Source of the DNA: a phage
DNA length: 64,000 nucleotides
Direction: 5' to 3' (one strand)
Assembly: GCA_019385495.1 (NCBI GenBank)
Contig: GCA_019385495.1_4102.1
The position numbers and the translations under genes were made by a program. A model generated the notes under the pieces. That model worked only from the letters and a program-made list of their open reading frames with translations. It searched no databases and was not told the DNA's origin. Shown here piece by piece: positions 1 through 64,000 of the stretch. Numbering within the stretch: position 1 is the stretch's first letter; the number at the start of each line of letters is the position of its first letter.

Positions 1-64
1 TAATGGTTTTGCATTAATAATTAACGAATTTGATGGAATACCATACGAATATCATAATCAATTA

Positions 65-268
65 ATGAAGATAATAAAATGTATATGTGAAGAATTAAAA
101 AGTATATTTAAAAATGAATATGTTTATGATTTAGGTAATAGTAGCAAAAAACTATACATAAAGAAATTCTGGGGAACGCATTGCGGTTTGATGGTCGATT
201 TAGGTTTAAGTTTAGACGATAATTCTGAATCATGTTCATTATATATAGATGAAATGCGAATATCATGA
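65..268 (+). CDS. hypothetical protein (67 aa)
   Basis: ORF only; co-oriented with neighbours. Confidence 0.3.
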   Translation: MKIIKCICEELKSIFKNEYVYDLGNSSKKLYIKKFWGTHCGLMVDLGLSLDDNSESCSLYIDEMRIS

Positions 269-325
269 GACGTATCAGAATTCGGTGATATAATTTGATT
301 ACATCACCAATAGGGAGAAGTTGAA

Positions 326-652
326 GTGAATGGTTCGTTTTTAACAATATTAGAAAAGACAACCGAGATGCTTTCTAGCTCGTTAATGCAGATTTTCAGT
401 ACTAATAATTTATACAATACCCAGGTGTTAGATTCAATTAATAATAACTATGTGGTAAGTATATCTGATGAAATATGTCCATTTAACGCGTATTCAATTT
501 ATAGTGTAGAAGAGTTTCGTATATCCGAGATTCGATGTGGTTTTGGTGCTTGGTTAGTTCTAAATGAACGTTCAGGGTTGTCTTTATACATCGAAGAAGT
601 TAGTAAATTTATATACAAAGGAGTAGAATATGTTAACCCCAATTATTCTTAG
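326..652 (+). CDS. hypothetical protein
   Basis: GTG start preceded by RBS AGGGAGAAG (312-320). Confidence 0.45.
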   Translation: MNGSFLTILEKTTEMLSSSLMQIFSTNNLYNTQVLDSINNNYVVSISDEICPFNAYSIYSVEEFRISEIRCGFGAWLVLNERSGLSLYIEEVSKFIYKGVEYVNPNYS

Positions 653-1259
653 CAGTGCATATGTAATCGGTATTATTATTTCTGGTATGCTTGCATATAA
701 CTATAACCGAAGTGTTCTAGGTTATGTAGTACTTGGTACAGTACTAAGTCCAGTGATTGCCATTGGTCTTCTTGTTATGCTAGGTGAGAAAAATACAAGC
801 TTCTTTATTACTAAAGAACTTGATAAAATCACTCCAGCACCAGAAACAGTTATTCCAGAAGTTAAAGAAGAAGTTAAAGAAGTTGAAGTTCAAATGCAAG
901 TTAAAGTGTATAATACACTTGAAGAAACTGATCCTAAAGTTGTAGTGAATGTAGTTCCAGTCGTTGAAGATGTGAAACCAAAAGCTCCTAAAGTACAGAA
1001 AAATACTAAAACTGCAAAGAAAGCTCGTTACACTAAAGGTAAGAACAAAGGTAAATCTAAGGATGAACCACAACTAGGTGTTCATGACCATACTGCACAA
1101 ATTGCAACGGCAGCGACCGCAGCAGCAATCGTAACATCACCAATCTACAACAATGATGATTACAGTGATTATAGCCGTCACAGCAGTTCTTCCTCTGATT
1201 CTTGTTCCTATGATAGCTCTAGTTCTGATTCAAGTTCATCGTCTGGAAGTTGTGATTAA
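630..1259 (+). CDS. membrane-anchored protein with K/E-rich linker and Ser/Asp-rich C-terminal tail
   Basis: N-terminal hydrophobic segments; C-terminus SSSSSDSCSYDSSSSDSSSSSGSCD. Confidence 0.45.
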   Translation: MLTPIILSSAYVIGIIISGMLAYNYNRSVLGYVVLGTVLSPVIAIGLLVMLGEKNTSFFITKELDKITPAPETVIPEVKEEVKEVEVQMQVKVYNTLEETDPKVVVNVVPVVEDVKPKAPKVQKNTKTAKKARYTKGKNKGKSKDEPQLGVHDHTAQIATAATAAAIVTSPIYNNDDYSDYSRHSSSSSDSCSYDSSSSDSSSSSGSCD

Positions 1260-1588
1260 TGTCAATGAAACCACTAATTCAACATAATATTTTTTATAGG
1301 TCATTATTCAAAATTCAAGATGATTTTTATCAGACGTTGAGTAATGATCTTATAGGTAAAACTGTACGATATTCGGAACAATACATCAAACGTATGACAA
1401 GTCAGTATATTGACCCTGAATACGAATACGACATTGAACACATTAATCCCAATACTAGAATGAAAATCATTGAGATATTTAAGAATGGGAGAACTATAGG
1501 TGCTGAAATTGAGTACTTGAATTGTGATTGTTACATAGATACAGAGTTGAGTTTGGATTATCTTGTTTTAGTGGATGATGAGGAATAA
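1259..1588 (+). CDS. hypothetical protein
   Basis: ORF, start overlaps upstream stop. Confidence 0.4.
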   Translation: MSMKPLIQHNIFYRSLFKIQDDFYQTLSNDLIGKTVRYSEQYIKRMTSQYIDPEYEYDIEHINPNTRMKIIEIFKNGRTIGAEIEYLNCDCYIDTELSLDYLVLVDDEE

Positions 1589-1590
1589 TT

Positions 1591-1806
1591 ATGATAACAT
1601 TTTTTGCAATATATGGATTTGTAGCATTTGTTACATTTATAACCAACTTTCTAGTACTTAATTGGGGTTGTTTTAAAGATGAAATCATGATTATCATGAA
1701 TCTCCAAACAGCAGCACTGATGGCTATTATTTGGCCTGTAACATTAGTATATATTTTTATTTCACTTACCCAAGATATTATTAACAAATATAAGAGAAAG
1801 AAATAA
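1591..1806 (+). CDS. small membrane protein
   Basis: 71 aa, two hydrophobic helices. Confidence 0.4.
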   Translation: MITFFAIYGFVAFVTFITNFLVLNWGCFKDEIMIIMNLQTAALMAIIWPVTLVYIFISLTQDIINKYKRKK

Positions 1807-2057
1807 TGTTCAACACTGACTTATCACATCTGCGATATCTTATGTCTTTGGCTGATGATTTTATAAATGATCTGAAGCCAAAATATATTGGTCAAGAAGT
1901 ACGATTAATAAACTCCAGAGGGTATGGAAAGTATATTATTACTGATATGTATATTAGTGGTGGTGAATGGCGTTTTAAAATTAATACCTATCTTAAAGAT
2001 GGTTCTTTTGCTGGAACACAAGTTACTAAACACACTAATATTATATGGTTGGAGTAA
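1806..2057 (+). CDS. hypothetical protein
   Basis: ORF, stop-start coupled. Confidence 0.4.
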   Translation: MFNTDLSHLRYLMSLADDFINDLKPKYIGQEVRLINSRGYGKYIITDMYISGGEWRFKINTYLKDGSFAGTQVTKHTNIIWLE

Positions 2058-2059
2058 TA

Positions 2060-2803
2060 ATGAAACATTTCTTAGAAGTAACCGTACCTGATGATAAAGA
2101 TTTATACATTGTAGGTGATTTGCATGGTAATGGTAAACTATGGGATGCTACAGTGAAAGAATTTGGTATTACACACAATGATTATGTTTTCAGTGTAGGT
2201 GATATTATCGACCGTGGAGAACAAAATTCAAAGCTCCTTTTTGAATTTTTGTTCGGAGAAAATCGTTACATGATTGCGGGTAATCATGAGATGATGTGCG
2301 TTGATTCGGAAACACTTCGAGATTGGTATCATTGTTGGATAAGTAATGGTGGTGATAAATTCCTTGATGAAGTTGGAGGAACAGGCATTCAATTCTTTCG
2401 TCAGTACTTAAAGGATCTCCCTATGATTATCCAAATCAATCACCGAGGATTGAAGATTGGGTTAGTTCATGCTGGTGTTCCGTTGGAATATACAACATGG
2501 GAACGATTTGTTAATGGGACAAAATCACTTAGTGCTGATATAATTGATAAGTGCTTGTGGGATAGAAAAACATTCGATTATTGTAGAACTAATAATACAT
2601 ATTATGCACCTAAGTTAGATGGAGTGCATTGTGTCTTTAGTGGACATACAGCAGTTACAGATCCACTCATTTACGGTAATCGCATTTGGATTGATAGTCA
2701 GTTCTTGACGGGTGACTTAACTCTCGCTACTCCACAAAGTGGTGGAATGAGATACTTACGTAAAGAAAAAGATGAGTACTCATTCAATCGTTTCAAAAGG
2801 TAA
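2060..2803 (+). CDS. Ser/Thr protein phosphatase (PPP-family metallophosphoesterase)
   Basis: Motifs GDLHGNG, GDIIDRGEQN, GNHEMM; RBS GGAG at 2051; ORF-track start 2045 is probably too early. Confidence 0.8.
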   Translation: MKHFLEVTVPDDKDLYIVGDLHGNGKLWDATVKEFGITHNDYVFSVGDIIDRGEQNSKLLFEFLFGENRYMIAGNHEMMCVDSETLRDWYHCWISNGGDKFLDEVGGTGIQFFRQYLKDLPMIIQINHRGLKIGLVHAGVPLEYTTWERFVNGTKSLSADIIDKCLWDRKTFDYCRTNNTYYAPKLDGVHCVFSGHTAVTDPLIYGNRIWIDSQFLTGDLTLATPQSGGMRYLRKEKDEYSFNRFKR

Positions 2804-2808
2804 TAATT

Positions 2809-3078
2809 ATGCATGATGTAGTTAAAAAATATTTGAATGATAGATATATTATGAAAAAATCTATTAATTCTATCCTAAAAGACCATGCTAATCAAATACG
2901 TGAGATTCTATCAAATAAACTTATTGGTTGTTCAGTTGAGTTCAACTACAAAAAGAATGTCGTGAAGATTGGAGTTATTAAACGTGTAGTTGCTGTTTAT
3001 GACCAAAATGTATATGTTGAAATTGAATATGATGGTAAATTATCACAATTAAGTACTGAAGATTTAACATTTTTATAA
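2809..3078 (+). CDS. hypothetical protein
   Basis: ORF. Confidence 0.4.
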   Translation: MHDVVKKYLNDRYIMKKSINSILKDHANQIREILSNKLIGCSVEFNYKKNVVKIGVIKRVVAVYDQNVYVEIEYDGKLSQLSTEDLTFL

Positions 3079-3088
3079 GGAAATAGAA

Positions 3089-3316
3089 ATGAAAGTAATT
3101 CAAGTTATGGTAGAAAAATACCAAACTGAAGATGGTCGTATTTTTGATTCAGCTAAACAAGCTGAACACCATGAACGTATTATTTCGGGTGCACGTAAAG
3201 CGTGTCCTACATGTAGTGGAACACAACAAGTACCGTCAGAAGATTACCGCAGCTTTTATGCTTGTCCACACTGTGATGGGAAAGGCTATGTAGAAAAACA
3301 AGAGGTATGGAAATGA
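3089..3316 (+). CDS. small zinc-finger protein (DnaJ-type CxxCxG repeats)
   Basis: CPTCSGT and CPHCDGKG motifs. Confidence 0.45.
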   Translation: MKVIQVMVEKYQTEDGRIFDSAKQAEHHERIISGARKACPTCSGTQQVPSEDYRSFYACPHCDGKGYVEKQEVWK

Positions 3317-3726
3317 AATTGTATTGCTTAACTAATATGTACTGTCAAGGTGTCCAAGCTGGTATTCAAGCATTCCATGCTGGTGTTAAACTAATTAAAG
3401 AATATGAAGGTACTGCTTTCAGTACTATTATTGATGAATGGTACTATGAACACGAAACTATTGTAGTACTAAATGCTGGTGGACATGATAAATTAAATTA
3501 TTATTATAACAACCTTAGCAAACAGGGGGAAGTTCCGTTTGCCAAATTCAATGAAGCTGGGTTGAATGATGCTATTACCTGTGTAGCAGTACTGTGTACG
3601 TCTGAAATGATTGAAGACATGGCTGTTATGCGTATGAATCTTCCTGCTGGTGATCAACTAATGCAAGTAAAATATGGTGCATTGTTTGACACACTAAAAG
3701 CAATCAGTACAATGAGGACTATTTGA
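3307..3726 (+). CDS. hypothetical protein
   Basis: ORF. Confidence 0.4.
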   Translation: MEMKLYCLTNMYCQGVQAGIQAFHAGVKLIKEYEGTAFSTIIDEWYYEHETIVVLNAGGHDKLNYYYNNLSKQGEVPFAKFNEAGLNDAITCVAVLCTSEMIEDMAVMRMNLPAGDQLMQVKYGALFDTLKAISTMRTI

Positions 3727-4925
3727 TGGATTTTCCAGAGAAGTTATTTGTTGCACGTTCCTATGTAAACCACAACCAAGTTGATGGTTTTATTATCGAT
3801 GCAACAAAATCACATACAAAAGCGTTTGAAACAAAGAAAGAGAGAGCAGAGTACTGGGCAAAGAAGAACAATCTTCCATCGTTATATATTGACAACGTTC
3901 CAACTACTGGATTTTGTGTAGTTGATAAATTAACAATTCATGCACGAGAAACATATTTCACAATCCGTCACCCAGAAGGATTTGAATTTATGATTAGTGC
4001 CAAAAACATGAATGATTTAATTATCAATAACGATATAATCAAAGGTGTTTTTGTAGACCCAATGTTTTTCAACAATAACTTAGAATTAATTAATGGTAAA
4101 ACAAAAACATTTGCTAAGTTAGTTGAAAAAGAAAATAAAAAAGAACAACAAAAAGAAACTGTAGCAGGTCTTAAAGTTGGTGATGGTTTCACGTATCTCA
4201 AAGAAGATTACTATTACTGCGGTAAAGTACATGCAATTTGTATAAAGAAAACTAAAGAATTTGCATACCCCGACAAAAGTTCTGTTTATCATTTACTTTT
4301 TAACAGTACTCGTGGAACTTATGCATTGAATCAACGTTTGGATAATTACAATCTGGAACCTCGTGCACTCTTGAATAAGAAAACTACGGCAGATGAAGAA
4401 ATTAAACTTGCTAATGAATTTTGGCAAAGCTATAGAACAAACAGACATAATCCATTAGGTGAATCTAACATTCCAGTACTGGTACACAATAAATCATTTA
4501 AAGCAAAAGACCTAAAAATTAAATATGAAGAAATAAATGTTGATGATCTTATGAATAATGGACGTTTCAACGAGAACGTACCATTTATGACTAAAGATAA
4601 TGAACAATCTTATCGCGTATTTTTTGGTGTAAGTAATAATACAACACGTAGTTATTATGGACGTAGCGGGGATTATAATATTCATTATAATGATAAATTT
4701 GAACGCTTTAGTGCATACCCAGTTCAAATTGATGATAATGGAATTATGTCAATGGATGTTGATATTAATGAGCACACATCATTTAGTACATGGAACGGTT
4801 ATCGTTCACCATTCTTCCCACCAAATGAACGCAAAACATCAAGTTCTCGTTACTACCAAGATAAGCCGTGTCACGTTCAACTATCAATTAGTAATCCACT
4901 TTATATTGGAAAGTATTATCTATAA
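3723..4925 (+). CDS. hypothetical protein (400 aa)
   Basis: Long ORF, ATGA overlap with upstream gene. Confidence 0.45.
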   Translation: MMDFPEKLFVARSYVNHNQVDGFIIDATKSHTKAFETKKERAEYWAKKNNLPSLYIDNVPTTGFCVVDKLTIHARETYFTIRHPEGFEFMISAKNMNDLIINNDIIKGVFVDPMFFNNNLELINGKTKTFAKLVEKENKKEQQKETVAGLKVGDGFTYLKEDYYYCGKVHAICIKKTKEFAYPDKSSVYHLLFNSTRGTYALNQRLDNYNLEPRALLNKKTTADEEIKLANEFWQSYRTNRHNPLGESNIPVLVHNKSFKAKDLKIKYEEINVDDLMNNGRFNENVPFMTKDNEQSYRVFFGVSNNTTRSYYGRSGDYNIHYNDKFERFSAYPVQIDDNGIMSMDVDINEHTSFSTWNGYRSPFFPPNERKTSSSRYYQDKPCHVQLSISNPLYIGKYYL

Positions 4926-4936
4926 AGGAATATACA

Positions 4937-6355
4937 ATGAGCATTTTAGCAATTCTTGAAAGCATTAAAAATACTAGCAGTACTCTGGGCAAAAAGGCTA
5001 TTCTTGAACAAAATAAAGATAATGTAACTTTGCAAAAAGTTCTGAAATATACACTCGATCCTAGTATTGTAAGTGGGTATAAAAAGCTACCAGACGCTGA
5101 TAACGTGTATCAACATATGACATTGGATGAAGCTATTGATAAACTAGAATGCATCTATAAGCGTGCATTGACGGGACATACAGGGCGTGATTTCATTGCT
5201 TCAGTACTAGGTAGTGTGAGTCCAGATGATGCTGAAGTTCTTCGTAAGATGCTTACAAAGAACTTAGATTGTGGTATTCAAGAAAAGAACTGCAATGATG
5301 TATTTGGTAAAGGATTTATTAAAGATGAACCATATATGCGTTGTTCTTTGCTTGATAAAAAGACTGTTAAGAACATCAACTTCAAAGGTCATGGTTATGC
5401 TGTCTCCGAGGTCAAGATGGATGGTCAGTACTTAAACCATGTAGTCATTAATGGTGCTCTTACCTCTTCCTCCCGTAATGGTAAACTATATGACTTCTTA
5501 GGTTGTCGTGATGGTGAGATGGCAGGTCTTGCACATCAAATTCAAATGAATGATGAACGTTTTAGTAGTGGTGTCGTCTTTATGGGTGAAGGTCTAGTAC
5601 TTGATAATGACGGTGAAACTATTCTTCCACGAACAACTGGTAATGGTATCATTCAGAAGGCTGGTAAAGATAGTATTAGTCAGAATGAAGCAATGCGTAC
5701 TGTATTTGTACTATGGGATGTTGTTCCGTATGATGCATTCTGTGAAGGTACATGGAATGTAAAACGTAAAGAACGTCGCGAACTTCTTGAATCTGCCATC
5801 AATGTATTGGGTAGTGATTTTGTACGTATGGTGAAATACCGTAAGGTTCAAAACATTAAAGAAGCATTTGAGTACAATAACGAACTCATGGATCAGGGTG
5901 AAGAAGGATCAGTACTGAAATGTGAAGATGGTATCTGGAAATCACATACATCTCCTAAGCAGTTGAAAGTAAAACTAAAAATGCAATTGGATTTGCGTAT
6001 TGTTGGTTTCAACGAAGGTGAAGGTAAGCGTAAAGGTTCACTTGGTTCTTTACAACTTGAAAGTGCATGTGGCACACTGAAGGTAAATGTAGGAACAGGT
6101 ATCCGTGAAAAAGATGCAGAGTGGACATTCAAAACCATTTGGGAACGAATGCAAGAACTAATTGGTAAAGTCGTTACCGTTGAGTGCAATGAGATTGTAA
6201 TCGACAAGCGTACAGGTGAACCATCACTATTTTTACCAGTGTTTATTGAATTTAGATTTGACAAAAACACTTGTGACGATTATACTCGTATCTTAGAAAT
6301 TCGTGATAGTGCTGTTGAGGTGTTCTCTAACAGTATTATTGAAGCACTTAGCTAA
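4937..6355 (+). CDS. ATP-dependent DNA ligase (T4 gp30-like)
   Basis: N-terminus KKAILEQNKDN matches T4 ligase KQAILEKNKDN as recalled; KxDG motif (SEVKMDGQ); EGLVLD; C-terminal LFLPVFIEFRFDK resembles ligase motif VI. Confidence 0.85.
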   Translation: MSILAILESIKNTSSTLGKKAILEQNKDNVTLQKVLKYTLDPSIVSGYKKLPDADNVYQHMTLDEAIDKLECIYKRALTGHTGRDFIASVLGSVSPDDAEVLRKMLTKNLDCGIQEKNCNDVFGKGFIKDEPYMRCSLLDKKTVKNINFKGHGYAVSEVKMDGQYLNHVVINGALTSSSRNGKLYDFLGCRDGEMAGLAHQIQMNDERFSSGVVFMGEGLVLDNDGETILPRTTGNGIIQKAGKDSISQNEAMRTVFVLWDVVPYDAFCEGTWNVKRKERRELLESAINVLGSDFVRMVKYRKVQNIKEAFEYNNELMDQGEEGSVLKCEDGIWKSHTSPKQLKVKLKMQLDLRIVGFNEGEGKRKGSLGSLQLESACGTLKVNVGTGIREKDAEWTFKTIWERMQELIGKVVTVECNEIVIDKRTGEPSLFLPVFIEFRFDKNTCDDYTRILEIRDSAVEVFSNSIIEALS

Positions 6356-6374
6356 TCATTTATTGGAGGTAATT

Positions 6375-7166
6375 ATGAAATTTGTTGTAACATCTGACGT
6401 ACACGGTGGAACTGATTACCTCCATCGCGGTGATTACAGTGATGTAGTACTGATCATTGCTGGGGACTTCGATGAAGTTAAACGCAGTCGTTACCGTACT
6501 GGTATCGAATCACTGTGTAAGCAGTTCAAAAATGTAGTACTGGTTCCAGGTAATCACGAATATTATGGTTCAAATATCATCAAAACGCATAAAGTACTAT
6601 CCAATATGCAGGATGAGATTCCTAATTTTATCTTTTTGCAAAACAAATTTGTATGGCTGGATGGAGTACTGCTTGTTGGTAGTACTCTGTGGACAGACTT
6701 CGATAAAGGTAATTCTTTGACGAAGTTTGATGCTCGTCAGAAGATGAACGATTACAAACATATCCGTCATGGAACAACATCAGAGCCTTGGCGTAAGAAA
6801 CTGACACCTGATGATACTGAGTTTATGCATCACAAAGATAAACAATTTATCAAAAATTCTATTGACACAGTTCGCTTTATGCATGATAATGATTTCAAGG
6901 TCATCGTGATTACTCATCACGCACCAAGTTATCAAAGTGTTTCACCAAAATATAAAAATGATTCACTAAATGGTTGTTACTGTTCCGATATGGATCAGTA
7001 CATTGAAGATTTGGGTGCTGATGTTTGGATTCATGGTCATGTTCATAGTAGCTTTGACTACCACATTGGTAAGACACGTATCATTTGTAATCCACGAGGC
7101 TATGAATCGTATAGTGGATCTTGTGAGAATTTTGATTACAATCCTAAATTTGTATTTGAAATTTAA
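6375..7166 (+). CDS. calcineurin-like metallophosphoesterase
   Basis: DVHGG, GDFD, GNHEYY, HHAP, GHVH motifs; RBS GGAGG at 6365; ORF-track start 6303 probably too early. Confidence 0.75.
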   Translation: MKFVVTSDVHGGTDYLHRGDYSDVVLIIAGDFDEVKRSRYRTGIESLCKQFKNVVLVPGNHEYYGSNIIKTHKVLSNMQDEIPNFIFLQNKFVWLDGVLLVGSTLWTDFDKGNSLTKFDARQKMNDYKHIRHGTTSEPWRKKLTPDDTEFMHHKDKQFIKNSIDTVRFMHDNDFKVIVITHHAPSYQSVSPKYKNDSLNGCYCSDMDQYIEDLGADVWIHGHVHSSFDYHIGKTRIICNPRGYESYSGSCENFDYNPKFVFEI

Positions 7167-7178
7167 TGTGAGGATACA

Positions 7179-7562
7179 GTGTCATTGATTTATTTTGAAC
7201 TACCAGAATATACCAATTATCCAAGCCGAGTTATTTGCTCAGTTTATAGTAATGCATATCATCACTTGTTAGTGAATAGTAATAAAGCTGTGCATTATTA
7301 TCGAAATAAAGAACCACGTACATTAAAGAATCGTTATGGTTTTGACCCAACTAACACTGAAGTTGAACTCTGTGATCTGTTTGGGGAAGTAATGGTGGTG
7401 TTGAAACGAGATATTCATCTTTTCCATACATACAAACTTAATCAGTACTTTATGGAAACACTGTCTATACGTTCCCATGCTCCGATGATTAAAGTTGATT
7501 TGAATTATGTTGATGATAAATTGAAATATGATTTCATAAATTCACTTGTTTATTTGGAGTAA
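7179..7562 (+). CDS. hypothetical protein
   Basis: ORF, GTG start. Confidence 0.4.
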   Translation: MSLIYFELPEYTNYPSRVICSVYSNAYHHLLVNSNKAVHYYRNKEPRTLKNRYGFDPTNTEVELCDLFGEVMVVLKRDIHLFHTYKLNQYFMETLSIRSHAPMIKVDLNYVDDKLKYDFINSLVYLE

Positions 7563-7563
7563 T

Positions 7564-7968
7564 ATGAATATACGTTCAGTACGAATATTTTCATTTGTTG
7601 ATATGAATGAAAAACACTCTTATGTGTTTGAAACTGTCAATAAGTTAAATCCTCATACGGCAAAAATGATTGAAACCATGAAGAACTTGAGTTTGCATAT
7701 AGAAGTTTACTATCTTCATGACGATTCTGTTTTTGTATATGATGATGGATGGTATGACGGTGTGTTTTATGATGACATTAGCACTACTGCTGATTACTAC
7801 TTTCTAGTGAGTAACCCACTATTCAGTACTAAAACTTTGTTTGACATTACCGATACAAGCGTGTATGATACAAGTCATGTTGAGTTACTTAAGTTTGATC
7901 CAGTATTATTCAACAAAGAAACGGCGTATTGGATGACTGATTTCTTTTCAAATATTCCAGTAAAATAG
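7564..7968 (+). CDS. hypothetical protein
   Basis: ATG after RBS GGAG; ORF-track 7546 start is non-ATG. Confidence 0.4.
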   Translation: MNIRSVRIFSFVDMNEKHSYVFETVNKLNPHTAKMIETMKNLSLHIEVYYLHDDSVFVYDDGWYDGVFYDDISTTADYYFLVSNPLFSTKTLFDITDTSVYDTSHVELLKFDPVLFNKETAYWMTDFFSNIPVK

Positions 7969-7970
7969 TT

Positions 7971-7998
7971 TGGACATTTTAAATCTTAGTGATATAAT
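7971..7998 (+). promoter_or_regulatory. promoter: TGGACAT box plus extended -10 TGATATAAT
   Basis: TGGACAT 7971-7977, TGaTATAAT 7990-7998, about 35 nt upstream of ATG 8033. Confidence 0.45.
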
Positions 7999-8032
7999 AC
8001 TCACAACAACGAAATAATAGAGGAAATTAACA

Positions 8033-8728
8033 ATGGTTGAACAATTCATGTTTGGTGGTTATGCTAATGGCGAAGTACGTAACATTTCTATTCCTTACGT
8101 AGTTGAGAAAGTTAATGGTTCAGAACGTACATATGATCTAGCATCTCGTATGATGCAAGACCGTATCATTTTCCTTGATACTGATTTCAATGATCAAATG
8201 GCACATATCATCAAACAACAATTGGTATGGTTAGACTCACAAGGTGATTCCCCTATTACATTCTACATTAGTTCACCGGGTGGTTCAGTACACGCAGGTT
8301 TGGGTATTGCAGATGTTGCTAAGTCTTGTATTTCTCCAATTCGCACTGTAGTAATGGGCTATGCAGCATCAATGGGTTGCTATACACAATCTGTAATTGG
8401 TACTAAAGGTTTCCGTTTAGGTGGTAAGCGTTCTTATTTCATGTGTCACCAAGTAAGTTCTGGTACACAAGGTCTAATTACTGACCAGAAGATTTCACTT
8501 AAACATTCTGATGCCCTAAACACTCTATTGACTAAAGAAATTGCAGAAGCAGTTGGTGTATCACACGAACAACTACTGAAAGATGCGGATCGTGACCTGT
8601 GGTTGAACGCTGAAGAAGCACTCGAATACGGTGAACATGGTTTCATTGATGGTATCATCCTCGGACCACGCAACGAAGAAGGTAAGTATCTCGTCAAACG
8701 TCGCGGTGGCGTTGAAGAGTGGGTCTAA
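8033..8728 (+). CDS. ClpP-like serine protease
   Basis: ISSPGGSVHAGLGI and MGYAASMG motifs typical of ClpP; RBS AGAGGAAA. Confidence 0.8.
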   Translation: MVEQFMFGGYANGEVRNISIPYVVEKVNGSERTYDLASRMMQDRIIFLDTDFNDQMAHIIKQQLVWLDSQGDSPITFYISSPGGSVHAGLGIADVAKSCISPIRTVVMGYAASMGCYTQSVIGTKGFRLGGKRSYFMCHQVSSGTQGLITDQKISLKHSDALNTLLTKEIAEAVGVSHEQLLKDADRDLWLNAEEALEYGEHGFIDGIILGPRNEEGKYLVKRRGGVEEWV

Positions 8729-8779
8729 TTTGAATTTCATTTGATGCCTCATTTGGGGCATCTTATTTCTGGAGATTTT

Positions 8780-9070
8780 ATGAAAGTTCTTGTACGTAAT
8801 AATACTGAAGTCAATGATGTGTTAGATGATTCAGAGTTTATTAATACCGCATTAGATCAGATTAGTGCAGTGGCTATTGAATTGAAAGGTGTTGACGAGG
8901 CAGAACGAGTACTCAATGGTTTTTCTATTGTTCTCGAATTAATGCAAGAAGTTCTTATTAAAAAGAACATTAATCCAATTAACGCAGTTCAACACGCAGA
9001 AGCTATGCGTCAAGAACATGGCACATTCTCAGATAAAAAATTCATCAGTACTGACGAGGGGAAAGAATAA
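8780..9070 (+). CDS. hypothetical acidic protein
   Basis: ATG after GGAG; ORF-track start 8741. Confidence 0.4.
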   Translation: MKVLVRNNTEVNDVLDDSEFINTALDQISAVAIELKGVDEAERVLNGFSIVLELMQEVLIKKNINPINAVQHAEAMRQEHGTFSDKKFISTDEGKE

Positions 9071-9071
9071 T

Positions 9072-9518
9072 ATGTCTAATGCACAATACAAAGAAGGTTC
9101 TGCCGCGTTTAAAAACAAAGTAGTTTTTAACAATGAACAGCTAAAATCACAGCACCCATTATTCCGTCAAGGATATCGTGCTGCACAAGCTGAAGCTATG
9201 AAGAAAAATAACGTAACCTTCCCAACAACTCTGTATGATATTCCCAAACGTCCTTCAGTGTTTAAAGCAGAATGGACTGACATTATGGCAGCAACTAAAC
9301 GTCCTCGTTTTGCTAAACTTCACACTGATGAAGGTCGCTGGATGTTGATGGGTATTATGAAAGCAGTTGAGAATCAGGCACATACTATTGTTCGTTACAA
9401 AGACGTTGTAGCTATGGTTGATAAAGCATTTGATCTTATTCTCCAGTACGGTTATGATGAAGGTGTACTAACTGTTTCCGATTGTGAGCAGTACCAGTAC
9501 ACTCCATTCCAGAAATAA
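9072..9518 (+). CDS. hypothetical protein
   Basis: ATG 9072 after RBS; ORF-track start 9018. Confidence 0.45.
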   Translation: MSNAQYKEGSAAFKNKVVFNNEQLKSQHPLFRQGYRAAQAEAMKKNNVTFPTTLYDIPKRPSVFKAEWTDIMAATKRPRFAKLHTDEGRWMLMGIMKAVENQAHTIVRYKDVVAMVDKAFDLILQYGYDEGVLTVSDCEQYQYTPFQK

Positions 9519-9525
9519 TTACTTA

Positions 9526-9552
9526 GGGAATCTTTCATGATTCCCATTTTAT
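9526..9552 (+). terminator. intrinsic terminator
   Basis: GGGAATC-tttcat-GATTCCC followed by ATTTTATTT. Confidence 0.6.
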
Positions 9553-9631
9553 TTGCTGCATATCAAAAATTATTGATCAAAAATTGATCCATACAAGGTA
9601 AATACCCAAGGTGTAATTGTTAATAGGGTAG

Positions 9632-10186
9632 GTGGATATGCAGCAATATAATTTAACTGAAGAACAAAGTGATATTTTTTATCATCATATGTTTTTAATT
9701 GATGAGTTTGCTTTGAAAATTAATTCTGAAGCAATTGATATATTGAAGAAATGGTATTCATATTATAATAAAAACAAAAAGTGGTATTGGTTTAATAGAA
9801 ATTTAAAGTCATTTTTAAAAACAATAACACAAGTTGATAGTGTAGAAATGATACATAGTTCAATTGGATATAGTTATTTGACTAAACACAATAATACTAT
9901 GATGTTATCCGGTTTTAAAGTTGAAAGAATTTCAAAGCTTACAGGTTTATCATTAAAAACAATTTTATATGATATAGAAAAGATTTGGAAAACTATAGAA
10001 TTCATGCACAAAAATATGTCATTCATATATAGAAATTATGATATATTCACTGAGGTACGTCAATATCATAATAAACCTTATGTATTGAATGAAAAGTACT
10101 ATAATCATATGGAAGTTTGTTCTAAACTCGTTGATGATTGGAATCTAGAGGGACATAATGAAATACACACACCTAAGTATAGATGA
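9632..10186 (+). CDS. hypothetical protein (very AT-rich, N/K/Y/I-rich)
   Basis: ORF; composition differs from neighbours. Confidence 0.4.
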   Translation: MDMQQYNLTEEQSDIFYHHMFLIDEFALKINSEAIDILKKWYSYYNKNKKWYWFNRNLKSFLKTITQVDSVEMIHSSIGYSYLTKHNNTMMLSGFKVERISKLTGLSLKTILYDIEKIWKTIEFMHKNMSFIYRNYDIFTEVRQYHNKPYVLNEKYYNHMEVCSKLVDDWNLEGHNEIHTPKYR

Positions 10187-10682
10187 TACTAATATCTGGT
10201 TAGATAACATAATCAAGACATTAGAATTAATTAAACTTACATTACAAAAAACTACTGATATTGAAATTAATATTAAACAAGAAATATTAAACTATTATCA
10301 TAGAAACAAATATAGCACGTTTATCTCTAAATTAATTTATGGATTATATGATATTGAAGATATTTGCATCGGTTACAGTACTGGTATTTGCTTCACTGTT
10401 AATGGTTTAAAAAATGATTTAAATTTCAGACTTTCCGATGAAGAGCAAGATTTTCGTAGATTTTGTGATAATATTATGGATACAGACAAAATTACATTTG
10501 TGATTGAATTAAATCAAACATGGTCTACATATGCAGATAAACCATTTGAAATTAATGAAACAGATGTGTTAAACTATATTCGAGTTATGAAAATTCATGA
10601 TTTGTGTAAAAACGCATTGTTAAGTATTGGAGCTTATAATGAAACATACGACTTGGTTGAAGATAGCAGAAGTAGTTGCTGA
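10158..10682 (+). CDS. hypothetical protein (very AT-rich)
   Basis: ORF. Confidence 0.4.
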   Translation: MKYTHLSIDDTNIWLDNIIKTLELIKLTLQKTTDIEINIKQEILNYYHRNKYSTFISKLIYGLYDIEDICIGYSTGICFTVNGLKNDLNFRLSDEEQDFRRFCDNIMDTDKITFVIELNQTWSTYADKPFEINETDVLNYIRVMKIHDLCKNALLSIGAYNETYDLVEDSRSSC

Positions 10683-11118
10683 GGAAAGTAAATGTATTTC
10701 ACAAAAAGTTGGTTGTGTTATTGTTAAAAATAATAGAGTATTGAGTACTGGATACAATGGAACGCCATCTAAGCAGCCAAACTGTTGTGATGTAAATCAA
10801 CATTTAGTGAACGATGGTCGTTTTCAAGACTGGGTTGATGATGCAGCAAAACATGAACATCATGAGTGGAGTAATATTCATGAGATCCATGCAGAGATGA
10901 ACGCTTTACTGTATAGTTCTCCGACTGAACGCCAAGGAGCAACTCTTTACACAACTCTACAACCATGCTATACTTGTTCTAAGTTAATCGCAGGTAGTGG
11001 GATTACCCGTGTAATTTATCACAAAAGTTATCCACGAACACCACCTGAAGCGATTAAAGTACTGGAAGATGCTGGGATTATTGTTAACTGCATTTATGAC
11101 AAGGGTATGAATCAATGA
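10639..11118 (+). CDS. cd: dCMP deaminase
   Basis: Zinc-binding HAEMNAL and PCYTCSKLI motifs of the CDA/dCMP deaminase family; RBS GGAG. Confidence 0.85.
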   Translation: MKHTTWLKIAEVVAEESKCISQKVGCVIVKNNRVLSTGYNGTPSKQPNCCDVNQHLVNDGRFQDWVDDAAKHEHHEWSNIHEIHAEMNALLYSSPTERQGATLYTTLQPCYTCSKLIAGSGITRVIYHKSYPRTPPEAIKVLEDAGIIVNCIYDKGMNQ

Positions 11119-11369
11119 CATTTATGATTGTTGGATTTCTATCAATATTAGTATTATTTTTTATAACAGTAATGTTTGTTATTGATGATAATGACATTTC
11201 TCAACGAAACTATGAAGTGCGTTTTTCTGCACAAAATAATAAGTACTATATTGTAAACTGTATACACCGTAGTGAGAAAAGGGTAACAAGTAGATTTGGA
11301 TTTACCATTTATTATAAAGACCGAGTAGAAGCTGACATGATTTGTCAGAAGCTTAATACTGTAGAATAA
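11115..11369 (+). CDS. small membrane protein
   Basis: N-terminal hydrophobic helix, ATGA overlap. Confidence 0.4.
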   Translation: MTFMIVGFLSILVLFFITVMFVIDDNDISQRNYEVRFSAQNNKYYIVNCIHRSEKRVTSRFGFTIYYKDRVEADMICQKLNTVE

Positions 11370-11374
11370 AAAAA

Positions 11375-11396
11375 GGAGCCACAAGGCTCCTTTTTT
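11375..11396. terminator. bidirectional intrinsic terminator between convergent genes
   Basis: GGAGCC-acaa-GGCTCC with A-run 5' and T-run 3'. Confidence 0.65.
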
Positions 11397-11397
11397 G

Positions 11398-11775
11398 TTA
11401 ACCAGGGATGTTACAATAATACAAATCCCAAGGGTGATATTTCATTTCTCCAGTACTCAATTTAATTTTATGAAACTGGAATGATTCGGCAAATGCACTA
11501 TCATCAATCTTAATACAAAAAGTATTTTTTGCTAAAGTTGGTGCAATCTCTAGTGCAGTTTTAGATGCATCTAATCTGATTTTATCTTTATCAAAACTTG
11601 TTATAGTTACAAAACGATAAACATTAAAATCAGTGTCGATAAGATCGTAAACACAACTAGAACGTTGATTAAAGATGTTCAAGTTATATTTCAATTCACC
11701 GTTTATATTAGCGGCGGTTACACAAAAGCCGCCGATATTGAATGGTAATTTACCTTGTGCTGCTATAGCTTTCAT
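11398..11775 (-). CDS. hypothetical protein (125 aa), only convincing minus-strand gene
   Basis: ORF with RBS AGAGGAAA upstream on minus strand. Confidence 0.5.
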   Translation of the reverse strand: MKAIAAQGKLPFNIGGFCVTAANINGELKYNLNIFNQRSSCVYDLIDTDFNVYRFVTITSFDKDKIRLDASKTALEIAPTLAKNTFCIKIDDSAFAESFQFHKIKLSTGEMKYHPWDLYYCNIPG

Positions 11776-12084
11776 ATTTTATTTCCTCTTATTAATAAAC
11801 AACTACTTTTACAGATTGTTGTACCTTTTATATTTACACCGTCAACTAAATATCCACCTAAAGTGAATGGAAATTGGTCTTGTCCTGCGATTGGTTTTCC
11901 CATTAAGGGCACTCCTTATAAAAAAGCTTTACATTTGGTATGTGTTTGTGATAGAATCTTCACAGTGATTGTACTAAGGGGATTATCAGATGAGGGAAAT
12001 TTGAGTTAAGTACAGAAAAAGTTTGACTTAAGTGTTTAAGTACTATATTATTTATATCTTCCTAACCAAAATTAAGGATTTGTT

Positions 12085-12693
12085 ATGAAAAGACTATGGC
12101 TTGAGGTAGTACAAGCAGTAATGCTTCTGATGTTGATAAATTTTCCAGCCAGTGCTGGTATTGAAAGTAAAAATGTGATAAAGTACAATCCTGAAACACG
12201 TAATGTATATTTCATCTCAGATATTACGGATGGGTCACTAAAGCGTATGATGGAGTTGTATGATAAAGAACACTATGATACCATTACCATCACATCGCCA
12301 GGTGGTGATTTTGATGCTGGGATTAAAATGGCAAACTTCGTTAGAGACAATGGTATAAATTTAATTGTTTCTAGGTATTGCAACTCAGCATGTACTGTGG
12401 TATTCTTCAGTGTAGCTTTTGAAAAGCGATACATGATAAATCGCTCAGTACTGGGTCTTCATAACATTTCGATTAAAAGTAATGTTACTGATGGTGATAA
12501 TTCATTTGTGTCTGTAAGACAGCTATCAACTTTTACCGAAGAAATGGCAACAAAGGTAGGTTTCCTTTTTTCACTATATGCAGCAAATGGAATCCCACCA
12601 GAAGTTCTATTTAGAGTTAGTCGTTCTCGTGGTGAAGATGTTGTAATATTAACAAAACCAGAACTGGTTTTTTACGGTTCAGTCAAACAATAA
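12085..12693 (+). CDS. secreted ClpP/crotonase-fold-like protein
   Basis: Signal-peptide-like N-terminus; ITSPGGDFDAG motif resembling ClpP/SppA. Confidence 0.4.
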   Translation: MKRLWLEVVQAVMLLMLINFPASAGIESKNVIKYNPETRNVYFISDITDGSLKRMMELYDKEHYDTITITSPGGDFDAGIKMANFVRDNGINLIVSRYCNSACTVVFFSVAFEKRYMINRSVLGLHNISIKSNVTDGDNSFVSVRQLSTFTEEMATKVGFLFSLYAANGIPPEVLFRVSRSRGEDVVILTKPELVFYGSVKQ

Positions 12694-12763
12694 AAATAAT
12701 TAAAATAACAGGATGATTATGATGTACTTCCTTTGTTATTAATTATATTGAGATTATATAACT

Positions 12764-13024
12764 ATGACAAACATCCAAAACTTGACATCTATTATTTTTT
12801 ATGCTACTGTAGTAATGTATGCTACAGTTATTTTTCTAACAGTTTTCATTTACAAAGATTATCGTAATGGCTTTATTGATCCAACTACAATGAAGTTCAA
12901 TTCAAAATTCGAAGCAATAATTTATTATGTACTATCAACTTCATACTTGGTGTGCCTAATGTTGTTAGGAGCACTAATTTATATCTTATACACAACATTA
13001 TTTGCAATTGGAGCTATTTTATGA
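12764..13024 (+). CDS. small membrane protein
   Basis: Two hydrophobic helices. Confidence 0.4.
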   Translation: MTNIQNLTSIIFYATVVMYATVIFLTVFIYKDYRNGFIDPTTMKFNSKFEAIIYYVLSTSYLVCLMLLGALIYILYTTLFAIGAIL

Positions 13025-13614
13025 CCTGTATTATTGCACACACTGACGGAGTAAGTTCTTTTATTGCTGGGGATAAGTTAGGAAGCAATGGATTTACAAA
13101 AACTGTTCAAACTGAGCCAAAGGTATTCGAGAAAGAATTTATCAAGTTACATGATGATGGACTAACTAGAACTAAAGAAGTAATGGCATTGGGTTATACT
13201 ACATCATTTCGTATGGGTCAGTTGTTAAATTATAACCTTAATTTACCTGAACAAGATGCTAGTCAAACATTTTCACAATATTTGGTTCTTAAAGTTATTC
13301 CAATCATTCGTCAAATGTTTAAAGAAGAATGGGGTGCACGAGATGCATCACAAGATGTAGGTGGTGGACAATTTATCATTCTCCACAATCATACAATCTA
13401 TGAAGTTCAAGAAGACTTTTCAGTACTACAACCTAAAACAAGAATTACCGCAGTAGGTAGTGGGACATATCATGCAATTGCAGCAATGCAAGCATATATT
13501 GAAGTTGAGAACGAATCTAAAAAACCACTACACGAACGTATCAAATCAATTTTTAAAATTGTTAGTGATAATGTAACAAGCGTAAGCGAAGAGTTTGATG
13601 TTTTAAAATATTAA
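13021..13614 (+). CDS. HslV/proteasome-beta-like Ntn hydrolase
   Basis: MT-CIIAHTDG..IAGDKLGSNG N-terminus (Thr right after Met) and AVGSGTYHAIAAM near C-terminus, resembling HslV; ATGA overlap. Confidence 0.5.
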   Translation: MTCIIAHTDGVSSFIAGDKLGSNGFTKTVQTEPKVFEKEFIKLHDDGLTRTKEVMALGYTTSFRMGQLLNYNLNLPEQDASQTFSQYLVLKVIPIIRQMFKEEWGARDASQDVGGGQFIILHNHTIYEVQEDFSVLQPKTRITAVGSGTYHAIAAMQAYIEVENESKKPLHERIKSIFKIVSDNVTSVSEEFDVLKY

Positions 13615-13641
13615 AAGTACTAATATTATAAGAGAGAATAG

Positions 13642-13836
13642 ATGATGGCATACACAATTTATGAATGGGTTTTGAGTTTTTTTATAGTTTTTTCTATTGT
13701 TGTAATTTATAACAATGCTAAATGCTTATATAGAGACTTGAAATCCAATGGTTATCACAAAGATAATAATTTTATGTATGCCTATCATATTGGAATCATT
13801 CTGTTATTATCAATATATTTAATTGTTTTTTTATAA
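13642..13836 (+). CDS. small membrane protein
   Basis: 64 aa hydrophobic. Confidence 0.35.
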   Translation: MMAYTIYEWVLSFFIVFSIVVIYNNAKCLYRDLKSNGYHKDNNFMYAYHIGIILLLSIYLIVFL

Positions 13837-13845
13837 GGATTGAAT

Positions 13846-14598
13846 ATGATATCAGAAAAATTTATAAGCAATGAAGGTAAAAAGCGATTACTGATTATAT
13901 CAGGTGCAGGACTTTCTGTTGAAAGTGGTATGGAACCTTTTCGATTTGATGATGGTTTGTGGGATACATTTAAAATTAATGATGTATGTAACATTGCTAG
14001 TTTAACTACGAAATATCACGTTGTTCATTCCTTCTATAATACATTACGTGTAAAATTGGGACAATGCGAACCCAATGCAATGCATTATTTTATAAAATCG
14101 TTAGAAGATCAATATGGTGATTGCTTCCTTCATATGACTTCTAACATGGACGATCTTTATACTCGTATTGGTGGTCATGAGCTTAAACTTCATGGAAACT
14201 TGTGCGAAGTTATTGAAAATTATAGTATCAATTCCGATGATTATAATGTTATTAACTGCGGATACGAACCATACATACCAAAACATGATGTTTTTGCTAA
14301 ACCAAATGTAGTAATGATTGGAGAATATCATCGTTATGTTGATGGTATTCGCTTACCAATTTACGAAGAACGAAATAATGTGTTGAAATCTCTTAATGAA
14401 AATGATACAGTTATTGTAATTGGTAGTAGCGATACAGTACTGGTATGGTCGAGATTAGCAGCAGCATTACCATGTTATAGTGTTAATGTTAACATTCGTA
14501 AAAATGATAATGATTTTTTGTTTAATGAAAAAGTTATCAAGCCAGCAACCAAAGCAATACCGCATCTAGAGACTATAATTAAGGAACGTATGAAATGA
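13846..14598 (+). CDS. Sir2-family NAD-dependent deacylase/ADP-ribosyltransferase
   Basis: SGAGLSVESGMEPFR, TSNMDDLYTRIGG..ELKLHG, PNVVMIGE, VIVIGSSDTV sirtuin motifs; canonical CxxC zinc pairs absent. Confidence 0.75.
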   Translation: MISEKFISNEGKKRLLIISGAGLSVESGMEPFRFDDGLWDTFKINDVCNIASLTTKYHVVHSFYNTLRVKLGQCEPNAMHYFIKSLEDQYGDCFLHMTSNMDDLYTRIGGHELKLHGNLCEVIENYSINSDDYNVINCGYEPYIPKHDVFAKPNVVMIGEYHRYVDGIRLPIYEERNNVLKSLNENDTVIVIGSSDTVLVWSRLAAALPCYSVNVNIRKNDNDFLFNEKVIKPATKAIPHLETIIKERMK

Positions 14599-15146
14599 GT
14601 GTTAAAGAAGTTCCCTTTGGTGAATATGGCACACGTGCAAATTTTGTATTTTGTTATTTCTTTGCAAGAAAATGCAACCCTTACAAAAACTATGAGTTGA
14701 ATGATATACCAGAAGTAAATTTAGTATTACTGCAATTACGATGGGATGGTCTTCTTGGTGGATGTGGTGGAACCGTAGAAAGTACTGATATCTCACTAGA
14801 AGATGCGTTGCGTCGTGAAGTTCAAGAAGAAATGGATTACAATATTTTTGTTTCCCATCTTCGACCACTCAAAACTTTTGAAATTTACCCAGGTGCAAAC
14901 AGTCACAGTTTTAGCTATGAAGTAACCTATGACGAGTTGAAACACATTAGAGATGGATACACTAATGCTAAACATGCAAGTGCAGAAGTTGCTGGTGTAA
15001 ATTTATGTCATATTTCTCGTTATTCTAAGGGACAAAATCGAGAAGCGGGATATAATAATCTTATGACACAGAACTTCATCGGTACAGCAAAACAAGAATT
15101 GGAGTATCTGGTTCAAAAAGAAAACTTACTAATTAGTTATCTATAG
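14595..15146 (+). CDS. Nudix-like hydrolase
   Basis: WDGLLGGCGGTVES..ALRREVQEE resembles a Nudix box; ATGA overlap with Sir2 gene. Confidence 0.55.
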   Translation: MSVKEVPFGEYGTRANFVFCYFFARKCNPYKNYELNDIPEVNLVLLQLRWDGLLGGCGGTVESTDISLEDALRREVQEEMDYNIFVSHLRPLKTFEIYPGANSHSFSYEVTYDELKHIRDGYTNAKHASAEVAGVNLCHISRYSKGQNREAGYNNLMTQNFIGTAKQELEYLVQKENLLISYL

Positions 15147-15155
15147 GAGTTTAAC

Positions 15156-15476
15156 ATGTCTTACTCAATGTTTTTGGATGATATTCGTGATGCAAATCTA
15201 TATTATCCAAACCAAGATATGGTGGTATGTCGTGACTTTAAAAGTGCATGTGAATATGTTATTGAAAATGGAATTCCAGCATTTGTATCATTCGACCATG
15301 ACTTGGGTGATGTGAGCGAAGACGAAAAGACTGGATATTCTTTTGCTAAGTTTCTTATTGATTATATGTTTGATAATAATATTAAAGAACCGTTTGAGTA
15401 CTTTGTTCACAGTAGTAATCCTGTTGGTAAAATTAATATTGAAACATACTTAAACAATGGATTTAACTCATTATGA
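15156..15476 (+). CDS. hypothetical protein
   Basis: ORF. Confidence 0.4.
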   Translation: MSYSMFLDDIRDANLYYPNQDMVVCRDFKSACEYVIENGIPAFVSFDHDLGDVSEDEKTGYSFAKFLIDYMFDNNIKEPFEYFVHSSNPVGKINIETYLNNGFNSL

Positions 15477-15775
15477 TTCAAACACACATCAAAAGTCTTA
15501 TTTGTACTGTTCTGTTAGGTGCAGGAGTTCTTTGGTTCGGACAGTATCACGAGAACACTAAGCGTACCAACATTCACTACAATACCGCAGAAGTTGTTAG
15601 TTTAGGACAATGTAGCGAGTCCAAATGTTCATTTATGTATAAAACCCAAAGTGGTGAAGTACGTAATGGACTATCAAGAGAACCAGTTTCAATTGGTCAA
15701 CTTGTTTACCAGGAGTGCTGGGAAGAAAAGGTTCGAGGTTCACGTTGCTATGTTGAATACGAACCAAATATGTAA
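15473..15775 (+). CDS. membrane-anchored hypothetical protein
   Basis: N-terminal TM helix. Confidence 0.4.
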   Translation: MIQTHIKSLICTVLLGAGVLWFGQYHENTKRTNIHYNTAEVVSLGQCSESKCSFMYKTQSGEVRNGLSREPVSIGQLVYQECWEEKVRGSRCYVEYEPNM

Positions 15776-15835
15776 TAATCCGAGTCAATAACATTAGTCG
15801 AGTACAAGGATGTACTCATAACTCAAGGATGTTTT

Positions 15836-17275
15836 ATGAAAAAATATACAATTGACACAAACGTACTACTATCTGACCCTAATGCATCTATTGCTTTTGA
15901 TGGTGCTGCAATCATTCTACCATTTACAGTACTGGAAGAATTGGATTCAATTAAGAGTCGTAATGTAGATGTTTCACGCGATGCTCGTGTTGCTATTCGT
16001 AACATTGAAGCAATTATTGCAGATGCATCACATGATGAGATTAGTAGTACTGGTGTTAATATTGCTGATGTTCATACCAATATGAATCCTGATAGCAAAT
16101 TGTTTGTTATTACAAACGAAGAAGCTGAAGCACTAATTCGTACTAAAGGTTCAGAAGAGAAAGTTCAAACCCTTCTCAAAAGCACAGTACCTGATGATAA
16201 AATCATTCTGGTAGCTTTAGCAACAGAATCAGTACTGGTAACTCGTGATATCAACATGCGTATCAAAGCACTAAGTTATGGTGTCGAGGTACAAGATTAT
16301 CGCCATGATATTGTTATTGGTGATAGTGATTTGATTCACATTGGTCAACACCATTTGGAAATCAATTTTTGGGAAGTATATAGCAACTTAACCAATACTA
16401 ATATTCAATCCGAACAAGTTGGTCGTCGTTTGTATCATTACATTTCCAAAAGCTTGATTGAGCATTTGCTCCCACAAAATCTATGCATCGGGGATTATCT
16501 ATATGATGATGCAGACGTATTATTTGTGTACGAAGGTCAATCAGCAATTGAGGAAGATGATGGAACACTAACACCAGAAGATATTTTGGTATTCCAAGAT
16601 ATTGGACAATCAGTAGCTTTACGTGCTAAAGTATGGGATATTAAAGCAAAGAATATCCAACAAGCACTCGCCATCAACAGTATTCTCGATCCTGATGTAC
16701 ATCTAACAGTACTGCTAGGTTCTGCTGGTACTGGTAAAACACTAATTACGATTGCGACTGCATTAGAATTAGTACTGGAAAAACGTAAATACGACCGAAT
16801 CATCTTCTCTAAAACTCAAGACTCACAGTTTGAAGATATTGGTTTCTTGCCAGGTTCAGAAGCAGAAAAAGTGATTCCATTCTGTGGAGCCGCAATTGAC
16901 GCGTTAGAGTTTCTTCATAAAGATGATGCTAACCCTCAAGGTAGTATTGAAGAGATTATGAAACGTAATGTTATTCAATTTAAAGCACTAAACTTTGTAC
17001 GTGGACGTTCATTCACCAACACTATTCTAGTAGTTGATGAATTCCAAAACATTACACCTGCACAAGCCAAAACAATCTTGACACGAGCAGGATTAAACTG
17101 TAAAGTAGTAATTATGGGTAACTTGAGTCAGATTGACAGTAAGTTTATTAGTCCTGTTAACAGTGGTTTGACATATGTAACTGAGAAGTTTAAAGATTGG
17201 GCAGGTTGTCGTGTCATCGAACTTGAAGGTGTTGTTCGCTCACCACTAGCTGAATTTGCTGAAGAAAATATGTAA
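15836..17275 (+). CDS. phoH: PhoH-like ATPase with N-terminal PIN domain
   Basis: Walker A LLGSAGTGKT; 479 aa architecture typical of PIN-PhoH. Confidence 0.85.
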   Translation: MKKYTIDTNVLLSDPNASIAFDGAAIILPFTVLEELDSIKSRNVDVSRDARVAIRNIEAIIADASHDEISSTGVNIADVHTNMNPDSKLFVITNEEAEALIRTKGSEEKVQTLLKSTVPDDKIILVALATESVLVTRDINMRIKALSYGVEVQDYRHDIVIGDSDLIHIGQHHLEINFWEVYSNLTNTNIQSEQVGRRLYHYISKSLIEHLLPQNLCIGDYLYDDADVLFVYEGQSAIEEDDGTLTPEDILVFQDIGQSVALRAKVWDIKAKNIQQALAINSILDPDVHLTVLLGSAGTGKTLITIATALELVLEKRKYDRIIFSKTQDSQFEDIGFLPGSEAEKVIPFCGAAIDALEFLHKDDANPQGSIEEIMKRNVIQFKALNFVRGRSFTNTILVVDEFQNITPAQAKTILTRAGLNCKVVIMGNLSQIDSKFISPVNSGLTYVTEKFKDWAGCRVIELEGVVRSPLAEFAEENM

Positions 17276-17278
17276 TAT

Positions 17279-17312
17279 TGTATGGGACATAATGTCCCAT
17301 ACATGATATAAT
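17279..17312 (+). promoter_or_regulatory. promoter with 25 bp perfect palindrome (candidate operator) over the -35 region
   Basis: TGTATGGGACAT-A-ATGTCCCATACA (17279-17303) then TGaTATAAT (17304-17312). Confidence 0.5.
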
Positions 17313-17343
17313 GTTGTTATCATAATACAGAAGGAGATATAAA

Positions 17344-17532
17344 ATGGCTAAACAACCTAAGAAAAAAGAACCAGTAGCAAAAGTTAAGAAAGAGAAAGTT
17401 ATTCAATCTAAAGAACAACGTATGTACGAACAACGTAAGAGTGAAACCCTATCCGGTCTACAAGCTCTACGCAAACAAGGTGTACTAACTCGTGCACAGT
17501 ACCGTGAACTAGTAGCTCAGAAAGGTTTTTGA
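17344..17532 (+). CDS. small basic protein (62 aa)
   Basis: RBS AAGGAGAT; K/R-rich. Confidence 0.45.
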   Translation: MAKQPKKKEPVAKVKKEKVIQSKEQRMYEQRKSETLSGLQALRKQGVLTRAQYRELVAQKGF

Positions 17533-17636
17533 TTCATTTGAAGACATATTGTGGAGTTCTTAATAAATACTTTTATAAGAATAATAATACTTTTTATTAA
17601 ATTAAAAAGAACTCCATGTGTTATTTCAGTTTTTCG

Positions 17637-17662
17637 TCCCTGTCTTTTGGCAGGGATTTTTT
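17637..17662 (+). terminator. intrinsic terminator
   Basis: TCCCTG-tcttttgg-CAGGGA followed by TTTTTT. Confidence 0.65.
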
Positions 17663-17758
17663 ATATCTATATCTTGACAAAAGGAACAAATCATGAGAAC
17701 ATGTATTAAAGGAAGAATGACTTTCCATTAGGTTATTTTAACTTAAAGGAGATTTCAT

Positions 17759-18316
17759 ATGTTTTTTGACCAAACATTTACGTTGTATCACGATTCTGGT
17801 AAAGTTGAGATTATTGATAATCTGTTAGAGTACATTGCGGAACATGACGGTATAGACCGTTTCCACAGTAAGATGAAATTCGATTTAGCTGAATTCAACA
17901 AAAAGAATCGTGAAACATTTTGGAAGAACCGTTTCTATTACGAAATGTTTCCAGAAAAGTTTGTGGGTTATTATCTTTGTACTGAAAAAGGATTACTTGT
18001 ATCTCCTGATTTACTTATGGGTGAATACATGACACTCTATAATGAGTACTGGGAACATAAACGTAAAGCTCGTGATACGGAATGGCGACATAAGCGTTCG
18101 TATATGTACAAACATAACCACTCCCGATACAAGCGTCCTAAGACACAACAAGAGCGTCGTATGGCTTGTGCAGTACTGAAGGATGAGGGGGAACCTGATA
18201 TACGTGGAAGACGTAAGATGCGTTCATTACCATCGTATTGGGACGATATCAGAACAAGACATAGTACTGGCTGGAAATACAGTACTAAACGTAAACATCA
18301 ATACAAAGGGAGCTAA
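17759..18316 (+). CDS. hypothetical basic protein
   Basis: RBS AAGGAG; R/K-rich C-terminus. Confidence 0.45.
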   Translation: MFFDQTFTLYHDSGKVEIIDNLLEYIAEHDGIDRFHSKMKFDLAEFNKKNRETFWKNRFYYEMFPEKFVGYYLCTEKGLLVSPDLLMGEYMTLYNEYWEHKRKARDTEWRHKRSYMYKHNHSRYKRPKTQQERRMACAVLKDEGEPDIRGRRKMRSLPSYWDDIRTRHSTGWKYSTKRKHQYKGS

Positions 18317-18343
18317 TGCTCCCTAATTTTATAGGTGAACTTT

Positions 18344-18673
18344 ATGAACAAAATTGACGTTACTGTAGTGATTGGTTATATTGAAATTGAACCGTGTGGC
18401 ATTGATACCTTTATTGACACTCTTAATAAGTATCGTGCTGAATATAACGGTCACATTAGTCTTTCACCAGACGGTGGTTACGGCGGGTTCGATGGATACA
18501 ATGTAATTTGGACCAGAGAAGAAACTGACGAAGAATATAATACACGAATTGAAGCTGAATCTAAAAGATGTGAAGAAATTGAACGTCAAGAAATGAAACA
18601 CTTAATGAACAAGAAATCATTAAGTACCGAAGAGAAATCTAAACTGCTAAAATACATCAAGGATTACATGTAA
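18344..18673 (+). CDS. hypothetical protein
   Basis: ATG start; ORF-track start 18335. Confidence 0.4.
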   Translation: MNKIDVTVVIGYIEIEPCGIDTFIDTLNKYRAEYNGHISLSPDGGYGGFDGYNVIWTREETDEEYNTRIEAESKRCEEIERQEMKHLMNKKSLSTEEKSKLLKYIKDYM

Positions 18674-19323
18674 TGAAAAATGTAACTCAAGAAAAGATTC
18701 TGTACCTTGCAAAGTACAATGGTGGTTTCAATATCATTAGCCGTGAGTACAGTGGTAATTTGGCTAAGTTGATTGACAGTTTGTTAGAATTTGATTTCAT
18801 TAAATGGGAAACTAATGAACTTTGGTACGAATATGCTGGTCAGAAATGGGAAAGTGATTATGATAATGCAATACATTCATACACTATCACCAAAGCAGGT
18901 GAAGTTCGATTAGCCATTATGCGTTGTGCATATACTTACAAAAATCATAAAGGTGAAGAAAAACATATTCGCAGAAATGAAGAGCTATTACTTCTCATGG
19001 AAGCAGCAAAAGTTACAATGCATGATTTGTTCCACCACCCACGTTGGTATGAAAATCTAACAAAAGCAGAGTACAAAGCTTTACGTTACATTGATGAACA
19101 AAACAACAACCCAGTTGAAGTTGATGATGTTAGTGATGATGAACTAAGCCTCAAAAATGTATTTGAAAGTACCAGTACTGAAAGTATTACAGACATTTCT
19201 GTACAGATGGCACTAAAAGCAATGGAACTTTTCAAGACACAATATGAAGGACACAGTGCTGAAGAAGTAGAGCGTGAGTTCATTACACGCGTACAGATTG
19301 CATTGTTCCAATCGAAAAAGTAG
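18673..19323 (+). CDS. hypothetical protein
   Basis: ORF. Confidence 0.45.
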   Translation: MKNVTQEKILYLAKYNGGFNIISREYSGNLAKLIDSLLEFDFIKWETNELWYEYAGQKWESDYDNAIHSYTITKAGEVRLAIMRCAYTYKNHKGEEKHIRRNEELLLLMEAAKVTMHDLFHHPRWYENLTKAEYKALRYIDEQNNNPVEVDDVSDDELSLKNVFESTSTESITDISVQMALKAMELFKTQYEGHSAEEVEREFITRVQIALFQSKK

Positions 19324-19328
19324 GATGA

Positions 19329-19508
19329 TATGAAATTTTTACTTGTACTAATCGCAGTTCTTATGGTATTATCTTGTTCAGTTAGTAATGGTTCATACAT
19401 TTACGTATCAGTATTTGAAGAAGCTCCCGACAACTGTGTATTAACTCACACTGGAATTGTGTTAGTTAATGGTAAACCATCAATCGAGTACTTATGTATA
19501 GGTGATTA
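19329..19508 (+). CDS. small putative lipoprotein (59 aa)
   Basis: Signal peptide with LSCS lipobox-like motif; below ORF-track cutoff. Confidence 0.4.
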
Positions 19509-19512
19509 AATT

Positions 19513-19743
19513 ATGAAATTATTATATATTTTTATTATTTCTTCTATTGTATTTCTGAGTGGATGTGCTCCTAAAGTTGATGAGATGGATGCTGAAATCA
19601 TCCGTCAAGGTTTAACAAAACTAAATCACCAAGGAACACTATACGCATGTCATACTATGCGTCATGGGCAAGATCTTAATCTCATGTGCAGGAAGATTGT
19701 GAATCGCAAACGTCTTAATACTGTTCCGAAGGATGCACAATGA
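19513..19743 (+). CDS. putative lipoprotein
   Basis: Signal peptide with lipobox LSGC. Confidence 0.45.
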   Translation: MKLLYIFIISSIVFLSGCAPKVDEMDAEIIRQGLTKLNHQGTLYACHTMRHGQDLNLMCRKIVNRKRLNTVPKDAQ

Positions 19744-19910
19744 AAGAAGTAATTGACTACAAATGTAAAAATTGTGGCAAAGATAAGGGTAAGCATTCAG
19801 TACAAGGGATGGCTTGCCCGAATCCAGGTCGTGGTAATTTCAGAGGGTTCAGTACTGAAAAGTCTTACGAACCGGATCATACCAAACCTGTAATGGGTTA
19901 TAAATTATGA
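19740..19910 (+). CDS. small zinc-ribbon-like protein (56 aa)
   Basis: CKNCG..CPNPG; ATGA overlaps on both sides. Confidence 0.35.
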   Translation: MKEVIDYKCKNCGKDKGKHSVQGMACPNPGRGNFRGFSTEKSYEPDHTKPVMGYKL

Positions 19911-20266
19911 GTGATTATGTAGCATTTCTTCATCGCTTTGGAGAAGCTAAAGAAAAACATATTATCCGTATGCCATTATATGGTGAAAAAGACTGGTACA
20001 AAAGTACTATCAGTGTAGGTGCATTTCGTGACCGTGAAGCTGGATTCTTTCTGGGTAAGAAACATGAACGAGAGGTACTTTGCTCACTGTGGCGTTTGGA
20101 TGAATGGGATAGTGAGAACGTAAGAACTGCTGAATCAATGCTGGCTATTGTTGGTATTGCGAACTATCAGCATCCATATGACCTATTACCTACATTTGAA
20201 CATGCTTCTTTGTTTGACTTTTACAAAGCAGTAGGGTATGATTATAAAAAGAAACGTTACATTTAA
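19907..20266 (+). CDS. hypothetical protein
   Basis: ORF. Confidence 0.45.
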   Translation: MSDYVAFLHRFGEAKEKHIIRMPLYGEKDWYKSTISVGAFRDREAGFFLGKKHEREVLCSLWRLDEWDSENVRTAESMLAIVGIANYQHPYDLLPTFEHASLFDFYKAVGYDYKKKRYI

Positions 20267-20311
20267 TATCAGTACTGTCATAATGGCAGTACTTTTTAAT
20301 TGGAGATTACT

Positions 20312-20926
20312 ATGACTACATCGGAAAAGTACTGGTGGATTTTGGCTCATCCTAAATTCATAAACAAAGATATGGTTCCAGCTAGGATTGATATAGAACC
20401 TCATGATGTGTGTCCAATGACAAATCGAATTGAAGATTTCAAAGCATTGAATACAAAGACTCAATTTTGGGTAGAATTTCTTTCACCAATGTATATTGAG
20501 CAAGACGACGAATGGGTACAAGCACATGATTATCAATTGGATTGTGGTGGTGATACGTATGAAGAGGCGATTGATAAATTATACAAAAATGTGCTAAACA
20601 CATATGGTGATTACACCCAACAAGAAGCAGATAACACATTTAATAAGATCCATGCATTCAAATCTACTCCATCAATTTTTAATCCCACTAAAACTGTTTG
20701 GGAGGAACGACACAGTTGGAGTTCATGTGTAATCGATGAAGAAACCAAAGAAAAAATCATCGATGATATAAAAAATTTAAAAAATACGATAGAAGCCTTG
20801 CGTGAATTCATAATGTCTTGTACAATAGAACAACAGAAAGAGGCAAAGATACATTTGGAGAGTGAAGAATGTAAACTTTGGGTTCTAGAGAAATCTATTG
20901 AAAAGGGTATAGACTTAGACTTATGA
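20312..20926 (+). CDS. hypothetical protein
   Basis: ATG after GGAG; ORF-track start 20300. Confidence 0.45.
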   Translation: MTTSEKYWWILAHPKFINKDMVPARIDIEPHDVCPMTNRIEDFKALNTKTQFWVEFLSPMYIEQDDEWVQAHDYQLDCGGDTYEEAIDKLYKNVLNTYGDYTQQEADNTFNKIHAFKSTPSIFNPTKTVWEERHSWSSCVIDEETKEKIIDDIKNLKNTIEALREFIMSCTIEQQKEAKIHLESEECKLWVLEKSIEKGIDLDL

Positions 20927-21291
20927 ATAGTAAATTGGAGAAACTAATCGAAGAATTACGCCAGATGCCACCTATTGAACAAGTAGGAAATTACAAACGG
21001 TATCGTGTTATTGCTCGTGCACTTGATAAAAAAGGTAGAGTACTGGCAACTCGCACAAATTCTTATACACAGACTCACCCAGTACAGAAGGGTTTCGCCA
21101 TTCGTGCTGGGCGACCGCAAGGTGAGTTTCTTCATGCTGAAATTTCATGTTTACTGGCTGCTCGTGCTGATGTTCATACTTTACTGATTGCACGGATAAG
21201 TAAAGATGGAATTCCTGTTCCGGCTAAACCATGTGAAATTTGCTCATTAGCAATAAAAGAATATGGGGTGAAAGAGATTATCCACACATGA
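20923..21291 (+). CDS. CDA-fold deaminase-like protein (cytidine or tRNA-adenosine deaminase family)
   Basis: HAEISCLLAA and PCEICSLAI zinc-binding motifs. Confidence 0.55.
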   Translation: MNSKLEKLIEELRQMPPIEQVGNYKRYRVIARALDKKGRVLATRTNSYTQTHPVQKGFAIRAGRPQGEFLHAEISCLLAARADVHTLLIARISKDGIPVPAKPCEICSLAIKEYGVKEIIHT

Positions 21292-21509
21292 AAATTGAAA
21301 GATATGCTAAGCATACTGTTGGGTGTGTAAATGATATATTCTATTATTATATTTTTGCACCTGAACTACGTTTTCAAATCACAACATACAATGATGGCAG
21401 ATTTAAAGATACAAACTTCCTCATAACCGACTTAGCAAAGTATGCGAATACAGAACATTTTAATCATTTAGTATTTGTGTACTGTATACCAAACCCAAAT
21501 AAAAAGTAG
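21288..21509 (+). CDS. hypothetical protein
   Basis: ATGA overlap with upstream stop. Confidence 0.35.
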   Translation: MKIERYAKHTVGCVNDIFYYYIFAPELRFQITTYNDGRFKDTNFLITDLAKYANTEHFNHLVFVYCIPNPNKK

Positions 21510-21520
21510 GAGATTAAAAA

Positions 21521-21879
21521 TGGCTAAAACAATTTCTTTAAAAAATGAAAATGTAGGACAACGCAAAGATGGTTTCTTTGGTTTTTCTTGGACAACATTA
21601 TTCTTTGGACCGTTCCCTGCATTGTTTCGTGGTGACTTTATTACGTTCATCGGTGCATTCGTAATTTACTTCATCCTCAACGCAGTGTCATTTTGGATTG
21701 TGGGTACAATTGCAATGGTTGTATGGGCATTTCTTTATAATAAGTACTACACCGTGAATCTCATCAAGAATGGGTATAAATTCAATGGCACACATGAAGA
21801 AAATGCTGAAGCTGCAATGGCTTTGCAAATTGATTTGAATAAAAACAACACAGTTGATAAAAATAAAGATCCTGAATAA
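21521..21879 (+). CDS. membrane protein
   Basis: ATG 21521 after RBS GGAG; hydrophobic helices. Confidence 0.45.
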
Positions 21880-22098
21880 ATGGAAAAATATGACATAATT
21901 TACGATTATTATGGTAAGGCTTATATGAAGTGTGGGCGTTATGTTGAACTCTCTAATAGAGAATCAATAGATCCCCACACTCTTATAACAATTCATAATT
22001 CGTACTATAAAAAAGTTACAATAGCTAATTTCGCTACATACGTGAATAATCCATTATTTCCTTACATTATTCAGTACTACTGTAGAGTTATCAAATAA
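21880..22098 (+). CDS. hypothetical protein
   Basis: ORF. Confidence 0.35.
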   Translation: MEKYDIIYDYYGKAYMKCGRYVELSNRESIDPHTLITIHNSYYKKVTIANFATYVNNPLFPYIIQYYCRVIK

Positions 22099-22109
22099 GG
22101 TAAAAAGAA

Positions 22110-22520
22110 ATGTTAGCTGATGAATTTATGTCACTAAGTATCAAGATATTTGATATACTAGGTGATGAAACAGATTTCAATCTAAGCGACAAAGATATTC
22201 CATTGGAAGATGGTGGATACTTTTTTGCGATTGGAACTACGTATAATCTGGATCTTTCAAAGCCTATCAGTGATGATAGTGATTATAATGCAACAACATA
22301 TTTTGATTTCCAGCTTGATGGACATAAAGAGCGTTTACTAACGTACAGACGTAAAGGTAGTTTCAATAGAACCGAGATTACAATAATGGATTTTGAAAAA
22401 CGCATTGAACTAGCTAAGAAACATCCATTCATCAGTACTCATACATTTAATAGACTAATCGATCTATTAGATAATTATCCATATACAATCCGAGGGTCGT
22501 TACGTTTAAATGCAGAATGA
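22110..22520 (+). CDS. hypothetical protein
   Basis: ORF. Confidence 0.45.
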   Translation: MLADEFMSLSIKIFDILGDETDFNLSDKDIPLEDGGYFFAIGTTYNLDLSKPISDDSDYNATTYFDFQLDGHKERLLTYRRKGSFNRTEITIMDFEKRIELAKKHPFISTHTFNRLIDLLDNYPYTIRGSLRLNAE

Positions 22521-22695
22521 AATCTTCAAAAAAGAATACGATGGTGAAAGTCTCTATGATATTCAAAGAGACGTACATGAAGCATTCGATTCAAGATTTA
22601 ACCCATTAGCTGAACAAATCCCACAAGATGAGTTTGGTTTTCAGGAAGGCACTTTCACAGTGACTATTACATGGAGTCCAGATGAGACTAGCTAA
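22510..22695 (+). CDS. hypothetical protein
   Basis: ORF. Confidence 0.3.
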   Translation: MQNEIFKKEYDGESLYDIQRDVHEAFDSRFNPLAEQIPQDEFGFQEGTFTVTITWSPDETS

Positions 22696-22798
22696 ACTTG
22701 TCATAGGTTGTAGTGCAATTGCTGCATATATGCTTTTTTCAGCCCCAACCAATGTATTACTGTTAATTTGGGCAGTTGTTATATTAGCAGTACTTTAA
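22682..22798 (+). CDS. small hydrophobic peptide (38 aa)
   Basis: MRLAKLVIGCSAIAAYMLFSAPTNVLLLIWAVVILAVL, directly followed by a terminator. Confidence 0.3.
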   Translation: MRLAKLVIGCSAIAAYMLFSAPTNVLLLIWAVVILAVL

Positions 22799-22820
22799 AG
22801 CACCCTAGTGGTGCTTTTTC
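22799..22820 (+). terminator. intrinsic terminator
   Basis: AGCACC-ctagt-GGTGCT followed by TTTTTC. Confidence 0.6.
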
Positions 22821-22957
22821 TATTTGTGCAAATAAAAACCAATGTGACTTTTCCTTGATATAGGTCAAGAGAAATAACCTGTTTTGACGCTATAATGTTG
22901 TCTGGTGATATTAAATATCTTCACCCCCAGATGATTTCAAAATACAAGGAATGTACA

Positions 22958-24763
22958 ATGCAATTAGATAAATTATATACTGACGTAACGAATTTCCTCA
23001 ATCAGAGCAATACTGATCTTACCAACGAAAATGCGAACAAAGATGCGAAATGCGTCAATACACACAGGGATTTACTTGCAGGTATCCTATCTAAGCATTA
23101 TTCACAAGATGTTATTCCAAATGAGCTAATGCAGTGGCATAATGATGGTTATGGTCATATTCATGATTTAGACTACTATATCAGCCCATTAACCAACTGT
23201 TGCTTAGTTAACTACCCAGATATGCTAAAAAATGGATTTACCATTGGTTGTGCCAAAATTGAAGAACCAAAGAGTTTTAGTGTAGCATGTACAGTACTGA
23301 CACAAATTGTTCAGGCTGTTGCTAGTTCCCAGTACGGTGGACAATCGTTGGCTCATATTGACGTTGGTCTTGAACCTTACGTCCAAAAGTCATGGGATAA
23401 GCTGTTAGAAAAACAAAAGAAATATAATCTAAGTGATGAGTTCATTGAAGAAGAATTACGAAAAGAAGTATACGATGGATGTCAAACATTACTTTACCAG
23501 ACTAATTCAATGATTAGCACTAATGGACAAGCTGCATTCATTTCTCTTAGTTTAGGGCTTAATACTTCTAAATTTGGTAAATTAATCACTGAACAGTACT
23601 TAAAAGTTCATGAGAATGGTTTAGGTAAAGATAAGATTACTCCAGTGTTTCCTAAAGTAATTTTCTTTTTACAAGATGGTATAAACATGAATACCAATGA
23701 TAGTAATTATGACCTTAAACAGTTAGCTATGCGTTGTGCATCAAAACGAATCTACCCAGACTTTGTTTCAGTTCCATTAAATCACAAAGTGACTGGAAGT
23801 AGTAGTACTGCTGTAACACCGATGGGCTGTCGTTCATTCTTAGGAAAATGGGAAGATTCAAATGGAAATGAACAATACAACGGTCGTTTCAATTTAGGCG
23901 TAGTTTCTATCAATTTACCTCTAATTGCTCTTGAGTGTGCTTCTGATGGAGAGTTTTTTGATAAGATAGACGAGCACATGAATATTGCATATCGTGCTCA
24001 GATGAACCGTGTGGAGCGTTTAAAAGGCACTAAAGCGAAGCAGAATCCAATTTTGTTCATGGAAGGTGCATTAGCACGTTTAGGTGCAGAAGAAACCATT
24101 GACAAGCTATTTTACAATGGTTATGCTAGTATTAGTATTGGTTATGTTGGTCTTGTTGAATGTTCAGAAATCCTCACTGGTTCTATCAGTAAGGAGTTTT
24201 GTATGTCAGTACTGAATTATATGAAAGTAAAATGTGATGAGTTCAAAAAAGAAAGTAATATTGCTTTTAGTCTATATGGAACTCCAGCAGAGTCGCTTTG
24301 TTATAAATTTGCACGTTGCATTGAAGCAAAATATCCTTCAGTACTAAAACGTGATTACATCACAAATTCCTTCCATCAACCAGTATGGGTAGAAAGTTCT
24401 CCATTTGATAAATGGAGTTATGAAGAAGGCTTTGCTTACCTAAGTAACGGTGGAAACATCAGTTATGTTGAATCTCCAAACTTAGCAAACAACATTCAAG
24501 CACTTGAAACATTAGTTAACTATGCGTACACTAAGATACCATATTTTGGTATTAACCAACCAGTTGACCATTGTTATGAATGTGGCTTCCAGGGTGAGTT
24601 CAGTGTAGATAAACATGGTTTCCACTGTCCGGTATGTGATAATCGTAATGAGAAGACAATCTCAGTGATTCGTCGTGTTTCTGGTTACTTGGGTAATCCT
24701 TCTTCGCGTGGATTCAATAAAGGCAAACAACAAGAGTGTTGTGAGCGTATTCAGCACAAATAA
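22958..24763 (+). CDS. nrdD: anaerobic ribonucleoside-triphosphate reductase
   Basis: Strong recalled similarity to T4 NrdD (DLTNENANKD.., PLTNCCLV, QYGGQS); C-terminal zinc ribbon CYECG..CPVCDN; glycyl-radical motif RRVSGYLG; start at Met22 of the ORF-track frame with RBS AAGGA. Confidence 0.9.
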   Translation: MQLDKLYTDVTNFLNQSNTDLTNENANKDAKCVNTHRDLLAGILSKHYSQDVIPNELMQWHNDGYGHIHDLDYYISPLTNCCLVNYPDMLKNGFTIGCAKIEEPKSFSVACTVLTQIVQAVASSQYGGQSLAHIDVGLEPYVQKSWDKLLEKQKKYNLSDEFIEEELRKEVYDGCQTLLYQTNSMISTNGQAAFISLSLGLNTSKFGKLITEQYLKVHENGLGKDKITPVFPKVIFFLQDGINMNTNDSNYDLKQLAMRCASKRIYPDFVSVPLNHKVTGSSSTAVTPMGCRSFLGKWEDSNGNEQYNGRFNLGVVSINLPLIALECASDGEFFDKIDEHMNIAYRAQMNRVERLKGTKAKQNPILFMEGALARLGAEETIDKLFYNGYASISIGYVGLVECSEILTGSISKEFCMSVLNYMKVKCDEFKKESNIAFSLYGTPAESLCYKFARCIEAKYPSVLKRDYITNSFHQPVWVESSPFDKWSYEEGFAYLSNGGNISYVESPNLANNIQALETLVNYAYTKIPYFGINQPVDHCYECGFQGEFSVDKHGFHCPVCDNRNEKTISVIRRVSGYLGNPSSRGFNKGKQQECCERIQHK

Positions 24764-24771
24764 GGTAAATT

Positions 24772-25104
24772 ATGGATTTAAAGCCAATTGTGGTTAACAA
24801 ATACAAAGAACCGTATGATGTGTATATTGGACGTGGGTCTAAATGGGGAAACCCATTTACCCATATTAAAGATAAACAAACCAAAGCCGAGTTCATTGTT
24901 AGTACAAGAGAAGAATCAATTGAAAAATTCAGAGAATACATTATTGAACGTATTTCTTGTGGAGAAGTTAAGATTGATGAATTACTTGAACTCGCAGGGA
25001 AACGCCTTGGTTGTTTCTGTAAACCAAAATCATGTCACGGCGATGTTCTTGTCGAAATAGTGAGTGCAATATTAGATGAATTACCAGACGATAATCAAGG
25101 ATGA
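24772..25104 (+). CDS. DUF4326-like protein
   Basis: YIGRGSKWGNPF and LGCFCKPKSCHGDVL motifs as recalled for this family. Confidence 0.45.
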   Translation: MDLKPIVVNKYKEPYDVYIGRGSKWGNPFTHIKDKQTKAEFIVSTREESIEKFREYIIERISCGEVKIDELLELAGKRLGCFCKPKSCHGDVLVEIVSAILDELPDDNQG

Positions 25105-25546
25105 TTTAGTAAATGGAGAGGGCGTTCGCTGCTCTTTATTTGTTAGTGGGTGTTCGCACGGATGTGATGGTTGCTTCAATGAAGAAGCATGGGATTACAG
25201 AAGTGGTCAATTGTTCAGTACTGAAACAGTTGAGATTATACTACAGGAACTAAAAAAACCATATGTTAGTGGTTTGTCACTTCTAGGTGGTGATCCATTA
25301 ATGAAAAAGAATATAGATGAAGTTTTAAATCTATGCAAAGTAGTTAAAGAAACTTATCCTAGTAAAACTATTTGGTGCTGGAGTGGGTATACTTTAGATG
25401 AGATTATGAAAAATCATTCTAAAGATATACTTCAGTACTTAGATGTATTAGTTGATGGTAAGTTTATCGAGTCCGAAAAGAATTTAAAATTACCTTTCCG
25501 TGGTTCAAATAATCAAAGAATACTATATAAAAATAAAGATTTTTAG
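25076..25546 (+). CDS. nrdG: anaerobic ribonucleotide reductase activating protein (radical SAM)
   Basis: N-terminus MNYQ..LVNGEGVRCSLFVSGCSHGCDGC matches T4 NrdG pattern; CxxxCxxC. Confidence 0.9.
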   Translation: MNYQTIIKDDLVNGEGVRCSLFVSGCSHGCDGCFNEEAWDYRSGQLFSTETVEIILQELKKPYVSGLSLLGGDPLMKKNIDEVLNLCKVVKETYPSKTIWCWSGYTLDEIMKNHSKDILQYLDVLVDGKFIESEKNLKLPFRGSNNQRILYKNKDF

Positions 25547-25550
25547 CATA

Positions 25551-25573
25551 AGCACCCGTTGGGTGCTTTTTTA
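25551..25573 (+). terminator. intrinsic terminator
   Basis: AGCACCC-gtt-GGGTGCT followed by TTTTTT. Confidence 0.7.
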
Positions 25574-25622
25574 TTATGTATATAAATACATTAACTAATA
25601 TCTAATTTATAAGGGATATATA

Positions 25623-28319
25623 ATGTCAAAGAAAATATATGGTGGCTTAGATGTCACACATAATGTGACAGTTAATGGTAAAAGAACAATTCAAGGAATA
25701 AATGAACAAGTTTTTGATTCCAACGGTAACTTGGAATTAGATACTTATTCCAGAGATGAAGTACTAGATATAGTAAGTATGATACCAATCTCCCATTATG
25801 GTTCACAAAACTATCTACCTGCGGGTGTTTCTGGGGATTTCAATGGTGCATCAGAAAACCAGTCACAACGTAGAAATAAAATTTTATTAGAAAACGATGG
25901 TACACTAGTGCTTTTACGTAGTGGGACAAACGGTAGTGTTGAGGGATTATTTTATTCATATTTGGCTAACGCATTATCAGTTGATGACATGAGCCGTACA
26001 ATTAACACCAGTCGTCAATACAAGCCTGGGTTTTTTGGTTCAAATAGAGTTGCGATTGGTTTATACAATACTGATCCAAATATTTTACTCGGTAGATATA
26101 TTGATACTTCTAACAGTACTAATGGTTTGTTCATATCAATTACCAATGGTACATTAGATGATAAATTGCATACTGGTTTTTTCGTTAACCAAGCAGATAT
26201 ATCACCGGAAGGTGGTATTGAATATGCTATGATGGCAGAAGATGGTTCTATATATGTTTTTAGCGTACTTAATGAAAATAACCAACTACAATTAGTTGTT
26301 GTTAAAGTTGTTTATAATATAAGCAATGGTACTTATACTGCAACTCGAATTACTGGATGGACTACTAAAACATTTTATAACACGACATATTCTGCACAAA
26401 ATAATATGGTTATTACTAATCAGGTAAGATCAACAAATATTGCTGATAAACCTTATGCTTATGTCCCACAAAATCTACGCGGTATTGGGATTTACATGAC
26501 ATCAATTGATTTATATGTTGCACAGCAGCCAGGAACGCAGAATTTCCGCTTTAGAATGAACGGGGACGCTTGGTTTACAATGGCAACATATAATACACGT
26601 CCACAGCATAGTTACAGTTTTGTGTTCAATATGAGTACTAAACAATGTACATTAGATGCGGGTAACGATATTGGTTCATATCAAGCACCATTAGTTATAA
26701 CTAATACTGGTTCGGCATTAGTTCCTACTGGTAACGTTTTAAATAACGATCCATTGTATAACCATGCAAATGCAAGAAACATTTATAGTTCATATTTTTA
26801 TTTAAATTCAGGTGAAGCATTTTGTACTGCATGTCCAAACTTAGCAGAACCATTACTTATGCAAAAAGCTAAGTTTCCTATTCAAATAGTTTATAGTATG
26901 CTGAATGTCCGTGCTGTACTTTCTACTGACTTCAAAGGTGGTATAGTTCGCCCGTCTTTTGGTTCAGCGGTTGGTTCATTTATTAATGGTGTAGAATTAC
27001 TACCAGATAACAGTACTAAACAATATTCACGTGCATCAGGTAGTGGTGGATTTAGACCATCATATGCAGTTCATAAAAGTACTCCTAATTTTACATTTAA
27101 ATCATTATCTTTAGGAACAATACAAGGTTATGAACCTACAGTTGAACGTGCTAATGTTGATGATAATGCAAATAATAGAATTTTTATTAGTAGTATTTCT
27201 GGGTCAACTGTCACAACCAATGGTGGTATTTTTATGGTTGGGCAACGTTATTCACAATCATTATCCTATGATAAAAACTTAAATGGCACAGGAATTATAA
27301 GCGTTACACAATCAGTACTGGACAATTTTAGAAATACTGAATATGCCAAAGTTCTAAGTGATTGGAATTTATCAGCACAAGCATACCGTGATATGACACT
27401 ATTTGTTCCACAACAAACAGACATTCCAGCTTTTGTTATGTTGAGTACAATTACTAATGATTATAGAAACTATATTAGAATTGCTGAAGTTAATGTCAAT
27501 ACTAGAGTTGGTAATATTACATCTATTACATTTAAGCGTTTAGTACTTGAGAATACGTATGGTGATAACTTTACACCAACTGGGAATGGTTCGATTGCAT
27601 CTTCTTCTGTTGGTTTGACAATATATGATGGTGGTTCATTCTACTTCATTGGTGGTTCTGATCCATTATCACATCCAACAATAGGTAATACTGCAACTCA
27701 TCAATTTAGAGCATATGTAACTAAATCAACTGCACAATTTACAAGTTTTATAATTACTGGATCTCATGCCAGTTATGAACAAGGAAGTCAACCAGCAGCA
27801 TTACCTGGTATTGGTTTTGGAATTTTTGAACCAATGGATTACTCAAATAAAATGACATTCAAAAAATATGGAACAACGATTGCAGACTATAATAACTGGA
27901 CTGCACAAGGTAGCCCAATTAACGTAGTATCCCAGGACGTTGCTCAAGGGTTTATTGTATATTTTACAGAGGAAACACCAGTTATTCTTTCAGGTAAGTC
28001 ATTTTCACTACCAGTTTCAAATATTGATTTGAGAACTATTAAGTCTAATCCAGCAAATACAACATTTTATGTATATGTTAAATTGGAACAAGGATTGGCA
28101 AACTATTACATAACTACTGATGTTATTTCTGAAACAGGAACAACTGCATATAATATTTTTTGGATAGGTACAATTCAAACTAATGCAATTCAAATCGAAA
28201 CAATTAATATACAAAAACGTTCCCGTTTAGATATATTTGGTGCTTCACTTGAATCAGCAGGTTCATCGTTCCCAGTTAGCTACGGTCTACCATCACAAAC
28301 AGGAACCATAAACTGGTAA
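25623..28319 (+). CDS. tail-fibre-like protein (898 aa)
   Basis: Large Ser/Thr/Asn/Gly-rich protein sharing N- and C-terminal modules with two downstream paralogs; TATAAATA at 25581. Confidence 0.6.
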   Translation: MSKKIYGGLDVTHNVTVNGKRTIQGINEQVFDSNGNLELDTYSRDEVLDIVSMIPISHYGSQNYLPAGVSGDFNGASENQSQRRNKILLENDGTLVLLRSGTNGSVEGLFYSYLANALSVDDMSRTINTSRQYKPGFFGSNRVAIGLYNTDPNILLGRYIDTSNSTNGLFISITNGTLDDKLHTGFFVNQADISPEGGIEYAMMAEDGSIYVFSVLNENNQLQLVVVKVVYNISNGTYTATRITGWTTKTFYNTTYSAQNNMVITNQVRSTNIADKPYAYVPQNLRGIGIYMTSIDLYVAQQPGTQNFRFRMNGDAWFTMATYNTRPQHSYSFVFNMSTKQCTLDAGNDIGSYQAPLVITNTGSALVPTGNVLNNDPLYNHANARNIYSSYFYLNSGEAFCTACPNLAEPLLMQKAKFPIQIVYSMLNVRAVLSTDFKGGIVRPSFGSAVGSFINGVELLPDNSTKQYSRASGSGGFRPSYAVHKSTPNFTFKSLSLGTIQGYEPTVERANVDDNANNRIFISSISGSTVTTNGGIFMVGQRYSQSLSYDKNLNGTGIISVTQSVLDNFRNTEYAKVLSDWNLSAQAYRDMTLFVPQQTDIPAFVMLSTITNDYRNYIRIAEVNVNTRVGNITSITFKRLVLENTYGDNFTPTGNGSIASSSVGLTIYDGGSFYFIGGSDPLSHPTIGNTATHQFRAYVTKSTAQFTSFIITGSHASYEQGSQPAALPGIGFGIFEPMDYSNKMTFKKYGTTIADYNNWTAQGSPINVVSQDVAQGFIVYFTEETPVILSGKSFSLPVSNIDLRTIKSNPANTTFYVYVKLEQGLANYYITTDVISETGTTAYNIFWIGTIQTNAIQIETINIQKRSRLDIFGASLESAGSSFPVSYGLPSQTGTINW

Positions 28320-28330
28320 AGGATTACATA

Positions 28331-28918
28331 ATGGCATATAAAATAAGAGCAGACCTTAAGGCAATGCAACAAGTAACAGTTCAGGGTAAAAGTACTGGTC
28401 TTGGTGTATTAGGTAATAATATGACTTATTACCCAACAAATTCAAATGGGGAATGTACATTCCCCTCTATTACCAAAGATGAAGTTAACTTTATTGTCAA
28501 TGGATTACCACTTACACAATACGGAGAATTGTATGATGACGCTAGTCTAAATATTACTTCATCAGGCTATAGTCTTACATTTAACAGACAGATACCATCA
28601 TTTATTGGTGGTTATCTTTATAAATTTCCAGCAGTTTCTATTTTTGCTTCAACTGTTTCATCTGGAACACAAACACAATACGTATATGCAACGTTAGTTC
28701 TCGGTGAACCAATTTATAAAATATCACCAACACAAATACAAGAATCTGAAATTATAATGTTTATTGGAACACTGACCGTTGGTACAAGTGGTATTACAAA
28801 TATAAACATTAATAAAGTATCCAGATTTAGTACATATAGACCTAGTGTTACACAAAAAGGTTCTTCATTCCCAGTCAGTACTGGAAAACCATCAGAAACT
28901 GGTACAATTGGTTGGTAA
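28331..28918 (+). CDS. short tail-fibre-like paralog (195 aa)
   Basis: C-terminus GSSFPVSTGKPSETGTIGW matches GSSFPVSYGLPSQTGTINW of the upstream gene. Confidence 0.5.
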   Translation: MAYKIRADLKAMQQVTVQGKSTGLGVLGNNMTYYPTNSNGECTFPSITKDEVNFIVNGLPLTQYGELYDDASLNITSSGYSLTFNRQIPSFIGGYLYKFPAVSIFASTVSSGTQTQYVYATLVLGEPIYKISPTQIQESEIIMFIGTLTVGTSGITNININKVSRFSTYRPSVTQKGSSFPVSTGKPSETGTIGW

Positions 28919-28934
28919 ATTAAGGAAAAGAAAG

Positions 28935-31664
28935 ATGTCATCAAAACGAATTATAGGAAGTGCCGAGATCCTTGGGAACTTGGCAATTGGACAAAGGTAC
29001 GCTATGCGTACTTTTAATGGAACCTCACCGAATGCCAATACTGGAATTGTTCAATATCCAATATATAAGCGTTCAGAAGTTCAAAGTATTTTAGATATGT
29101 TGCCTATATCACGTGTAGGAGAAATGGATTACTTACCATTAAACGTAAGTGGGTCGTATGAAGGTGCTACACCTATGTCAAGTGACCAAGTAGTTCAGCC
29201 AACAATTATTGAAGATGATGGAACCGCCGTTGTTCTGCGTAGCGGAACCAATGGTAGTACTAAAGGTTTTTATTATTCATTTATACGAGAACTCCGAAAT
29301 ATAACTATGATTTCACAAGAAAGTGTTATTTCAACCAATTCAATGTATAAACCTTCAATTATGAGTAGTACTGAAAATATTAAGTATTTTATTGGCTCTA
29401 ATGGTTATGAGATGCTTGGATGTTTAAGTACTGAAGATAATTATATTTTTACTATAACCAATGGCACATTTAACGAAATATCACATATTCATGCTAAAGT
29501 GCCAAGTACTTCTTTTGGTAATGATATGCCAATATATACACATATTGTTGGGACAAAGGTTTATATTTGGTGTAAAGATAAAAGTGTTTCTAATTTAGGA
29601 TTAGCACTTTCAATTTATACAGTAGAGCTAAGTGATGTGAAAGCAAGCTCAATGGCATCATTAACAAAAGTTACTGGGTTATCAGGTCAAACTGTTCGAA
29701 ACACAAGTTATTCTGCATCTAATAACATAAGAGTGTTCGATAAATTATATAGTGTTGGTACTAGCTCGGATTCATTATTCGAAGTTACATCACCAGTATC
29801 ACGTGTAGAATTTTCAGACTATACAGACTTTAACATTCAAGCCAACGTTAGTCCTGATTTATCAAAAATACGTGTAACTTTATATCCAACACATCGAATG
29901 GTTACACCTTTGTATATTTCAACAGTTTATGGTACTGGAATAAGTTTTGTTTATAATATAAACTCAAAATCTATGTCACTAGATGGTAGTGCTCGTGCAC
30001 CTGCAACTGTTTCATATAATAATGGATTTCAAGTTTCTAACCCATTTGAAATTAATATGGTCAACTTCACAGGGACAACTGCTGCTGGTGTATTAGGAAA
30101 CGCAGGTGGTTTATGTCAAACTAAAGATGGTTTGGTATTTGCATCTAAATTTAGATGGAGTTCAACTGAATTTTATGGTCTACAACGATATAAGGTTAGT
30201 GGTACACCGTTTGATTCATGGGTTGCCAGTACTAGAACCGCAAGTAACGTTATAAATGCAAACGTTTTACCAGTTTTTGGTAGTGCTGTTGGTGCAAACC
30301 TTTTAGGTGTACGTTTCATCGATAATAGAAAAATATTATTAGCATGTTCTGGTACGTATGATGATGTAACATATAATTATAATAATACTGTTTTTTCTGA
30401 AATAGGTTCACAACCAACATATCAATATAACTCAGTTCAAAATAATACTACATTAAATGGTTTTGCTCCACAATCTAATCGTAAACAAATAGGCGATGAT
30501 TTTACATACACTGCTATGATTTCTCTTGTTGATACCGATGGTAGTGTTAGATGCTATGGAACATCATTCATTGAAGGTGTATATAAAACAAGTGGTGGAT
30601 TATTAAATCCAGATACTTTAGAATTTGATGAAACATATACAATAGAACCAACGGTATTAGAATCATTAAAACAAGATATTTTTGCTAATATAGGAAACTC
30701 TGGCATTGTTGGTACACTATCTGGACAAATTGTATTATATTATGTACCTGATAATACTTTTTCTAAATCCATCGCAGTAGTTTCAGCATATAATCTTAAC
30801 AATAACCAAGGTTATGCAATCTATGCCGAAGTTGATGTTGTATTATCTGGAACTAACATAACTTCAGCTACATTGGTAAGTACTAGATATGAGACACTTA
30901 GTTCTGTTACAGGAATTATTACTGAAGCATATATGAAACGTTGTACTGGTCTAACAGTTGCTAAATATTCAGGATTTGGTTACATTGGTGTTGATGCCGT
31001 TCATCAATTTTCACAACCAGGTAATGCACAATTTAAGATGATGATAGCTAAAACAGTAGATGGTGTCATAACATCAAATCGTTTTTTATCATCTAGTTAC
31101 ATCCAACTCGGTGCAGCATATCAACATGGTGTTATTCCTGGTGTTGGTTTTGGATATTACAATTTTCAAGATTCTGACTATCAAACCAAATCTGTATTCA
31201 GCGTTTTTGGTACAACATCTGCTGAAATGGATGGTTTAATTAGCGGAAATGGTAGCGTTAAAGAAAAGATTGTGGTAGTATCACAAGACGTTGCACAAGG
31301 ATTCTCAGTGTACTTTACACGTGAAGTTCCGGTGTTTTTAGGTGGAATTTTCGACAGACTACCTATACAAAGTGTAGATTTAAGTACTGTAAAAAGTAAT
31401 CCAGCTAATACTACGTTCTATTTGTATATACAAATGAACAGGAATACTAAGAAAGCTTCATATGTTATTAGTACTGAAACTATTGATGAATCTTTAACTA
31501 GCACTTACATTGGTAAGATAGTTACTGGAACTTCAGGAATAACTTCAATTGATACAGAAAAAGTAACTCGTTTTTTGACATATCGTCCAAGTACAACGAA
31601 ACGTGGTTCAGCGATACCTGCCAGTACTGGTGTACCATCAGGTCCAGGTACACGTTGGAAATAA
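28935..31664 (+). CDS. tail-fibre-like protein (909 aa)
   Basis: Shares VVSQDVAQGF..VYFT and C-terminal modules with 25623-28319; RBS AAGGAAAAG; ORF-track start 28845. Confidence 0.6.
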   Translation: MSSKRIIGSAEILGNLAIGQRYAMRTFNGTSPNANTGIVQYPIYKRSEVQSILDMLPISRVGEMDYLPLNVSGSYEGATPMSSDQVVQPTIIEDDGTAVVLRSGTNGSTKGFYYSFIRELRNITMISQESVISTNSMYKPSIMSSTENIKYFIGSNGYEMLGCLSTEDNYIFTITNGTFNEISHIHAKVPSTSFGNDMPIYTHIVGTKVYIWCKDKSVSNLGLALSIYTVELSDVKASSMASLTKVTGLSGQTVRNTSYSASNNIRVFDKLYSVGTSSDSLFEVTSPVSRVEFSDYTDFNIQANVSPDLSKIRVTLYPTHRMVTPLYISTVYGTGISFVYNINSKSMSLDGSARAPATVSYNNGFQVSNPFEINMVNFTGTTAAGVLGNAGGLCQTKDGLVFASKFRWSSTEFYGLQRYKVSGTPFDSWVASTRTASNVINANVLPVFGSAVGANLLGVRFIDNRKILLACSGTYDDVTYNYNNTVFSEIGSQPTYQYNSVQNNTTLNGFAPQSNRKQIGDDFTYTAMISLVDTDGSVRCYGTSFIEGVYKTSGGLLNPDTLEFDETYTIEPTVLESLKQDIFANIGNSGIVGTLSGQIVLYYVPDNTFSKSIAVVSAYNLNNNQGYAIYAEVDVVLSGTNITSATLVSTRYETLSSVTGIITEAYMKRCTGLTVAKYSGFGYIGVDAVHQFSQPGNAQFKMMIAKTVDGVITSNRFLSSSYIQLGAAYQHGVIPGVGFGYYNFQDSDYQTKSVFSVFGTTSAEMDGLISGNGSVKEKIVVVSQDVAQGFSVYFTREVPVFLGGIFDRLPIQSVDLSTVKSNPANTTFYLYIQMNRNTKKASYVISTETIDESLTSTYIGKIVTGTSGITSIDTEKVTRFLTYRPSTTKRGSAIPASTGVPSGPGTRWK

Positions 31665-31670
31665 ATTTAA

Positions 31671-31709
31671 AGCTCGTCTATTGACGGGCTTTTCTTTTAT
31701 GTGTATAAT
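31671..31709 (+). promoter_or_regulatory. terminator hairpin overlapping a sigma70-type promoter
   Basis: AGCTCGTC-tatt-GACGGGCT plus T-run; TTGACG (31681-31686), 17 nt, TATAAT (31704-31709). Confidence 0.55.
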
Positions 31710-31731
31710 TGAATAAAAATAGGAGGAAATT

Positions 31732-32298
31732 ATGGTCAAATCTTTATTACCGCCACCAAAACGTCACAAAATCAAAGAAATGAAAGAACAACGTACATTA
31801 AAGATGTACATCAATTTAGTTAAGTTACTGTGTAAAAGTCCATCGCTCAAAGCAGAGTTTAAAACTGATGATGACCGCAAAGCACTAATTGAGATGAAGT
31901 ATATGCTCAGTAAAATGTCCTTTTACAAATTTGTAAAAGAATACGCATCTGACCCATTTAGTCCTCGTTGGAGAGCCAAACCAAGAGAGTATTTTTACGG
32001 TGGTTCATATACGGATCTCATTCAAGACACAGTGATGGGAGTTGAATTTGAAATCGATTATGAGCCGAATGGTGTGGAAAGCTGGCCGATTGAGAAACGT
32101 TTACCAAGTGAAGAAGAAATTTATGTTTATGCAAGAAAACTTTCAAATTTCAGTTCAAGAATTACTCTAGGCAATTTAGATTCATTTATTATTTTCTATA
32201 CACGTGTTGGTGTAGATAAAATGGTAACTAAACTCAATGAACTTTCATTACAACAAAAACAGATTAATGCATACAAAGACATTACTGATTTATACTAA
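31732..32298 (+). CDS. hypothetical protein, tandem paralog 1
   Basis: Shared D-R/K..Y-K/M-LSK motif with the next two genes. Confidence 0.45.
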   Translation: MVKSLLPPPKRHKIKEMKEQRTLKMYINLVKLLCKSPSLKAEFKTDDDRKALIEMKYMLSKMSFYKFVKEYASDPFSPRWRAKPREYFYGGSYTDLIQDTVMGVEFEIDYEPNGVESWPIEKRLPSEEEIYVYARKLSNFSSRITLGNLDSFIIFYTRVGVDKMVTKLNELSLQQKQINAYKDITDLY

Positions 32299-32304
32299 TG
32301 AGGA

Positions 32305-32823
32305 ATGGATATGTTTTTTGGATCAGTTGGAAAACAAAACAGTACTTTAATTTGGCATGAAATTATCTTTAAAATTATATCTAAAAGCTACTCACTAAAG
32401 GATATTATCACCACAGATAATGATAGACGTATCCTGTTAGATGCAAAATATAAATTGAGCAAACACCCTTTACTTTCTTTAATCATTGATTACGTTAATG
32501 ATTATGAATCTAGTCGTTGGAAGTGGGAAGACGGCGGTTTATTTCGTGGAAAAACATTCTACGGTGCGGAACGATATGTTTTCAGTGATACATCAAATGG
32601 CGTTAAGTTTGTTATTAGAAACTTTAACTCCAAAGAAAATGATTATCTTGAAAGTGGAGTGAAAGTATATATCGATAATAGCAATGTACTAACATATGAC
32701 GAATCACTAATTATGTTACAAATAATGCGTGGAGTTGAAGGTGTAAGAAACAACCTTACTAAATTGAAAATCCAGCAAAATGATATACATAATAGACAGA
32801 AAATTAAGGGTTTATATAAATGA
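32305..32823 (+). CDS. hypothetical protein, tandem paralog 2
   Basis: Paralogous to 31732-32298. Confidence 0.45.
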   Translation: MDMFFGSVGKQNSTLIWHEIIFKIISKSYSLKDIITTDNDRRILLDAKYKLSKHPLLSLIIDYVNDYESSRWKWEDGGLFRGKTFYGAERYVFSDTSNGVKFVIRNFNSKENDYLESGVKVYIDNSNVLTYDESLIMLQIMRGVEGVRNNLTKLKIQQNDIHNRQKIKGLYK

Positions 32824-33329
32824 TTTCATTTTTCAAAAAGAAACAAAAAGTTGATGAAACCGGATTAGAATCGTTTCTATGGACTCTTATCATCAAAAAA
32901 AGTCCATTGATAAAAGAATATGCTATCAATGATGCTAATAGAAAAACTATCATTGAATACAAATACGAATTATCAAAATGTGATCCAATCGTTTATCACT
33001 TTGCGAAGTACTGTTCAAAAAATTTATCGGATATCACAATCGACCACGAGTCAGTCCCGATGAGTTTTCCTTATGGTGATTGGGTAGATACTTTTGATAT
33101 TTTTGATGGGTCAAATGGTTTCAGTTTCTTTTACTCGTCAAATAAAGCAAATGTTCGTATTAAAACAGACATAGGTTGGACACAGCATAGCTCAAATAAA
33201 GAAGATTATAATTTATTAGCTGACGTATACCGAAGTGTGAAGAATTCAAAGGATATTGATGAAAGAATTAAAAAGCAAAATCGTATATCTTTATCACTTG
33301 AAACATACAAGTCAAAGTATGGTGGTTAA
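32820..33329 (+). CDS. hypothetical protein, tandem paralog 3
   Basis: Paralogous; ATGA overlap. Confidence 0.45.
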   Translation: MISFFKKKQKVDETGLESFLWTLIIKKSPLIKEYAINDANRKTIIEYKYELSKCDPIVYHFAKYCSKNLSDITIDHESVPMSFPYGDWVDTFDIFDGSNGFSFFYSSNKANVRIKTDIGWTQHSSNKEDYNLLADVYRSVKNSKDIDERIKKQNRISLSLETYKSKYGG

Positions 33330-33331
33330 CT

Positions 33332-33733
33332 ATGACTACAGTTGATGATATCTATAGCACTATACGCAATATGAGTACAGATAGAAAAGTATTTGGCGAT
33401 AAAGAAAAATCTAAGTGTTATGGTATTGATTCTTTTGATATAATTTCTTATGAGTACAATACAAGTGGAAATAGTTCACTGAATATCGTCTGTCCTCGTG
33501 ACCCAGAAAATAATTTTATGTATGTTGAAATTAATAATGATGGAATGTTTTTTACAAAAGTTTTCAAAGGTGGAATTAATTACGAACCTATTGAATGTAT
33601 GAATGAAGAAACTTTCTTTCAAGAAGATACAATTATCAATTTAGGTTTTAGTTTTGATGATTATAAAACATTAGAACATGACTTTAATCGTTATTATAAT
33701 GGTTTCTTAAAGGAGTTAACAATTTATCTATGA
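33332..33733 (+). CDS. hypothetical protein
   Basis: ORF. Confidence 0.4.
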   Translation: MTTVDDIYSTIRNMSTDRKVFGDKEKSKCYGIDSFDIISYEYNTSGNSSLNIVCPRDPENNFMYVEINNDGMFFTKVFKGGINYEPIECMNEETFFQEDTIINLGFSFDDYKTLEHDFNRYYNGFLKELTIYL

Positions 33734-36000
33734 ATAACCAATATATTGAACAAACAATAGTGAAACACTTGGCTGGGTCACAAGCCTACGGAACCAGTAC
33801 ACCTGAAAGTGATACTGATTATCGTGGTATTTTTCTTGCTAATAAAGAATTTATTCTTACACCCTTCTATAAGGTCAAAGAGGTAGCTGATAAAAGCGAA
33901 GAAGATACTAAATTCTATGAGTTGAATCAGTATTTAAAATTATACACTGAAGCTAACCCTAATATTCTTGAATCACTTTGGGTTGAACCTGAACACATTG
34001 TTGAAAGTACTGAAATTTATGACTATCTTCGTTCATTTAACCAAAAACTTCTTAGTTCCAAGATTGCATTTTCATATACTGGTTATGCATATAATCAGAT
34101 TAAGCGTATGACAAATCATCACGGTTGGATGGATAAAGAGCGTATTGCTGAAAAACGATTAAATGAGATTTTAGAAGAACACCCTGTCGATGAGGTTCTT
34201 GCGTGGATGTATGATTCATTCCCACAGTATCTTGTTGAACGTTTAGATACATCGAACTTACATCCATTTAATGCTAAAAAGATTGATTTTGAAAAATATA
34301 TGCGTGATACATCATTGCAGTTAGTTTCGAAAAATCCATTAAAGCAATATCATTTCGTAAGATTAGTGCATAACTACACTACTGAAAAAATTCTTGATCG
34401 TGATTTCAATTTATTGAATTTTAATAATGGTTATGAACTAATTCATTACGGAGAAAACATTTTTGCGATTGTTAAAAATCCGAATGAAAGTACTATCAAT
34501 GGTGATGGTTCATTGCGTTATTTTTCTAAAGAGCGTAGTACTGAAGAGTTGAAAACTAAACCAGAACTAATTGTCAAATTTAACGAAAAAGAATATCAGG
34601 AAAATAGTGAGAATAGGAAAAGTTATCATAAATGGAAAGAAAATCGTAATGCCAAACGTGCTATTTTAGAATCACAACACGGATACGACTGTTATAGTTT
34701 TGATACTGAATTCTTAACTAAAGATGGTTGGAAATTATTTGACGACATCACTGATAAAGATCTATTAGCGACTTTTGATAAAAATCACAAAATAGAGTAT
34801 CAAAAATACACAGAACGTTTTGATAATTTATACAATGGAAATCTTTACCATTTCACTGGTCATCACCAAGATACGTTAGTGACTGCAAATCACAGAATGT
34901 ATGTTAAGAATTATGCACGTAATCAGCAAAAAGATATGTCAGAATGGCAATTTGTTGAAGCAGCACAATTAAAAGAAACTTATAAAATTTTGAATACATT
35001 ATCTCCAATAACAAAGGAATATAAAGATAAAAAAAGCCCAATTGACTATATGGATATCAAAGTTTATCTTCAACTGATGGGATGGTTTCTTTCAGATGGT
35101 AGTATAAGTTTTAGAGATGGAAAAGTAAAATCATTATACATTTCACAATCAAAAGCCAGTCCTGGTATGCGTTGTGCTTTATCAAAATACAAACAATCTG
35201 GACAAATGATATTTCAGGAATACATTAACGAAAGAAAAGATTACCAATCAAATGATGAATCAAGATTTGTATTTCCACGTGAAGTGGCTGAAGCATTATA
35301 TAATGATTGTGGGCATGGATCATATAATAAAAGAATTCCAAATTGGGCATTTGATTTAACAAAACGAAAAATGGATTTTCTGCTAAAAGGTTTGTTGCAA
35401 GGTGATGGTACAAAACGTAATTTGGTCAATCATGATGACACATATGTATATTATACTGCTAATTCATTATTAGCTGATGATGTTCAAAAACTAGCATTAC
35501 TGTGCGGTTATGAAACATCGAAATGGGGACCATACACAAACGAAACTAATTTTGGTTATATTGAAATGTATCAAGTTCATATCAATATGAAACCTAAATC
35601 AGAAAAAATAAACATGAAACAAAATCTTGAAAAAATTCCAGTAACTAACTACAGAACTGTTTGTTTTTCAGTTCCGAACGGTACACTGGTTACTCGTAGA
35701 AATGGTAAAACTGCATTACATGGAAACTGTAAACATGCTATGCACACAATCCGACTTTTGAATAGTGCAGAAGAAGCATTACAAAGTGGAATTATTCAAG
35801 TTAAACGACCAGATGCACAAATGTTGATGGATATTCGTAATGGTAAATGGAAGTATGAAGAAGTCTTAGAATATTTCGATGATAAAGTACAATACATTCG
35901 TGATGTTCTATATAAGAAATCAGTACTTCCTAAAAAACCAAACATCAAGTTAGCATCAAAAATTATCATTGATATTAGAGAAATGCAATGGTATAAGTAA
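33730..36000 (+). CDS. nucleotidyltransferase-fold protein interrupted by an intein
   Basis: N-terminal GSQAYG..SDTDYRG minimal NTase motif; internal intein-like segment of about 346 aa. Confidence 0.6.
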   Translation: MNNQYIEQTIVKHLAGSQAYGTSTPESDTDYRGIFLANKEFILTPFYKVKEVADKSEEDTKFYELNQYLKLYTEANPNILESLWVEPEHIVESTEIYDYLRSFNQKLLSSKIAFSYTGYAYNQIKRMTNHHGWMDKERIAEKRLNEILEEHPVDEVLAWMYDSFPQYLVERLDTSNLHPFNAKKIDFEKYMRDTSLQLVSKNPLKQYHFVRLVHNYTTEKILDRDFNLLNFNNGYELIHYGENIFAIVKNPNESTINGDGSLRYFSKERSTEELKTKPELIVKFNEKEYQENSENRKSYHKWKENRNAKRAILESQHGYDCYSFDTEFLTKDGWKLFDDITDKDLLATFDKNHKIEYQKYTERFDNLYNGNLYHFTGHHQDTLVTANHRMYVKNYARNQQKDMSEWQFVEAAQLKETYKILNTLSPITKEYKDKKSPIDYMDIKVYLQLMGWFLSDGSISFRDGKVKSLYISQSKASPGMRCALSKYKQSGQMIFQEYINERKDYQSNDESRFVFPREVAEALYNDCGHGSYNKRIPNWAFDLTKRKMDFLLKGLLQGDGTKRNLVNHDDTYVYYTANSLLADDVQKLALLCGYETSKWGPYTNETNFGYIEMYQVHINMKPKSEKINMKQNLEKIPVTNYRTVCFSVPNGTLVTRRNGKTALHGNCKHAMHTIRLLNSAEEALQSGIIQVKRPDAQMLMDIRNGKWKYEEVLEYFDDKVQYIRDVLYKKSVLPKKPNIKLASKIIIDIREMQWYK
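34690..35727 (+). mobile_element. intein with LAGLIDADG homing-endonuclease motifs
   Basis: Starts CYSFDTEF (block A-like), VTANHRMYV (block B TxxH), LMGWFLSDGS and LKGLLQGDGT (LAGLIDADG-like), ends ..ALHGN followed by Cys. Confidence 0.55.
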
Positions 36001-36014
36001 CATATACAAGTGTA

Positions 36015-36206
36015 ATGGTACTAAAAATGCCATTACACTCAATAAATACTCAATATAAATTAACACAAGGATTAAGTATGGCACAACAAATTTTCACAGA
36101 TATCCACACTACCGGAGTTATTAAATTTCAAAATAATTTTTCAGGTGCAACTGGTGTAGACATTAAAAATGATGGTTTTAACATTATCAGTACTCGGATC
36201 TATTGA
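36015..36206 (+). CDS. hypothetical protein (possibly 5' part of a frameshifted gene)
   Basis: ORF overlapping the next by 38 nt in another frame. Confidence 0.3.
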   Translation: MVLKMPLHSINTQYKLTQGLSMAQQIFTDIHTTGVIKFQNNFSGATGVDIKNDGFNIISTRIY

Positions 36207-36705
36207 TGGTGAAGATAGTTCTCTTAGTGATTCTGTGATTGCATCATTCGGAACTAATAAAAACAGTTCTTTTATTATATCTGGATGGACTGGAATGACT
36301 GATTCTGAAAATAATGTTAAGATAAAAGCTAAAGCTACTAACGAGAATCATGAAACAGAATGGGTAACATTATATGATAGTGCAAGTAATAAGTTATATA
36401 ATGTACTAAGTTCTAATAATATTTTAATTAATCCACTGTCGGGCAATGCTGTTTTTAATATTAATTTATCTGATAGAAATACTACTATTTCGATTGGTGC
36501 GGCTCCTACTGAAGTTTATTCAATTACCATCCTATTAACACAACAAACAGGTTCAAACCTAGTTAATTGGGGTTCTAATGTTAAATGGTCATATAACAGA
36601 CCAGTTGTTCTTTCTTATGAAATTGGTGAAAAAGATATTATTTCATTAGAAACATATGATAAAGGAGTTACATGGTACGGTGCATTAATTAGAGCAGGAG
36701 TATGA
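36169..36705 (+). CDS. hypothetical protein
   Basis: ORF. Confidence 0.4.
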   Translation: MMVLTLSVLGSIDGEDSSLSDSVIASFGTNKNSSFIISGWTGMTDSENNVKIKAKATNENHETEWVTLYDSASNKLYNVLSSNNILINPLSGNAVFNINLSDRNTTISIGAAPTEVYSITILLTQQTGSNLVNWGSNVKWSYNRPVVLSYEIGEKDIISLETYDKGVTWYGALIRAGV

Positions 36706-36706
36706 T

Positions 36707-39496
36707 ATGTTAAACAATAATATTGATAATATTGTACAACTTCTTTATGGGCATCACAAATTTATTGAAAGAAATACTGGTGATACAATAGACCCAACAG
36801 TACAACATTATGTGGTGAATAATCAGGGTGTTTTGGCGAACAACCGTCATTTTATTAACTATTCTGCAATGGAAGGTCAACCAAACGGTGACGGGACAAC
36901 AGAAGGTCAAAGTCTATTAATTTTAGGATACATTTATGCGTATCTGGCAACAAATGATCCAATGTTTTTAGATAAAGCCAAATGGTACTGGGATGCATAT
37001 CATCAGTACTTTTATGCTGGGCGTGAATTACCAGACCCACCAACCCCACTGCAATGTAACTGGATAGTTAATGCCAAAGAACCGATTTTGGCTAACTGGC
37101 CTTTAGCTGATGATGGATGGCCTACACATGGTGGTTTCAAGGGTGTAGAATTTACATTTACAAATGGACAATGTAAAATACCACATGGTGCACCTTATTA
37201 TGGTCAGTTCTTGGATAAAGTAACATTTGCATTCAAAGGTGCTTTAGCATGGAACCAAATAAATGCGTCAGTAAAAGCTTTATTACCAGATGGTAGTGTT
37301 GATTGGGATACACCAGGTGAACAATATGATGTTGACTGGATTATTGATTTCATGGGTAGAAAAATCGACTGGGATGGTAATATTTTAGCAGAAGGTTTTG
37401 ACGAATCTGAAAAAGGAACTGTTCAATTAAAGAATACAACAATTAATGGTGTATATAAATTAAATTTTGCTAATCGTCAACCAGTAGAATATGGTGGTGT
37501 GATAATTCAACGAAATGAAATGCAACACAACCGCCCTCTTCATGTTCCAATTGATTTGGAATTTGCTGATAACGCATCAGATGCAGAATTATGGTTTAGT
37601 GATGCTTCTTATTTGTTATATAAAATAACAAAAGAAAGAAAACATTATTTGGGTTGGAAATGTTCACTACTAACGTGTTATGCTTATGGTGATATTGACT
37701 CCAGAGATAAATTTTTCAGACAAAGTACAATTGTAACCACACCATTCACTGATGGTATTTCCTATGAATATTTTTATCCAAGTGATGCTATTGCTAAGTT
37801 TGGTAGAAATTCTCTAGGATATATTACTATCAGGCAAGACCAAAGTGCACAAAGTACAATGGAACAACAAGCTATTTGGTTCAGGGTCAATGCTGATTCT
37901 AAATTACTTGTAGACTATGGTGGTGTATGTGATGATGGTAAGCCGTTATCATTTAAACCAGTACTGGAATTGTCAAAAACAAAAAATGACCATGATGTTG
38001 TTCGTTATCGTTGTGGCTTACCGGAAAGTAAAGACCAAAATATCACACATTCATTAACACCTTTAAGTGCATTTGTTAGAGAAAAGAAAGCAGATGGTTC
38101 CCCTTATATAATTGCTGATAGTAGAATTGTTGTTCCTTATGGTGCAGCTACGTCCGAAATGATATATAGTACTGATATATTAGTTACACGCCGCGATACC
38201 ATTAATCAGTTAGTTTGTGGTGAAGATGATGGTGCTGTTATTGGATTTTGGCTATTAGCAACAAATAAGTCTGAAGTTAAATCTTTTACATATCGTTCAT
38301 ATGAAGATGATTACAATATAAGAATTGTAGATGATAATGGTTGGAGATGGTGGTGGATGATTCCTGCAACACACGGGGAATGGACTACAATCACACTAAG
38401 TTCCGATACATTACGTTTATCTGGGTATCAGCCAAATCATCCAAGTTCTGACCCAAGACCAGATGCACCAGTTTATAGTGAACTAGAAGATATTACTATT
38501 TTACCTGATACAACCCCAGTAGATGGTGTTGCTGCAATAATTGATTGGTATTGTATTAATGACATTCCAGAATTATACACGGATGCTGACGGTGATGACT
38601 ATACTATGACATTTTCAATAACAATTGCAGGTGAATCACCATATACTGCACAGTTAGGGGATTGTGTAATCAAGGATTATTTGTTAAACTCATTGCATTA
38701 CACACCAGGAACAATACCATTTTCTAACATCACTGACCCGTATGCGAACCAGTATTCAGGATGGCGTGGTTTACCGTATCCAGGTTATCAATATCCTGTG
38801 ATATATTGTTTTAAAGACCAGCCGGTAGATAACACACGCTTAGGAAACATGTTAAGCTTTATGAAAGATTCCCAAACATGGTTTACTCAACAATTCGGTA
38901 CTGTTGGTCCGTGTGCACAAGCATATGTTTGGAACCGCTGGGATAACTTAAAATATGGTGAACCAGATACATTTACTATGCTACATTGGGGTGATCAAGC
39001 ATGGAGTGGGTATGAACCACGTGCGTTCTTTGGGGCTGCCAGAGCATGGCAAGAACTCGCAGAGAGAGGAATTGAACCACCAGCAGATCTTGTTGAATTT
39101 TGTGAGAATTGGATTCACTTTTTAATTCAATTTCAAAAAGATAATGATGGTCGTTCACCAACAATCTTCAATAAAGATGGCACAGTTGAAGGTCCAGATT
39201 GGGACTTTACAGGTCATATGTGTGGGTTGTGGTTAGCTGGGGCTTGTGCTGCTGGATTGGCTGGATGTAAAATAGAAGGTCTAACAACACTCGCTGATAA
39301 CTTAGTTCTCGAACTTCAAAAGAATTATGTTATTGTAAATCCAGGTTCACCAATGAATGGTTCATGGAGTCCAGCAGTCAGAGAAGGTACTGATAATGGT
39401 ATGTTTTTTGGTTTCTGGGCAGGTGAGATTATGCGTGGATTGGGATTATACTCAATGTACCGCTTAAACACACCAAATCGTTTCCGTGATTTATAA
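36707..39496 (+). CDS. large hypothetical protein (929 aa), Trp-rich
   Basis: Long ORF; function not recognised. Confidence 0.5.
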   Translation: MLNNNIDNIVQLLYGHHKFIERNTGDTIDPTVQHYVVNNQGVLANNRHFINYSAMEGQPNGDGTTEGQSLLILGYIYAYLATNDPMFLDKAKWYWDAYHQYFYAGRELPDPPTPLQCNWIVNAKEPILANWPLADDGWPTHGGFKGVEFTFTNGQCKIPHGAPYYGQFLDKVTFAFKGALAWNQINASVKALLPDGSVDWDTPGEQYDVDWIIDFMGRKIDWDGNILAEGFDESEKGTVQLKNTTINGVYKLNFANRQPVEYGGVIIQRNEMQHNRPLHVPIDLEFADNASDAELWFSDASYLLYKITKERKHYLGWKCSLLTCYAYGDIDSRDKFFRQSTIVTTPFTDGISYEYFYPSDAIAKFGRNSLGYITIRQDQSAQSTMEQQAIWFRVNADSKLLVDYGGVCDDGKPLSFKPVLELSKTKNDHDVVRYRCGLPESKDQNITHSLTPLSAFVREKKADGSPYIIADSRIVVPYGAATSEMIYSTDILVTRRDTINQLVCGEDDGAVIGFWLLATNKSEVKSFTYRSYEDDYNIRIVDDNGWRWWWMIPATHGEWTTITLSSDTLRLSGYQPNHPSSDPRPDAPVYSELEDITILPDTTPVDGVAAIIDWYCINDIPELYTDADGDDYTMTFSITIAGESPYTAQLGDCVIKDYLLNSLHYTPGTIPFSNITDPYANQYSGWRGLPYPGYQYPVIYCFKDQPVDNTRLGNMLSFMKDSQTWFTQQFGTVGPCAQAYVWNRWDNLKYGEPDTFTMLHWGDQAWSGYEPRAFFGAARAWQELAERGIEPPADLVEFCENWIHFLIQFQKDNDGRSPTIFNKDGTVEGPDWDFTGHMCGLWLAGACAAGLAGCKIEGLTTLADNLVLELQKNYVIVNPGSPMNGSWSPAVREGTDNGMFFGFWAGEIMRGLGLYSMYRLNTPNRFRDL

Positions 39497-39497
39497 C

Positions 39498-39526
39498 TTG
39501 ACATAGAAAAAGTAATTATGTATAAT
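39498..39526 (+). promoter_or_regulatory. consensus sigma70 promoter
   Basis: TTGACA (39498-39503), 17 nt, TATAAT (39521-39526). Confidence 0.7.
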
Positions 39527-39527
39527 C

Positions 39528-39558
39528 AGAGAACTTCATATGGAGTTCTCTTTTTTTA
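39528..39558 (+). terminator. intrinsic terminator immediately downstream of the promoter -10
   Basis: AGAGAACT-tcatatgg-AGTTCTCT followed by TTTTTTT. Confidence 0.6.
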
Positions 39559-39570
39559 TAAGGTGATAAA

Positions 39571-39990
39571 ATGTTAAATGAACGTATTAAAAATGCACTA
39601 CATGTATTGAACCAAGAAGTAAATTCTATTGATAAAAGTACTGACCGTTATAAAGTAATGCATGAAATCAAACAAGAATTGGAATCTATTAATAAGGGAG
39701 AATGGTGGTATCTTCAGCCCGAATATCAAACTCGTGAATTAAACGATGTTGAAAAAGAAATTGTCAAATTCATCACTACTCGTTACTGTGATACATCAGA
39801 GAATGAGGTATCAGCGAACTTCAATCTTACTAAATTGGAAGTCGAAGAAAAATTCAATTTTGATTGGCTTGATTGGATTGAAATGGTCATGGAACTAGAA
39901 GAAAAATTCAATGTTGAAGTTGATGAAAAGTTCGAGAATAATGAAACGAAGCTGTATGAACTAGTAGAACATATTCAAAAAATGTTGTAA
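39571..39990 (+). CDS. hypothetical acidic protein
   Basis: RBS AAGGTGA; E/D-rich. Confidence 0.45.
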   Translation: MLNERIKNALHVLNQEVNSIDKSTDRYKVMHEIKQELESINKGEWWYLQPEYQTRELNDVEKEIVKFITTRYCDTSENEVSANFNLTKLEVEEKFNFDWLDWIEMVMELEEKFNVEVDEKFENNETKLYELVEHIQKML

Positions 39991-40043
39991 AACTATACAA
40001 TTGTATACTCTAAATAATATCATCAACTATAGGAGATATTATT

Positions 40044-40418
40044 ATGAGTATGTTAGAAATAATTGTTTCAAAAATTCTTATTCCATTTTGGAAACCAATT
40101 TCTTTTGTATTATTAATTGGCGGTTCAGCTTATGCTGGTTGGGAAGCTAATACTTATTACAGTGGATATCAACAAAGCATAGAGCAACAAATAGCTAAAA
40201 AAGTTGATACCGCCTTGGATAAAATGCAACAAGAAAATGCAAAAAATTACCTTGAAACTAAAAAAATCATGGAAGATAATGCTAAAGTTATTGAAACAAA
40301 AGTTCCTTTTATTGTAGAACGTGAAGTTTATAAGAATGTATGTTTAGATGAAGATGGTGTAAAAGTACTGAATGAACTAAAACAAAATTCTCAAGCTGCG
40401 AGGAATAAATTCAAATGA
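40044..40418 (+). CDS. putative i-spanin (Rz-like)
   Basis: N-terminal TM helix then coiled-coil-like region; followed by overlapping lipoprotein gene. Confidence 0.5.
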   Translation: MSMLEIIVSKILIPFWKPISFVLLIGGSAYAGWEANTYYSGYQQSIEQQIAKKVDTALDKMQQENAKNYLETKKIMEDNAKVIETKVPFIVEREVYKNVCLDEDGVKVLNELKQNSQAARNKFK

Positions 40419-40723
40419 AAAAATTATTAGTTCCGTTTATTTCTTTTTTAATTATAAGTGGATGTGCAGAACAAGTAAAACTACAATCCCCTGCACCAAT
40501 TAAACAAGAAATTCTGTTAGAAAGATGTGATGATGATACACCTCTACCACAAAAAATTATGATTGACAAAAATGGTTTTAAAGGTTATGATGGTGCAGAA
40601 ATTCTTAAAGTACTTACTCGTTGGGATGCAGTATACAACGAATGTGCTTTAAAACATGATGCATTAATTAAAACTATTCGTGATTTACAAGGTAAAGATA
40701 TTAAAATCAATATCAAGGAATAA
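40415..40723 (+). CDS. putative o-spanin lipoprotein (Rz1-like)
   Basis: Signal peptide with lipobox ISGC; ATGA overlap with upstream gene. Confidence 0.5.
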   Translation: MKKLLVPFISFLIISGCAEQVKLQSPAPIKQEILLERCDDDTPLPQKIMIDKNGFKGYDGAEILKVLTRWDAVYNECALKHDALIKTIRDLQGKDIKINIKE

Positions 40724-40724
40724 A

Positions 40725-41195
40725 ATGAACAAATATCATGTTTACTATACGACCAAATTATCACTTCTTGACGAATTAAATCAACGAAGTACTAAGATGA
40801 AACGCTACACTTTAAATGGTATTACTTTTCGATATTTCCCACAAAAAGTTCTTACATTTATTAAGAATCCAAAATGCGTGGCATGTGGGATTGAAGCTAC
40901 TGAAGTACGCATTGAACGTTCATTATGTTCTGATCCAGTATATGGTAAACCACATTTAAATGTATATGCTGTATGTGGTCTTTATGAAGTTTTAATGACA
41001 GTTGACCATAATCATCTGGCATCTAAGGGTGGACCTGATTTAGAGTCAAACTTTAATACTATGTGCTCCAGATGTAATCAACTACGTTCGAATAAAACTG
41101 AAACAGTTGATGAGTTTCTTGAGAAAGTTAAAGGTCGTAATCTTCTCCAAGAACATATGAATAATTTCTTTAATGTACAAAAAAAAGAAAAATAA
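40725..41195 (+). CDS. HNH endonuclease
   Basis: VDHNHLASKGG..N..CSRCN HNH motif; RBS AAGGAA; ORF-track start 40680. Confidence 0.75.
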   Translation: MNKYHVYYTTKLSLLDELNQRSTKMKRYTLNGITFRYFPQKVLTFIKNPKCVACGIEATEVRIERSLCSDPVYGKPHLNVYAVCGLYEVLMTVDHNHLASKGGPDLESNFNTMCSRCNQLRSNKTETVDEFLEKVKGRNLLQEHMNNFFNVQKKEK

Positions 41196-41350
41196 CATTG
41201 ACAAGTCGAAACTACTAGAAGAACGTAGGTTACGTCAAGAATTATGGGAAACTGATCATCTATGGCATGTTCGAGAGTTTGGTCGTCATATGAAAGCTTT
41301 GAAAAAAGAACAGAAGAAATTGAATAAACATGATTGATATGATATTATAG

Positions 41351-41379
41351 GGACTTGAGTATTCAAGTCCTTTTTTTTT
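41351..41379 (+). terminator. intrinsic terminator
   Basis: GGACTTGA-gtat-TCAAGTCC followed by T9. Confidence 0.75.
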
Positions 41380-41390
41380 GGAGAAAATAA

Positions 41391-41747
41391 ATGAAATCTA
41401 AAATCTTTTTACCACAATTAATGTGGCATCTAGCAGAGTTAGATGAAAATGATGAATATACTGACTATGGTGCATGGGATGACAGTACTGAAACTTTTAA
41501 ACCAGATGTAAAATATAAAATCATCTGCAATGAAAGCAAAGGACACAAAAGGTGGACTGAAGAATTTGATCTCGTATTTCTTGACATGAGCACAAATAAG
41601 TTTTATCATTGTAATTATGAACGAGGTTTAACAGAAGATAGACCAGTACAACCATTCAGTACTGAAACTGATGGTGTTAAGTGCAATGAAGTTTCTGTTA
41701 CCAGAGAAGAAATTATCACTTATCGAACTTTGTGGAAATATTTGTAA
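41391..41747 (+). CDS. hypothetical protein
   Basis: RBS GGAG. Confidence 0.45.
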   Translation: MKSKIFLPQLMWHLAELDENDEYTDYGAWDDSTETFKPDVKYKIICNESKGHKRWTEEFDLVFLDMSTNKFYHCNYERGLTEDRPVQPFSTETDGVKCNEVSVTREEIITYRTLWKYL

Positions 41748-41748
41748 A

Positions 41749-42147
41749 ATGCTTAAAGAATTAGATTTTTCAAACTTAGAAATTATCAGTGCTGTAAAAA
41801 ACATTTCCGATATGGGAGATGAGAAAGCAGTTCTTGTTACTATTACTTTTGTAAAAGAAAAAGATAGCTATAGCTATTTAACTGGCATTGAAGAACTAAT
41901 TCATAAAACCAATCTTGAGAATGATGGTAAACTCATCAAGCTTCAGGCTTCCTATACGCAAAAAACGTCAAATTTTATAGACCTAAATAATGTAGTCAAG
42001 GTGGTATACAATCATCCTGAACACACATATAGGAATACGACAAGAAATGAAAATGTTGCTAACGATTCGAATATTATCGAAGATGTTGAATTCATAAACA
42101 CAATTTTTGATCGTTGTTCTAAGGATTTAAAAAAAGTATACATGTAA
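41749..42147 (+). CDS. hypothetical protein
   Basis: First ATG after upstream stop; ORF-track start 41671 overlaps the upstream gene. Confidence 0.4.
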   Translation: MLKELDFSNLEIISAVKNISDMGDEKAVLVTITFVKEKDSYSYLTGIEELIHKTNLENDGKLIKLQASYTQKTSNFIDLNNVVKVVYNHPEHTYRNTTRNENVANDSNIIEDVEFINTIFDRCSKDLKKVYM

Positions 42148-42176
42148 TGGGACATTATATGTTCCAATGATATAAT
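42148..42176 (+). promoter_or_regulatory. promoter with imperfect palindrome TGGGACAT-tat-ATGTTCCA and extended -10
   Basis: Palindrome 42148-42166; TGaTATAAT 42168-42176. Confidence 0.5.
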
Positions 42177-42183
42177 GTATATA

Positions 42184-42699
42184 GAAAATGACAACGGACA
42201 TTGAAAAATGGACACTGAGAACCTACTTCTCTTGAAAATGTAAAGGATAGATGAGCTTTACCGTTGTAGCGAACAGCAGAAGAAACCTGTTAGAGTACTG
42301 GCATTCAAACAAACACGATGTAAGACCACGAATCACGGCGACACGGCTGTATAAAGAACTCCGATAAGCATACAGAGAGTTCCTAGATAGATGTATAAGG
42401 TTCGCACCTTACCAGATTTGCTAAGGGAGTTTAAGAATAGCGGACGCAATTTTACAAGAAAGTTGCGTCCAAAATTTGAGAACAGGTACTTACTTTGATC
42501 GAATAGAGTTAGTACTGAGTGCTGTTGATGAAAAGACCAGCGACCGTTGCATATGACTGCGATAGAGAGAAACCGAGCAACCCGCTTTCGCTCTCTAAAT
42601 TTTGGTACAAGAAAGATCCGTCCAAAATTTGAGAAATTCGCAATTCGATAATATCCGATGCCATCATCGTCAAGAGAGACTTAATTGTCTCTTTTTTAT
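42184..42699 (+). ncRNA. candidate structured non-coding RNA (about 0.5 kb, unknown class)
   Basis: No credible ORF; GC visibly higher than flanks; own promoter and terminator; several GC-rich hairpins and a 30-nt direct repeat. Confidence 0.3.
42673..42699 (+). terminator. intrinsic terminator
   Basis: AGAGAC-ttaatt-GTCTCT followed by TTTTTTATT. Confidence 0.6.
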
Positions 42700-42837
42700 T
42701 ACCTTCATTCCCCTGCGGGGGGATGTAATAGTCCTCAACAAATCCCGTCAAGTTTTTAAAGTACATTATCATTTTCAGAAGGAACAAGTTTACGAAGTAA
42801 ACGCAGTGACTTCTTGAGTTACGAGAGAACGAAGTGA

Positions 42838-43266
42838 ATGAGTAACACAACGAAAATATCCGATAAATCCGAATTAACACAAATGTTATTCAAAGAATAT
42901 TTTGAGTTTCAGATAAAAGACGAACATCAATTACCACAGCAATATTTGAAAAGAATTAAAGATCCGTCAGTAATTACTAAAGAAACTAATTTTTATAATA
43001 GTATTTTGGATTTCGTTAAATCAGTTCATACAACAAGACCTATTGTAGTTTTGTTTTTTGATAAATCTATTCCTTTAGTAGTTCCTGAAAATGTATTTTT
43101 TATTTCAGAAACTGATTTAAATAATCAAAGTACTGTAAGTAGATTAAGAAATTGCTTACTTGTAGTATGTGATTCTTCTTTGTATAATAACAGAATACTA
43201 TGGGATAGAAGTAAACGCAATGCAGTTTCTGAAATGAATCCTGAAATTACCTTTATTATTAACTAA
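42838..43266 (+). CDS. hypothetical protein
   Basis: ORF. Confidence 0.45.
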   Translation: MSNTTKISDKSELTQMLFKEYFEFQIKDEHQLPQQYLKRIKDPSVITKETNFYNSILDFVKSVHTTRPIVVLFFDKSIPLVVPENVFFISETDLNNQSTVSRLRNCLLVVCDSSLYNNRILWDRSKRNAVSEMNPEITFIIN

Positions 43267-43298
43267 ATAATAAGAGAATAACTCTAAGGAGAGATATT

Positions 43299-43739
43299 AT
43301 GGAAGATATTAATGATTTACGACACGTAATGGACTTTATCGGAAGTACTGAAGAAGATAATTCGTATGATGAAGTACTATTAACTTTTATTGAAAATAGT
43401 TTGTTTTTAAGTTCTGCTGCACATAACTGGCACTTACAATGTCATTTTTATACAAAGCATTTACAATTAGATGAACTATATAAAGAATTACCAGAATATG
43501 TAGACGCATTTGTTGAAGGTATTATGAATAATCGTGGTGCTTTGCAAGTTGGGACTGGTAATAGTTATCGTTTTACACCAATTGAAGATTGTGTACCAAT
43601 TCTTGAAGAATATGTTGAGCAATGCAGAGCAATTCATGATATGCTTGAAGAATCGGGTGATTACGGCAGTGTAAACACATTAGAAGATATTATGAGTTTT
43701 GTTGAAGGAACACTTTACAAACTTAAAGTTTTACAATAA
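43299..43739 (+). CDS. hypothetical acidic protein
   Basis: RBS AAGGAG. Confidence 0.45.
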   Translation: MEDINDLRHVMDFIGSTEEDNSYDEVLLTFIENSLFLSSAAHNWHLQCHFYTKHLQLDELYKELPEYVDAFVEGIMNNRGALQVGTGNSYRFTPIEDCVPILEEYVEQCRAIHDMLEESGDYGSVNTLEDIMSFVEGTLYKLKVLQ

Positions 43740-43787
43740 ACTATATGGAGAGTCGCTATGACTCTCCTTTTCTTTTGGAGAAATAAT

Positions 43788-44405
43788 ATGAAATCGCATG
43801 AGTTAGCAAAATTACTACTATCTCAACCAAATCTAGAAATTTATCATTATGATGCAGAGAGTGACTTGCATTATCAGAATTTTGATAATAGATTAATGGT
43901 TACACCATCTGGTATTTTCACAACGGTAAAACCTACATCAGTTTCTGAAAATGTACTTACACCATACGAAACCCCCCTCTTGGGTCATGTGCAAATTTTC
44001 TTTAAGGATGGTACTATTACTCCAAAATTGGAGGGTTCACATATTCAAACTGTTCTTAGCTTAGAATATGGGTTGGTATTTAACATTCCTTATGAAAAGC
44101 CAATTGTTTTATTAGGTAAAAATAAATCAACACAATTCTCTAATCAACATGCTGTTTGTTATACATCTGATGATATTGATTTCATTTCAGTACTGACAGA
44201 ATATGATCCTAATACTTGGCATGAAACATGGGAAAATATGTCATATGATGAAGCAATTGAATGTGGTAAAAATTTAGCCAAAATGTTATTTCCACCGAAA
44301 AAAGAACTTTCACAAGAACAAAATGAATCATTTTCTAAAGATTTTCCTGATTCTGAATTCAATGTAAAAGTATCACCTTCTATGATTGATAAAATTGAAA
44401 AATAA
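43788..44405 (+). CDS. hypothetical protein (paralog of 45141-45725)
   Basis: N-terminus HELAKLLLSQPNLEIYHYD vs KDLAALLMQNPEMEVYHEH; ORF-track start 43758. Confidence 0.45.
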   Translation: MKSHELAKLLLSQPNLEIYHYDAESDLHYQNFDNRLMVTPSGIFTTVKPTSVSENVLTPYETPLLGHVQIFFKDGTITPKLEGSHIQTVLSLEYGLVFNIPYEKPIVLLGKNKSTQFSNQHAVCYTSDDIDFISVLTEYDPNTWHETWENMSYDEAIECGKNLAKMLFPPKKELSQEQNESFSKDFPDSEFNVKVSPSMIDKIEK

Positions 44406-44417
44406 AAGAGGTTGAAC

Positions 44418-44771
44418 ATGAGTGATTACCGCGTAACATCTGGACTAATGGCACGTCTTATTGAAGCAGTTCCTGAAGATGATTATGAAGCTATTTCAGA
44501 TCGTCTTTTTGACGCAGATTCTAAACTCCATATTACATATGATGGTGCATTGATTTACAGTACTGATATTGATATGTCTAGTTATGAATTTGAGATTTCT
44601 TTTGGTAACAAACTAACTACTGAAGAATTCGCTCGAAAATGTGAGCGTGAAGGATTCTGTATTGATATTAGTTCAGTTCAGCCATATACATCACTGTGGT
44701 ATGATGGTGCTGATAGTCCAATGTCTACTACATCTTTACAGGATTTTCTAAATGCAAATCAAAAAGATTAA
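44418..44771 (+). CDS. hypothetical protein
   Basis: ATG after AGAGG. Confidence 0.45.
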   Translation: MSDYRVTSGLMARLIEAVPEDDYEAISDRLFDADSKLHITYDGALIYSTDIDMSSYEFEISFGNKLTTEEFARKCEREGFCIDISSVQPYTSLWYDGADSPMSTTSLQDFLNANQKD

Positions 44772-45144
44772 ATTCCACCAGCATTGTTCTATACATGAAT
44801 GTGATGATTGTGGTATACAAATGAGTGATATTTATACAGTTTCCTGTAAAGGTTTCAAATTCACTCATGGTGAACCTGCTTACTGTTATGGCACAGAAGA
44901 AGGTGATATCGAGATAGTACTGAAAGAATTGTTCCAGTACTTGCAAAGTGTCGGTCATGATGTTACAATACCCACATATTATGAAGATGATTATGATGTA
45001 CATGTAGAAGAAAATACATATTATAATCAATTCGTTTATGGTAATGGTTTTATCACATACCTACATGAGAATGGTATTGAGGTAAAAACTAAGTACACCA
45101 GTGATGATTATGATGATGATAATTCTATGGAGATTGAAGATTGA
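44752..45144 (+). CDS. hypothetical acidic protein
   Basis: ORF. Confidence 0.45.
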   Translation: MQIKKIKFHQHCSIHECDDCGIQMSDIYTVSCKGFKFTHGEPAYCYGTEEGDIEIVLKELFQYLQSVGHDVTIPTYYEDDYDVHVEENTYYNQFVYGNGFITYLHENGIEVKTKYTSDDYDDDNSMEIED

Positions 45145-45725
45145 AAGCAAAAGACTTGGCAGCACTGTTGATGCAGAATCCTGAAATGGAAGTGTATCAT
45201 GAGCACATGCACATTGATGACATGTGTGACGCTTACTATTCACCAGAAAATGTGTCTGGTATTGAAATCACCCCTAGTGGAGTATTCATCAGTACTGAAC
45301 GTATTGATTTGAATTCCCAGCAAGAAATCAAAACTCCACATAATAAACCTCGCATTGGTGCTATTGACCTAGTATTTCATCAGGACCGTTTGGTGGAATA
45401 TGATGAAGACGATGGTACTACTCAAACTGATGTTGAGAATGTTGTTTTTCGTTTTTATAATGCATACGAAGACCCAACTACTGGAGAAGATTTCTTCCGT
45501 GAGCTATTAGAGGATGGGGAAGTTTATGGTCAGGATGGTACGGTTTTTGTACTAGACCCTAACTATGAGCCAGATCACAATACATGGCAATTCTATACAC
45601 CAGAAGATGTAATGGAAGTTAAAGTACTTATCGATATTGACGATAAATGGAATCCTATGTATACTTCAATGACATATGAAGAAGCCAAAGAATACTTCGT
45701 TTCTAAACTAAACATTACAAAATAA
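45141..45725 (+). CDS. hypothetical protein (paralog of 43788-44405)
   Basis: TTG start overlapping upstream stop (TTGA). Confidence 0.45.
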   Translation: MKAKDLAALLMQNPEMEVYHEHMHIDDMCDAYYSPENVSGIEITPSGVFISTERIDLNSQQEIKTPHNKPRIGAIDLVFHQDRLVEYDEDDGTTQTDVENVVFRFYNAYEDPTTGEDFFRELLEDGEVYGQDGTVFVLDPNYEPDHNTWQFYTPEDVMEVKVLIDIDDKWNPMYTSMTYEEAKEYFVSKLNITK

Positions 45726-45742
45726 TAAGGATTCACAAATTT

Positions 45743-64000: not shown

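Follow-up and report, generated by a model that had tools for sequence, protein, structure and literature searches.

Two ClpP-fold proteins, one predicted to be exported, and an HslV-like protease encoded by a RaK2-like jumbo coliphage

Results

The window, a 64-kb stretch of phage DNA, belongs to a RaK2-like jumbo coliphage (Asteriusvirus) and is 93% identical in nucleotide sequence to phage 121Q. Within 5.6 kb of one strand (plus) it carries genes for a ClpP, for a second ClpP-like protein with a predicted export signal, and for an HslV-like protein, and this arrangement is constant throughout Asteriusvirus. The depositors of 121Q had already annotated all three genes, as ClpP-like, ClpP-like, and ClpYQ-like proteases.

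The first gene (positions 8033-8728, 231 residues) opens with an ATG codon preceded by GAGG 9 nt upstream. It encodes both an SSPGGS and an AASMG motif, matches Pfam CLP_protease over its entire length (E 3.3e-41), and matches solved ClpP structures (E 5e-36), in keeping with the initial annotation of a canonical ClpP-like protease. Alignment to E. coli ClpP (36% identity) places an intact catalytic triad at Ser113 (8369-8371), His139 (8447-8449), and Asp188 (8594-8596). Like the bacterial ClpP of the E. coli ClpAP and ClpXP systems (MEROPS S14, Pfam PF00574), the phage protein combines this triad with the SPGG oxyanion motif and an N-terminal axial loop region whose sequence is very near that of E. 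coli. Unlike it, the protein is phage-encoded, with a longer N-terminal extension (about 19 residues), a 22-residue C-terminal tail kept only within the phage clade, several altered docking-pocket residues, and scores against the NCBIfam cellular ClpP models (152-155 bits) that fall below the equivalog cut-offs (152 versus 308.6 bits). The 121Q orthologue is 99.6% identical at the amino acid level and 92.4% at the nucleotide level, with 50 synonymous codon differences and a single nonsynonymous one. Judged from sequence, phage ClpP is under strong purifying selection, and it is predicted to be a catalytically competent ClpP.

Candidate expression signals flank this gene. Upstream, a consensus scan identified a sigma-70-type promoter-like site (7971-7998, plus strand) with TGGACA and TATAAT 16 nt apart and a TG-extended -10 element, matching 11 of 12 positions in addition to the TG. 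The site is identical in 121Q and phAPEC6, and a 76%-identical relative carries a TTGACT ... TGTTACAAT element at the same position. Because promoter-like sites are not enriched across the region (56 found, 53.8 expected from shuffled sequence), its role as a promoter is only suggestive. Directly 3' of the stop codon, a terminator scan found a hairpin (8743-8762, plus strand) with an 8-bp stem, including 5 GC pairs, followed by the T-rich tail TTATTTCT.

The second gene (12085-12693, 202 residues, plus strand) also begins with ATG, here with AAGGA upstream. The ClpP/SppA-like ITSPGGDFDAG motif reported previously is present at residues 69-79, its SPGG oxyanion motif at 71-74. The match to Pfam CLP_protease is weak (E 0.0074, 16.6 bits, cut-off 20.2 bits), and the PHROG 26024 'protease' profile matches at E 2.6e-119. 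An AlphaFold model of moderate confidence (pLDDT 71, with residues 129-148 below 50) retrieves ClpP structures in Foldseek (E 1.6e-6, probability 1.0, TM about 0.6). Profile-profile comparison by hhalign matches ClpP at E 8.8e-6, superimposing Ser101 (codon 12385-12387) and His126 (12460-12462) on the ClpP nucleophile and base. Despite the sub-cut-off Pfam score, the fold predicted by model and profile is that of ClpP, which bears out the protease fold proposed for this gene, with nucleophile and base conserved. In an alignment of 19 sequences, S71, G73, G74, C99, S101, C103, H126, and N127 are invariant, so that the nucleophile lies within a Cys99-x-Ser101-x-Cys103 motif; neither this alignment nor hhalign against ClpP revealed an invariant third triad residue. 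The protein diverges much faster than phage ClpP, and its gene keeps its place in RaK2 as well as in distant RaK2-like contigs.

A Sec signal peptide is predicted at residues 1-24 (12085-12156, plus strand), with cleavage after A-S-A. The N-terminus, MKRLWLEVVQAVMLLMLINFPASA followed by GIESK after the cleavage site, combines a basic n-region with a hydrophobic core (10-residue Kyte-Doolittle mean of 2.64) and small residues satisfying the -3/-1 rule. A simple signal-peptide test was passed by only 3 of the 95 ATG-initiated ORFs of at least 80 residues in the window, one of the three being a spurious antisense ORF. Close homologues keep FPASA, in homologues down to 25% identity the N-terminus stays basic and hydrophobic and the -3/-1 residues small, and a hydrophobic N-terminus occurs in 137 of the best 153 family members. 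Hydropathy, the -3/-1 rule, and the homologues thus agree with the earlier proposal of a signal-peptide-like N-terminus. Upstream lies another sigma-70-type promoter-like site (12023-12051, plus strand; TTGACT, 17 nt, TATTAT), identical in 121Q and phAPEC6 and located in a divergent intergenic region common with a minus-strand virion gene.

The wider family to which this protein belongs is large and consists of unnamed, exported bacterial 'hypothetical proteins' with the pattern SPGG ... C-x-S-[SA]-C ... G-[WFL]-H-[GN]. A search with the profile of the phage protein gave 1,867 cluster representatives with E of 0.001 or less; among the best 153, almost all have a signal-like N-terminus, SPGG, and C-x-S-x-C, and none of the members carries a functional name or a Pfam or NCBIfam family. 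Bacterial members are mostly 230-290 residues long and align with the phage protein only over its N-terminal two thirds, whereas members of the phage clade have 190-225 residues and a C-terminal half of their own. SppA/SohB (S49) and NfeD, exported or membrane-bound ClpP-fold peptidases of clan SK, are comparable in that the ClpP-fold domain of the phage protein, too, is predicted to lie on the periplasmic side and to need no ATPase. SppA is among the structural matches, and relatives of the phage protein match NfeD1b_N weakly; the Pfam S49 and NfeD models gave nothing above threshold for the phage protein itself. The active site of SppA and NfeD is a Ser-Lys dyad, whereas the phage protein has no conserved Lys and places His126 at the ClpP general-base position, within a single 200-residue domain bearing the distinctive Cys-x-Ser-x-Cys nucleophile motif.

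The HslV-like gene noted previously is real and occupies 13021-13614 (plus strand; 197 residues, starting MTCII...). It matches PHROG 1040 (E 4e-24), and its AlphaFold model (pLDDT 91) retrieves HslV (E 1.8e-10), BPH (TM 0.71), Anbu, and proteasome beta subunits in Foldseek. Invariant M1, T2, D18, K34, and G146-x-G148 correspond, once Met is removed, to the Thr1/Asp17/Lys33/GSG set conserved in HslV (ClpQ), BPH, and Anbu. We are confident that this is an HslV/BPH-fold threonine protease. Its sequence resembles that of HslV only marginally (NCBIfam E about 5e-4 over 50 residues), and in the Asteriusvirus copies, unlike HslV, BPH, and Anbu, Lys33 is followed by about 17 inserted residues. The 121Q regions inspected have no gene annotated as HslU-like, and the protein would act as a threonine protease for which no cognate ATPase was found.

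Possible partners of phage ClpP are encoded outside the window in 121Q, and the 93% nucleotide relatedness suggests that this phage has them too. The product of 121Q gp581 matches the ClpA model TIGR02639 in one full-length stretch (E 9.5e-227), and its D2 region is nearest to E. coli ClpA structures (E 5.6e-73). Its segment 'krsIGMsgsd' aligns with 'rksIGLihqd' of E. coli ClpA, so that an IGM takes the place of the IGL docking loop. A second protein, gp48, matches Pfam ClpS marginally (24.7 bits, cut-off 23) and had no match in the NCBIfam search. In encoding a ClpS-like protein and a partner of ClpA type that has an IG[LM] loop, the phage lineage resembles bacterial Clp systems. At the positions that we take to form the hydrophobic docking pocket of E. 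coli ClpP, phage ClpP differs by Y60T, F82S, F112L, and L114G.

Discussion

The initial annotation of two ClpP-fold proteins is confirmed, and its interpretation of both genes is supported. We put the probability at about 70% that these are three separately placed, non-virion, host-type protease genes, encoding a ClpP that works with a phage ClpA-like protein, an exported periplasmic peptidase, and an HslV/BPH-type protease.

It had been suggested that the ClpP gene, not lying beside capsid genes, might not encode a prohead protease, although RefSeq labels 121Q gp464 and several relatives, including the RaK2 orthologue, as head maturation proteases. PHROG_94 'head maturation protease' does match at E 3.9e-44, and ClpP-fold prohead proteases exist in other phages; two such models, NF045542 and the protease-capsid fusions of NF045540, share the fold and the label with this protein and match it weakly. 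The PHROG_94 match, however, spans just positions 56-262 of a mixed 622-position profile, and the ClpP-related head-maturation model scores 51 bits (cut-off 120), a third of the score of the cellular ClpP models. Moreover, 121Q has its own head module at 330-337 kb, comprising portal, Peptidase_S77 (T4 gp21-like; E 9.9e-21), scaffold, and gp23-like capsid protein (E 1.3e-89) genes, with the S77 gene between portal and scaffold/capsid. The ClpP gene lies some 120 kb away, in a nucleotide-metabolism block (ligase ... dCMP deaminase ... Sir2 ... PhoH) that houses it in three progressively more distant RaK2-like genomes, and tblastn found no capsid, portal, scaffold, or S77 protease homologues in the whole window. 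Mass spectrometry of phAPEC6 virions detected the S77 protease gp227c, scaffold, and capsid protein; the list lacks gp353c (ClpP), gp346c, and gp345c, and the counterpart of the exported protein is undetected in the virion proteome (PMC7247149). The site upstream of clpP is sigma-70-like, and no TATAAATA occurs there. A prohead role is thus largely refuted already, and we consider it extremely improbable. Scarcely more credible is a single co-regulated protease module with a shared function. The described 'cluster of host-type protease homologues' holds as co-location, the genes being neighbours on one strand in an order kept across Asteriusvirus, but as a functional unit it was the one over-reading. 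Between ClpP and the exported protein lie seven unrelated genes, dCMP deaminase and the minus-strand virion gene among them; ClpP has a promoter-like site before it and a terminator-like site after it, and two of the three genes have promoter-like elements of their own. In distant syntenic loci and in RaK2, NadR-like and NAMPT genes replace the HslV-like gene while the other two proteases stay put, and the predicted compartments of ClpP (cytoplasm) and the exported protein (periplasm) differ. This is co-location, not a conserved functional cluster.

Two further readings concern how the ClpP-fold proteins act, and we regard both as unlikely. Phage ClpP might plug into host ClpX or ClpA, or mix into host ClpP rings, redirecting or blocking host proteolysis independently of the phage ClpA-like protein. 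About half of the presumed docking-pocket residues are unlike those of E. coli ClpP, however, which fits co-adaptation to a divergent partner, and the full-length ClpA kept by the phage, its IG[LM] loop intact, would have no obvious use without a ClpP partner. The close resemblance of the axial loop region to that of E. coli ClpP favours the host system, as does the distance of about 85 kb between clpP and the clpA-like gene, which are not co-transcribed. Iyer et al. 2021 (PMC7824862) have proposed that jumbo-phage ClpP and ClpS, which are patchily distributed, act on the ClpAP system of the host. As to the exported protein, it could instead be held by an uncleaved membrane anchor or be a non-catalytic ClpP-fold binding or scaffolding protein. 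In close homologues the h-region has an invariant Glu7 and Gln10, an unusual feature in a signal peptide that is to be discarded; a clean AXA site is missing from the RaK2 orthologue; the family lacks an invariant acidic third triad residue; and confidence in the model is moderate. Yet Ser101, His126, and the SPGG motif do not vary even in homologues of 25% identity, and C-x-S-x-C is kept in 152 of the best 153 family matches; catalysis is argued for because exactly the ClpP catalytic positions are conserved. In most homologues the -3/-1 positions hold the canonical small residues, or a lipobox is present, and the domain would be periplasmic even if anchored.

Overall, our analysis confirms proteases annotated before in close relatives, with one detail that is modestly new. 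Given the 121Q genes for a ClpS-like protein and for an unfoldase of ClpA type whose docking loop reads IGM, phage ClpP is best explained as part of a phage ClpA/ClpP machine. Probably expressed early from a sigma-70-type promoter, phage ClpP would most likely form the proteolytic chamber in an AAA+ protease of the phage, onto which the ClpA-like unfoldase would dock by its IGM loop, possibly with the ClpS-like adaptor as another partner. The targets of this machine may be selected cytoplasmic proteins of the host or of the phage, and capsids are matured by the separate S77 protease. The exported protein, predicted to be made with a cleavable Sec signal peptide, would act in the periplasm as an ATP-independent ClpP-fold serine peptidase whose catalytic residues are Ser101 and His126. 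The cysteines on either side of Ser101 would probably form a disulfide there, and the targets of the peptidase would probably be envelope or periplasmic proteins or peptides.

Three protease genes shared with phage 121Q

The three genes encode a ClpP (8033-8728, plus strand, 231 aa), a ClpP-like protein with a predicted signal peptide, here called the exported protein (12085-12693, plus strand, 202 aa), and an HslV-like protein (13021-13614, plus strand, 197 aa). The 6.5 kb around them is 93.4% identical at the nucleotide level to Escherichia phage 121Q and about 20 other Asteriusvirus genomes, and weaker matches extend to Klebsiella, Erwinia, Serratia, and Salmonella members of the RaK2-like jumbo phages. 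The depositors of 121Q had named all three counterparts as proteases, gp464 and gp473 as 'protease (ClpP-like)' and gp475 as 'protease (ClpYQ-like)', so the genes are real and had been noticed before. Their protease status has been on record since 2014 and holds nothing very surprising for a specialist. A literature search on phage-encoded ClpP, COG3904, and Asteriusvirus proteases returned no experimental work on these genes, and none of the three proteins matched any PADLOC defense model.

ClpP is a divergent family member

Both ClpP-fold reading frames described in the initial annotation were recovered, with ATG starts, Shine-Dalgarno-like sequences, and all of the motifs it had quoted. ClpP matches Pfam CLP_protease (PF00574) with an E-value of 3.3e-41 and 141.6 bits (cut-off 20.2) over profile positions 2-179 of 182, and by sequence it matches dozens of solved ClpP structures, the best at E 4.9e-36. 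It is 36% identical to E. coli ClpP. The catalytic residues of the E. coli enzyme, Ser97, His122, and Asp171, correspond in the alignment to Ser113, His139, and Asp188, which do not vary among the phage relatives, while the N-terminal axial-loop sequence (IPYVVEKVNGSERTYDLASRMM) is close to its 22-residue E. coli counterpart. The full-length PF00574 match and the triad at canonical positions uphold the proposed ClpP identity; the protein is a divergent member of S14/PF00574, as was essentially known already from annotation. NCBIfam models of cellular ClpP score 152-155 bits, and the equivalog model TIGR00493 gives 152 bits, under its cut-off of 308.6, so that the equivalog level is not reached. 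Judged by these comparisons, ClpP belongs to a divergent phage clade and is not an orthologue of the host gene.

Relative to 121Q, 51 clpP codons differ and 50 of these differences are synonymous, a pattern indicating strong purifying selection. Similarity to 121Q is mosaic across 4937-13614: the ligase and dCMP deaminase genes are 100% and 99.8% identical in nucleotides, and clpP in the same stretch shows 92.4% nucleotide identity but 99.6% amino acid identity. This mosaic points to recombination among lineages of Asteriusvirus.

ClpP is distinct from the prohead protease

RefSeq renamed 121Q gp464 'head maturation protease', and the 121Q record NC_025447 carries it under that name. The initial annotation had suspected otherwise, as the gene is not next to capsid genes. 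We read the 121Q annotation over almost the whole genome (all but 200-204.8 kb). Its head module, at 330.7-336.8 kb, comprises a T4 gp20-like portal, gp601, a gp22-like scaffold, and a gp23-like capsid protein; clpP lies away from it at 214.4 kb. Within the module, gp601 matches Pfam Peptidase_S77, the family of the T4 gp21 prohead core protease (E 9.9e-21), and gp603 matches Gp23 (E 1.3e-89). A tblastn search of the 64-kb window with the 121Q head-module genes found no homologue of any of them.

The RefSeq label stems from the match of ClpP to phrog_94, which is strong (E 3.9e-44) but spans just positions 56-262 of a 622-position profile. When ClpP was compared with models of both kinds, the ClpP-related head-maturation model NF045542 gave 51.2 bits, below its cut-off of 120, against 152-155 bits for the cellular models. 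The order of the clpP block (ligase, phosphoesterase, ClpP, dCMP deaminase, Sir2, Nudix, PhoH) is the same in RaK2 and in metagenomic RaK2-like contigs whose ClpP is merely 54-76% identical. The virion proteome of the related phage phAPEC6 lists 62 proteins (Table 1 of PMC7247149). Its virions contain the capsid protein gp225c, the scaffold gp226c, and the 'prohead core scaffold and protease' gp227c, and the list lacks gp353c, gp346c, and gp345c (PMC7247149), the counterparts of the window's three proteases. With a separate S77 gene in the 121Q head module, no head genes in the window, and NF045542 below its cut-off, a prohead role for ClpP is largely refuted; synteny in 121Q, the RaK2-like contigs, and RaK2, together with the virion list, bears out the suspicion. 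The name 'head maturation protease' on 121Q gp464, RaK2 (NC_019526), and other orthologues was probably carried over in error from the mixed family PHROG_94. The correction for annotation is that 121Q/RaK2-type heads are matured by a T4 gp21-type S77 enzyme, not by ClpP. In the fEgEco12 and WPEC5 records, the exported ClpP-like gene bears the head-maturation label too.

Candidate partners of ClpP

The 121Q protein gp581 (762 aa) matches the ClpA model TIGR02639 in a single full-length stretch (E 9.5e-227), and ClpB models hit it as two separate segments, the pattern to be expected of a protein lacking the ClpB middle domain. The solved structures nearest to its D2 half are those of E. coli ClpA (E 5.6e-73). 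Its segment krsIGMsgsd aligns with rksIGLihqd of ClpA, whose IGL loop is the part that docks ClpA onto ClpP. ClpA is conserved in most RaK2-like phages (Attai et al., PMC6102473).

A ClpS-like adaptor may be present as well, since 121Q gp48 scores marginally against Pfam ClpS (24.7 bits, cut-off 23). In our own alignment of gp48 (L003, 34461-35006) with the E. coli ClpS sequence, the N-degron pocket appears to be partly kept, with equivalents of Asp35 and Thr38 present and those of Asp36 and His66 changed; gp48 may thus not be a reader of classical N-degrons. At the positions that we take to form the hydrophobic pockets of ClpP, where the IGF/IGL loops of a Clp ATPase dock, the alignment with the E. 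coli protein shows Y62, M92, I90 (V), and L189 (I) kept and Y60T, F82S, F112L, and L114G changed. The altered pocket would fit either a co-adapted phage partner or changed partner use.

Our best reading, with the partner genes lying outside the window and seen in 121Q, is that ClpP and the ClpA-like unfoldase would together form a phage-encoded protease, possibly with the ClpS-like adaptor. An action of jumbo-phage ClpP and ClpS on host proteins had already been proposed by Iyer et al. (PMC7824862).

Predicted fold and active site of the exported protein

For the exported protein, Pfam CLP_protease gave E 0.0074 and 16.6 bits, under the cut-off of 20.2, and a sequence search of solved structures returned chance matches to fluorescent proteins only (E >= 0.035). 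Because sequence search was uninformative, fold comparison was required. An AlphaFold model built on ten homologues reached a pLDDT of 71, with residues 30-125 confident and 129-148 poor. In Foldseek it matched ClpP structures of many species (E 1.6e-6 to 3e-5, probability 1.0; TM about 0.6 over 173-190 columns), and SppA was matched too. Profile-profile alignment with hhalign against a ClpP alignment gave E 8.8e-6, pairing ITSPGG with ISSPGG, YCNSAC with YAASMG, and GLHN with MCHQ, so that Ser101 falls at the position of the ClpP nucleophile and His126 at that of the base. The ClpP/crotonase-type fold proposed for this protein is thereby borne out.

Across 19 sequences down to 25% identity, S71, G73, G74, C99, S101, C103, H126, N127, Y165, G169, and P171 are invariant; S71, G73, and G74 belong to the SPGG oxyanion motif. 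No acidic residue is invariant as a third triad member in this family, the site beside ClpP Asp171 being D, E, N, S, T, or K. This, together with the sub-threshold Pfam score, sets the protein apart from ClpP proper. The alternative chemistry is the Ser-Lys mechanism of SppA, a structural match of the model. The Peptidase_S49 model does not match the protein, and no Lys is conserved in the 19-sequence alignment, K157 being invariant among close relatives only; the SppA-like mechanism was rejected for lack of a conserved Lys. With Ser and His at the ClpP positions and no conserved Lys, the chemistry looks like the ClpP-type Ser/His pair and not the Ser-Lys dyad of SppA and NfeD. Cys99 and Cys103 flank the nucleophile four residues apart; in the periplasm they would presumably be joined by a disulfide. 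The phage protein is like SppA, SohB, and NfeD, the exported members of clan SK, in its predicted location and predicted independence of an ATPase; it is unlike them in its catalytic residues and in having its own Cys-x-Ser-x-Cys motif.

Predicted export signal

The N-terminus has a basic start (MKR), an h-region of mean hydropathy 2.64, and A-S-A at residues 22-24 preceding Gly25, so that a heuristic test for a Sec-type signal bears out the signal-peptide-like character noted initially. The sequence FPASA is kept in close relatives, while in more distant homologues the signal property persists although the residues themselves change, the stretch ending for example in SNA, SAA, SSA, or SMA. 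Applied to all ATG-initiated ORFs in the window that reach 80 aa, the same crude test was passed by two others, one lipoprotein-like and one spurious and antisense. The former, the sole other genuine ORF to pass, encodes 102 aa at 40415-40723 (start MKKLLVPFISFLIISGC) with a lipoprotein-type signal and a lipobox; its product is possibly a spanin or some other protein of the envelope.

On the evidence of alignments and the structural model, the most likely picture of the 12085-12693 product is an exported, ATP-independent serine peptidase that would act on envelope or periplasmic targets.

A large family related to the exported protein

When 1.84 billion representative proteins were searched with a profile of the exported protein, 1,867 matched at E <= 0.001. 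Among the best 153 of these, C-x-S-x-C was present in 152 and [ST]xGG in all 153; the N-terminus was strongly hydrophobic in 137, and 23 had a lipobox-like motif. Sampled relatives were always named 'hypothetical protein' at source, and Pfam and NCBIfam scans of the sampled bacterial relatives found no family, just sub-threshold Clp or NfeD hints. The exported protein, a member of a large family without a curated model, is the only one of the three in which we see something new.

About 15 representatives align to it over the full length. The three whose context was checked are RaK2-like phage contigs with identical gene order, and in these, in the window, and in RaK2 the gene is divergent beside a Big_2/Ig-like gene. 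Bacterial members are longer, with similarity confined to the N-terminal two thirds. In two independent contigs (L012, 3945-6756; L013, 264-3114), one of them overlaps the end of a gene for a Peptidase_C39 ABC exporter, and another lies downstream of an HlyD/AprE-type membrane-fusion gene and a Fic gene (L018, 322-3633). Two of the five bacterial contexts have peptide-export neighbors and three are uninformative, too few for an association; the family may be linked to peptide or bacteriocin export.

The exported protein diverges far faster than ClpP of the same genomes. Identities for the two proteins are 66% and 96% in UE-S1, 54% and 96% in JNE01, 52% and 96.5% in TH47, and 37% and 71% in RaK2, respectively.

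The HslV-like protein

Sequence search said little about the third gene: NCBIfam HslV scored 19.9 bits, below its cut-off of 137, and comparison with solved structures was uninformative (HslV at E about 1). The HslV-type identity was settled by alignment and model. In a 27-sequence alignment, M1-T2, D18, K34, and G146-x-G148 are invariant; minus the initiator Met, these correspond to the residues Thr1, Asp17, and Lys33 and to the GSG motif found in proteasome-type enzymes. The AlphaFold model (pLDDT 91) matched HslV (E 1.8e-10), BPH (TM 0.71), Anbu, and 20S beta subunits in Foldseek. By these predictions the protein has the fold and catalytic residues of a proteasome beta-type Ntn hydrolase, and PHROG 1040, an already known family of phage proteins, includes it. 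The 121Q annotation, as read outside 200-204.8 kb, names no HslU-like product.

Two small, very hydrophobic ORFs of 86 and 64 aa, each with 2-3 membrane helices by eye, flank the gene at 12764-13024 and 13642-13836. The stop codon of the former overlaps the HslV-like start (ATGA), which suggests translational coupling. The HslV-like gene is missing from the locus in RaK2 and metagenomic relatives, where NadR-like and NAMPT genes are found instead. In these distant RaK2-like phages, the slot of the small membrane protein and HslV-like genes holds NAD-salvage genes, encoding a NadR-like cytidylyltransferase/Nudix protein and NAMPT (contigs L008/L009, 8697-12697; L014, 8686-12247; L023, 3071-5468). 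L008/L009 additionally carry an Acb1-family gene directly upstream of Sir2.

Expression signals and gene organization

A sigma-70-type site with an extended -10 (7971-7998, plus strand) is located 35 nt 5' of the clpP start codon, and a hairpin with a T-rich tail (8743-8762, plus strand) lies 3' of the stop codon. A 76%-identical relative has a comparable promoter element in the same position upstream of clpP. These sites give a hint, and only a hint, of early, monocistronic expression, because promoter-like sites are not enriched in the region. Another sigma-70-type site (TTGACT, 17 nt, TATTAT; 12023-12051, plus strand) lies upstream of the exported ClpP-like gene; the upstream regions in distant relatives gave no alignment, so that promoter conservation is visible among close relatives only. 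A T4-type late promoter was rejected for either ClpP-fold gene, as no plus-strand TATAAATA lies nearby. On the minus strand, this late-promoter core occurs at 12049-12056, 5' of the minus-strand Ig-like virion gene 11398-11775, and shares positions with the plus-strand sigma-70-like -10 element of the exported protease gene. In the window the motif is rarer than expected (3 copies, against 12.5 expected), and for this reason the few copies present may be functional.

The initial annotation had grouped the three genes as a cluster of host-type protease homologues. Their co-location stands, as they span 5.6 kb on one strand. The functional cluster that it implied does not: seven unrelated genes separate the two ClpP-fold genes, among them those for dCMP deaminase and the 125-aa Ig-like protein, clpP has promoter-like and terminator-like sites of its own, the predicted compartments differ, and the HslV-like gene proves dispensable at this locus in relatives. 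We therefore regard them as three independent host-type protease genes within a non-structural region and not a functional module. The intervening Ig-like protein is the counterpart of phAPEC6 gp347, which was detected in virions with 75% sequence coverage (PMC7247149), and is a true virion component. Apart from the implied module, the initial observation is confirmed and its interpretation supported.

Implications for RaK2-like phages

In practical terms, the analysis chiefly corrects an annotation, infers a ClpA/ClpP system of the phage, and brings up a candidate family of exported proteases. A joint reading, to which we would give a probability of roughly one in four, is that the exported protein belongs to a large unnamed family, widespread in bacteria, of ClpP-fold Ser/His peptidases that act in the periplasm or at the surface without ATP and are marked by a disulfide-capable Cys-x-Ser-x-Cys nucleophile motif. 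RaK2-like phages would have captured one such enzyme for early attack on the envelope, its fast divergence would reflect an arms race, and ClpP would be the core of a complete phage ClpA/ClpS/ClpP machine. If so, the captured enzyme would reshape the envelope of the host or break down periplasmic proteins or peptides; receptors, toxins of competitors, and defense factors are examples of such targets.

RaK2-like jumbo phages appear to hold a near-complete private proteolysis set, made up of ClpP, a ClpA-like unfoldase with a docking loop, a ClpS-like protein, an HslV/BPH-like protease, and the exported protein with its ClpP fold. Least is understood about this last member, which leads to a big, unnamed candidate family whose secreted ClpP-fold proteins share Cys-x-Ser-x-Cys at the active site, and the phage copy offers a simple one-gene E. 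coli system for probing that family's activity and substrates.

Follow-up and report, generated by a model that had tools for sequence, protein, structure and literature searches.

A sirtuin-Nudix gene pair at the front of a conserved five-gene block in an Asteriusvirus jumbo coliphage, with a possible role in NAD+-dependent RNA-end processing

The window analysed here, a 64,000-nucleotide stretch of phage DNA (GCA_019385495.1, contig GCA_019385495.1_4102.1), comes from an Asteriusvirus, a jumbo coliphage of the PBECO4/121Q group. It contains a Sir2 (sirtuin) gene directly followed by a Nudix hydrolase gene, and this pair forms the first part of a run of five co-oriented genes and not a free-standing unit (Table 1). 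The original prediction had described a translationally coupled two-gene module; both ORFs lie where it placed them and the Nudix ATG does overlap the Sir2 stop, with the four bases ATGA in common, so the pair is real, but the conserved block has five genes and the pair is not the whole unit. The start of the small-protein gene likewise overlaps the cREC stop, the intergenic gaps within the block are at most 68 nt, and an AGGA motif lies 6 nt upstream of the Sir2 start and another 9 nt upstream of the Nudix start. The hairpin downstream of the block is the first plus-strand terminator-like site past position 12828, and we infer that the five genes are co-transcribed. A promoter scan of the AT-rich DNA gave 42 sites against 35.4 +/- 5.3 expected and was uninformative. 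The Sir2/Nudix overlap is not distinctive for this window, since 13 of its 98 same-strand neighbouring gene pairs also have a 4-nt overlap. It is confined to the lineage of this phage and is not conserved among relatives, in which the two genes are spaced by about -1 to +17 nt or separated by an extra 122-aa gene. The gene arrangement of the block is ordinary.

Table 1. Features of the five-gene block and the hairpin downstream of it (window coordinates)
Feature	Coordinates	Strand	Remarks
Sir2 sirtuin, 250 aa	13846..14598	+	ATG 13846, TGA 14596-14598
NUDT16-like Nudix hydrolase, 183 aa	14595..15146	+	ATG 14595
cREC (cyclic-phosphate processing receiver) domain protein, 106 aa	15156..15476	+	
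Small conserved protein, 100 aa	15473..15775	+	N-terminal hydrophobic helix and four-cysteine domain
PIN-PhoH2-type protein, 479 aa	15836..17275	+	PIN nuclease domain and PhoH P-loop ATPase
Terminator-like hairpin with T-run	17636..17657	+	Possible transcription-unit end

Profile searches assigned the first protein to the Sir2 family, with a match to Pfam SIR2 (PF02146) at E = 3.6e-20 (73.1 bits against a cut-off of 24) that covers profile positions 1-178 of 180, and a match to PHROG 2162 (Sir2) at 2e-77. Among solved structures, E. coli CobB is the closest, both by sequence (3e-22) and by fold (TM 0.74-0.82 at 27% identity, for a predicted model with a pLDDT of 80.7). The catalytic motifs were expected to be intact, and the alignment of 17 sequences agrees: G20, G22, S27, G28, N100, D102, H116, G117, G159, and E160 are invariant, and the GAGxS...SG NAD-binding motif, the N/D of TQNxD, and the catalytic His of HG are all kept. 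The apparent lack of the zinc-binding CxxC pairs was also borne out, and all of the clade shares it. The protein has not a single CxxC and no four-cysteine zinc ribbon of two such pairs; C121 and C139 are the sole cysteines at the expected ribbon site, neither of them conserved in the alignment, and the full-length members of the phage sirtuin clade (31 of 31) have no CxxC and 0-2 cysteines in the zinc-ribbon segment. A clade-specific insertion of ~11 residues follows the FGE motif and adjoins the substrate cleft. Hand-mapping onto CobB revealed that the acyl-pocket residues C48, Y64, M101, and V155 stay hydrophobic, that an invariant tyrosine aligns with CobB Y92, and that L67 aligns with CobB R95; in the jumbo-phage sirtuins, the arginine of the SIRT5/CobB Y-x-x-R motif is not kept at +3. 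The phage protein therefore shares with CobB and SIRT5 the sirtuin fold, the GAGxS motif, the N/D/H catalytic residues, and the Y92 tyrosine, whereas its low identity, missing zinc-ribbon cysteines, and post-FGE insertion set it apart, as do its scores of 93, 85, and 86 bits against the CobB equivalog/subfamily cut-offs of 318, 320, and 243 (NF001755, NF040867, and NF001753). We classify it, from its sequence, as a zinc-less class-III-like member of the Sir2 family and a predicted enzyme. Apart from the zinc site it resembles an orthodox CobB-type deacylase and its fold matches CobB-peptide complexes, an observation that runs against an RNA substrate. Two other readings were considered and rejected: assignment to the family of defence-type NADases, because none of the PADLOC defence Sir2 models (ThsA, DSR, SIR2-HerA, and short-pAgo partners) was matched at E<=0.01, and a recent capture from host CobB, because of the 27% identity and the presence of the zinc-less clade across three phage lineages.

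The second protein belongs to the Nudt16-like Pfam family (PF22327; E = 8.1e-19, 68.6 bits, cut-off 27), with NUDIX as a second Pfam match (4.9e-7) and the PHROG nudix family matched at 9.8e-91, so that both fold assignments of the original prediction held. Of the proteins with solved structures, it most resembles human NUDT16 and Xenopus X29 (about 1e-12, alignable over ~140 residues), with which it shares not only the Pfam family but also an unusual, extended Nudix-box spacing, equal in the HMMER alignment. Comparison of 11 relatives revealed that G58, G59, E62, R74, E75, E78, and E79 are invariant, and the REx2EE glutamates are intact. A HMMER search of 1.84 billion representatives replaced a locus search with a narrow Nudix alignment, whose peptide patterns were so specific that it gave just 2 loci. 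NUDT16/X29 is a U8 snoRNA decapping enzyme, an IDP hydrolase, and an ADP-ribose pyrophosphatase on modified proteins. The phage protein differs from it in being embedded in a sirtuin-cREC block and in being sometimes fused to cREC. NUDT16, the nearest relative that has been characterised, cleaves the pyrophosphate of ADP-ribose, including protein-attached ADP-ribose (PMC8883491). Given this activity and the constant proximity of the two genes in jumbo-phage loci, it is reasonable to suppose that the phage Nudix enzyme may act on an ADP-ribose-type product of the sirtuin.

The third protein matches the Pfam cREC family (PF20274) and has a receiver-like fold with conserved acidic active-site residues; a comparison with PDB sequences found nothing meaningful. 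Within 6 kb of 67 other viral cREC loci we found RNA ligases (16), PNK-type kinases (12), HAD_PNKP phosphatases (5), and CCA-adding enzymes (3), with at least one RNA-repair gene near cREC in 24 of these loci. cREC is thus tied to RNA repair even where there is no sirtuin. The small membrane protein, which had no Pfam family match, separates cREC from PIN-PhoH2 in 16 related loci, and its alignment revealed the invariant pattern GQC...C...Q.CW...CY with four invariant cysteines. The last protein matches Pfam PIN_4 (7.3e-20) and PhoH (7.4e-44), its nearest NCBIfam model is 'RNA 5'-3' helicase PhoH2' (2.4e-44, under the equivalog cut-off), and its position is constant in all 18 related jumbo-phage loci that reach that far.

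Analysis of related jumbo-phage loci indicated that the order Sir2, Nudix, cREC, small four-cysteine membrane protein, and PIN-PhoH2 is kept in 18 of 19, the 19th contig stopping at Sir2, and that it persists down to 41% Sir2 identity (range 41-100%). Wherever a locus extends beyond Sir2, Sir2 and Nudix are direct neighbours or have one inserted gene between them; the 122-aa gene inserted in some relatives matched no Pfam family. About 10 of the 18 extending loci, those of the Serratia phage BF-type relatives, encode a Nudix-cREC fusion. The 19 loci represent one viral lineage, so the shared gene order is weakly independent evidence. A second lineage, the rV5-like phages, carries, in this order, an Rnl1-type RNA ligase, cREC, a P-loop kinase, a small gene, Sir2 (a sirtuin of the same clade), and an ATP-dependent ligase, with a MazG-type pyrophosphatase nearby; a sirtuin, cREC, and a pyrophosphatase thus recur together, there with RNA-sealing enzymes. 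In the jumbo-phage relatives, an Acb1-family 2H gene lies directly upstream of the block in 15 of 19 loci (Pfam 1.4e-15), and Nampt and NMNAT-Nudix genes, the pair that makes up the NARP2 NAD+ reconstitution pathway, lie a few kb away. This 2H protein is a member of the Acb1 anti-CBASS family and of none of the known families of RNA cyclic phosphodiesterases, which counts against an RNA-end role.

The surroundings of the block in this phage differ. No relative of the Acb1-type 2H protein was found anywhere in the window (tblastn, E<=1e-3), Nampt and NMNAT likewise had no tblastn match there, so that NARP2 is missing from the window, and no Asteriusvirus record is among the top 40 matches to Nampt in the phage collection. 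The window contains other RNA-maintenance genes, namely RlaP, a CCA-adding enzyme, and a PTH2-like hydrolase, and no tRNA genes; nucleotide-metabolism genes in the region encode a dCMP deaminase, an anaerobic ribonucleotide reductase, and a DNA ligase, and most flanking ORFs matched no Pfam family. A 100%-identical phage record places T4-type Pnkp and Rnl1 genes 1.3-3.9 kb before the window start, about 15-18 kb upstream of the block and on the same strand. Pnkp (with its HAD phosphatase) and Rnl1 form a complete T4-type healing and sealing pair, which acts on RNA ends without NAD+, sirtuin, Nudix, or cREC, and its presence in the same phage speaks against a further RNA-end system. To our knowledge, this pair leaves no 2'-phosphate for removal.

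The block is not new. Asteriusvirus GenBank records label the two genes Sir2 and nudix hydrolase, and a comparative-genomics study has published the same neighbourhood, with Serratia phage BF as its example, and predicted that it repairs RNA ends in an NAD-dependent way (Iyer, Burroughs, Anantharaman, and Aravind 2022, Viruses 14:1977, section 3.7.3; PMC9503650). The block in the window is orthologous to the type 1 neighbourhood described there, with a viral-clade sirtuin, Nudix, cREC, and a PIN endoRNase in the published order. Nudix and cREC are separate here but fused in Serratia phage BF, and the present locus lacks three genes found there, the 2H (Acb1-family) gene that precedes the sirtuin and, close by, Nampt and NMNAT. 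The published prediction, made independently, is that the sirtuin removes RNA 2'-phosphates in the manner of KptA/Tpt1 (PMC9503650). A literature search on phage sirtuins, phage NUDT16-like proteins, and cREC yielded two comparative-genomics papers and unrelated work, and no experiments were found. The NARP3 paper concerns PnuC and NadR and not the Sir2-Nudix block (PMC13464706), and a 2024 paper in Microbiome on jumbo phages and NAD+ refers to Sir2 solely as part of host defence.

We tentatively favour the reading that the five-gene block processes damaged or cleaved RNA ends using NAD+. The model is that of Iyer et al. (2022), re-examined here, and its catalytic steps are all proposed on the basis of family identity, intact active-site residues, gene order, and gene neighbourhoods. 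A metal-independent nuclease would cut RNA to leave a 2',3'-cyclic phosphate end, which cREC would open. The zinc-less sirtuin would then use NAD+ to move ADP-ribose onto a remaining RNA phosphate, for example a 2'-phosphate. The products would be nicotinamide and ADP-ribose 1'',2''-cyclic phosphate, the same as those of KptA/Tpt1, whose fold is unrelated. cREC and Nudix, one polypeptide in some relatives, may split this by-product into AMP and phosphoribose products, while PIN-PhoH2 would unwind or trim the RNA substrate. The last gene of the block, in which a PIN domain of the RNase type is joined to an ATPase of the PhoH2 RNA-helicase type, is in line with this reading, as are the other RNA-maintenance genes of the window and the Pnkp and Rnl1 genes before its start, and the additional block members together with the rV5-like neighbourhood favour RNA-end chemistry over NAD signalling or counter-defence. 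The Nudix-cREC fusion would also make sense if the substrate combined a pyrophosphate with a cyclic phosphate, as ADP-ribose 1'',2''-cyclic phosphate does, and NAD+-dependent 2'-phosphate removal of the Tpt1/KptA type is the one route to that molecule given in a review of the field (PMC8883491). Gene context speaks for cREC acting at RNA ends and, in a less direct way, for the sirtuin doing so.

KptA/Tpt1, which transfers ADP-ribose from NAD+ to an RNA phosphate, is the proposed functional analogue of the sirtuin, and KptA-based phage systems likewise neighbour RNA-repair enzymes (PMC9503650, PMC8883491). The KptA/Tpt1 fold, however, is that of ADP-ribosyltransferases; the phage sirtuin has a Rossmann-type sirtuin fold and is therefore no member of that family, the analogy being one of gene context alone. 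The full assignment, with a sirtuin that acts on RNA rather than protein in KptA/Tpt1-like phosphate removal, cREC as a new metal-independent cyclic phosphodiesterase on a receiver scaffold, and Nudix disposing of the ADP-ribose cyclic phosphate, is somewhat doubtful. If true, a nucleic acid would for the first time be known as a sirtuin substrate, the receiver-like cREC domain would gain its first enzymatic role, and phages that carry the T4-type route would have a second, NAD-dependent one for RNA healing; this would bear on how jumbo phages survive RNA-cleaving host defences. We know of no sirtuin shown to act on RNA. As a sequence finding the block adds little, the genes being annotated and the neighbourhood published, but its proteins are small, soluble-looking, and drawn from cultured E. 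coli and Salmonella phages, which makes the model directly testable.

An unlikely alternative keeps the sirtuin on protein: a CobB-like NAD+-dependent lysine deacylase or protein ADP-ribosyltransferase would reset host or phage acylation, Nudix would clear O-acyl-ADP-ribose or ADP-ribose, and cREC and PIN-PhoH2 would have separate jobs. GenBank annotators and one phage genome paper assume such a role, which would fit the solved structures that come nearest in sequence and fold (those of E. coli CobB and SIRT5 with bound acyl-peptides), the nearest NCBIfam models, which are protein deacylases, the invariance of every residue needed for the chemistry, including H116, and the action of NUDT16 on protein-attached ADP-ribose. 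Yet the scores fall far under the CobB equivalog cut-offs, no cysteine is left anywhere in the clade of the zinc module that gives the peptide-binding small domain its shape, the post-FGE insertion sits next to the substrate cleft, and the Y-x-x-R arginine is not kept in the jumbo-phage group. Moreover, the recurring partners are RNA-end enzymes and not protein-modifying ones, and deacylation leaves the Nudix-cREC fusion without explanation.

The counter-defence role raised in the original prediction, which we consider quite improbable, would have Nudix and cREC destroy ADP-ribose-based or cyclic-phosphate immune messengers, or clear the ADP-ribose made by host NADases, with the sirtuin making or converting an ADP-ribose derivative. 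It draws circumstantial support from the Acb1-family gene and the Nampt and NMNAT-Nudix pair of the relatives, which indicate that the locus collects NAD- and signal-related genes, and from the proposal that cREC may process cyclic ADP-ribose or cyclic nucleotides (Iyer et al. 2021). In this phage, however, the block is kept with none of these genes in the window, and Asteriusvirus does not appear among the best Nampt matches. An NAD+-consuming sirtuin is odd for a phage protecting its NAD+ supply, the wider cREC neighbourhoods hold RNA ligases and kinases and not anti-defence genes, and no block protein had a meaningful match to a PADLOC defence model. Least probable, and in our view very much so, is adjacency without shared function, in which Nudix works independently, either cleaning the nucleotide pool (IDP/dIDP) or decapping or de-NADding RNA 5' ends, and the overlap reflects tight packing. 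Four-base overlaps are indeed common and this one is not conserved, and the nucleotide-metabolism genes of the region are consistent with such a role; the fusion partners of NUDT16-like domains elsewhere are Ham1/ITPase and HD_4 domains, which suggests nucleotide-pool cleaning and thereby also weighs against the RNA-end reading. Against simple adjacency, the gene order is kept across the whole range of Sir2 identity, even with a gene inserted between the pair, and the cREC fusion ties Nudix to the block. In the rV5-like phages, a different pyrophosphatase, MazG, stands beside the same sirtuin clade and cREC, suggesting that the pathway needs a pyrophosphatase.

The original prediction of two overlapping reading frames, Sir2 followed by Nudix, was confirmed, and profile checks assigned both products to the families it had named (see the table). 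The Nudix start and the Sir2 stop share the four bases ATGA, and an AGGA read from the sequence lies 6–9 nt upstream of each start. The overlap by itself is unremarkable: 32 of the window's 98 pairs of neighbouring genes on one strand overlap to some extent, 13 of them by 4 nt, and in relatives the Sir2-Nudix spacing is about -1 to +17 nt, or a 122-aa gene is inserted. The conserved unit is larger than the pair, as cREC, a small protein and a PIN-PhoH2 protein follow on the same strand, with no terminator-like site on the + strand between 12828 and 17636. The cREC stop overlaps the start of the small protein, which carries the aligned cysteine pattern GQC...C...Q.CW...CY, matches no known family, and is flanked by cREC and PIN-PhoH2 in 16 loci.

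Coordinates of the features discussed (window positions unless a related locus is named)
Feature	Position	Strand	Description	Profile match
Sir2	ATG 13846 to TGA 14596–14598	+	250 aa	Pfam SIR2 E=3.6e-20; PHROG 2e-77
Nudix	ATG 14595 to 15146	+	183 aa	Pfam Nudt16-like E=8.1e-19, NUDIX 4.9e-7; PHROG 9.8e-91
cREC (cyclic-phosphate processing receiver)	15156–15476	+	106 aa, starts nine bases past Nudix stop	Pfam 1.5e-22
Small protein	15473–15775	+	100 aa, N-terminal hydrophobic helix, four invariant cysteines	
PIN + PhoH protein	15836–17275	+	479 aa, sixty bases after small protein	Nearest NCBIfam model, RNA 5'-3' helicase PhoH2
Conserved 'protease' gene	12085–12693			
Variable stretch, 'protease' gene to Sir2	12085–13846			
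Variable stretch in relatives	L006 110–6000; L005 917–6000			
RaK2-lineage sirtuin	L010 8001–8738		P0011, P0013	
Metagenomic relative's sirtuin	L013 8001–8743		Two ORFs, 82 + 155 aa	
PBECO4 WGR-domain protein	L001 14453–15424		4.5 kb downstream of PhoH2	Pfam 1.1e-10
T4-type Pnkp and Rnl1	L121 (100% identical record) 1851–4437			
PTH2-like peptidyl-tRNA hydrolase; CCA-adding enzyme	3307–3726; 52761–53873			
RlaP-domain ORF	33730–36000	+	756 aa	PF10127, 1e-14; LAGLIDADG_3, 3e-5
ATP-dependent DNA ligase	4937–6355		7.5 kb upstream of Sir2	
Calcineurin-like phosphoesterases	2045–2803; 6375–7166		Flank the DNA ligase	

The block was compared across 30 viral loci with a sirtuin relative and three metagenomic loci, with their ORFs clustered. 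The order Sir2-(optional gene)-Nudix-cREC-small protein-PIN-PhoH2 is kept in all 18 RaK2-like or Asteriusvirus jumbo-phage loci that reach past the sirtuin (a 19th stops at it), including 121Q, RaK2, GAP32, CBB, Yersinia phage fHe-Yen9-04 and Serratia phage BF, with Sir2 identities of 41% to 100%. Nudix and cREC form a single polypeptide of ~300 aa in about ten of these 18 loci. An Acb1 anti-CBASS 2H family protein (148 aa, Pfam 1.4e-15) lies immediately upstream of the sirtuin in 15 loci, and Nampt lies a few kb upstream in nine, adjoined by NMNAT-Nudix in six of them. All three genes are absent from the window, and the top-scoring Nampt hits in the phage collection include none from Asteriusvirus. 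The stretch between the 'protease' gene and Sir2 is variable, holding NMNAT-Nudix, Nampt, an HNH endonuclease and the Acb1-family protein in relatives; in the window phage it holds nothing beyond small membrane ORFs and an HslV-like peptidase.

The sirtuin retains its catalytic motifs as predicted, with the NAD-binding and catalytic positions G20, G22, S27, G28, N100, D102, H116, G159 and E160 invariant among 17 relatives down to 34% identity. The zinc-binding CxxC pairs are indeed missing, both here and throughout the phage clade (0/31 full-length members); the zinc-ribbon region holds two cysteines, C121 and C139, where relatives have K, L, T, V, M or I. The best solved relative is E. coli CobB (E about 3e-22), followed by archaeal Sir2 and SIRT5, indicating a class III-like sirtuin, and the AlphaFold model (pLDDT 80.7) gives TM scores of 0.74–0.82 to CobB-peptide complexes at 27% identity. 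Unlike CobB, the phage protein has an insertion of ~11 residues after the FGE motif. In the hand-mapped SIRT5/CobB Y-x-x-R motif, the tyrosine (Y64) is invariant in the alignment, whereas the arginine at +3 is not retained in the jumbo-phage group; R68, at +4, is again invariant in the alignment. CobB equivalog status was rejected (85–93 bits against cut-offs of 243–320).

In the RaK2 lineage, the NAD-binding motif is degraded from GAG to GNG and the cofactor loop changes from PFR to PYH or LYD, while N100, D102 and H116 are retained and the rest of the block is intact; judged from these residues, sirtuin activity may be altered or lost. The divided sirtuin of one metagenomic relative would be a frameshifted gene or pseudogene, unless the assembly is at fault.

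The Nudix-box residues G58, G59, E62, R74, E75, E78 and E79 are invariant in 11 relatives. Alignments to human NUDT16 and Xenopus X29 span ~140 residues (E about 1e-12), and all three proteins have the same atypical spacing in the Nudix box. Searching 1.84 billion representative proteins with a profile returned only 472 relatives at E<=1e-3, indicating a small family; the domains fused to it in multi-domain members include cREC, Ham1/ITPase and HD_4. The latter two fusions (P0207, P0209 and P0258 in the representative protein library) hint at possible nucleotide-pool cleaning or alarmone metabolism for parts of the NUDT16-like family.

A second, independent context of the sirtuin clade is the rV5-like phages (about 145 kb), whose sirtuin belongs to the same zinc-less clade. 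Their genes run T4-Rnl1-type RNA ligase, cREC, P-loop kinase, small gene, Sir2 and ATP-dependent ligase, then MazG-type pyrophosphatase, so that the combination of sirtuin, cREC and pyrophosphatase is found in two lineages, in one of them alongside RNA-sealing enzymes. The cREC domain, defined by Iyer et al. in a 2021 jumbo-phage paper (PMC7824862), is widespread (at least 513 viral stretches). Within 6 kb of cREC in 67 loci outside the jumbo group, we found RNA ligase in 16, PNK-type kinase in 12, HAD_PNKP phosphatase in five and CCA-adding enzyme in three, with at least one RNA-repair partner in 24 and a sirtuin in none. Calcineurin-like phosphoesterases adjoin cREC in unrelated phages (13/67). 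In four rV5-like loci (L026, L028, L030 and L031), the Sir2 stop overlaps the start of the ATP-dependent ligase, whose N-terminal roughly 90 residues are putatively WGR-like by eye; PBECO4 encodes a separate WGR-domain protein, which is absent from the window.

The 3 kb around Sir2-Nudix match Salmonella phage SD-2_S15 at 100% identity and many Escherichia jumbo phages from the PBECO4/121Q group (Asteriusvirus, 320–380 kb) at 99.2–99.8%. Several of these records already name 'Sir2 (NAD-dependent deacetylase)', 'cobB' or 'putative Sir2-like protein', and 'nudix hydrolase'. Iyer et al. (2022, PMC9503650) described this sirtuin neighbourhood as their type 1, with Serratia phage BF as the example, and their types 2 and 3 correspond to the rV5-like and T5-like contexts. 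They proposed a KptA-like removal of RNA 2'-phosphates by the sirtuin, with the remaining enzymes either opening cyclic phosphates or acting on ADP-ribose cyclic phosphate. Our literature search found no experimental tests of these sirtuin/cREC RNA-repair roles. With the genes already annotated and described as a predicted system, the sequence finding itself has little novelty; what it raises is a biochemical question.

The original interpretation, manipulation of NAD+/ADP-ribose, is partly supported: the families and their NAD/ADP-ribose logic stand, the unit exceeds a pair, and its gene context points to RNA. RNA-end processing by the block is our tentative preference and accounts for more of the evidence than its rivals do: the sirtuin clade has two independent contexts, cREC by itself associates with RNA ligases and kinases, PIN-PhoH2 is a partner, and Nudix is fused to cREC in some relatives. 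By analogy with Tpt1 chemistry (PMC8883491), such a fusion would make sense for a substrate bearing a pyrophosphate and a cyclic phosphate.

For the window phage, RNA-end processing is weakened by a full T4-type Pnkp, with both its kinase and its HAD phosphatase, and Rnl1, encoded on the same strand and, in the identical record, 1.3–3.9 kb ahead of where the window begins; to our knowledge, this pair leaves no 2'-phosphate. It is also weakened by the sirtuin, which, zinc site aside, resembles an ordinary CobB-type deacylase. Protein deacylation with by-product clearance would suit that resemblance and is a somewhat unlikely alternative, set beside the recurrent RNA-end enzymes among the neighbours. 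The relatives' '2H' partner, being an Acb1-family protein, likewise counts against RNA-end processing and would suit NAD-metabolite counter-defence, which we consider improbable; the window lacks that partner, and PADLOC defence-type Sir2 models gave no match to the sirtuin. Least probable is that the neighbours are unrelated in function, a reading compatible with the commonness of 4-nt overlaps in the window and set against the order kept across the jumbo phages.

Outside the block, the phage has further genes for the upkeep of RNA and tRNA: a PTH2-like peptidyl-tRNA hydrolase and a CCA-adding enzyme are encoded in the window, in addition to the Pnkp and Rnl1 ahead of it. The window contains no tRNA genes. 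An ATP-dependent DNA ligase lies between two calcineurin-like phosphoesterases. A further ORF combines an RlaP RNA-repair-pathway nucleotidyltransferase domain with LAGLIDADG_3; its counterpart in phage vB_EcoM_E9.1 has only 410 aa, which suggests an insertion of homing-endonuclease or intein type in the window phage ORF.

Follow-up and report, generated by a model that had tools for sequence, protein, structure and literature searches.

The GGGACA box is the upstream element, at the -35 position, of a second, phage-specific class of promoters in an Asteriusvirus (121Q-like) jumbo coliphage. We refer to this class as class M. Its members join the box to TG at -15/-14 and a TATAAT-like hexamer, the arrangement of a sigma-70 extended -10. 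More than 80% of genes in this phage group have no known function, and the class would place some 30 transcription units, among them those of replication genes, tRNAs and the late sigma, in one regulatory tier.

The window, the whole stretch of 64,000 nucleotides that was analysed, is Asteriusvirus DNA. It is 96–99.5% identical to the jumbo coliphages 121Q, PBECO4, G17, CRJP21 and phAPEC6. The 121Q genome matches the first 25 kb of the window from 206,332 on, with an overall identity of 96%, and genome-wide tests were run on the complete 121Q genome (348,532 bp). We found no transcription map of 121Q-like jumbo phages in the literature. Promoter analysis is absent from the RaK2, phAPEC6, fEgEco12 and ph0011 papers, we found none for any Asteriusvirus, and literature queries with the motif strings returned unrelated papers only.

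Class M promoters in the window and in 121Q

The most conspicuous class M site lies behind the phoH-like gene (15836–17275, + strand), which is taken from the list of open reading frames, carries a PhoH-like annotation in 121Q, G17 and others, and has its stop codon at 17273–17275. As the earlier note had described, a perfect 25 bp palindrome, TGTATGGGACAT-A-ATGTCCCATACA (12-1-12; 17279–17303, + strand), begins 3 nt past this stop. Its left arm holds the GGGACA box (17284–17289, + strand), which a spacer of 17 separates from the -10 hexamer of the extended -10 element TGATATAAT (17304–17312, + strand; TG at 17304, TATAAT at 17307–17312). The palindrome had been placed 3 nt upstream of TGaTATAAT; it directly adjoins the TG at 17304, and the 3 nt are the distance to TATAAT. 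The promoter serves a gene for a 62-amino-acid basic protein of unknown function (phrog_24119; 17344–17532, + strand). The short transcription unit is closed by an intrinsic terminator found in the terminator scan, with a 9-bp stem and a T-run (17636–17667, + strand). The annotation of G17 has a terminator at the place equivalent to 17636 and no promoter at the palindrome site.

The box recurs on the + strand at the three further places that had been reported (42148, 53881 and 7971), each time with a spacer of 16 and TG before TATAAT. The promoter at 7971–7998, (t)TGGACA-N16-TATAAT, lies upstream of a ClpP-like protease gene (8033), and that at 53881–53908, aaaaatagtGGGACAaa-N-TGATATAAT with the box GGGACA, lies upstream of a NUDIX gene (53981). 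The promoter at 42149–42176, GGGACA-N16-TATAAT, has about 660 nt behind it in which no + strand open reading frame is convincing, and an Rfam search of 42000–43000 gave no match. Three more + strand sites had been missed: GAGACG-N16-TATAAT with TG at 267–294, corresponding to 121Q 206598; GGGACA-N17-TATAAT with TG at 2516–2544, within a phosphatase reading frame (2045–2803); and the class M-like GGGAAA-N16-TATAAT with TGc at 47932–47959. By contrast, the canonical sigma-70-type promoters to which the box had been compared, TTGACG-N17-TATAAT at 31681–31709 and TTGACA-N17-TATAAT at 39498–39526 (both + strand), are real and have no TG.

Chance recurrence was rejected on the enrichment of the composite motif in the window together with the pattern counts in 121Q. 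GGACA-N13/14-TGNTATAAT matched the window five times, always on the + strand, which is the coding strand, against 0.01 expected, and none of 100 shuffles of the window reached five. The box was present at 5 of the 9 + strand copies of TGATATAAT. The 8-mer TGGGACAT, proposed earlier as the consensus, did not hold up: on its own it was not enriched in the window (5 copies versus 2.06 expected, with 7 of 100 shuffles reaching 5), and the consensus is instead (t)GGGACA(a).

The complete 121Q genome was searched with a loose pattern: [ACGT]RRAC[AG], a spacer of 16 or 17, TG, and a -10 with at most one mismatch. It returned 32 matches on the + strand and 8 on the - strand, compared to about 5 ± 2.6 in simulated random sequence. 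By our own reading of the annotation, a gene start or tRNA follows within 170 nt at about 22 of the 32 sites. About 28–32 sites follow the pattern a-tract, tGGGACAa, N12, TG(a/c)TATAAT. For the 28 sites whose spacer is 16 the logo reads aaaaaaa.tgGGACAAa....aa.tt.gTGaTATAATg, and the upstream context at all copies of TGNTATAAT in 121Q is a recurrent aaaaa(t)ag(t)-GGGACA/GAGACA/TGGACA/GGAACA-A. The A-tract lies at -43 to -37. The box is degenerate, with the core RRACR, and its first three positions are consistently purines rather than random.

Two features of 121Q bear out the earlier claim that the box replaces the TTGACA -35 and is tied to an extended -10. First, the most frequent spacer of box promoters was 16 (20 of 23), that of TTGACA promoters 17 (48 of 79; Fisher p 1.4e-6), and it stayed at 17 among TTGACA promoters that carry TG (difference from the box, p 3.4e-5). 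Second, TG was present at 20 of 27 promoters with an exact GGGACA, GAGACA or TGGACA, versus 16 of 79 with an exact TTGACA (Fisher p 8e-7).

The two kinds of promoter also occupy different parts of the genome. TTGACN promoters cluster at 50–160 kb, a region of many tiny genes, whereas class M sites lie at 0–50, 60–75, 190–280 and 320–348 kb and are largely separate from the set of exact TTGACA promoters of the small-gene region (n = 79). Behind class M promoters of 121Q are ssb (with two tandem promoters), primase, exonuclease, topoisomerase II, tRNA clusters, the ClpP-like protease and NUDIX, and the site at 121Q 321900 precedes the gp55-like late sigma gene 591. An ATAAATA late motif stands upstream of most structural genes of 121Q. 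The T4 late motif TATAAATA was rejected as the late motif of 121Q, being rare there (8 and 9 copies), with ATAAATA in its stead. 121Q thus has three promoter classes (TTGACA, class M and ATAAATA) and two phage sigma-like genes, 167 and 591. The earlier note had proposed that the box defines a temporal gene class; the gene set and the genome distribution fit a separate class, while its timing, like the start sites, we infer. In the grammar we propose, an A-tract, tGGGACAa, 12–13 nt and TG(a/c)TATAAT would together drive genes of the middle type, that is, replication, nucleotide metabolism, tRNAs and the late sigma.

The same geometry in CBB, GAP32 and other phages

The class M of Asteriusvirus belongs to a kind of promoter that had earlier been predicted in CBB and GAP32. 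For those phages, three classes have been predicted (Buttimer et al. 2017, PMC5259590): RpoD-like promoters, promoters that pair a classic -10 with a divergent -35 (TGAAACG), and late promoters with the motif ATAAATA. The second of these, 'Promoter 1' or the 'divergent RpoD-like' class, was predicted with MEME and assigned no reader; in Table S6 its CBB sites take the form TGAAACG/TGGAACG-N13-TG[GC]TATAAT, with one of them (Porf_244) preceding the CBB gp55-like gene, and CBB has a sigma-70-like gene in its presumed early region (PMC5259590). The geometry of the divergent class is identical to that of class M: a 7-mer TGRRACR, N13 and TGnTATAAT. CBB/GAP32 and 121Q also have in common the replication and nucleotide-metabolism genes served, a site before the gp55-like sigma gene, the layout in three classes and an early sigma-70-family gene. 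Consistent with membership, TTGACA promoters, ATAAATA late promoters and a sigma-70-family gene are all present in 121Q. The two differ in the consensus of the box, which is tGGGACA in Asteriusvirus and TGAAACG in CBB. Class M is homologous to the CBB class, and we observed the class, its geometry and its distribution directly.

The geometry was also found in other phages, with a box that varies among them. In RaK2, the box TGAACAA or cTGAACA lies upstream of rnh, ssb, primase and others. In Yersinia phage fHe-Yen9-03, TGGAATG-N13-TGGTATAAT stands upstream of primase and is annotated there as -35/-10 signals. The replication region of JNE01, a distant Asteriusvirus, has TGGGACA, TGAGACA, TGGAACG, CTGAACG, TTAGACA and CTGGACA, again with the core RRACR. 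Xanthomonas phage XaC1 has TGAAAC[AG]-N13-T[TCA]C-TATACT at seven sites, all of them on the + strand and none on the - strand. PA5oct, on the other hand, has TTGACA with TGCTATAAT upstream of primase, and the PA5oct paper reports TTGAC/TATAATA promoters only. Class M offers a compact promoter grammar for annotating the RaK2/CBB/121Q/XaC1 clade.

Candidate readers of the box

A phage-encoded sigma-70-family protein is the most likely reader of the box, since box type seems to track the helix of the phage sigma and not the host, and since PA5oct uses TTGACA. We rate the chance that this protein reads the box, as the middle tier of a cascade, as about even. In 121Q the candidate is gene 167, which lies outside the window. 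Its product has Pfam Sigma70 regions 2, 3 and 4, aligns to residues 373–578 of E. coli sigma-70 and matches RpoD and SigA in the PDB. A strong TTGACA promoter with TG lies upstream of it at 121Q 84483, suggesting that it is an early gene. Orthologues of this sigma occur in every genus where the class M geometry was found; no PA5oct-like record was among the sigma matches listed.

The correspondence between helix and box has three parts. First, the helix aligned to sigma-70 region 4.2 reads RSS[ILV]HRKYS[ED]A in four alleles from Asteriusvirus whose overall identity is no more than 56–73%. Second, it reads VRGTLHYKFSTA in RaK2, and Asteriusvirus and RaK2 differ in both helix and box. Third, it is alike in CBB and XaC1, SK[AP]TLSRRYN[DE], and these two phages share the box TGAAACR despite unrelated hosts; XaC1 was examined as a prediction of the helix-box match, and the prediction held. 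The box being degenerate (core RRACR), this covariation rests on few lineages, and the -10 sequence showed no clear correlation with sigma residues.

Two features of the phage sigma speak against it as the reader. Residues with which sigma-70 reads the -10 and TG are replaced in gene 167 (W433/W434 by S/S, Q437 by M, T440 by Y, H455 by Y and E458 by V); across the phage sigmas W433/W434 are S, T or A, and Q437 is M in Asteriusvirus. The region 4 helix-turn-helix of gene 167 carries an insertion of 8–10 amino acids, which makes the alignment of the recognition helix uncertain; against PDB sequences only region 4.1 aligned, with RpoS, and the recognition helix was not placed. The neighbours of the sigma gene and other genes with regulator-like names showed no DNA-binding domain, encoding instead a DksA-like zinc finger, a ferritin-like DUF5856 and HPF/RaiA.

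In the mechanism we favour, RNA polymerase would bind the -10 half of a class M promoter as an extended -10, and the box, one base nearer the -10 than a normal -35, would most likely be read by the region-4-like helix of gene 167. The cascade would then run from host sigma-70 at TTGACA to the phage sigma at class M and to the gp55-like sigma at ATAAATA late promoters. With a sigma-type reader likely, the box would be a variant of the -35 element and not a site of the classical activator or repressor kind. Hence, of the earlier idea of a phage-encoded transcription factor, a phage-encoded reader stands as the best reading, while a sigma factor is likelier than an activator or repressor. Class M would also give a conserved, unstudied phage sigma-70-family protein a concrete target sequence. 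As a counterpoint, the -10 in the enterobacterial phages is the exact host extended -10 consensus, which host sigma-70 should be able to use unaided.

Class M promoters could indeed be ordinary extended -10 promoters used by host sigma-70 alone, with a weak -35 (GACA kept, TT lost) and an A-tract, involving neither a phage factor nor a temporal class. We hold this reading to be unlikely, but it is the alternative we take most seriously. TGnTATAAT is a perfect sigma-70 extended -10. Four of the six bases of GGGACA agree with TTGACA, its spacing is an allowed one, and in a generic scan the palindrome site scores 10 of 12; the A-tract (-43 to -37) looks like a proximal UP subsite. The box is degenerate, and Turkey5 and A4 have TTGACA at the orthologous promoter downstream of phoH, indicating that the two boxes can replace each other. 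However, the register of the box is 1 bp shorter than that of TTGACA, even when compared to TTGACA promoters with TG (p 3e-5), and the first three box positions are consistently purines. The box consensus also varies by genus (GGGACA, TGAACA, TGAAACG, TGGAATG) among phages of enterobacterial hosts, in which, to our knowledge, sigma-70 region 4.2 is the same. XaC1 shares the CBB box in another host and with a non-consensus -10: TATACT without the usual TG, suggesting that the -10 is not simply the host consensus. Lastly, PA5oct, with no sigma among the matches listed, uses TTGACA.

The middle promoters of T4 have a similar architecture. They combine a sigma-70 -10 with a MotA box, (a/t)(a/t)(a/t)TGCTTtA, whose centre is at -30, and AsiA brings about sigma appropriation. 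As in class M, a box near -30 replaces the -35, the -10 is excellent and often has TG, and the genes served include replication genes, tRNAs and the late sigma. A corresponding arrangement in 121Q, in which host sigma-70 reads the extended -10 and a phage DNA-binding protein sits on the box at about -31, with a co-factor that may disable region 4 like MotA/AsiA, strikes us as improbable. Such appropriation would fit the shared architecture (a perfect sigma-70 -10 with TG, a box near -30 and the same kinds of genes) and the distant T4 kinship of these phages, in which gp17-, gp20-, gp23-, gp41-, gp43- and gp55-like genes are annotated. Against it, tblastn of T4 MotA and AsiA versus the whole 121Q genome gave a best E of 0.078, at an open reading frame (31732–32298) without Pfam support. 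Remote homologues could escape such a search; 121Q has a full sigma-70-family protein instead. The box tGGGACAa does not resemble the MotA box TGCTTtA, no DNA-binding candidate was found beside the sigma gene, and the -10 of XaC1 departs from the sigma-70 consensus. The reading frame at 31732–32298 was rejected as AsiA-like, its tblastn match being weak and Pfam negative.

Phage-encoded sigma factors with promoters of their own offer a parallel to the reader we favour. SPO1 gp28 is a phage-encoded sigma-70-family factor of this kind. Others are gp47 of Salmonella phage 7-11 (GTAAtg-N16-aCTA) and gp36 of phiEco32 (tAATGTAtA) (PMC8948821). As proposed here for class M, in these systems an early or middle sigma steers the host core to promoters in two parts, and the spacer is 16 nt if the sigma possesses region 4 (PMC8948821). 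Temporal control of the cascade type is common to them and to our proposal. Unlike these cases, the -10 of class M in the enterobacterial phages cannot be told from the host extended -10, and its reader is a candidate identified by comparison.

There is also a likeness to ECF (group 4) sigma factors, whose -35 elements are GGAAC and TGAAAC (E. coli sigma-E, B. subtilis sigma-W). The AAC motif is present, with a 16-nt spacer, in TGAAACG (CBB, XaC1) and TGGAACG/GGAACA (JNE01, 121Q), and the phage helix R-S-S-I-H-R resembles the R-S-R-I-F-R of the sigma-E helix, a likeness that serves as a lead only. Unlike ECF sigmas, the phage sigma includes a region 3, its best alignments are to sigmas of groups 1 and 2, and no ECF-type region 4 match was found for it in Pfam or among PDB sequences. 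We tentatively suggest, with a little less confidence than we place in a phage sigma as reader, that a three-sigma cascade runs through the 121Q/RaK2/CBB/XaC1 clade. In it, a middle sigma with a region 4 insertion would read an ECF-like RRACR box (GGGACA, TGAAAC) one base nearer the -10 and pair it with a housekeeping-type extended -10. If so, either holoenzyme, host or phage, could use class M promoters, and across genera the recognition helix and the specificity of the box would have evolved together.

The hairpin behind phoH is conserved, its sequence is not

The palindrome at 17279–17303 is the top short-range inverted repeat in the window, and as RNA it folds at -18.7 kcal/mol (z -3.2). 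It is exceptional among class M sites: about 30 of the approximately 31 in 121Q are single half-sites and only one is palindromic, and a partial dyad at 42148 is not retained in 121Q.

What follows the phoH stop differs among related phages in a telling way. The window and 121Q have GGGACAT-A-ATGTCCC, ph0011 has GGGACA-ATA-TGTCCC and UE-S1 has GGGAC-GTACT-GTCCC. Turkey3 and TH47 have GGGAC-ATTC-GTCCC, which is one base shorter and in which one arm change gives a G-U pair. In ph0011, UE-S1 and Turkey3/TH47 the arms are thus retained around a centre of 3, 4 or 5 nt. Turkey5 (GCGTCCA...TGGACGC) and A4 (TGTGTTCA...TGAACACA) have unrelated inverted repeats around the -10. EJP2 has GGGGAGT...ACTCCCC directly after the stop, with a TGAGACA-N13-TGATATAAT promoter about 250 nt downstream. 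The hairpins of all compared phages fold at -12 to -19 kcal/mol, with z of -3.1 to -3.9 except in EJP2, whose hairpin does not differ clearly from shuffled sequences (z -0.9). What is conserved after phoH is therefore a hairpin, not its sequence. Retention of the hairpin while its sequence and exact position vary points to an RNA 3' structure and not to a protein operator.

These comparisons bear on the possibility that a phage repressor or autoregulator, such as the small basic protein encoded downstream, uses the 25-bp palindrome as its operator and binds it as a dimer, with the half-sites as weaker operators. We regard this as very improbable. The perfect dyad does cover the -35 and spacer of a promoter, and the next gene does encode a small basic protein. 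Yet only one palindrome occurs among about 31 sites, the distance between its arms shifts by 1 bp in Turkey3/TH47, and unrelated hairpins replace it in Turkey5, A4 and EJP2 while the small protein remains 87–94% identical. This degree of identity holds in all compared phages, including those without the palindrome; being conserved whatever the hairpin, the 62-amino-acid protein is not the hairpin's sequence-specific partner. No DNA-binding domain was found in it, only a weak SHOCT-like match. The earlier view of the palindrome as an operator and a general element for a dimer is thus not borne out, given the single half-sites in 121Q and the variable centre or replaced hairpin in relatives.

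To judge from its sequence, the palindrome is most probably the class M box plus a complementary arm, a local fusion with the predicted 3' hairpin of phoH and not a general operator. We infer the role of the hairpin: lying within the promoter spacer, it may stabilise the 3' end of read-through phoH RNA or terminate transcription weakly. No U-run follows it, the tail being UGAUAUAAU, and the scan does not call a terminator there, so that it would be a weak terminator at best. A sole role as intrinsic terminator was rejected on the same ground. Intrinsic terminators and 3' stabilising hairpins that overlap the next promoter are comparable, in that a stable hairpin comes right after the stop and is packed between -35 and -10; the hairpin at 17279 differs from intrinsic terminators in having no U-run. 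A conspicuous palindrome can thus arise where a 3' hairpin and a promoter box are packed together, and need not be an operator. The overlapping arrangement recurs in 121Q at TTGACT promoters: other promoters there have a hairpin between -35 and -10, for example GGGTTGACTTCGGTCAGCCCTTTT-TGCTATAAT, which is present in three copies and a near-copy.

A frequent 8-bp palindrome

The 8-bp palindrome CAGTACTG was found 34 times in the window compared to 0.71 copies expected, with examples at 3587, 16707, 19173, 41483 and 63199. The genome of the related Asteriusvirus phage 121Q carries 194 copies, ~57-fold above base composition, at a median spacing of 1.2 kb. Since copies fall in every one of the three codon phases as well as in intergenic sequence and are flanked by TTT...AAA, CAGTACTG appears to be a signal at the level of the DNA, superimposed on the coding sequence.

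Class M promoters without an obvious gene

Several promoters of class M, the predicted phage class with a GGGACA box and an extended -10, face no evident gene. Downstream of the class M promoter at window 42149-42176, ~660 nt (42177-42837) contain no convincing + strand ORF, and the 121Q annotation of the equivalent region holds only one gene, of 51 aa and on the - strand. Two additional GGACA copies lie shortly past this promoter, at ~42200 and ~42213. The stretch 42177-42837 could be a non-coding RNA; a search for Rfam families in it returned no match. Two class M promoters in 121Q likewise face no gene (192743-192810, on sequence piece L005, and 326601-327340, on L008). The promoter at 192743 is followed immediately by a hairpin and T-run, and its predicted transcript would be very short. 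The promoter at 326601 first faces a gap, beyond which its direction is antisense to genes 595 and 596.

Hairpins at canonical promoters and between convergent genes

In 121Q, a terminator-like hairpin bearing the -35, GGGTTGAC-TTCG-GTCAGCCC-TTTT, is fused directly to TGCTATAAT, and this module occurs in three copies and one near-copy (98719, 109300, 110582 and 112750, on L003 and L004). The canonical promoter at window 31681 (region 31669-31709) has a similar layout. At a second canonical promoter, TTGACA-N17-TATAAT at window 39498-39526, a hairpin and T-run at ~39529-39557 follow immediately and precede a gene start at 39571. This layout would be either attenuator-like or a case in which the promoter is overlapped by the terminator of the tail-fibre gene before it. 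Elsewhere, a perfect inverted repeat, AAAAAAGGAGCC / GGCTCCTTTTTT, with A- and T-runs flanking both sides, sits between convergent genes at window 11369-11396 and looks like a bidirectional terminator.

Sigma gene, weakly AsiA-like ORF and late motifs

The phage sigma-70-family gene (121Q gene 167, L003:39267-40232; orthologues L019, L020 and L023) is strongly divergent among otherwise near-identical phages. BF17 and the window are 99.7% identical around phoH, yet the sigmas of BF17 and 121Q share only 58.7% identity, a pattern that suggests allele exchange or fast evolution. The best tblastn match to AsiA, the T4 co-factor of middle promoters, was a 188-aa ORF at window 31732-32298 (phrog_18641), though the similarity, confined to the N-terminal half of AsiA, was non-significant (30% identity over 56 aa, E 0.078), and a Pfam domain search of the ORF returned nothing. 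As to late motifs (121Q genome; window 25581), the T4 motif TATAAATA is scarce in 121Q, with 8 and 9 copies compared to ~56 expected by our own base-composition estimate. Most structural genes in 121Q have ATAAATA, the late motif of this phage, upstream.

Follow-up and report, generated by a model that had tools for sequence, protein, structure and literature searches.

Three tandem paralogs of an Asteriusvirus jumbo phage: probable low-copy adhesins with a shoulder-like domain, and a body-less middle member kept by selection

The receptor-binding proteins (RBPs) of phages p2 and 1358, SPP1 gp22 and TssK have in common a shoulder, a trimeric baseplate-docking domain, and shoulder proteins assemble as homotrimers with a loop of the partner inserted among the three shoulders (PMC7291167). 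[quoted passage not shown] CBB_147-149 already appear as a paralog group in the list of the CBB authors, whose paper also reported a sigma factor resembling gp55, and ATAAATA upstream of structural genes.

We analysed one stretch of 64 kb (hereafter the window), whose source is an Asteriusvirus jumbo phage, a giant coliphage of the PBECO4/121Q type, with nucleotide identities of 99.4-99.7% to PBECO4, phAPEC6 and JP4 (99.5% to PBECO4 and phAPEC6). Three consecutive genes of this window encode proteins of 898, 195 and 909 aa (p898, p195 and p909), exactly where an earlier sequence-only reading had placed them, and all the peptide strings quoted in that reading were present. The features of the locus are as follows.

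25550..25568, plus strand: terminator-like hairpin and T-run directly after nrdG (8-bp stem, 5 GC pairs, TTTTATT tail)
25581..25588, plus strand: TATAAATA, T4-type late-promoter motif (a consensus match only), 35 nt upstream of the p898 start codon
25623..28319, plus strand: p898, 898 aa, paralog lineage A, PHROG 3573, with mass-spectrometry detection and an AlphaFold model
25623..25742, plus strand: p898 residues 1-40, N-terminal adaptor segment defined by alignment, common to the three paralogs, pLDDT <50 in the monomer model
25743..25820, plus strand: p898 residues 41-66, short helix (44-51 in the model) and IPISHYG (LPxSxYG) motif
25821..27902, plus strand: p898 residues 67-760, all-beta propeller-like body, the most variable part across orthologs
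27903..28217, plus strand: p898 residues 761-865, shoulder-like beta-sandwich, the shared C-module
28218..28316, plus strand: p898 residues 866-898, conserved tail at the C-terminus, ...GSSFPVSYGLPSQTGTINW, which may serve as a neck or docking peptide
28331..28918, plus strand: p195, 195 aa, with adaptor, LPLTQYG, shoulder-like sandwich (~73-162) and tail (163-195)
28935..31664, plus strand: p909, 909 aa from its ATG, paralog lineage B2, with mass-spectrometry detection
within 28935..31664, plus strand: p909 N-part (residues 1-68) and body (69-774)
31257-31562, plus strand: p909 sandwich (residues 775-876)
31563-31661, plus strand: p909 tail (residues 877-909)
31669..31692, plus strand: terminator-like hairpin, 10-bp stem, 5 nt past the p909 stop codon

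The mechanical ORF of p909 opens further upstream, at a GTG at 28845, and an AAGGA ribosome-binding site stands ahead of the ATG; the intergenic gaps of the three genes are only 11 and 16 nt, with ribosome-binding sites present. The putative terminators at 25550..25568 and 31669..31692 appear to mark the upstream and downstream limits of a three-gene unit. The TATAAATA copy at 25581..25588 is the sole plus-strand copy within the 64 kb, and the motif is rarer than expected (3 copies on both strands of the window versus 12.5 +/- 3.6), as is ATAAATA (9 copies versus 43), whose other plus-strand copies lie at 58488, ahead of the tail sheath gene, and at 61562, ahead of a homolog of JP4_286, a protein detected by mass spectrometry (MS). 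A sigma-70 promoter scan was uninformative (34 sites versus 40 expected). We infer from the layout that p898, p195 and p909 form a single terminator-bounded unit, with late transcription predicted from the promoter motif.

The paralogy of the three proteins and the boundaries of their modules were established by pairwise alignment, regional identity and a comparison restricted to the bodies. The sequence-only reading had described end modules shared by the two large proteins, which we recovered, and had overlooked homology through the centre: p898 and p909 form a single alignment across residues 2-898 (27% identity, E 7e-64), their bodies on their own match at E 8e-8, and identity is 33% in the N-part, 22% in the body, 51.5% in the C sandwich and 37.5% in the tail. 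The C-terminal module common to all three was confirmed, the C-part of p195 matching p909 (43% across 120 aa, E 7e-24) and p898 (36% across 125 aa, E 9e-17), and its N-part matched p898 (34% across 85 aa, E 5e-7) and p909 (E 0.001). p195 thus matches both ends of both large proteins and was rightly called a minimal N-plus-C version. Within the window, the C-terminal peptide G[ST][SA]xPxSxGxP and the N-terminal motif (D/S)E(V)..I...LP(I/L)(S/T), the latter also claimed before, were confined to these three ORFs, and no other ORF of the window was related to them; a 929-aa gp314c-like 'tail fiber' and the 887-aa sheath, considered as further paralogs, had no similarity to the three genes. The ends are better conserved than the centre, among paralogs and among orthologs alike. 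Body and C-module trees gave identical paralog lineages, and the N-module tree was firmly resolved for the clade of p195 and the middle paralogs only (support for some deeper neighbour-joining nodes was unreliable after rerooting, and only re-counted or clearly supported clades were used). Since the bodies of p898 and p909 are homologous and the body tree agrees with that of the C-modules, the comparisons identify the three genes as old, diverged tandem duplicates, not mosaics.

The spacing between the LPxSxYG motif and the sandwich helps to interpret the two conserved ends. Among 147 family representatives obtained from the best 150 hits, this spacing is bimodal, with a median of 17 aa in short members and ~740-760 aa in large ones, whatever their N-terminal length; therefore the two modules, N and C, are probably parts of a single domain that the body interrupts, and p898 residues 41-66 are proposed as the N-terminal half of this domain. 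Short shoulder-only proteins of 130-260 aa account for 49 of the 147 representatives. The protein ends within 12 aa of the module in 132 of 146 representatives, p898, p909 and p195 end 30-33 residues past the sandwich, and some relatives carry another domain after the conserved C-terminal tail. The shared module has a beta-sandwich of the shoulder type, and the conserved C-module resembles a domain for attachment and trimerisation (a 'shoulder'), not a receptor-binding tip. The likeness to receptor-binding proteins proposed from sequence therefore stands in so far as the shared module resembles an RBP domain, the C-module resembling its attachment part and not its tip. The tail of p898 has a pLDDT of ~30 in the monomer; its conservation (0.83) is among the highest of all segments and equals that of residues 781-810.

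The two large proteins are present in virions. MS of phAPEC6 virions detected the p898 ortholog gp323c (4 peptides), and JP4 virions contained JP4_233 (p898) and JP4_235 (p909), with 2 peptides each and similar, low abundances (1.8e6 and 2.3e6). In GAP32 virions, both GAP32_144 and GAP32_145, the latter the p909 ortholog, were detected. These detections rest on 2-4 peptides and 2-6% coverage, and MS of CBB did not detect CBB_147-149. Virion association, which the sequence-only reading had expected of all three proteins, thus holds for p898 and p909 or their orthologs; the JP4 search database included p195, which was absent from the 49 proteins detected.

Taken together, the reading that we favour, at somewhat better than even confidence, is that of a late unit of old tandem paralogs encoding low-copy virion adhesins with a split shoulder, one of which has undergone a body deletion. 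Most likely, the proteins would help in adhesion to the host as accessory components on the periphery of the baseplate or tail. Each would consist of up to four parts: an N-terminal adaptor of ~40 residues, a shoulder of the p2-RBP/TssK type, a body, and a conserved C-terminal tail of 30 residues, the last of them Trp. In the large proteins, the shoulder would be split right after LPxSxYG by the ~700-residue all-beta propeller-like body, and this variable body presumably contacts the host, probably through a surface glycan. The common ancestor of Asteriusvirus and Mimasvirus would have had three full-size paralogs, and an internal deletion of ~720 residues in the Asteriusvirus lineage would have removed the body of the middle one, leaving p195, a 'headless', shoulder-only protein of 195 aa that purifying selection maintains. 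p195 probably keeps the same assembly interface and may act as a structural adaptor, a placeholder or a mixed-oligomer partner of the large paralogs.

The evolutionary part of this explanation draws on comparison among relatives. p195 corresponds to the 912-916-aa middle paralog of GAP32 and CBB less ~720 residues, and its closest match at the N-end and C-end alike is GAP32_144. The N-part of the p195-family profile scored 63 bits on GAP_144 and CBB_148 versus 10-27 bits on the other paralogs; in the N-module tree, p195 and the middle paralogs form a clade with 100% support, a common indel and a common MAY start. In the body tree, the split between middle and third lineages predates the divergence of Asteriusvirus and Mimasvirus (99-100%). 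These alignments and trees demonstrate the orthology of p195 and its origin by deletion. The 195-aa middle gene is confined to the Asteriusvirus-type clade, and p195-bearing relatives keep the gene order nrdG, large gene, small gene, next gene. With a dN/dS of 0.27-0.34 and a length that keeps within 195-202 aa even where identity falls to 46%, p195 is kept by purifying selection, and the same two properties rule out a decaying remnant. Headless p195 is a natural experiment, in which the assembly interface has been selected independently of the body.

We considered whether p195 might be an assembly factor instead of a virion component, templating or chaperoning the oligomerisation of its neighbours, or capping docking sites, before being released. 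Its gene lies in the same operon as the two large genes and is flanked by them, it retains exactly the presumed interaction parts, it was missing from the JP4 virion proteome, and shoulder-only short proteins are common in the family. However, MS found GAP32_144, its full-length ortholog, in virions, and a low-copy protein of 21 kDa easily escapes a run that yielded just 2 peptides for each of the large neighbours. As a Tfa, gp38 or gp57-type chaperone it had no Pfam match, the PDB profile search returned noise only, and similarity to known fibre chaperones was lacking in Pfam. We regard this role as unlikely, though worth keeping in mind.

The bodies themselves raise another alternative. The AlphaFold model of p898 is all-beta (pLDDT 85.8, pTM 0.80), and the only matches in a fold search with it were beta-propellers, the best being GH43, GH32 and GH130-type enzymes, sialidases/pseudaminidase and ulvan lyases; the p195 model has a core pLDDT of 85-95, and both models are of low confidence in the N-part and the tail. 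On the basis of these modelled folds, the propeller-like bodies might be enzymes (glycan depolymerases, sialidase-like or GH43/GH32-like hydrolases, or lyases) that degrade surface polysaccharide. Depolymerase-type tailspikes are found at the syntenic RaK2 locus, and the polar residues R99, H183, S448, S494 and R509 are invariant in 40 sequences, p909 and the distant homologs P0055-P0060 among them. We hold catalytic activity to be rather improbable. Comparing residues 62-445 with 446-758 by hhalign gave no signal for two related propellers within the body (probability <1%). Pfam searches with all three proteins found no family beyond noise at E up to 1, and PDB sequence searches with p898 and the A1 and A2 profiles found nothing meaningful. 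In PHROG, p898 and p909 match PHROG 3573 over their full length (E 2.1e-273 and 7.7e-267), p195 matches PHROG 26864 (E 4.4e-115), and all three match PHROG 7449.

The sequence-only reading had interpreted the locus as modular receptor-binding tail fibres, with constant N- and C-modules and unrelated central receptor-binding domains swapped by recombination. The better conservation of the ends than of the centre fits such a history, as does the wider family, which joins the cassette to varied N-termini and C-terminal extensions, and modularity survives at that level. Among the three genes, however, we saw no sign of central-domain exchange or mosaicism: the p898 and p909 centres are homologous, bodies follow the same lineages as C-modules, and the N-module tree is firm for the p195/middle clade only. 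A tail-fibre-like shape was not borne out either, the p898 model being compact and globular, with its pTM reached as a monomer and no fibrous shaft, and the Pfam searches gave none of the matches of elongated trimeric shafts or fibres (T4 gp34-37, lambda Stf and T7 gp17 types). The C-module, moreover, resembles an attachment domain and not a tip. Domain swapping thus seems to us a poor account of these genes. Equally doubtful is that the three proteins form or anchor the hair-like whiskers, or decorate the capsid or sheath, of phAPEC6 and CBB instead of being baseplate adhesins. In favour, the hairy appendages of these phages (at three sheath rings and on the capsid) have no assigned genes, and neither has p898, present in the virion at low copy, been assigned a position. 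Against it, the hairs are ~119 nm long and flexible versus a compact model, the three paralogs also occur in GAP32, possibly whiskerless according to the CBB authors, MS of CBB did not detect its three paralogs, and relatives carry fused baseplate N-domains of the phiKZ gp131 type.

Returning to the paralogous adhesins, this explanation proposes a fold and a plausible role for three 'hypothetical' virion proteins of a phage group (Rak2/PBECO4) under development against E. coli, Salmonella, Cronobacter and Erwinia, and a compact cassette of shoulder socket and insertable body could help host-range engineering. More speculatively, and with very little confidence, the helix/LPxSxYG and sandwich might be a portable shoulder-type socket used across jumbo phages, the Asteriusvirus paralogs forming one asymmetric, two-bodied heterotrimer with p195 as third shoulder, or p195 homotrimers competing for baseplate sites and so setting the number of adhesins per virion.

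Compared with known systems, the three genes are tied by the cassette to a family that counts over 500 protein clusters and spans unrelated lineages of jumbo phages, among them the phiKZ-like SPN3US gp168 group. Like p898 and p909, members of the SPN3US gp168/phiKZ gp131 family are virion proteins, and they too occur as tandem paralogs. The gp168-type Seoulvirus protein SPLA3_172 (1727 aa) and Miamivirus gp056/057 share the unit of motif, body and sandwich (A1 profile domain E 4e-17 to 8e-21; PHROG 7449 match E 5e-38). Chimallivirus homologs keep this unit downstream of a phiKZ gp131-like N-domain, as in Miami_56/57 and SPLA3_172/173; in phiKZ-like relatives that domain takes the place of the p898 adaptor (residues 1-40), and profile matches of the Miami and SPLA3 proteins start only at profile positions 43-57. 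The gp131-type N-domain (~residues 9-350, common to gp131-135) is absent from p898, p195 and p909. Direct kinship to phiKZ gp129, gp131-135, gp145 and gp146 was rejected by BLAST and the A1 HMM (best E 0.13), and the gp131 and p898 families are linked only via chimallivirus intermediates, through different domains.

The lactococcal p2 RBP ORF18 (PDB 2WZP), 1358 RBP, SPP1 gp22 and TssK are without sequence similarity to the three proteins. The shoulder of p2, 1358 and TssK is an uninterrupted N-terminal domain, after which come neck and head, whereas in our large proteins an insertion of ~700 aa appears to interrupt it and the protein ends after a neck-like tail; the p2-type order of N-terminal shoulder, neck and C-terminal receptor-binding head was found in none of p898, p909 and p195. 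The RaK2 tail fibre/tailspike cluster ORF525-534 occupies the same locus, directly downstream of nrdD-nrdG, and the clusters of RaK2, K64-1 and phiKp24 are multi-gene host-recognition sets, with RaK2 members shown to be virion proteins by MS. The RaK2 cluster differs in its unrelated sequence, its tailspike/depolymerase types and its ten genes versus three, and no homolog of the three paralogs was found in RaK2. The closest counterparts are CBB_147-149, GAP32_143-145 (Mimasvirus) and g137-139 of fHe-Yen9-04 (Eneladusvirus), orthologs and paralogs at the same locus, where the three genes are all full-length (895-946 aa), unlike the 195-aa middle gene of Asteriusvirus.

The three ORFs lay exactly where the sequence-only reading had placed them, encoding on the plus strand proteins of 898 aa (p898, 25623-28319), 195 aa (p195, 28331-28918) and 909 aa (p909, 28935-31664), and the ends that it described as shared proved to be so. 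The last ~120 residues of p195 matched p909 (43%, E 7e-24) and p898 (36%, E 9e-17), and its first ~70-85 residues matched p898 (E 5e-7) and p909 (E 1e-3), as expected of the minimal N-plus-C version that the short gene had been taken for. Both motifs quoted in that reading were confined to these proteins among the ORFs of the window, and none of the other window ORFs compared was related to them. The centres, however, were not unrelated: p898 and p909 gave one continuous alignment over residues 2-898 (27% identity, E 7e-64; 33% in the N-part, 22% in the body, 51.5% in the C-terminal sandwich and 37.5% in the tail), and the bodies on their own were still significantly similar (E 8e-8). Thus, the two large proteins are full-length paralogs rather than shared ends on unrelated centres. 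Comparison of orthologs showed the bodies evolving faster than both ends.

The 6-kb region showed 99.4-99.7% nucleotide identity to the Asteriusvirus jumbo coliphages PBECO4, phAPEC6, JP4, SP27 and UB, and 94% to 121Q; in every annotated record the genes are "hypothetical protein". All neighbouring genes are on the plus strand, with nrdD and nrdG (anaerobic ribonucleotide reductase) immediately upstream of the p898 gene; a DUF4326 gene (24772-25104, E 6e-24) lies between nrdD and nrdG, overlapped in another frame by a probably spurious 90-aa ORF. Directly downstream (31732-33329) comes a tandem array of three small genes (188, 172 and 169 aa), mutual paralogs (E 6e-15, 2.5e-4 and 1e-3), none with a Pfam match. 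Further on, an RlaP-type nucleotidyltransferase ORF (33730-36000) carries a ~346-aa insertion (34693-35730) relative to phAPEC6 gp316c (410 aa), against which the flanking parts align at 99% and 91%; the inserted segment begins at a Cys following ...GYD, closes with ...HGN|C and includes a LAGLIDADG domain, and is an apparent intein missing from phAPEC6. The 929-aa protein at 36707-39496, counterpart of the MS-detected phAPEC6 gp314c (annotated "tail fiber protein"), matched no Pfam family and resembled none of p898, p195 and p909.

The gaps within the three-gene set are 11 and 16 nt, each gene is preceded by a Shine-Dalgarno sequence, and the following signals were located:

25550-25568: terminator-like hairpin after nrdG
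25581-25588, plus strand: TATAAATA, the T4 late-promoter consensus, between the first hairpin and the p898 gene
31669-31692: terminator-like hairpin after the p909 gene
17563, 25582, 36042, 58488, 61562 and 62404, plus strand: copies of ATAAATA/TATAAATA

Both forms of the motif are strongly depleted, with 3 copies of TATAAATA in the window against 12.5 expected, the one at 25581-25588 being the only coding-strand copy, and 9 copies of ATAAATA in the 64 kb against 43 expected. The copies at 25582, 58488 and 61562 stand 41-57 nt upstream of virion-protein genes, namely p898, the tail sheath (58545) and a homolog of the MS-detected JP4_286 (61604); that at 36042 stands upstream of an unidentified start. 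Depletion and placement fit a counter-selected T4-type late promoter. This motif was also reported in the CBB paper, upstream of structural genes, along with a gp55-like sigma factor; with this precedent, the short gaps and the flanking hairpins, late co-transcription of the three genes is likely.

Published proteomes, which in effect amount to the refuting test named in the sequence-only reading, place the large proteins in virions. phAPEC6 gp323c, identical to p898 at 893 of 898 residues, was detected in purified virions with 4 peptides and 5.6% coverage (PMC7247149). LC-MS/MS of JP4 detected JP4_233 (p898) and JP4_235 (p909), each with 2 peptides, ~2% coverage and similar low abundances (PMC12648861 supplement), and GAP32 virions contained GAP32_144 and GAP32_145 (PMC5259590 supplement S5), orthologs of the middle and third genes. 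The list of 49 proteins detected in JP4 virions did not include p195 (JP4_234) (PMC12648861 supplement). phAPEC6 (MK817115, 10709-14042) has intact, unannotated ORFs for p195 (195/195 residues identical) and p909 (908/909), its record listing instead a 37-aa ORF inside p909; the published proteome could therefore not report either protein, and their absence there is uninformative.

At this position after nrdD-nrdG, GAP32, CBB and Yersinia phage fHe-Yen9-04 carry three paralogs, all of them full-length (895-946 aa), CBB_147-149 having already been listed as paralogs by the CBB authors. p898 grouped with GAP_143, CBB_147 and Yen_g137, and p909 with GAP_145 and CBB_149. The best match of p195 at both ends was the middle paralog GAP_144 (N-part 39%, E 1e-11; C-part 44%, E 1e-27), and the N-part of the p195-family profile gave 63 bits with GAP_144 and CBB_148, compared with 10-27 bits for the remaining paralogs. 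The N-module tree united p195, GAP_144 and CBB_148 with 100% support, and these also have a 5-6-residue insertion and a MAY start in common. In the body tree GAP_144/CBB_148 diverged ahead of the p909/GAP_145/CBB_149 clade (99-100% bootstrap), which means that a body was already present in the middle lineage when Asteriusvirus and Mimasvirus separated. Thus, p195 is a deletion derivative of the middle paralog that lost ~720 residues. Decay of p195 is ruled out by its length, which stays within 195-202 aa across 12 clusters with identity as low as 46%, by a gene order (nrdG, large gene, small gene, next gene) preserved on distant metagenomic contigs, and by dN/dS values of 0.27 against Turkey5 and 0.34 against 7t3, comparable with those of the neighbours, with dS near saturation; p195 is under selection.

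Relatives were found by tblastn in 171 phage records, with genomes >200 kb in all 60 among the matches listed, including Rak2-like genera, Agricanvirus, Seoulvirus, Miamivirus, EL-like phages, Goslar and Aeromonas phages, with annotations such as "virion structural protein", "minor tail protein" and "tail protein". In Seoulvirus and Miamivirus, a domain homologous to phiKZ gp131 residues 9-350 precedes the cassette (LPxSxYG motif, body and sandwich). PMC5105663 describes SPN3US gp168 (188 kDa) as a baseplate/fibre protein belonging to the gp131 paralogs, and cites the localisation of gp131 to the periphery of the baseplate. A profile built from the p195 family and both large C-modules matched 541 cluster representatives (E up to 1e-3) out of 1.84 billion searched. 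Among the 147 representatives retrieved from the best 150 of these, 72 were 850-1050 aa with the module C-terminal, 49 were 130-260 aa, and a few had an extra domain beyond the conserved tail. The distance from LPxSxYG to the sandwich had a median of 17 residues in short members; in large and extra-large members the motif stood 741-760 residues before the sandwich, regardless of preceding sequence. The two discrete spacings and the persistence of the motif in chimallivirus homologs suggest that helix/motif and sandwich are two halves of one domain, with the ~725-residue body as a discrete insertion; since both the p898 and the p195 model predict the N-part poorly, this is a reading that we only infer. 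Four short relatives of the shoulder module (P0130, P0138, P0076, P0092) have N-terminal segments of "NPH(G/N)VT" type, and P0130 and P0138 continue 135-280 residues beyond the tail, a p2-like order of shoulder, neck and head.

The three proteins matched no Pfam family and, by sequence, no solved structure; PHROGs assigned them to families of unknown function. The AlphaFold2 model of p898 (40-sequence alignment) was all-beta (pLDDT 85.8, pTM 0.80), with low confidence limited to residues 1-61 and 870-898, and that of p195 had a confident core (residues 70-160, pLDDT 85-95). The "shoulder" domain common to p2 RBP, 1358 RBP, SPP1 gp22 and TssK is the trimeric part that accepts a loop from Dit or TssG and so docks the protein on the baseplate (PMC7291167); by this analogy, the conserved C-module more likely serves in assembly than as the tip that binds the receptor. 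The data above demonstrate the paralogy, the deletion origin, selection and the presence of the large proteins in virions; where the proteins sit, how they oligomerise, what they bind and what p195 does we infer as follows. [quoted passage not shown] A short adaptor at the N-terminus and a socket of shoulder type would mediate their assembly, with the inserted propeller-like body, the fastest-evolving part, contacting the host surface. The conserved Trp-ending tail may serve as a neck or docking peptide, being disordered in the monomer model and joined to a further domain in some relatives. p195 could alternatively be a non-virion assembly factor, which the JP4 data neither confirm nor exclude; most likely, this protein of assembly parts only occupies a structural position or enters a mixed oligomer.

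Earlier papers already covered the paralogy and the presence in virions; apparently undescribed in related work are the shoulder-like fold, the cassette with its split domain and the conservation of a headless paralog. In RaK2, which has no homolog of p898, p195 or p909, the locus directly after nrdD-nrdG is ORF525-534, a ten-gene tail fibre/tailspike cluster (NC_019526, 22765-45683), mostly on the opposite strand, of which ORF526-534 were found in virions; by position, this locus thus appears to behave as a host-recognition cassette in this phage group. The window proteins differ from the phiKZ gp131 family in missing its defining N-domain (with no detectable similarity to phiKZ gp131-135, gp145 or gp146), from classical tail fibres in missing the shaft, and from p2-type RBPs in missing the terminal head. 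By analogy, the set would work most like baseplate-attached RBPs of the p2/TssK shoulder type; its evolutionary ties are to the SPN3US gp168 group.

Follow-up and report, generated by a model that had tools for sequence, protein, structure and literature searches.

A very probably bifunctional intein, combining class 1-type splicing with a homing endonuclease, was found at the NT site of an RlaP gene in a 64,000-nt stretch of DNA from an Asteriusvirus-like E. coli jumbo phage (the window; GenBank assembly GCA_019385495.1, contig GCA_019385495.1_4102.1). The intein is real and probably functional; taken together, the motif, profile, fold and empty-allele evidence for it is far beyond chance. 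Since mycobacteriophage genes were already known to carry this kind of intein at the same position, the new copy is fairly ordinary, and its presence in an RlaP gene does not overturn current understanding.

Identification of the intein and its empty alleles

The insert-bearing nucleotidyltransferase gene is a single ORF on the plus strand (33730-36000, 756 aa), and its insert is in frame and comprises 346 aa or 1,038 nt. The original prediction had placed a LAGLIDADG-containing intein at 34690-35727 of this nucleotidyltransferase ORF; the intein was borne out by empty alleles, the Pfam model LAGLIDADG_3 and the modelled fold (see below), and its boundaries and all of the predicted motifs were recovered at exactly those positions (Table 1). 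Conceptual splicing yields a product of 410 aa, with calculated masses of 89.4 kDa for the precursor, 48.9 kDa for the ligated exteins and 40.6 kDa for the intein. The identical 756-aa protein is present on two independent read-archive assemblies, which excludes an assembly artefact.

Table 1 Features of the intein-bearing gene (nt, positions in the window; aa, positions in the 756-aa ORF unless stated otherwise).
Feature	nt	Strand	Residues	Sequence and details
N-extein, RlaP-type nucleotidyltransferase	33730-34689	+	aa 1-320	
Nucleotidyltransferase motif, first part			aa 16-21	GSQAYG
Nucleotidyltransferase motif, second part			aa 27-33	SDTDYRG
Intein	34690-35727	+	346 aa	Cys1 to Asn346; 40.6 kDa
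Hint N-terminal lobe	34690-35004	+	intein aa 1-105	blocks A and B
Start of intein	34690-34713		aa 321-328	CYSFDTEF
Block A				CYSFDTEFLT; Cys1
Block B	34879-34905			VTANHRM; Thr65, His68, Met70
Block B motif, extended			aa 384-392	VTANHRMYV
LAGLIDADG homing-endonuclease domain	35056-35589	+	intein aa 123-300	
LAGLIDADG motif 1	35074-35103		aa 449-458	LMGWFLSDGS; Asp136
LAGLIDADG motif 2	35383-35412		aa 552-561	LKGLLQGDGT; Asp239
Hint C-terminal lobe	35596-35727	+	intein aa 303-346	blocks F and G
Block F				TVCFSVPNGTLV; Cys325 (nt 35662-35664) at F:4
Block G				NGKTALHGN; His344-Gly345-Asn346 = nt 35719-35727
End of intein	ends at 35727		aa 662-666	ALHGN
+1 Cys	35728-35730		aa 667	directly after ALHGN
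C-extein	35728-36000	+	90 aa + stop	begins with +1 Cys

Close relatives from the 121Q/PBECO4 group (Asteriusvirus), more than 20 of them, have the same gene as one uninterrupted 1,233-nt ORF, and the product of conceptual splicing matched more than 20 intein-free phage copies as one piece with 99-99.8% identity. These empty alleles fix the junctions to the nucleotide, between GAY (Asp320) and TGT (Cys+1), and the C-extein is collinear with gene 506 of 121Q (272 of 273 nt identical). Alignment of the extein to intein-free homologues, the check proposed with the original prediction, thus confirmed a clean insertion between Asp320 and Cys+1 on the basis of more than 20 near-identical uninterrupted alleles. 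Likewise, 119 of the best 120 extein homologues are intein-free. The distribution of the intein is sporadic, the window and TH47 being the only Asteriusvirus records that carry it. An IMG/VR scan with the intein as query found no close relative.

A continuous reading frame is the one feature, and nothing else, that would speak for an immobile central region, be it a native domain, an in-frame intron or a free-standing endonuclease gene. The empty alleles already refute this explanation, as the region is precisely absent from near-identical and distant homologues; its presence as a native part of homologues was the outcome named at the outset as contradicting an intein, and the homologues are without it. 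The two ends of the insert together make up a Hint fold and an Rfam scan of nt 33500-36300 matched no intron family, so that we regard the probability of an immobile region as negligible.

Host enzyme

Judged by its sequence, the host protein is an RlaP/Nuc-transf (PF10127) nucleotidyltransferase. Residues 13-131 of the N-extein match the Pfam model PF10127 RlaP (E = 1e-14 to 6e-16, above cut-off), and the nucleotidyltransferase phrog_388 matches the host gene in two stretches (E = 1.8e-77). At aa 16-30, the N-extein carries the Pol-beta catalytic core (GS...D.D), followed by a lineage-specific middle region, and G16, S17, D28 and D30 were invariant or almost so in a comparison of homologues. 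The N-extein ends in the invariant motif ...WK.NRN..R...E...G.D320, while the invariant residues K322, H326 and R329 (spliced numbering) stand just after the +1 Cys in the C-extein, and in the modelled intein-free enzyme the junction sits in a turn before helix 321-340. The insertion interrupts the most conserved motif of the C-terminal half of the enzyme, suggesting that the enzyme needs splicing for activity.

Searched by sequence, the spliced extein matched nothing in the PDB, and a fold search with the modelled enzyme returned weak Pol-beta matches only (KNTase, MNT and HalB nucleotidyltransferases), none of them with E <= 0.001. RlaP stands for RNA-ligase-associated Pol-beta, a family name that rests on an association with RNA ligase. 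There is no RNA ligase beside the gene, the neighbours being tail-fibre genes and genes of unknown function. Elsewhere in the window we observed an ATP-dependent ligase-family gene (4937-6355) and a CCA-adding enzyme gene (52761-53873).

The host gene had originally been called unusual for a phage intein, a view that has to be given up. RlaP/Nuc-transf is a published intein host, with 23 inteins described in cluster C1 mycobacteriophages by Kelley et al. 2016 (mBio, PMC5050341) and a further listing in a 2025 preprint (10.1101/2025.01.02.630785), and the intein gave matches to 94 Mycobacterium phage records.

Splicing domain and predicted mechanism

The AlphaFold model of the insert (pLDDT 95.1, pTM 0.93) contains a Hint fold built from its N- and C-terminal segments. 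The best Foldseek matches of the model were the endonuclease-bearing inteins TliVMA, PI-SceI, PhoVMA and PI-PkoII (best E = 3e-15), and the hedgehog autoprocessing domain and BIL domains were also matched. With a profile of the splicing domain, the AceL NrdHF intein was found in the PDB (E = 7e-7), with NHRM aligned. None of the Pfam intein/Hint models matched the insert even at E <= 10, LAGLIDADG_3 being the only match, and HMMER aligned the N-lobe to solved inteins but not blocks F and G. Position F:4 was therefore assigned from a Cys/Asp exchange within the family (VYDLTV) and from motif spacing.

Residue conservation was tabulated over 38 relatives of the intein. Cys1 was found in 37/37 relatives and the block B residue His68 (B:10) in 38/38, T65-A-N-H68 providing the T-x-x-H of block B; the penultimate Gly345 (G:6) and the terminal Asn346 were each present in 37/38, and the +1 extein residue, Cys in the window, was Cys, Ser or Thr in all relatives. 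F:4 was Cys in 33/38 and the canonical Asp in two (VYDLTV). A G:6 His together with an F:4 Asp is typical of class 1 inteins, yet not obligatory. In typical class 1 inteins, the residues at G:6, F:4 and F:13 assist Asn cyclisation or the coordination of steps. Here, G:6 is Gly and F:4 is Cys, both clade-wide, and the intein has no His at F:13; splicing of inteins without the G:6 His has been documented (PMC5050341 and references therein). On the evidence of this conservation, the penultimate Gly and the F:4 Cys are normal for the clade and no sign of decay.

These results also bear on the concern, voiced in the original prediction, that the GN terminus makes splicing uncertain. The missing penultimate His would fit an intein that is splicing-dead through this terminus, with the nucleotidyltransferase inactivated in this phage, and a GN intein of Chlamydomonas ClpP is described, in the account relayed by PMC5050341 (ref 52 therein), as having been spliced in E. 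coli only after a Gly-to-His exchange. However, GN is the usual terminus in the clade, also where the copies reside in essential genes, ThyX among them, and the RDF intein of Bethlehem (gp51), which also has a penultimate Gly, splices completely and is slowed by a Gly-to-His exchange (PMC5050341), so the concern finds no support; the RDF intein of Switzer gp53, of the same size (317 aa), is homologous to that of the window and can be aligned with it from end to end. Exteins and intein are both under strong purifying selection in comparison to TH47 (omega 0.05 and 0.09, respectively), and the reading frames are intact in the window, TH47 and P0140. We therefore consider a splicing-dead intein very unlikely.

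From the conserved residues we infer that the intein splices, most likely by the class 1 route. The gene would be translated as an 89-kDa precursor, in whose intein the Hint splicing domain encloses a LAGLIDADG homing endonuclease. Cys1 would form a thioester at the Asp320-Cys1 bond, the N-extein would be moved onto Cys+1, Asn346 would cyclise and thereby free the 40.6-kDa intein, and an S-to-N shift would rebuild ...HGYD-CKHAMH... in the active 48.9-kDa enzyme.

Splicing could also follow a class 3-like or dual-nucleophile route, in which Cys325, activated by His68, would attack the N-terminal junction to give a branched thioester, with Cys1 as an auxiliary or redox partner. The prevalent Cys at F:4 occupies the class 3 branch-point position, and a Met at B:12 with no His at F:13 or G:6 is the pattern of the proven class 3 "MCT" intein AceL NrdHF (PMC7891396), which is the best sequence match in the PDB. 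A class 3 assignment was suggested by the block F Cys and the AceL match, and was dropped as the main reading on the tabulation of the 38 relatives. Class 3 inteins are defined by the absence of a position-1 nucleophile, whereas Cys1 is found throughout the clade, and the two relatives with Asp at F:4 retain Cys1, which indicates that the clade can do without the F:4 Cys. Furthermore, G:5 is His or Gln rather than the class 3 Thr and B:12 is not Trp, such that the Met-Cys-His found here shares the Cys alone with the class 3 WCT triplet (Trp B:12, Cys F:4, Thr G:5), and the Alice NT intein was grouped with class 1 inteins by Kelley et al. (PMC5050341). Overall, a class 3-like route appears unlikely.

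We give similarly little credence to the clade being a mechanistic intermediate of class 1 and class 3, in which either nucleophile or disulfide gating might operate, a reading based on the combination of Cys1, F:4 Cys, B:12 Met, G:6 Gly and no F:13 His and on the class 3 assignment of the nearest solved relative. Cys1, Cys325 and Cys+1 would then crowd the active site, and disulfide gating, if true, would tie the maturation of the RNA-repair nucleotidyltransferase of the phage to redox conditions in the infected cell.

Homing endonuclease and mobility

Besides class 1-type splicing, the preferred reading includes an endonuclease that is predicted to cut DNA. Pfam LAGLIDADG_3 matches the intein above the curated cut-off (E = 4.5e-6), the secondary structure of the modelled domain consists of two alpha-beta-beta-alpha-beta-beta-alpha halves, and I-DmoI and I-SceI were matched in the fold search. 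Two helices, each ending in Asp, characterize it as a double-motif monomeric LAGLIDADG endonuclease; the catalytic residues Asp136 and Asp239 as well as the motif glycines are intact, and the acidic residues are conserved across relatives. In a co-infection, the endonuclease of the free intein would be expected to cut the uninterrupted allele between ...CACGGATACGAT and TGTAAACATGC..., and repair off the intein-bearing copy would spread the element (homing).

Compared to TH47, dS was 0.56 for the intein and above 2 for the exteins (Fisher p = 1e-11), indicating that the intein is younger than the host gene and has moved horizontally, and the identities of intein and exteins are decoupled among alleles. 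In this gene, the window differs from 121Q at 14 positions. Twelve of them cluster upstream of the intein, within 214 nt, and seven of these 12 match TH47. This cluster was considered as a homing footprint and rejected, as the intein-free phages SP27, CRJP21, slurp01 and others share the haplotype (98.2-98.6%), which identifies it as ordinary mosaicism. Relative to the intein-free haplotype, only nt 960 (GAT to GAC) and nt 1098 are specific to the window; the change at nt 960 is silent, adjoins the intein, is common to TH47 and is the sole base specific to intein-bearing alleles. Overall, comparison of the window with 121Q, TH47 and intein-free phages revealed no convincing co-conversion tract around the insertion.

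The lack of a detectable donor-derived tract, with just one adjacent silent base differing, is consistent with an intein that still splices but whose endonuclease no longer cuts, the element being inherited vertically or moved by general recombination. Decay of this kind happens in the clade, since the catalytic Asp is lost in some relatives (P0006, with QGNGT, and P0014). Against this stand the intact catalytic residues and glycines of the window intein, an omega of 0.13 for the endonuclease domain at a dS of 0.54 between the two copies (window and TH47), and the younger age of the intein compared to the host genes, with incongruent similarities of intein and exteins. In addition, the endonucleases of related mycobacteriophage inteins are active or toxic according to Kelley et al., an endonuclease-inactivating mutant of the Bethlehem RDF intein having been recovered because of toxicity (PMC5050341). 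A dead endonuclease is therefore doubtful, and we favor one that would still support homing.

Implications

The gene is properly annotated as an intein-carrying nucleotidyltransferase precursor, neither as a 756-aa enzyme nor as an "HNH endonuclease", the label that its homologue bears in many mycobacteriophage records. One intein allele at one RlaP homing site is now known outside actinophages, ranging from jumbo phages of E. coli and a phage of Pectobacterium to the Prevotella megaphages and to contigs that were binned to archaea and candidate phyla, which is a good example of the travel of a homing intein when its target motif is conserved. With the filled allele and the near-identical empty ones (121Q, PBECO4 and others), a ready pair is at hand with which homing could be measured in E. 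coli, a tractable system, and intein engineers might find the GN terminus and F:4 Cys of this clade of interest.

Comparison with known inteins

An alignment of 20 intein-bearing alleles and one empty allele revealed a shared NT site between G-[YFW]-D and [CST]-K-x-A-x-H-x-x-R-L of the host enzyme. Copies at this site include those of Pectobacterium phage DU_PP_I, Prevotella Lak megaphages (Lak-B9), P0140 and about 20 metagenomic proteins. The sampled mycobacteriophage gp3 copies match over the full intein length (E ~1e-47); the Alice gp3 intein is homologous over its full length and occupies the same insertion site (34% identity, E = 1e-54), and Alice gp3 in its spliced form extends over the entire RlaP profile (E = 7e-54). 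With the gp3 NT intein of cluster C1 (Bixzunavirus), the window intein shares the host family (PF10127, IPR018775), the insertion point (...G[YFW]D before the intein, C...HGN at its ends and [CST]K..H..RL after it) and a Hint-plus-LAGLIDADG architecture of about 335-346 aa with Cys1, NHRM, VCF in block F and an HGN end. The two differ in their host phage, which here is a jumbo myovirus of Gram-negative bacteria and not an actinophage. In comparison to Alice, identity is only 34% for the inteins and about 21% for the C-exteins, Cys takes the place of Thr at +1, and an extra insert of about 170 aa separates the Pol-beta core of the host enzyme from its C-terminal helices.

The RDF (metallophosphoesterase) intein of Switzer gp53 (317 aa) aligns with an E value of 6e-13 and likewise has Cys1, TANHR and an F:4 Cys (VWCLRV), with ...TGN before a Ser as its terminus; unlike the window intein, it sits in another host gene and at another insertion site, has 22% identity and carries a degenerate first LAGLIDADG motif. 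Among solved structures, the splicing domain is closest in sequence to the AceL NrdHF-1-1 intein (PDB 6zgq), a naturally split, endonuclease-free and proven class 3 intein (Hoffmann et al. 2020, PMC7891396), which shares NHRM with Met at B:12, the F:4 Cys and the lack of His at F:13 and G:6. It has Ala1 and a G:5 Thr, whereas the window intein is contiguous and endonuclease-bearing, with Cys1 and a G:5 His. Finally, PI-SceI, TliVMA, PhoVMA and PI-PkoII have the same two-domain architecture (Foldseek E 3e-15 to 1e-9, TM ~0.55-0.62) at only about 10-12% identity; these inteins sit in VMA ATPase and DNA polymerase, end in the canonical HN and possess additional regions for DNA recognition.

Identification of an intein in a nucleotidyltransferase gene

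The phage from which the window derives is an E. coli jumbo phage resembling Asteriusvirus; the window is collinear with phage 121Q (96–99% nucleotide identity). The interrupted host enzyme was identified with Pfam as RlaP (PF10127, formerly Nuc-transf). Iyer et al. 2021 (PMC7824862) describe RlaP as an RNA-ligase-associated nucleotidyltransferase of the Pol-beta type, with a predicted role in replacing nucleotides on damaged RNA termini. All motifs named in the original prediction were found in the ORF where it had placed them (positions in the table). Removal of the insert (346 aa; 1,038 nt) leaves 410 aa, and the identical 756-aa protein was found, flanked by the same neighbours, in two read-archive assemblies.

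Comparison with empty alleles confirmed a clean insertion. Searched at nucleotide level, the complete ORF hit 26 phage records; in 24 of these the matched part came to just 54% of the ORF and fell into two segments that are contiguous in the target, while the conceptual spliced protein matched those intein-free genomes without a break (96–99.8% identity). The empty junction of 121Q and PBECO4, in which the 1,233-nt gene is annotated as "nucleotidyltransferase", reads ...CACGGATACGAT/TGTAAACATGC... (slash, insertion point); in the window, exactly 1,038 nt lie between the two halves. The outcome that would have refuted the original prediction, a native central domain in the homologues, was not observed: 119 of the best 120 spliced-protein homologues in a collection of 5.8 billion proteins measured 287–447 aa; the sole intein carrier among them, database protein P0140 (686 aa), has the same insertion site.

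A Pfam search of the ORF and insert placed LAGLIDADG_3 above the curated cut-off in the insert and matched no Hint or intein model. The N-terminal 70 residues of the insert align with the solved intein AceL NrdHF (6zgq), block B NHRM included (E = 0.003 from the single sequence, E = 7e-7 from a splicing-domain family profile). An AlphaFold model of the insert, with 38 relatives as input, was very confident (mean pLDDT 95.1, pTM 0.93), and its top solved-structure matches were the endonuclease-bearing inteins TliVMA, PI-SceI, PhoVMA and PI-PkoII (E 3e-15 to 1e-9), followed by free LAGLIDADG enzymes (I-DmoI, I-SceI) and then by Hint domains. Empty alleles, LAGLIDADG_3 and fold matches together show that the insert had been correctly identified as a LAGLIDADG intein. 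An intron was rejected because an Rfam search of the region matched no family.

Features of the window, with nucleotide positions unless marked aa (residues of the 756-aa ORF)
Feature	Position	Strand	Size	Remarks
Nucleotidyltransferase-intein ORF	33730-36000	+	756 aa	
GSQAYG...SDTDYRG	aa 16-33			Pol-beta nucleotidyltransferase signature
CYSFDTEF	from aa 321 (nt 34690)			
VTANHRMYV	aa 384-392			
LMGWFLSDGS	aa 449-458			
LKGLLQGDGT	aa 552-561			
ALHGN	last residue aa 666 (nt 35727)			followed by Cys
ATP-dependent ligase-family gene	4937-6355			PF01068, E = 1e-13
Calcineurin-like phosphoesterase	6375-7166			PF00149, E = 1e-13; adjoins ligase-family gene
Three tandem ORFs	31732-33329		188/172/169 aa	just upstream of nucleotidyltransferase gene
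Insertion relative to 121Q	44408-44741		about 334 nt	corresponds to ORF 44412-44771 (119 aa)
ORF	52129-52755		208 aa	absent from 121Q; accounts for 629-nt insertion
CCA-adding tRNA nucleotidyltransferase	52761-53873			PF01743, E = 9e-18; phrog_2244, E = 1e-115

Splicing competence and chemistry

Catalytic positions were tabulated across 38 relatives of the intein. Position 1 is Cys (37/37), B:10 is His (38/38), the C-terminal residue G:7 is Asn (37/38), and +1 is Cys, Ser or Thr in every relative. The penultimate residue (G:6) is Gly in 37 of 38, which marks the "GN" terminus as the norm of the clade, copies in essential genes included. The Bethlehem RDF intein, also with a penultimate Gly, splices completely, and its Gly-to-His change slows splicing (Kelley et al., PMC5050341); the earlier doubt about splicing on account of "GN" was not supported. 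The Switzer gp53 RDF intein (317 aa, in agreement with Kelley's G316 numbering for Bethlehem) aligns end to end with the window intein (E = 6e-13), shares its Cys1, TANHR and block F Cys, and terminates in ...TGN/S.

Compared between the window and Escherichia virus TH47, omega was 0.09 for the intein (Hint lobes 0.04–0.05; endonuclease domain 0.13) and 0.05 for the exteins, so selection is preserving the intein as well as its host gene. The insertion splits the best-conserved motif of the C-terminal half of the enzyme, in which D320, K322, H326 and R329 (spliced numbering) were invariant among 48 homologues. When the intein-free enzyme was modelled with confidence (pLDDT 91.9), the junction lay in the turn preceding the helix with K322, H326 and R329. 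The enzyme would therefore depend on splicing for its activity.

A minority alternative is that the intein uses class 3 or dual chemistry: its invariant-looking block F Cys (VCF), Met at B:12 and lack of His at F:13 or G:6 recall AceL NrdHF, an "MCT" intein proven to be class 3 (PMC7891396). However, two relatives with a canonical class 1 block F (VYDLTV, VYDVTV) carry Asp exactly at the Cys position, so this Cys occupies F:4 and is replaceable, whereas Cys1 never varies among the tabulated relatives; moreover, G:5 is His or Gln in the family, not Thr. The family table therefore favours class 1 chemistry, the F:4 residue being unusual.

Mobility of the intein

Among about three dozen Asteriusvirus records having the gene, only the window and TH47 carry the intein. 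Their inteins differ by a dS of 0.56, whereas the flanking exteins exceed 2 (saturated; Fisher p = 1e-11), so the common ancestor of the inteins is more recent than that of their host genes. Intein and extein similarity is also decoupled among remoter alleles: compared with the window, C-extein identity is 69% and intein identity 36% for P0140, against 35% and 50%, respectively, for another database protein, P0006. Both LAGLIDADG catalytic Asp residues are intact in the window intein. Sporadic occurrence, younger intein, decoupled identities and intact Asp residues together indicate horizontal spread by homing, with DNA cleavage predicted.

The TH47 gene (L002 1492-3768; MT446416.1) lies unannotated in a record marked UNVERIFIED. 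A TH47-like fragment of the intein-bearing protein (P0001) has been deposited under Escherichia coli as a partial hypothetical protein; it presumably stems from phage DNA within a bacterial assembly.

A cluster of differences upstream of the intein was considered as a co-conversion tract and rejected, since intein-free phages carry that haplotype too. The only base that both intein-bearing alleles have in common and that all six close empty alleles examined lack is a silent one directly 5' of the intein (GAT to GAC). At window 34476-34557 (gene nt 747-828), 11 substitutions that set the window apart from 121Q and PBECO4 are densely packed, and the intein-free phages slurp01, SP27 and CRJP21 have them as well; the gene is therefore a recombination mosaic of haplotypes that circulate in Asteriusvirus, independent of the intein.

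Other features of the window

Relative to 121Q, the window has three insertions: the intein, the 208-aa ORF and the segment corresponding to the 119-aa ORF, whose sole match is a phage family of unknown function (phrog_10749, E = 5e-42). The 208-aa ORF matched PHROG "HNH endonuclease" families (phrog_953, E = 2.5e-66) and no Pfam model, and looks like a free-standing homing-endonuclease gene. It lies directly upstream of the CCA-adding enzyme gene, annotated as "phosphatase" in 121Q. Two of the three insertions are thus endonuclease-bearing elements in or beside Pol-beta-type RNA-repair nucleotidyltransferase genes. The three tandem ORFs look paralogous, with a recurring motif (...DDR/NDR..L...KY.LSK...) in all of them; the one searched matched phrog_7868 (function unknown) and no Pfam model. 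The ligase-family and phosphoesterase genes were considered as possible RNA-repair partners of the RlaP enzyme, and no link was established.

Relation to known inteins

The host gene had been considered unusual for a phage intein, which did not hold up: Kelley et al. 2016 (PMC5050341) list 23 inteins that mycobacteriophages of cluster C1 carry in their "NT" (Nuc-transf) protein, and the family reappears as an intein host (IPR018775) in a 2025 preprint (10.1101/2025.01.02.630785). A translated search with the window intein returned 242 phage records, 94 of them from Mycobacterium phages, and the mycobacteriophage gp3 copies among the matches listed aligned over the full length (~34% identity, E about 1e-47). 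Pectobacterium phage DU_PP_I and Prevotella Lak megaphages also matched. When 20 intein-bearing alleles were aligned with an empty one, a single common insertion point emerged, ...G[YFW]D / CY..TEFLT ... [HQ]GN / [CST]K.A.H..RL. It lies inside the RlaP domain, because spliced gp3 of mycobacteriophage Alice matches the RlaP profile over its full extent (E = 7e-54).

Many mycobacteriophage records label the intein-containing gp3 (Alice, L004 477-2348) "HNH endonuclease", which is wrong, the nested endonuclease being of the LAGLIDADG type. The RlaP-type nucleotidyltransferase of Lak megaphages, as in Prevotella phage Lak-B9 (MK250028.1, L006 550-2847), carries a 356-aa intein at the NT-site, unannotated in the record, with the junctions ...NYD/CYLNNETEFLT...FHGN/SKNMMH....

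About 20 metagenomic proteins share intein and site with the window (35–52% identity), including some on contigs binned to Promethearchaeota, Nanoarchaeota and Candidatus Glassbacteria, and remoter intein relatives are located in ThyX, RNA polymerase and DNA polymerase genes. Terminase inteins have been reported for the related phages Rak2 and K64-1 (PMC5259590); the literature searched reported none in a nucleotidyltransferase of this phage group. The occurrence will not surprise specialists; it helps annotation and provides a tractable system for homing. The element is an NT-site LAGLIDADG intein of the kind already described in mycobacteriophages, and what is new is its occurrence in an E. 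coli jumbo phage.

Follow-up and report, generated by a model that had tools for sequence, protein, structure and literature searches.

To our knowledge, bacteria and phages have so far yielded very few large RNAs with complex folds, and each discovery among them (RNase P, group I and II introns, OLE, GOLLD, ROOL and HEARO) has opened new biochemistry. The RNA described here, which is encoded in a gene-free gap of a jumbo phage genome and is referred to as the gap RNA, resembles ROOL and GOLLD in that these are large RNAs of phage origin with covariation-supported folds and pseudoknots, and in that all three are without a known protein partner or an assigned function. However, the ROOL and GOLLD models of Rfam gave no sequence or structure match to the gap RNA. 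Unlike ROOL and GOLLD, it does not lie beside a tRNA island (the stretch analysed is free of tRNAs and the tRNA cluster of the phage is located elsewhere), each genome has four or five ancient paralogues of it, specific to their positions, instead of one copy, and further copies lie next to a particular membrane protein on integrative islands of bacterial chromosomes. GOLLD members are often longer than 800 nt (PMC12286853, Kretsch et al. 2025), compared to approximately 500-650 nt for the gap RNA, and GOLLD expression goes up during phage lysis (PMC12286853).

Non-coding transcripts have also been reported for PA5oct, a Pseudomonas jumbo phage of a related lineage, in which four ORF-free transcribed regions of 236-619 nt, ncRNA001-004, were described (Lood et al. 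2020, PMC7318152) and two of the four rank among the most abundant phage transcripts (PMC7318152). One of these, ncRNA004, is encoded on the + strand between - strand genes, a setting like that of paralogue D of the gap RNA. The only nhmmer hit against PA5oct, at the 3' end of ncRNA004, was not significant (4.9 bits, E = 0.026), and covariance model R1, which represents the 3' three-way-junction domain of the gap RNA, gave with filters off a best E-value of 0.44, beyond the annotated ncRNAs. Membership of ncRNA001-004 in the family was therefore rejected and, since no homology is detectable, their transcription does not bear on the gap RNA family.

In ColE1 RNA II and at the T4 origins oriF and oriG, a dedicated promoter gives rise to a non-coding transcript that is able to act in cis at the DNA. 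RNA II, a structured RNA of about 550 nt, is a pre-primer that forms a persistent hybrid, and T4 has several R-loop origins (oriF, oriG) per genome. The gap RNA has no sequence similarity to these RNAs and its fold is far more elaborate than they would require. ToxI and pseudo-ToxI represent an RNA common to a bacterial defence locus and a phage, possibly through mimicry, with pseudo-ToxI neutralising ToxIN. By comparison, the gap RNA is about 10 times larger, has neither tandem 36-nt repeats nor an endoribonuclease toxin, and its phage copies look ancestral.

The gap and its coding potential

The 64-kb window (the whole stretch of DNA analysed, 64,000 nucleotides) comes from an Asteriusvirus jumbo phage with 99.8% identity to vB_Eco_slurp01. 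The upstream ORF stops at 42147 and the next called ORF begins at 42838, leaving a gene-free gap at 42148-42837. An earlier note on this DNA had described about 690 bp without a credible ORF and with elevated GC content, and both descriptions held: the gap contains only short ORFs, none of which has a conserved counterpart, and GC is 0.405-0.43 at 42200-42699 compared to 0.25-0.33 in the flanks.

It is barely conceivable that the gap represents an overlooked protein gene, a decayed pseudogene or an already known RNA class (tRNA, tmRNA, group I/II intron, RNase P, GOLLD, ROOL, etc.). While some records annotate hypothetical short ORFs in the region, such as 121Q gp516 (51 aa, - strand), the longest open frames vary in strand, frame and position across family members, the family alignment shows no 3-nt periodicity (variability per phase 0.22, 0.24 and 0.22), the conserved blocks hold indels that are not multiples of three, and a Pfam search gave zero family matches. 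A frame-conserved ORF with codon periodicity, which would mark a protein-coding gene, was not found in the gap. A small ORF following GGGGGGAUG was also considered and was rejected, as it carries frameshifting indels between members and reads ATG TAA in the window. Many of the deposited genomes annotate spurious small ORFs over the RNA loci.

The Infernal/Rfam scan and the tRNA search that the earlier note had called for matched no known class. ARAGORN found 0 tRNA or tmRNA genes in the entire 64-kb window, and none of the Rfam 15 covariance models, which include group I and II introns, RNase P, 6S, GOLLD, ROOL, OLE, HEARO and raiA, matched the window at gathering thresholds. With permissive filters (E <= 10), the region 41900-43100 gave chance matches to snoRNAs and lncRNAs only (E 1-9), and the sole Rfam hit on seven other member loci was an unrelated ffs gene. 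A group I intron was rejected because each flanking ORF is a complete gene in its own right (the one upstream has a full DUF7325 domain) and because the flanks also differ between the four paralogues; the note's view that a tRNA or a group I intron is an unlikely explanation is therefore sustained. The gap RNA shares the features of large ornate phage RNAs, namely a length of more than 400 nt, an origin in a phage genome, many covarying helices and pseudoknots, and the lack of coding capacity. The gap family is a large structured non-coding RNA class that is absent from Rfam 15, and a full-text search of the literature did not find a description of it.

Phage paralogues and the fold of the RNA

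In slurp01, blastn and covariance model R1 identified exactly four copies, one of them at the gap, with scores of 88-109 bits (next best 15 bits). These four diverged Asteriusvirus paralogues, designated A to D, are all encoded on the + strand, each within its own gene-free gap of 650-840 bp. Between 61 and 72 phage records match the family, at 4-5 places per record, and the RNA is conserved across RaK2-like jumbo phages, with orthologues in Mimasvirus, Eneladusvirus, Alcyoneusvirus and Xanthomonas jumbo phages. The hosts of RNA-bearing phages include E. coli, Salmonella, Klebsiella, Cronobacter, Erwinia, Serratia and Xanthomonas. The synteny of A and B across jumbo phage genera was confirmed by orthologous downstream genes. 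At the paralogue D site, similarly annotated endonuclease VII and baseplate-hub genes flank the copy in BF and 7t3, and the ORFs beside the paralogue D copy at L037 presumably encode the same two proteins; conservation of the D position across genera is supported through these similarly annotated neighbors. The four paralogues per genome are ancient. No conserved protein partner was found beside the phage copies, as any one paralogue is followed by orthologous genes in the different phages, and different paralogues by unrelated ones.

The features from the promoter to the end of the core in the window copy are as follows.

42149-42176 (+): sigma-70-type early promoter with extended -10; GGGACA at 42149-42154, TG at 42168-42169 within the 16-nt spacer, TATAAT at 42171-42176
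42184-42218 (+): variable 5' leader, defined from alignments and poorly conserved in the window copy
42219-42671 (+): conserved core with multi-way junctions and many invariant unpaired nucleotides (RNAalifold, pair counts)
42223-42250 (+): P1 hairpin with conserved loop GAAAAUGUA; compensatory changes in 7/8 pairs (helix 1)
42255-42270 (+): P2 hairpin (helix 3); pair 47-61 is UA 16, AU 9, CG 9
42273-42350 (+): P3, 42273-42277 with 42346-42350 (helices 4 and 5, alignment)
42287-42290 with 42335-42338 (+): P3a, enclosed by P3 (helices 4 and 5)
42356-42382 (+): P4 hairpin GAACUCC...AGAGUUC; 6/6 pairs compensatory (helix 7), GAACCAC/GUGGUUC in paralogue A
42396-42411 (+): P5 hairpin UAAGG/CCUUA (helix 9)
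42442-42482 (+): optional module copy 1, hairpin GGACGCAA/UUGCGUCC with motif UACAAGAAAGUUGCGUCCAAAAUUUGAGAA (direct repeat D2, inverted repeat I9)
42485-42516 (+): P8 long hairpin, whose loop 42498-42503 forms the pseudoknot; 12/13 pairs compensatory (helix 11)
42498-42502 (+): pseudoknot 5' strand AUCGA in the P8 loop (all-against-all covariation scan)
42519-42544 (+): P8b hairpin (helix 13); pair 371-389 is UA 22, GC 5, AU 4, CG 3
42558-42642 (+): 3' three-way-junction domain (helices 15, 16 and 18)
42558-42562 with 42638-42642 (+): P9 of the three-way-junction domain
42565-42569 with 42585-42589 (+): P10 of the same domain, with invariant loop AAACCGAGCAACCCG
42591-42595 with 42631-42635 (+): P11 of the same domain, enclosing module copy 2 (42606-42635)
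42645-42649 (+): pseudoknot 3' strand UCGAU (covariation scan)
42657-42671 (+): P12 hairpin CGAUG...CAUCG followed by UCA (helix 19, one-sided changes only)

The extended -10 promoter proposed in the earlier note was confirmed, as 36 of the 39 unique members of the family have a TGnTAYAAT motif 29-94 nt 5' of the core, and so do all four paralogues; transcription would start approximately 7 nt past the -10. An nhmmer profile matches 42218-42751 at 398.7 bits, and covariance model R1 scored 97.6 bits in the window. The note had also proposed folding over homologous phages; the + strand was found to fold better than shuffled sequences (z = -4.66, with 0/100 shuffles as good), compared to z = -1.86 for the - strand.

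Covariation was pronounced. Among 34 sequences and 97 base pairs, 93.5% of cells were paired, compared to 38-45% with partners slid, and compensatory double changes occurred in 54 pairs. Among 24 sequences and 80 pairs, 95.1% of cells were paired (38-42% when slid), with double changes in 49 pairs compared to 18-23 when slid, and 0/500 shuffles attained the observed value. About 20 helices and one pseudoknot are maintained through compensatory substitutions, and the loops and junctions hold many invariant nucleotides. G-U pairs are frequent and A-C pairs rare in the helices, a tolerance that indicates selection on RNA rather than on a DNA cruciform. An evolutionarily maintained + strand RNA with a complex fold is, as judged from these alignments, strongly supported; the reading as a structured RNA of unknown class is likewise strongly supported by the covariation, the pseudoknot, the lack of Rfam and ARAGORN hits and the lack of a conserved ORF or periodicity.

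All five pairs of the pseudoknot (helix 12) show compensatory changes and 98.8% of cells are paired, with a code that differs by paralogue (UCGAA, UUGUA, UCAUA and UUGCA). The optional module shows presence or absence at two alternative sites across the family, and the alignment shows two alternative forms of a variable insert that is also enclosed by P3. By eye, P12 appears to undergo a register shift (GACGA/UCGUC as opposed to GAUGCU/AGCGUC). The hairpin GAGAG..CUCUC at 42565-42596, given as an example in the earlier note, proved to be mis-paired, since covariation places GAGAG (42565-42569) with CUUUC (42585-42589) and CUCUC (42591-42595) with GAGAA (42631-42635). A "closing helix" (GAUGAG/CUCGUC) and a GGGA/UCCC pairing predicted by RNAalifold, in which the conserved 3' block would pair with GAUGAG or GGGA, were not supported by covariation and were rejected, as the nucleotides are invariant or broken without compensation; nine sequences have GUUGAG alongside an unaltered CGUCA.

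The terminator-like hairpin and the 3' extension

Beyond the core, the following features were found.

42675-42699 (+): terminator-like hairpin AGAGAC-UUAAUU-GUCUCU followed by U5AUU; an optional insert, with a stem (42675-42692) that covaries (helix 15 of the 24-sequence set)
42704-42727 (+): conserved C/G hairpin UUCAUUCCCC-UGC-GGGGGGAUGUA, present in all members, with G-U pairs that fit a + strand RNA (helix 20)
42736-42752 (+): conserved 3' block CAACAAAUCCCGUCAAG; CAAAYCYCGUCA is restricted to the four RNA loci in the genome
42794-42813 (+): 3' extension hairpin GAAGU-AAACGCAGUG-ACUUC with loop motif GAACGnnGUGA (per-sequence folds, inspection)
42818-42846 (+): possible second GAACGAAGUGA-loop hairpin GUUAC...GUAAC, weakly indicated in the sequence and overlapping the called start codon at 42838

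The hairpin and T-run reported in the earlier note are present and the stem covaries among orthologues, but they do not mark the end of the element. The terminator-like hairpin was found in 21 of 39 unique copies, and paralogues A and B as well as the island copies lack it; past it lie the conserved C/G hairpin and CAAAUCCCGUCA, followed by covarying hairpins to about 42846. The transcription unit of roughly 0.5 kb, from promoter to terminator, that had been proposed is therefore not clearly delimited; the core measures about 480 nt, and the unit with the conserved 3' extension at least 600-650 nt. In slurp01 the C/G hairpin is confined to the RNA loci, with strict CCCC...GGGGG matching three and paralogue A carrying a variant. 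The 3' block was considered as a generic phage promoter motif, which was rejected given its restriction to the four RNA loci. A hairpin with the GAACGnnGUGA loop, whose stems differ yet remain self-complementary, was found 44-93 nt 3' of the block in 36 of 59 unique members, with variants in most others. These extension hairpins are defined by per-sequence folds and inspection, as RNAalifold gave no consensus on a MAFFT alignment of the 3' extension because spacer lengths vary.

In copy C, the order of promoter, large fold, terminator-like hairpin and gene is like that of a riboswitch or attenuator, and the 3' extension reaches the start codon. Both would be expected of a cis-regulatory leader that senses a ligand or protein and controls read-through of the hairpin into the downstream gene. 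Such a leader is nevertheless very unlikely, and assignment to the riboswitches or attenuators was rejected, because copy D is followed by no gene in its own orientation, its neighbors occupying the opposite strand, and because the hairpin and T-run are absent in 18 of 39 copies. In addition, the downstream genes of the paralogues are unrelated, and the RNA and the repressor gene are convergent in the islands that bear cI.

The conserved blocks that follow the terminator-like hairpin sit awkwardly with a simple terminated RNA gene and could reflect a DNA-level function or a second transcription unit. One DNA-level function would be an RNA-primed replication origin, in which a strong early promoter yields a structured pre-primer RNA in a persistent hybrid, followed by the G/C hairpin and AT-rich DNA. 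The scattering of the four copies over the 348 kb genome (at about 29.5, 135, 188 and 267 kb), in the same orientation irrespective of the direction of neighboring genes, is consistent with origins, as are the restriction of the blocks past the hairpin to the RNA loci and the presence of RNase H, and of genes annotated as DNA polymerase I and II, in the phage genome. However, some 20 covarying helices, a pseudoknot and invariant loop nucleotides far exceed the needs of known primer RNAs, the tolerance of G-U pairs argues for selection at the RNA level, and cumulative GC skew, a weak test for such phages, tracks gene orientation and is featureless at loci A, B and C. Taken together, we consider an origin unlikely.

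Chromosomal islands and the role of the RNA

Small integrative islands of Enterobacter, Klebsiella, Silvania and Buttiauxella, and of two E. coli chromosomes, also carry the RNA at full length. In a single pattern scan of a genome collection, island copies came from enterobacterial assemblies only, with the exception of one 2.8 kb MAG contig binned as Clostridium, and a search of a plasmid collection gave zero copies. The island RNA adjoins an uncharacterised membrane protein, X, and defence cargo that includes Kiwa (KwaA/KwaB) as well as a PDC-S73-like protein. A homologue of X accompanies the RNA in those islands with sufficient flank to judge, in both island lineages despite their differing RNA subtypes. 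Protein X matches no Pfam, NCBIfam or PADLOC family; its AlphaFold model is all-helical (pLDDT 77.9, pTM 0.42) and gave no Foldseek hit against the PDB at E <= 0.001. The RNA is the sole element common to phage and island, and no proteins are shared. Island copies nest within the diversity of the phage RNAs, and the phage paralogues are syntenic and more diverse; this nesting indicates transfer from phage to island, and the sequences point to phage copies that would be ancestral.

If the module were a replication origin, islands might carry it so that an infecting jumbo phage amplifies, and perhaps transduces, them. The module is self-contained and portable, and the islands have no recognisable replication gene, which would fit this possibility, but it is as unlikely as the origin itself.

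The pairing of the island RNA with X, the defence cargo on the islands, the strong early promoters of the phage copies and the fact that only the RNA is shared would also be consistent with an RNA antidote or decoy. Here, the island RNA and X would form a defence or toxin-antidote pair that phage copies mimic to neutralise X, as pseudo-ToxI does; in a second version, the copy on the island would act as a decoy and titrate some factor of the phage. We regard either form as rather doubtful, since the island copies nest among phage paralogues of greater diversity that are ancient and syntenic, and since phages of Xanthomonas, Erwinia and Serratia carry copies whereas the island copies returned by the single pattern scan are enterobacterial apart from the Clostridium-binned contig. 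Moreover, no Pfam, PADLOC or structural match marks X as a toxin. Membership among the RNA antitoxins of type III toxin-antitoxin systems was rejected, as the RNA has a single 30-nt motif pair, 153 nt apart, where known RNA antitoxins have short repeats in tandem, as no toxin adjoins the phage copies, and as X of the islands gave no match to a nuclease.

The reading we prefer, and consider reasonably probable, is that the gap is a gene for a large, complex-folded non-coding RNA that is expressed early and acts in trans as a folded particle or RNP. Host RNA polymerase would transcribe the RNA early in infection from the host-type extended -10 promoter, and the RNA would act in trans by binding, as a folded particle, a conserved partner, which could be a protein, another RNA or its own copies. 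It would be neither an antisense regulator nor a cis leader. The hairpin and U-run would be a leaky or optional terminator, so that a fraction of transcripts would carry the conserved 3' blocks. Islands with the RNA next to X would have captured the phage RNA at least twice and would use it to interfere with, or exploit, an RNA-dependent step of the jumbo phage. We infer the trans-acting particle mode solely from the pattern of conservation and the likeness to other large ornate RNAs, and a regulatory or anti-defence role is a guess.

The family is unusually tractable: phages of E. coli, Salmonella, Klebsiella, Cronobacter and Erwinia that carry it can be cultivated, its covariation is strong and its pseudoknot clean, and the four ancient paralogues invite genetic dissection of the RNA. 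A part in phage-host or phage-satellite conflict is suggested by the fact that jumbo phages have this RNA alone in common with the defence-carrying islands. More tentatively, and as a speculation that we hold to be possible but not probable, the RNA may be an essential self-assembling particle of RaK2-like jumbo phages, with 4-5 paralogues that have their own pseudoknot codes and occupy distinct positions or roles, and that enterobacterial islands have captured at least twice and paired with X as an RNA-based decoy or sensor directed at jumbo phages, or as a handle through which a minimal satellite hijacks the phage. If this were true, a large structured RNA would be a shared currency of the conflict between phages, islands and their hosts.

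A gene-free gap with a non-coding RNA locus

The phage, a RaK2-like jumbo phage, belongs to the genus Asteriusvirus; an 801-base query showed 99.8% identity to Escherichia phage vB_Eco_slurp01 (slurp01) and 97.8-99.4% identity to 121Q and PBECO4. The earlier note had described a GC-rich gap between two protein genes, and both properties hold, as only short, unconserved ORFs were found in the gap and GC content was 0.405-0.43 over 42200-42699 vs 0.25-0.33 in both flanks. The locus is laid out as follows.

41671..42147: upstream ORF, full DUF7325 domain
42149-42154 and 42168-42176, + strand: promoter, GGGACA and TG-n-TATAAT
42453-42482 and 42606-42635: two sites of a 30-nt module
42675-42692, + strand: terminator-like hairpin AGAGAC/GUCUCU with T-run
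42704-42727: conserved C/G hairpin, 3' of the terminator-like hairpin
42736-42752: conserved block CAACAAAUCCCGUCAAG, after the C/G hairpin
42794-42813: hairpin with GAACGnnGUGA loop
42838: start of the downstream called ORF

A hidden protein gene, which the earlier note had named as a possible refutation, was ruled out. The longest open frame varies in strand, frame and position among 34 homologues, and column variability has no 3-nt periodicity (0.22, 0.24 and 0.22 by phase); the conserved RNA blocks are broken by indels whose lengths are not divisible by three, and the two longest local ORFs matched no Pfam family. The 1 to 6 small hypothetical ORFs annotated across the locus in several deposited genomes (e.g., 121Q gp516, L001:6410-6565) are unconserved and probably spurious; many records have similar 'hypothetical protein' calls. 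A known RNA class could be ruled out as well. In the window ARAGORN detected neither tRNA genes, as the earlier note had expected, nor tmRNA, and Rfam 15 gave no match across the window at gathering thresholds, just chance snoRNA and lncRNA matches (E = 1-9) with permissive filters over 41900-43100, and a single match, to an unrelated ffs gene, in seven more member loci. An HNH endonuclease ORF (121Q gp513; window 40680-41195) lies upstream, about 1 kb from the RNA locus; it was absent beside the other RNA paralogues and is probably a free-standing homing endonuclease.

Conserved fold, promoter and 3' extension

For 24 non-redundant sequences, RNAalifold predicted 80 pairs, 49 of them with compensatory double substitutions. 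In this structure 95.1% of cells were paired, vs 38-42% when the 3' partners were slid by 1-3 columns; sliding also reduced the double-change pairs to 18-23 and the covariation score from 0.437 to 0.05-0.08, and none of 500 column shuffles equalled the observed value on any of five measures. An alignment of 34 sequences, bacterial copies included, yielded 97 pairs (93.5% paired vs 38-45%), 54 of them compensatory. An all-against-all covariation scan further identified a pseudoknot between the loop of the long hairpin P8 (AUCGA, 42498-42502) and UCGAU at 42645-42649, with covariation at each of its five pairs, 98.8% of cells paired and a code that differs by paralogue (UCGAA/UUCGA, UUGUA/UACAA, UCAUA/UAUGA and UUGCA/UGCAA). 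The proposal of a structured RNA is thus borne out, although the hairpin offered as an example, GAGAG..CUCUC, was mis-paired: GAGAG (42565-42569) pairs with CUUUC (42585-42589) in helix P10, and CUCUC (42591-42595) pairs instead with GAGAA (42631-42635) in helix P11.

The helices contain many G-U but few A-C pairs, and the + strand folds far better than its shuffles (z = -4.66), unlike the - strand (z = -1.86); therefore, selection acts on the + strand RNA. About a quarter of core positions are invariant, many in loops and junctions, with blocks such as the GAAAAYGUA loop, GAUGAG, CGGCAAU, GAUAGA, UAAGGGA, GACCGU and the AAACnGnnnnACCCG loop. Such invariant loop and junction nucleotides mark a tertiary fold or binding surface rather than an antisense regulator. 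The 30-nt module UACAAnAnAGnUnCGUCCAAAAUUUG occupies either or both of two sites across the family, the window copy having both, and this module, UACAAGAAAGnUnCGUCCAAAAUUUGAGAA, appears to behave like an insertable RNA building block.

The extended -10 promoter noticed earlier is present, and its motif (TGnTAYAAT) was found upstream of 36 of the 39 unique members; because of this conservation, it is reasonable to suppose that the host's sigma-70 polymerase transcribes the RNA early in infection. The terminator claim held in part: the hairpin and T-run exist, but as the end of the unit they fail, since they occur in 21 of the 39 members, being missing in paralogues A and B and in the island copies, and conserved blocks lie beyond them. 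The hairpin is an optional insert inside the conserved unit. The C/G hairpin and CAACAAAUCCCGUCAAG block are confined to the four RNA loci in the whole genome, which rules out their being a generic promoter motif. Further 3', hairpins with a GAACGnnGUGA loop and differing self-complementary stems were found in 36 of 59 unique members, most others having variants; next in many members come the block AACGAAAAUUCUUUGAC, also conserved, and a hairpin of GNRA type. Because these blocks and hairpins are conserved past the terminator-like hairpin, the functional unit fills the whole gap. It may even extend across the start codon called at 42838, which is feasible because an alternative ATG lies at 42883. 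The called start has a weak ribosome-binding context and falls within sequence resembling the conserved GAACGAAGUGA-loop hairpin and AACGAAAAU block of the 3' extension; translation may in fact begin at the 42883 ATG. Helices proposed by RNAalifold for the 3' block were rejected, being invariant or broken without compensation. In many members CGUCAGUAUAAU/UAUAAAU resembles a -10 or T4-late-like box, and the choice is between 3' blocks carried on read-through transcripts and blocks tied to a weak second promoter.

Paralogues in jumbo phages and copies in integrative islands

Sensitive blastn matched the core (~42218-42750) in 61-72 phage records, and identity beyond the genus was 66-71%; these phages infect, among others, Cronobacter, Pectobacterium, Yersinia, Serratia, Erwinia, Salmonella, Klebsiella and Xanthomonas. 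Dozens of further members were found by pattern scans of IMG/VR and metagenomes. The RNA has 4-5 places per phage genome. In slurp01 there are exactly four copies, each filling a CDS-free gap of 650-840 bp, and R1, a covariance model of the 3' domain, scores them at 88-109 bits vs at most 15 bits in the rest of the genome. Another 2.2 kb of slurp01 without annotated CDS, amid many short genes (76123-78315; L007:26124-28314), gave no match to the family.

Copy A, ~29.5 kb, + strand: after the phage sigma-factor gene
Copy B, ~135.4 kb, + strand: upstream of the Dam methylase cluster
Copy C (the window copy), ~188 kb, + strand
Copy D, ~266.8 kb, + strand: between an endonuclease VII-position gene and a - strand baseplate-hub-position gene (both 'hypothetical' in slurp01; assigned by position against BF and 7t3)

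The RaK2 copy likewise follows the sigma-factor gene and the XaC1 copy precedes Dam, while the BF and 7t3 copies, and that of L037 as its ORFs were read, lie between endonuclease VII and the baseplate hub. Positions A and B are therefore syntenic across jumbo-phage genera, and the neighbours of D point the same way. Since the genes downstream of A and B are orthologous across genera, these paralogues predate the split of the genera, as the evidence suggests for D also. The downstream genes of A and B are unrelated to each other, copy D is oriented opposite to its neighbours and some copies lack the terminator-like hairpin, which effectively excludes a cis-regulatory leader. An RNA-primed replication origin, a main rival reading, would fit both the dispersed copies in the same orientation and the conserved post-terminator DNA.

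The family also extends beyond phages: when one genome per bacterial species was scanned, five assemblies proved to have full-length copies (Enterobacter chinensis, Silvania hatchlandensis, Buttiauxella, an Enterobacteriaceae isolate and a short contig binned as Clostridium). Island flanks and phage have no proteins in common. The flanks form a small integrative island, laid out in this order:

Tyrosine or large serine recombinase
Variable cargo
The RNA
Divergent cI-like S24 repressor and Ner-like regulator
X, a four-pass membrane protein of 286 aa
LprI/DUF1311
Resolvase
Further cargo

The cargo includes Kiwa defence genes (KwaA/KwaB) or a PDC-S73-like gene. X belongs to no known family; its homologues form 56 clusters, whose named members come from genome assemblies of Enterobacter, Klebsiella, Raoultella, Atlantibacter and Silvania. 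A role of the RNA as decoy or antidote, linked to X, is another main rival. Islands of this first type (L052:3578-14464 on Enterobacteriaceae chromosome CP193790.1; also L045, L046, L048, L050, L060, L063, L066, L082 and L083) have no recognised replication or packaging genes, and the lack of replication genes again fits an RNA-primed origin, which would leave the need for so elaborate a fold unexplained. Islands are inserted at differing chromosomal sites, one between rlmI and yccX.

Of the 5,426 complete E. coli genomes, two have another kind of copy, which is very phage-like, scores 410 bits and has both the phage-type promoter and the terminator-like hairpin; it lies in an island of a second type that adjoins the SRP RNA gene ffs, and an X homologue again follows it. 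In E. coli LR-29-1 (NZ_AP027515.1) the copy is at L056:9001-9541 and the X homologue has 257 aa; the island (L056:4753-15303) has an integrase disrupted by IS3 and carries DUF4326, DUF488 and dual-OB genes. Metagenomic members occupy the same two contexts. The island copies form two separate subtypes, this one and another that clusters with L032 and L037, which are phage copies. The simplest reading is that the RNA moved from phage to island at least twice.

Relation to known RNAs and possible mode of action

ROOL and GOLLD are large, ornate phage or prophage RNAs with pseudoknots and no known function (PMC12286853). The present family is alike in kind but belongs to neither by Rfam models and differs in having no tRNA-island association, in its several position-specific paralogues and in its capture by islands. 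The related jumbo phage PA5oct has four RNA-seq-defined lncRNAs (PMC7318152), to which homology was not detectable; the 3' end of its ncRNA004 (L034:1672-1719) shares with the family a local order of small hairpin, U-rich stretch and UUCCC...GGGGAGGAA hairpin, with an nhmmer match of only 4.9 bits (E = 0.026). We found no description of the family in the literature and, as far as we can tell, this class of large structured RNA is undescribed.

As for function, the RNA would be made early in infection and would act in trans as a folded particle or RNP. This mechanism is preferred because the fold is complex and has invariant unpaired nucleotides, because the RNA is independent of neighbouring genes, as the orientation of copy D illustrates, and because the cassette is portable and self-contained; we hold it tentatively, at an even chance or somewhat less. 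The earlier note was right about a large structured RNA class, while its boundaries, its example hairpin and its guess at a regulatory or anti-defence function need revision. The finding is stronger than the earlier note could tell. What is established is a non-coding, highly structured + strand RNA family whose promoter is conserved, whose paralogues are ancient and which islands have captured horizontally; it is very probably a genuine new structured RNA family.
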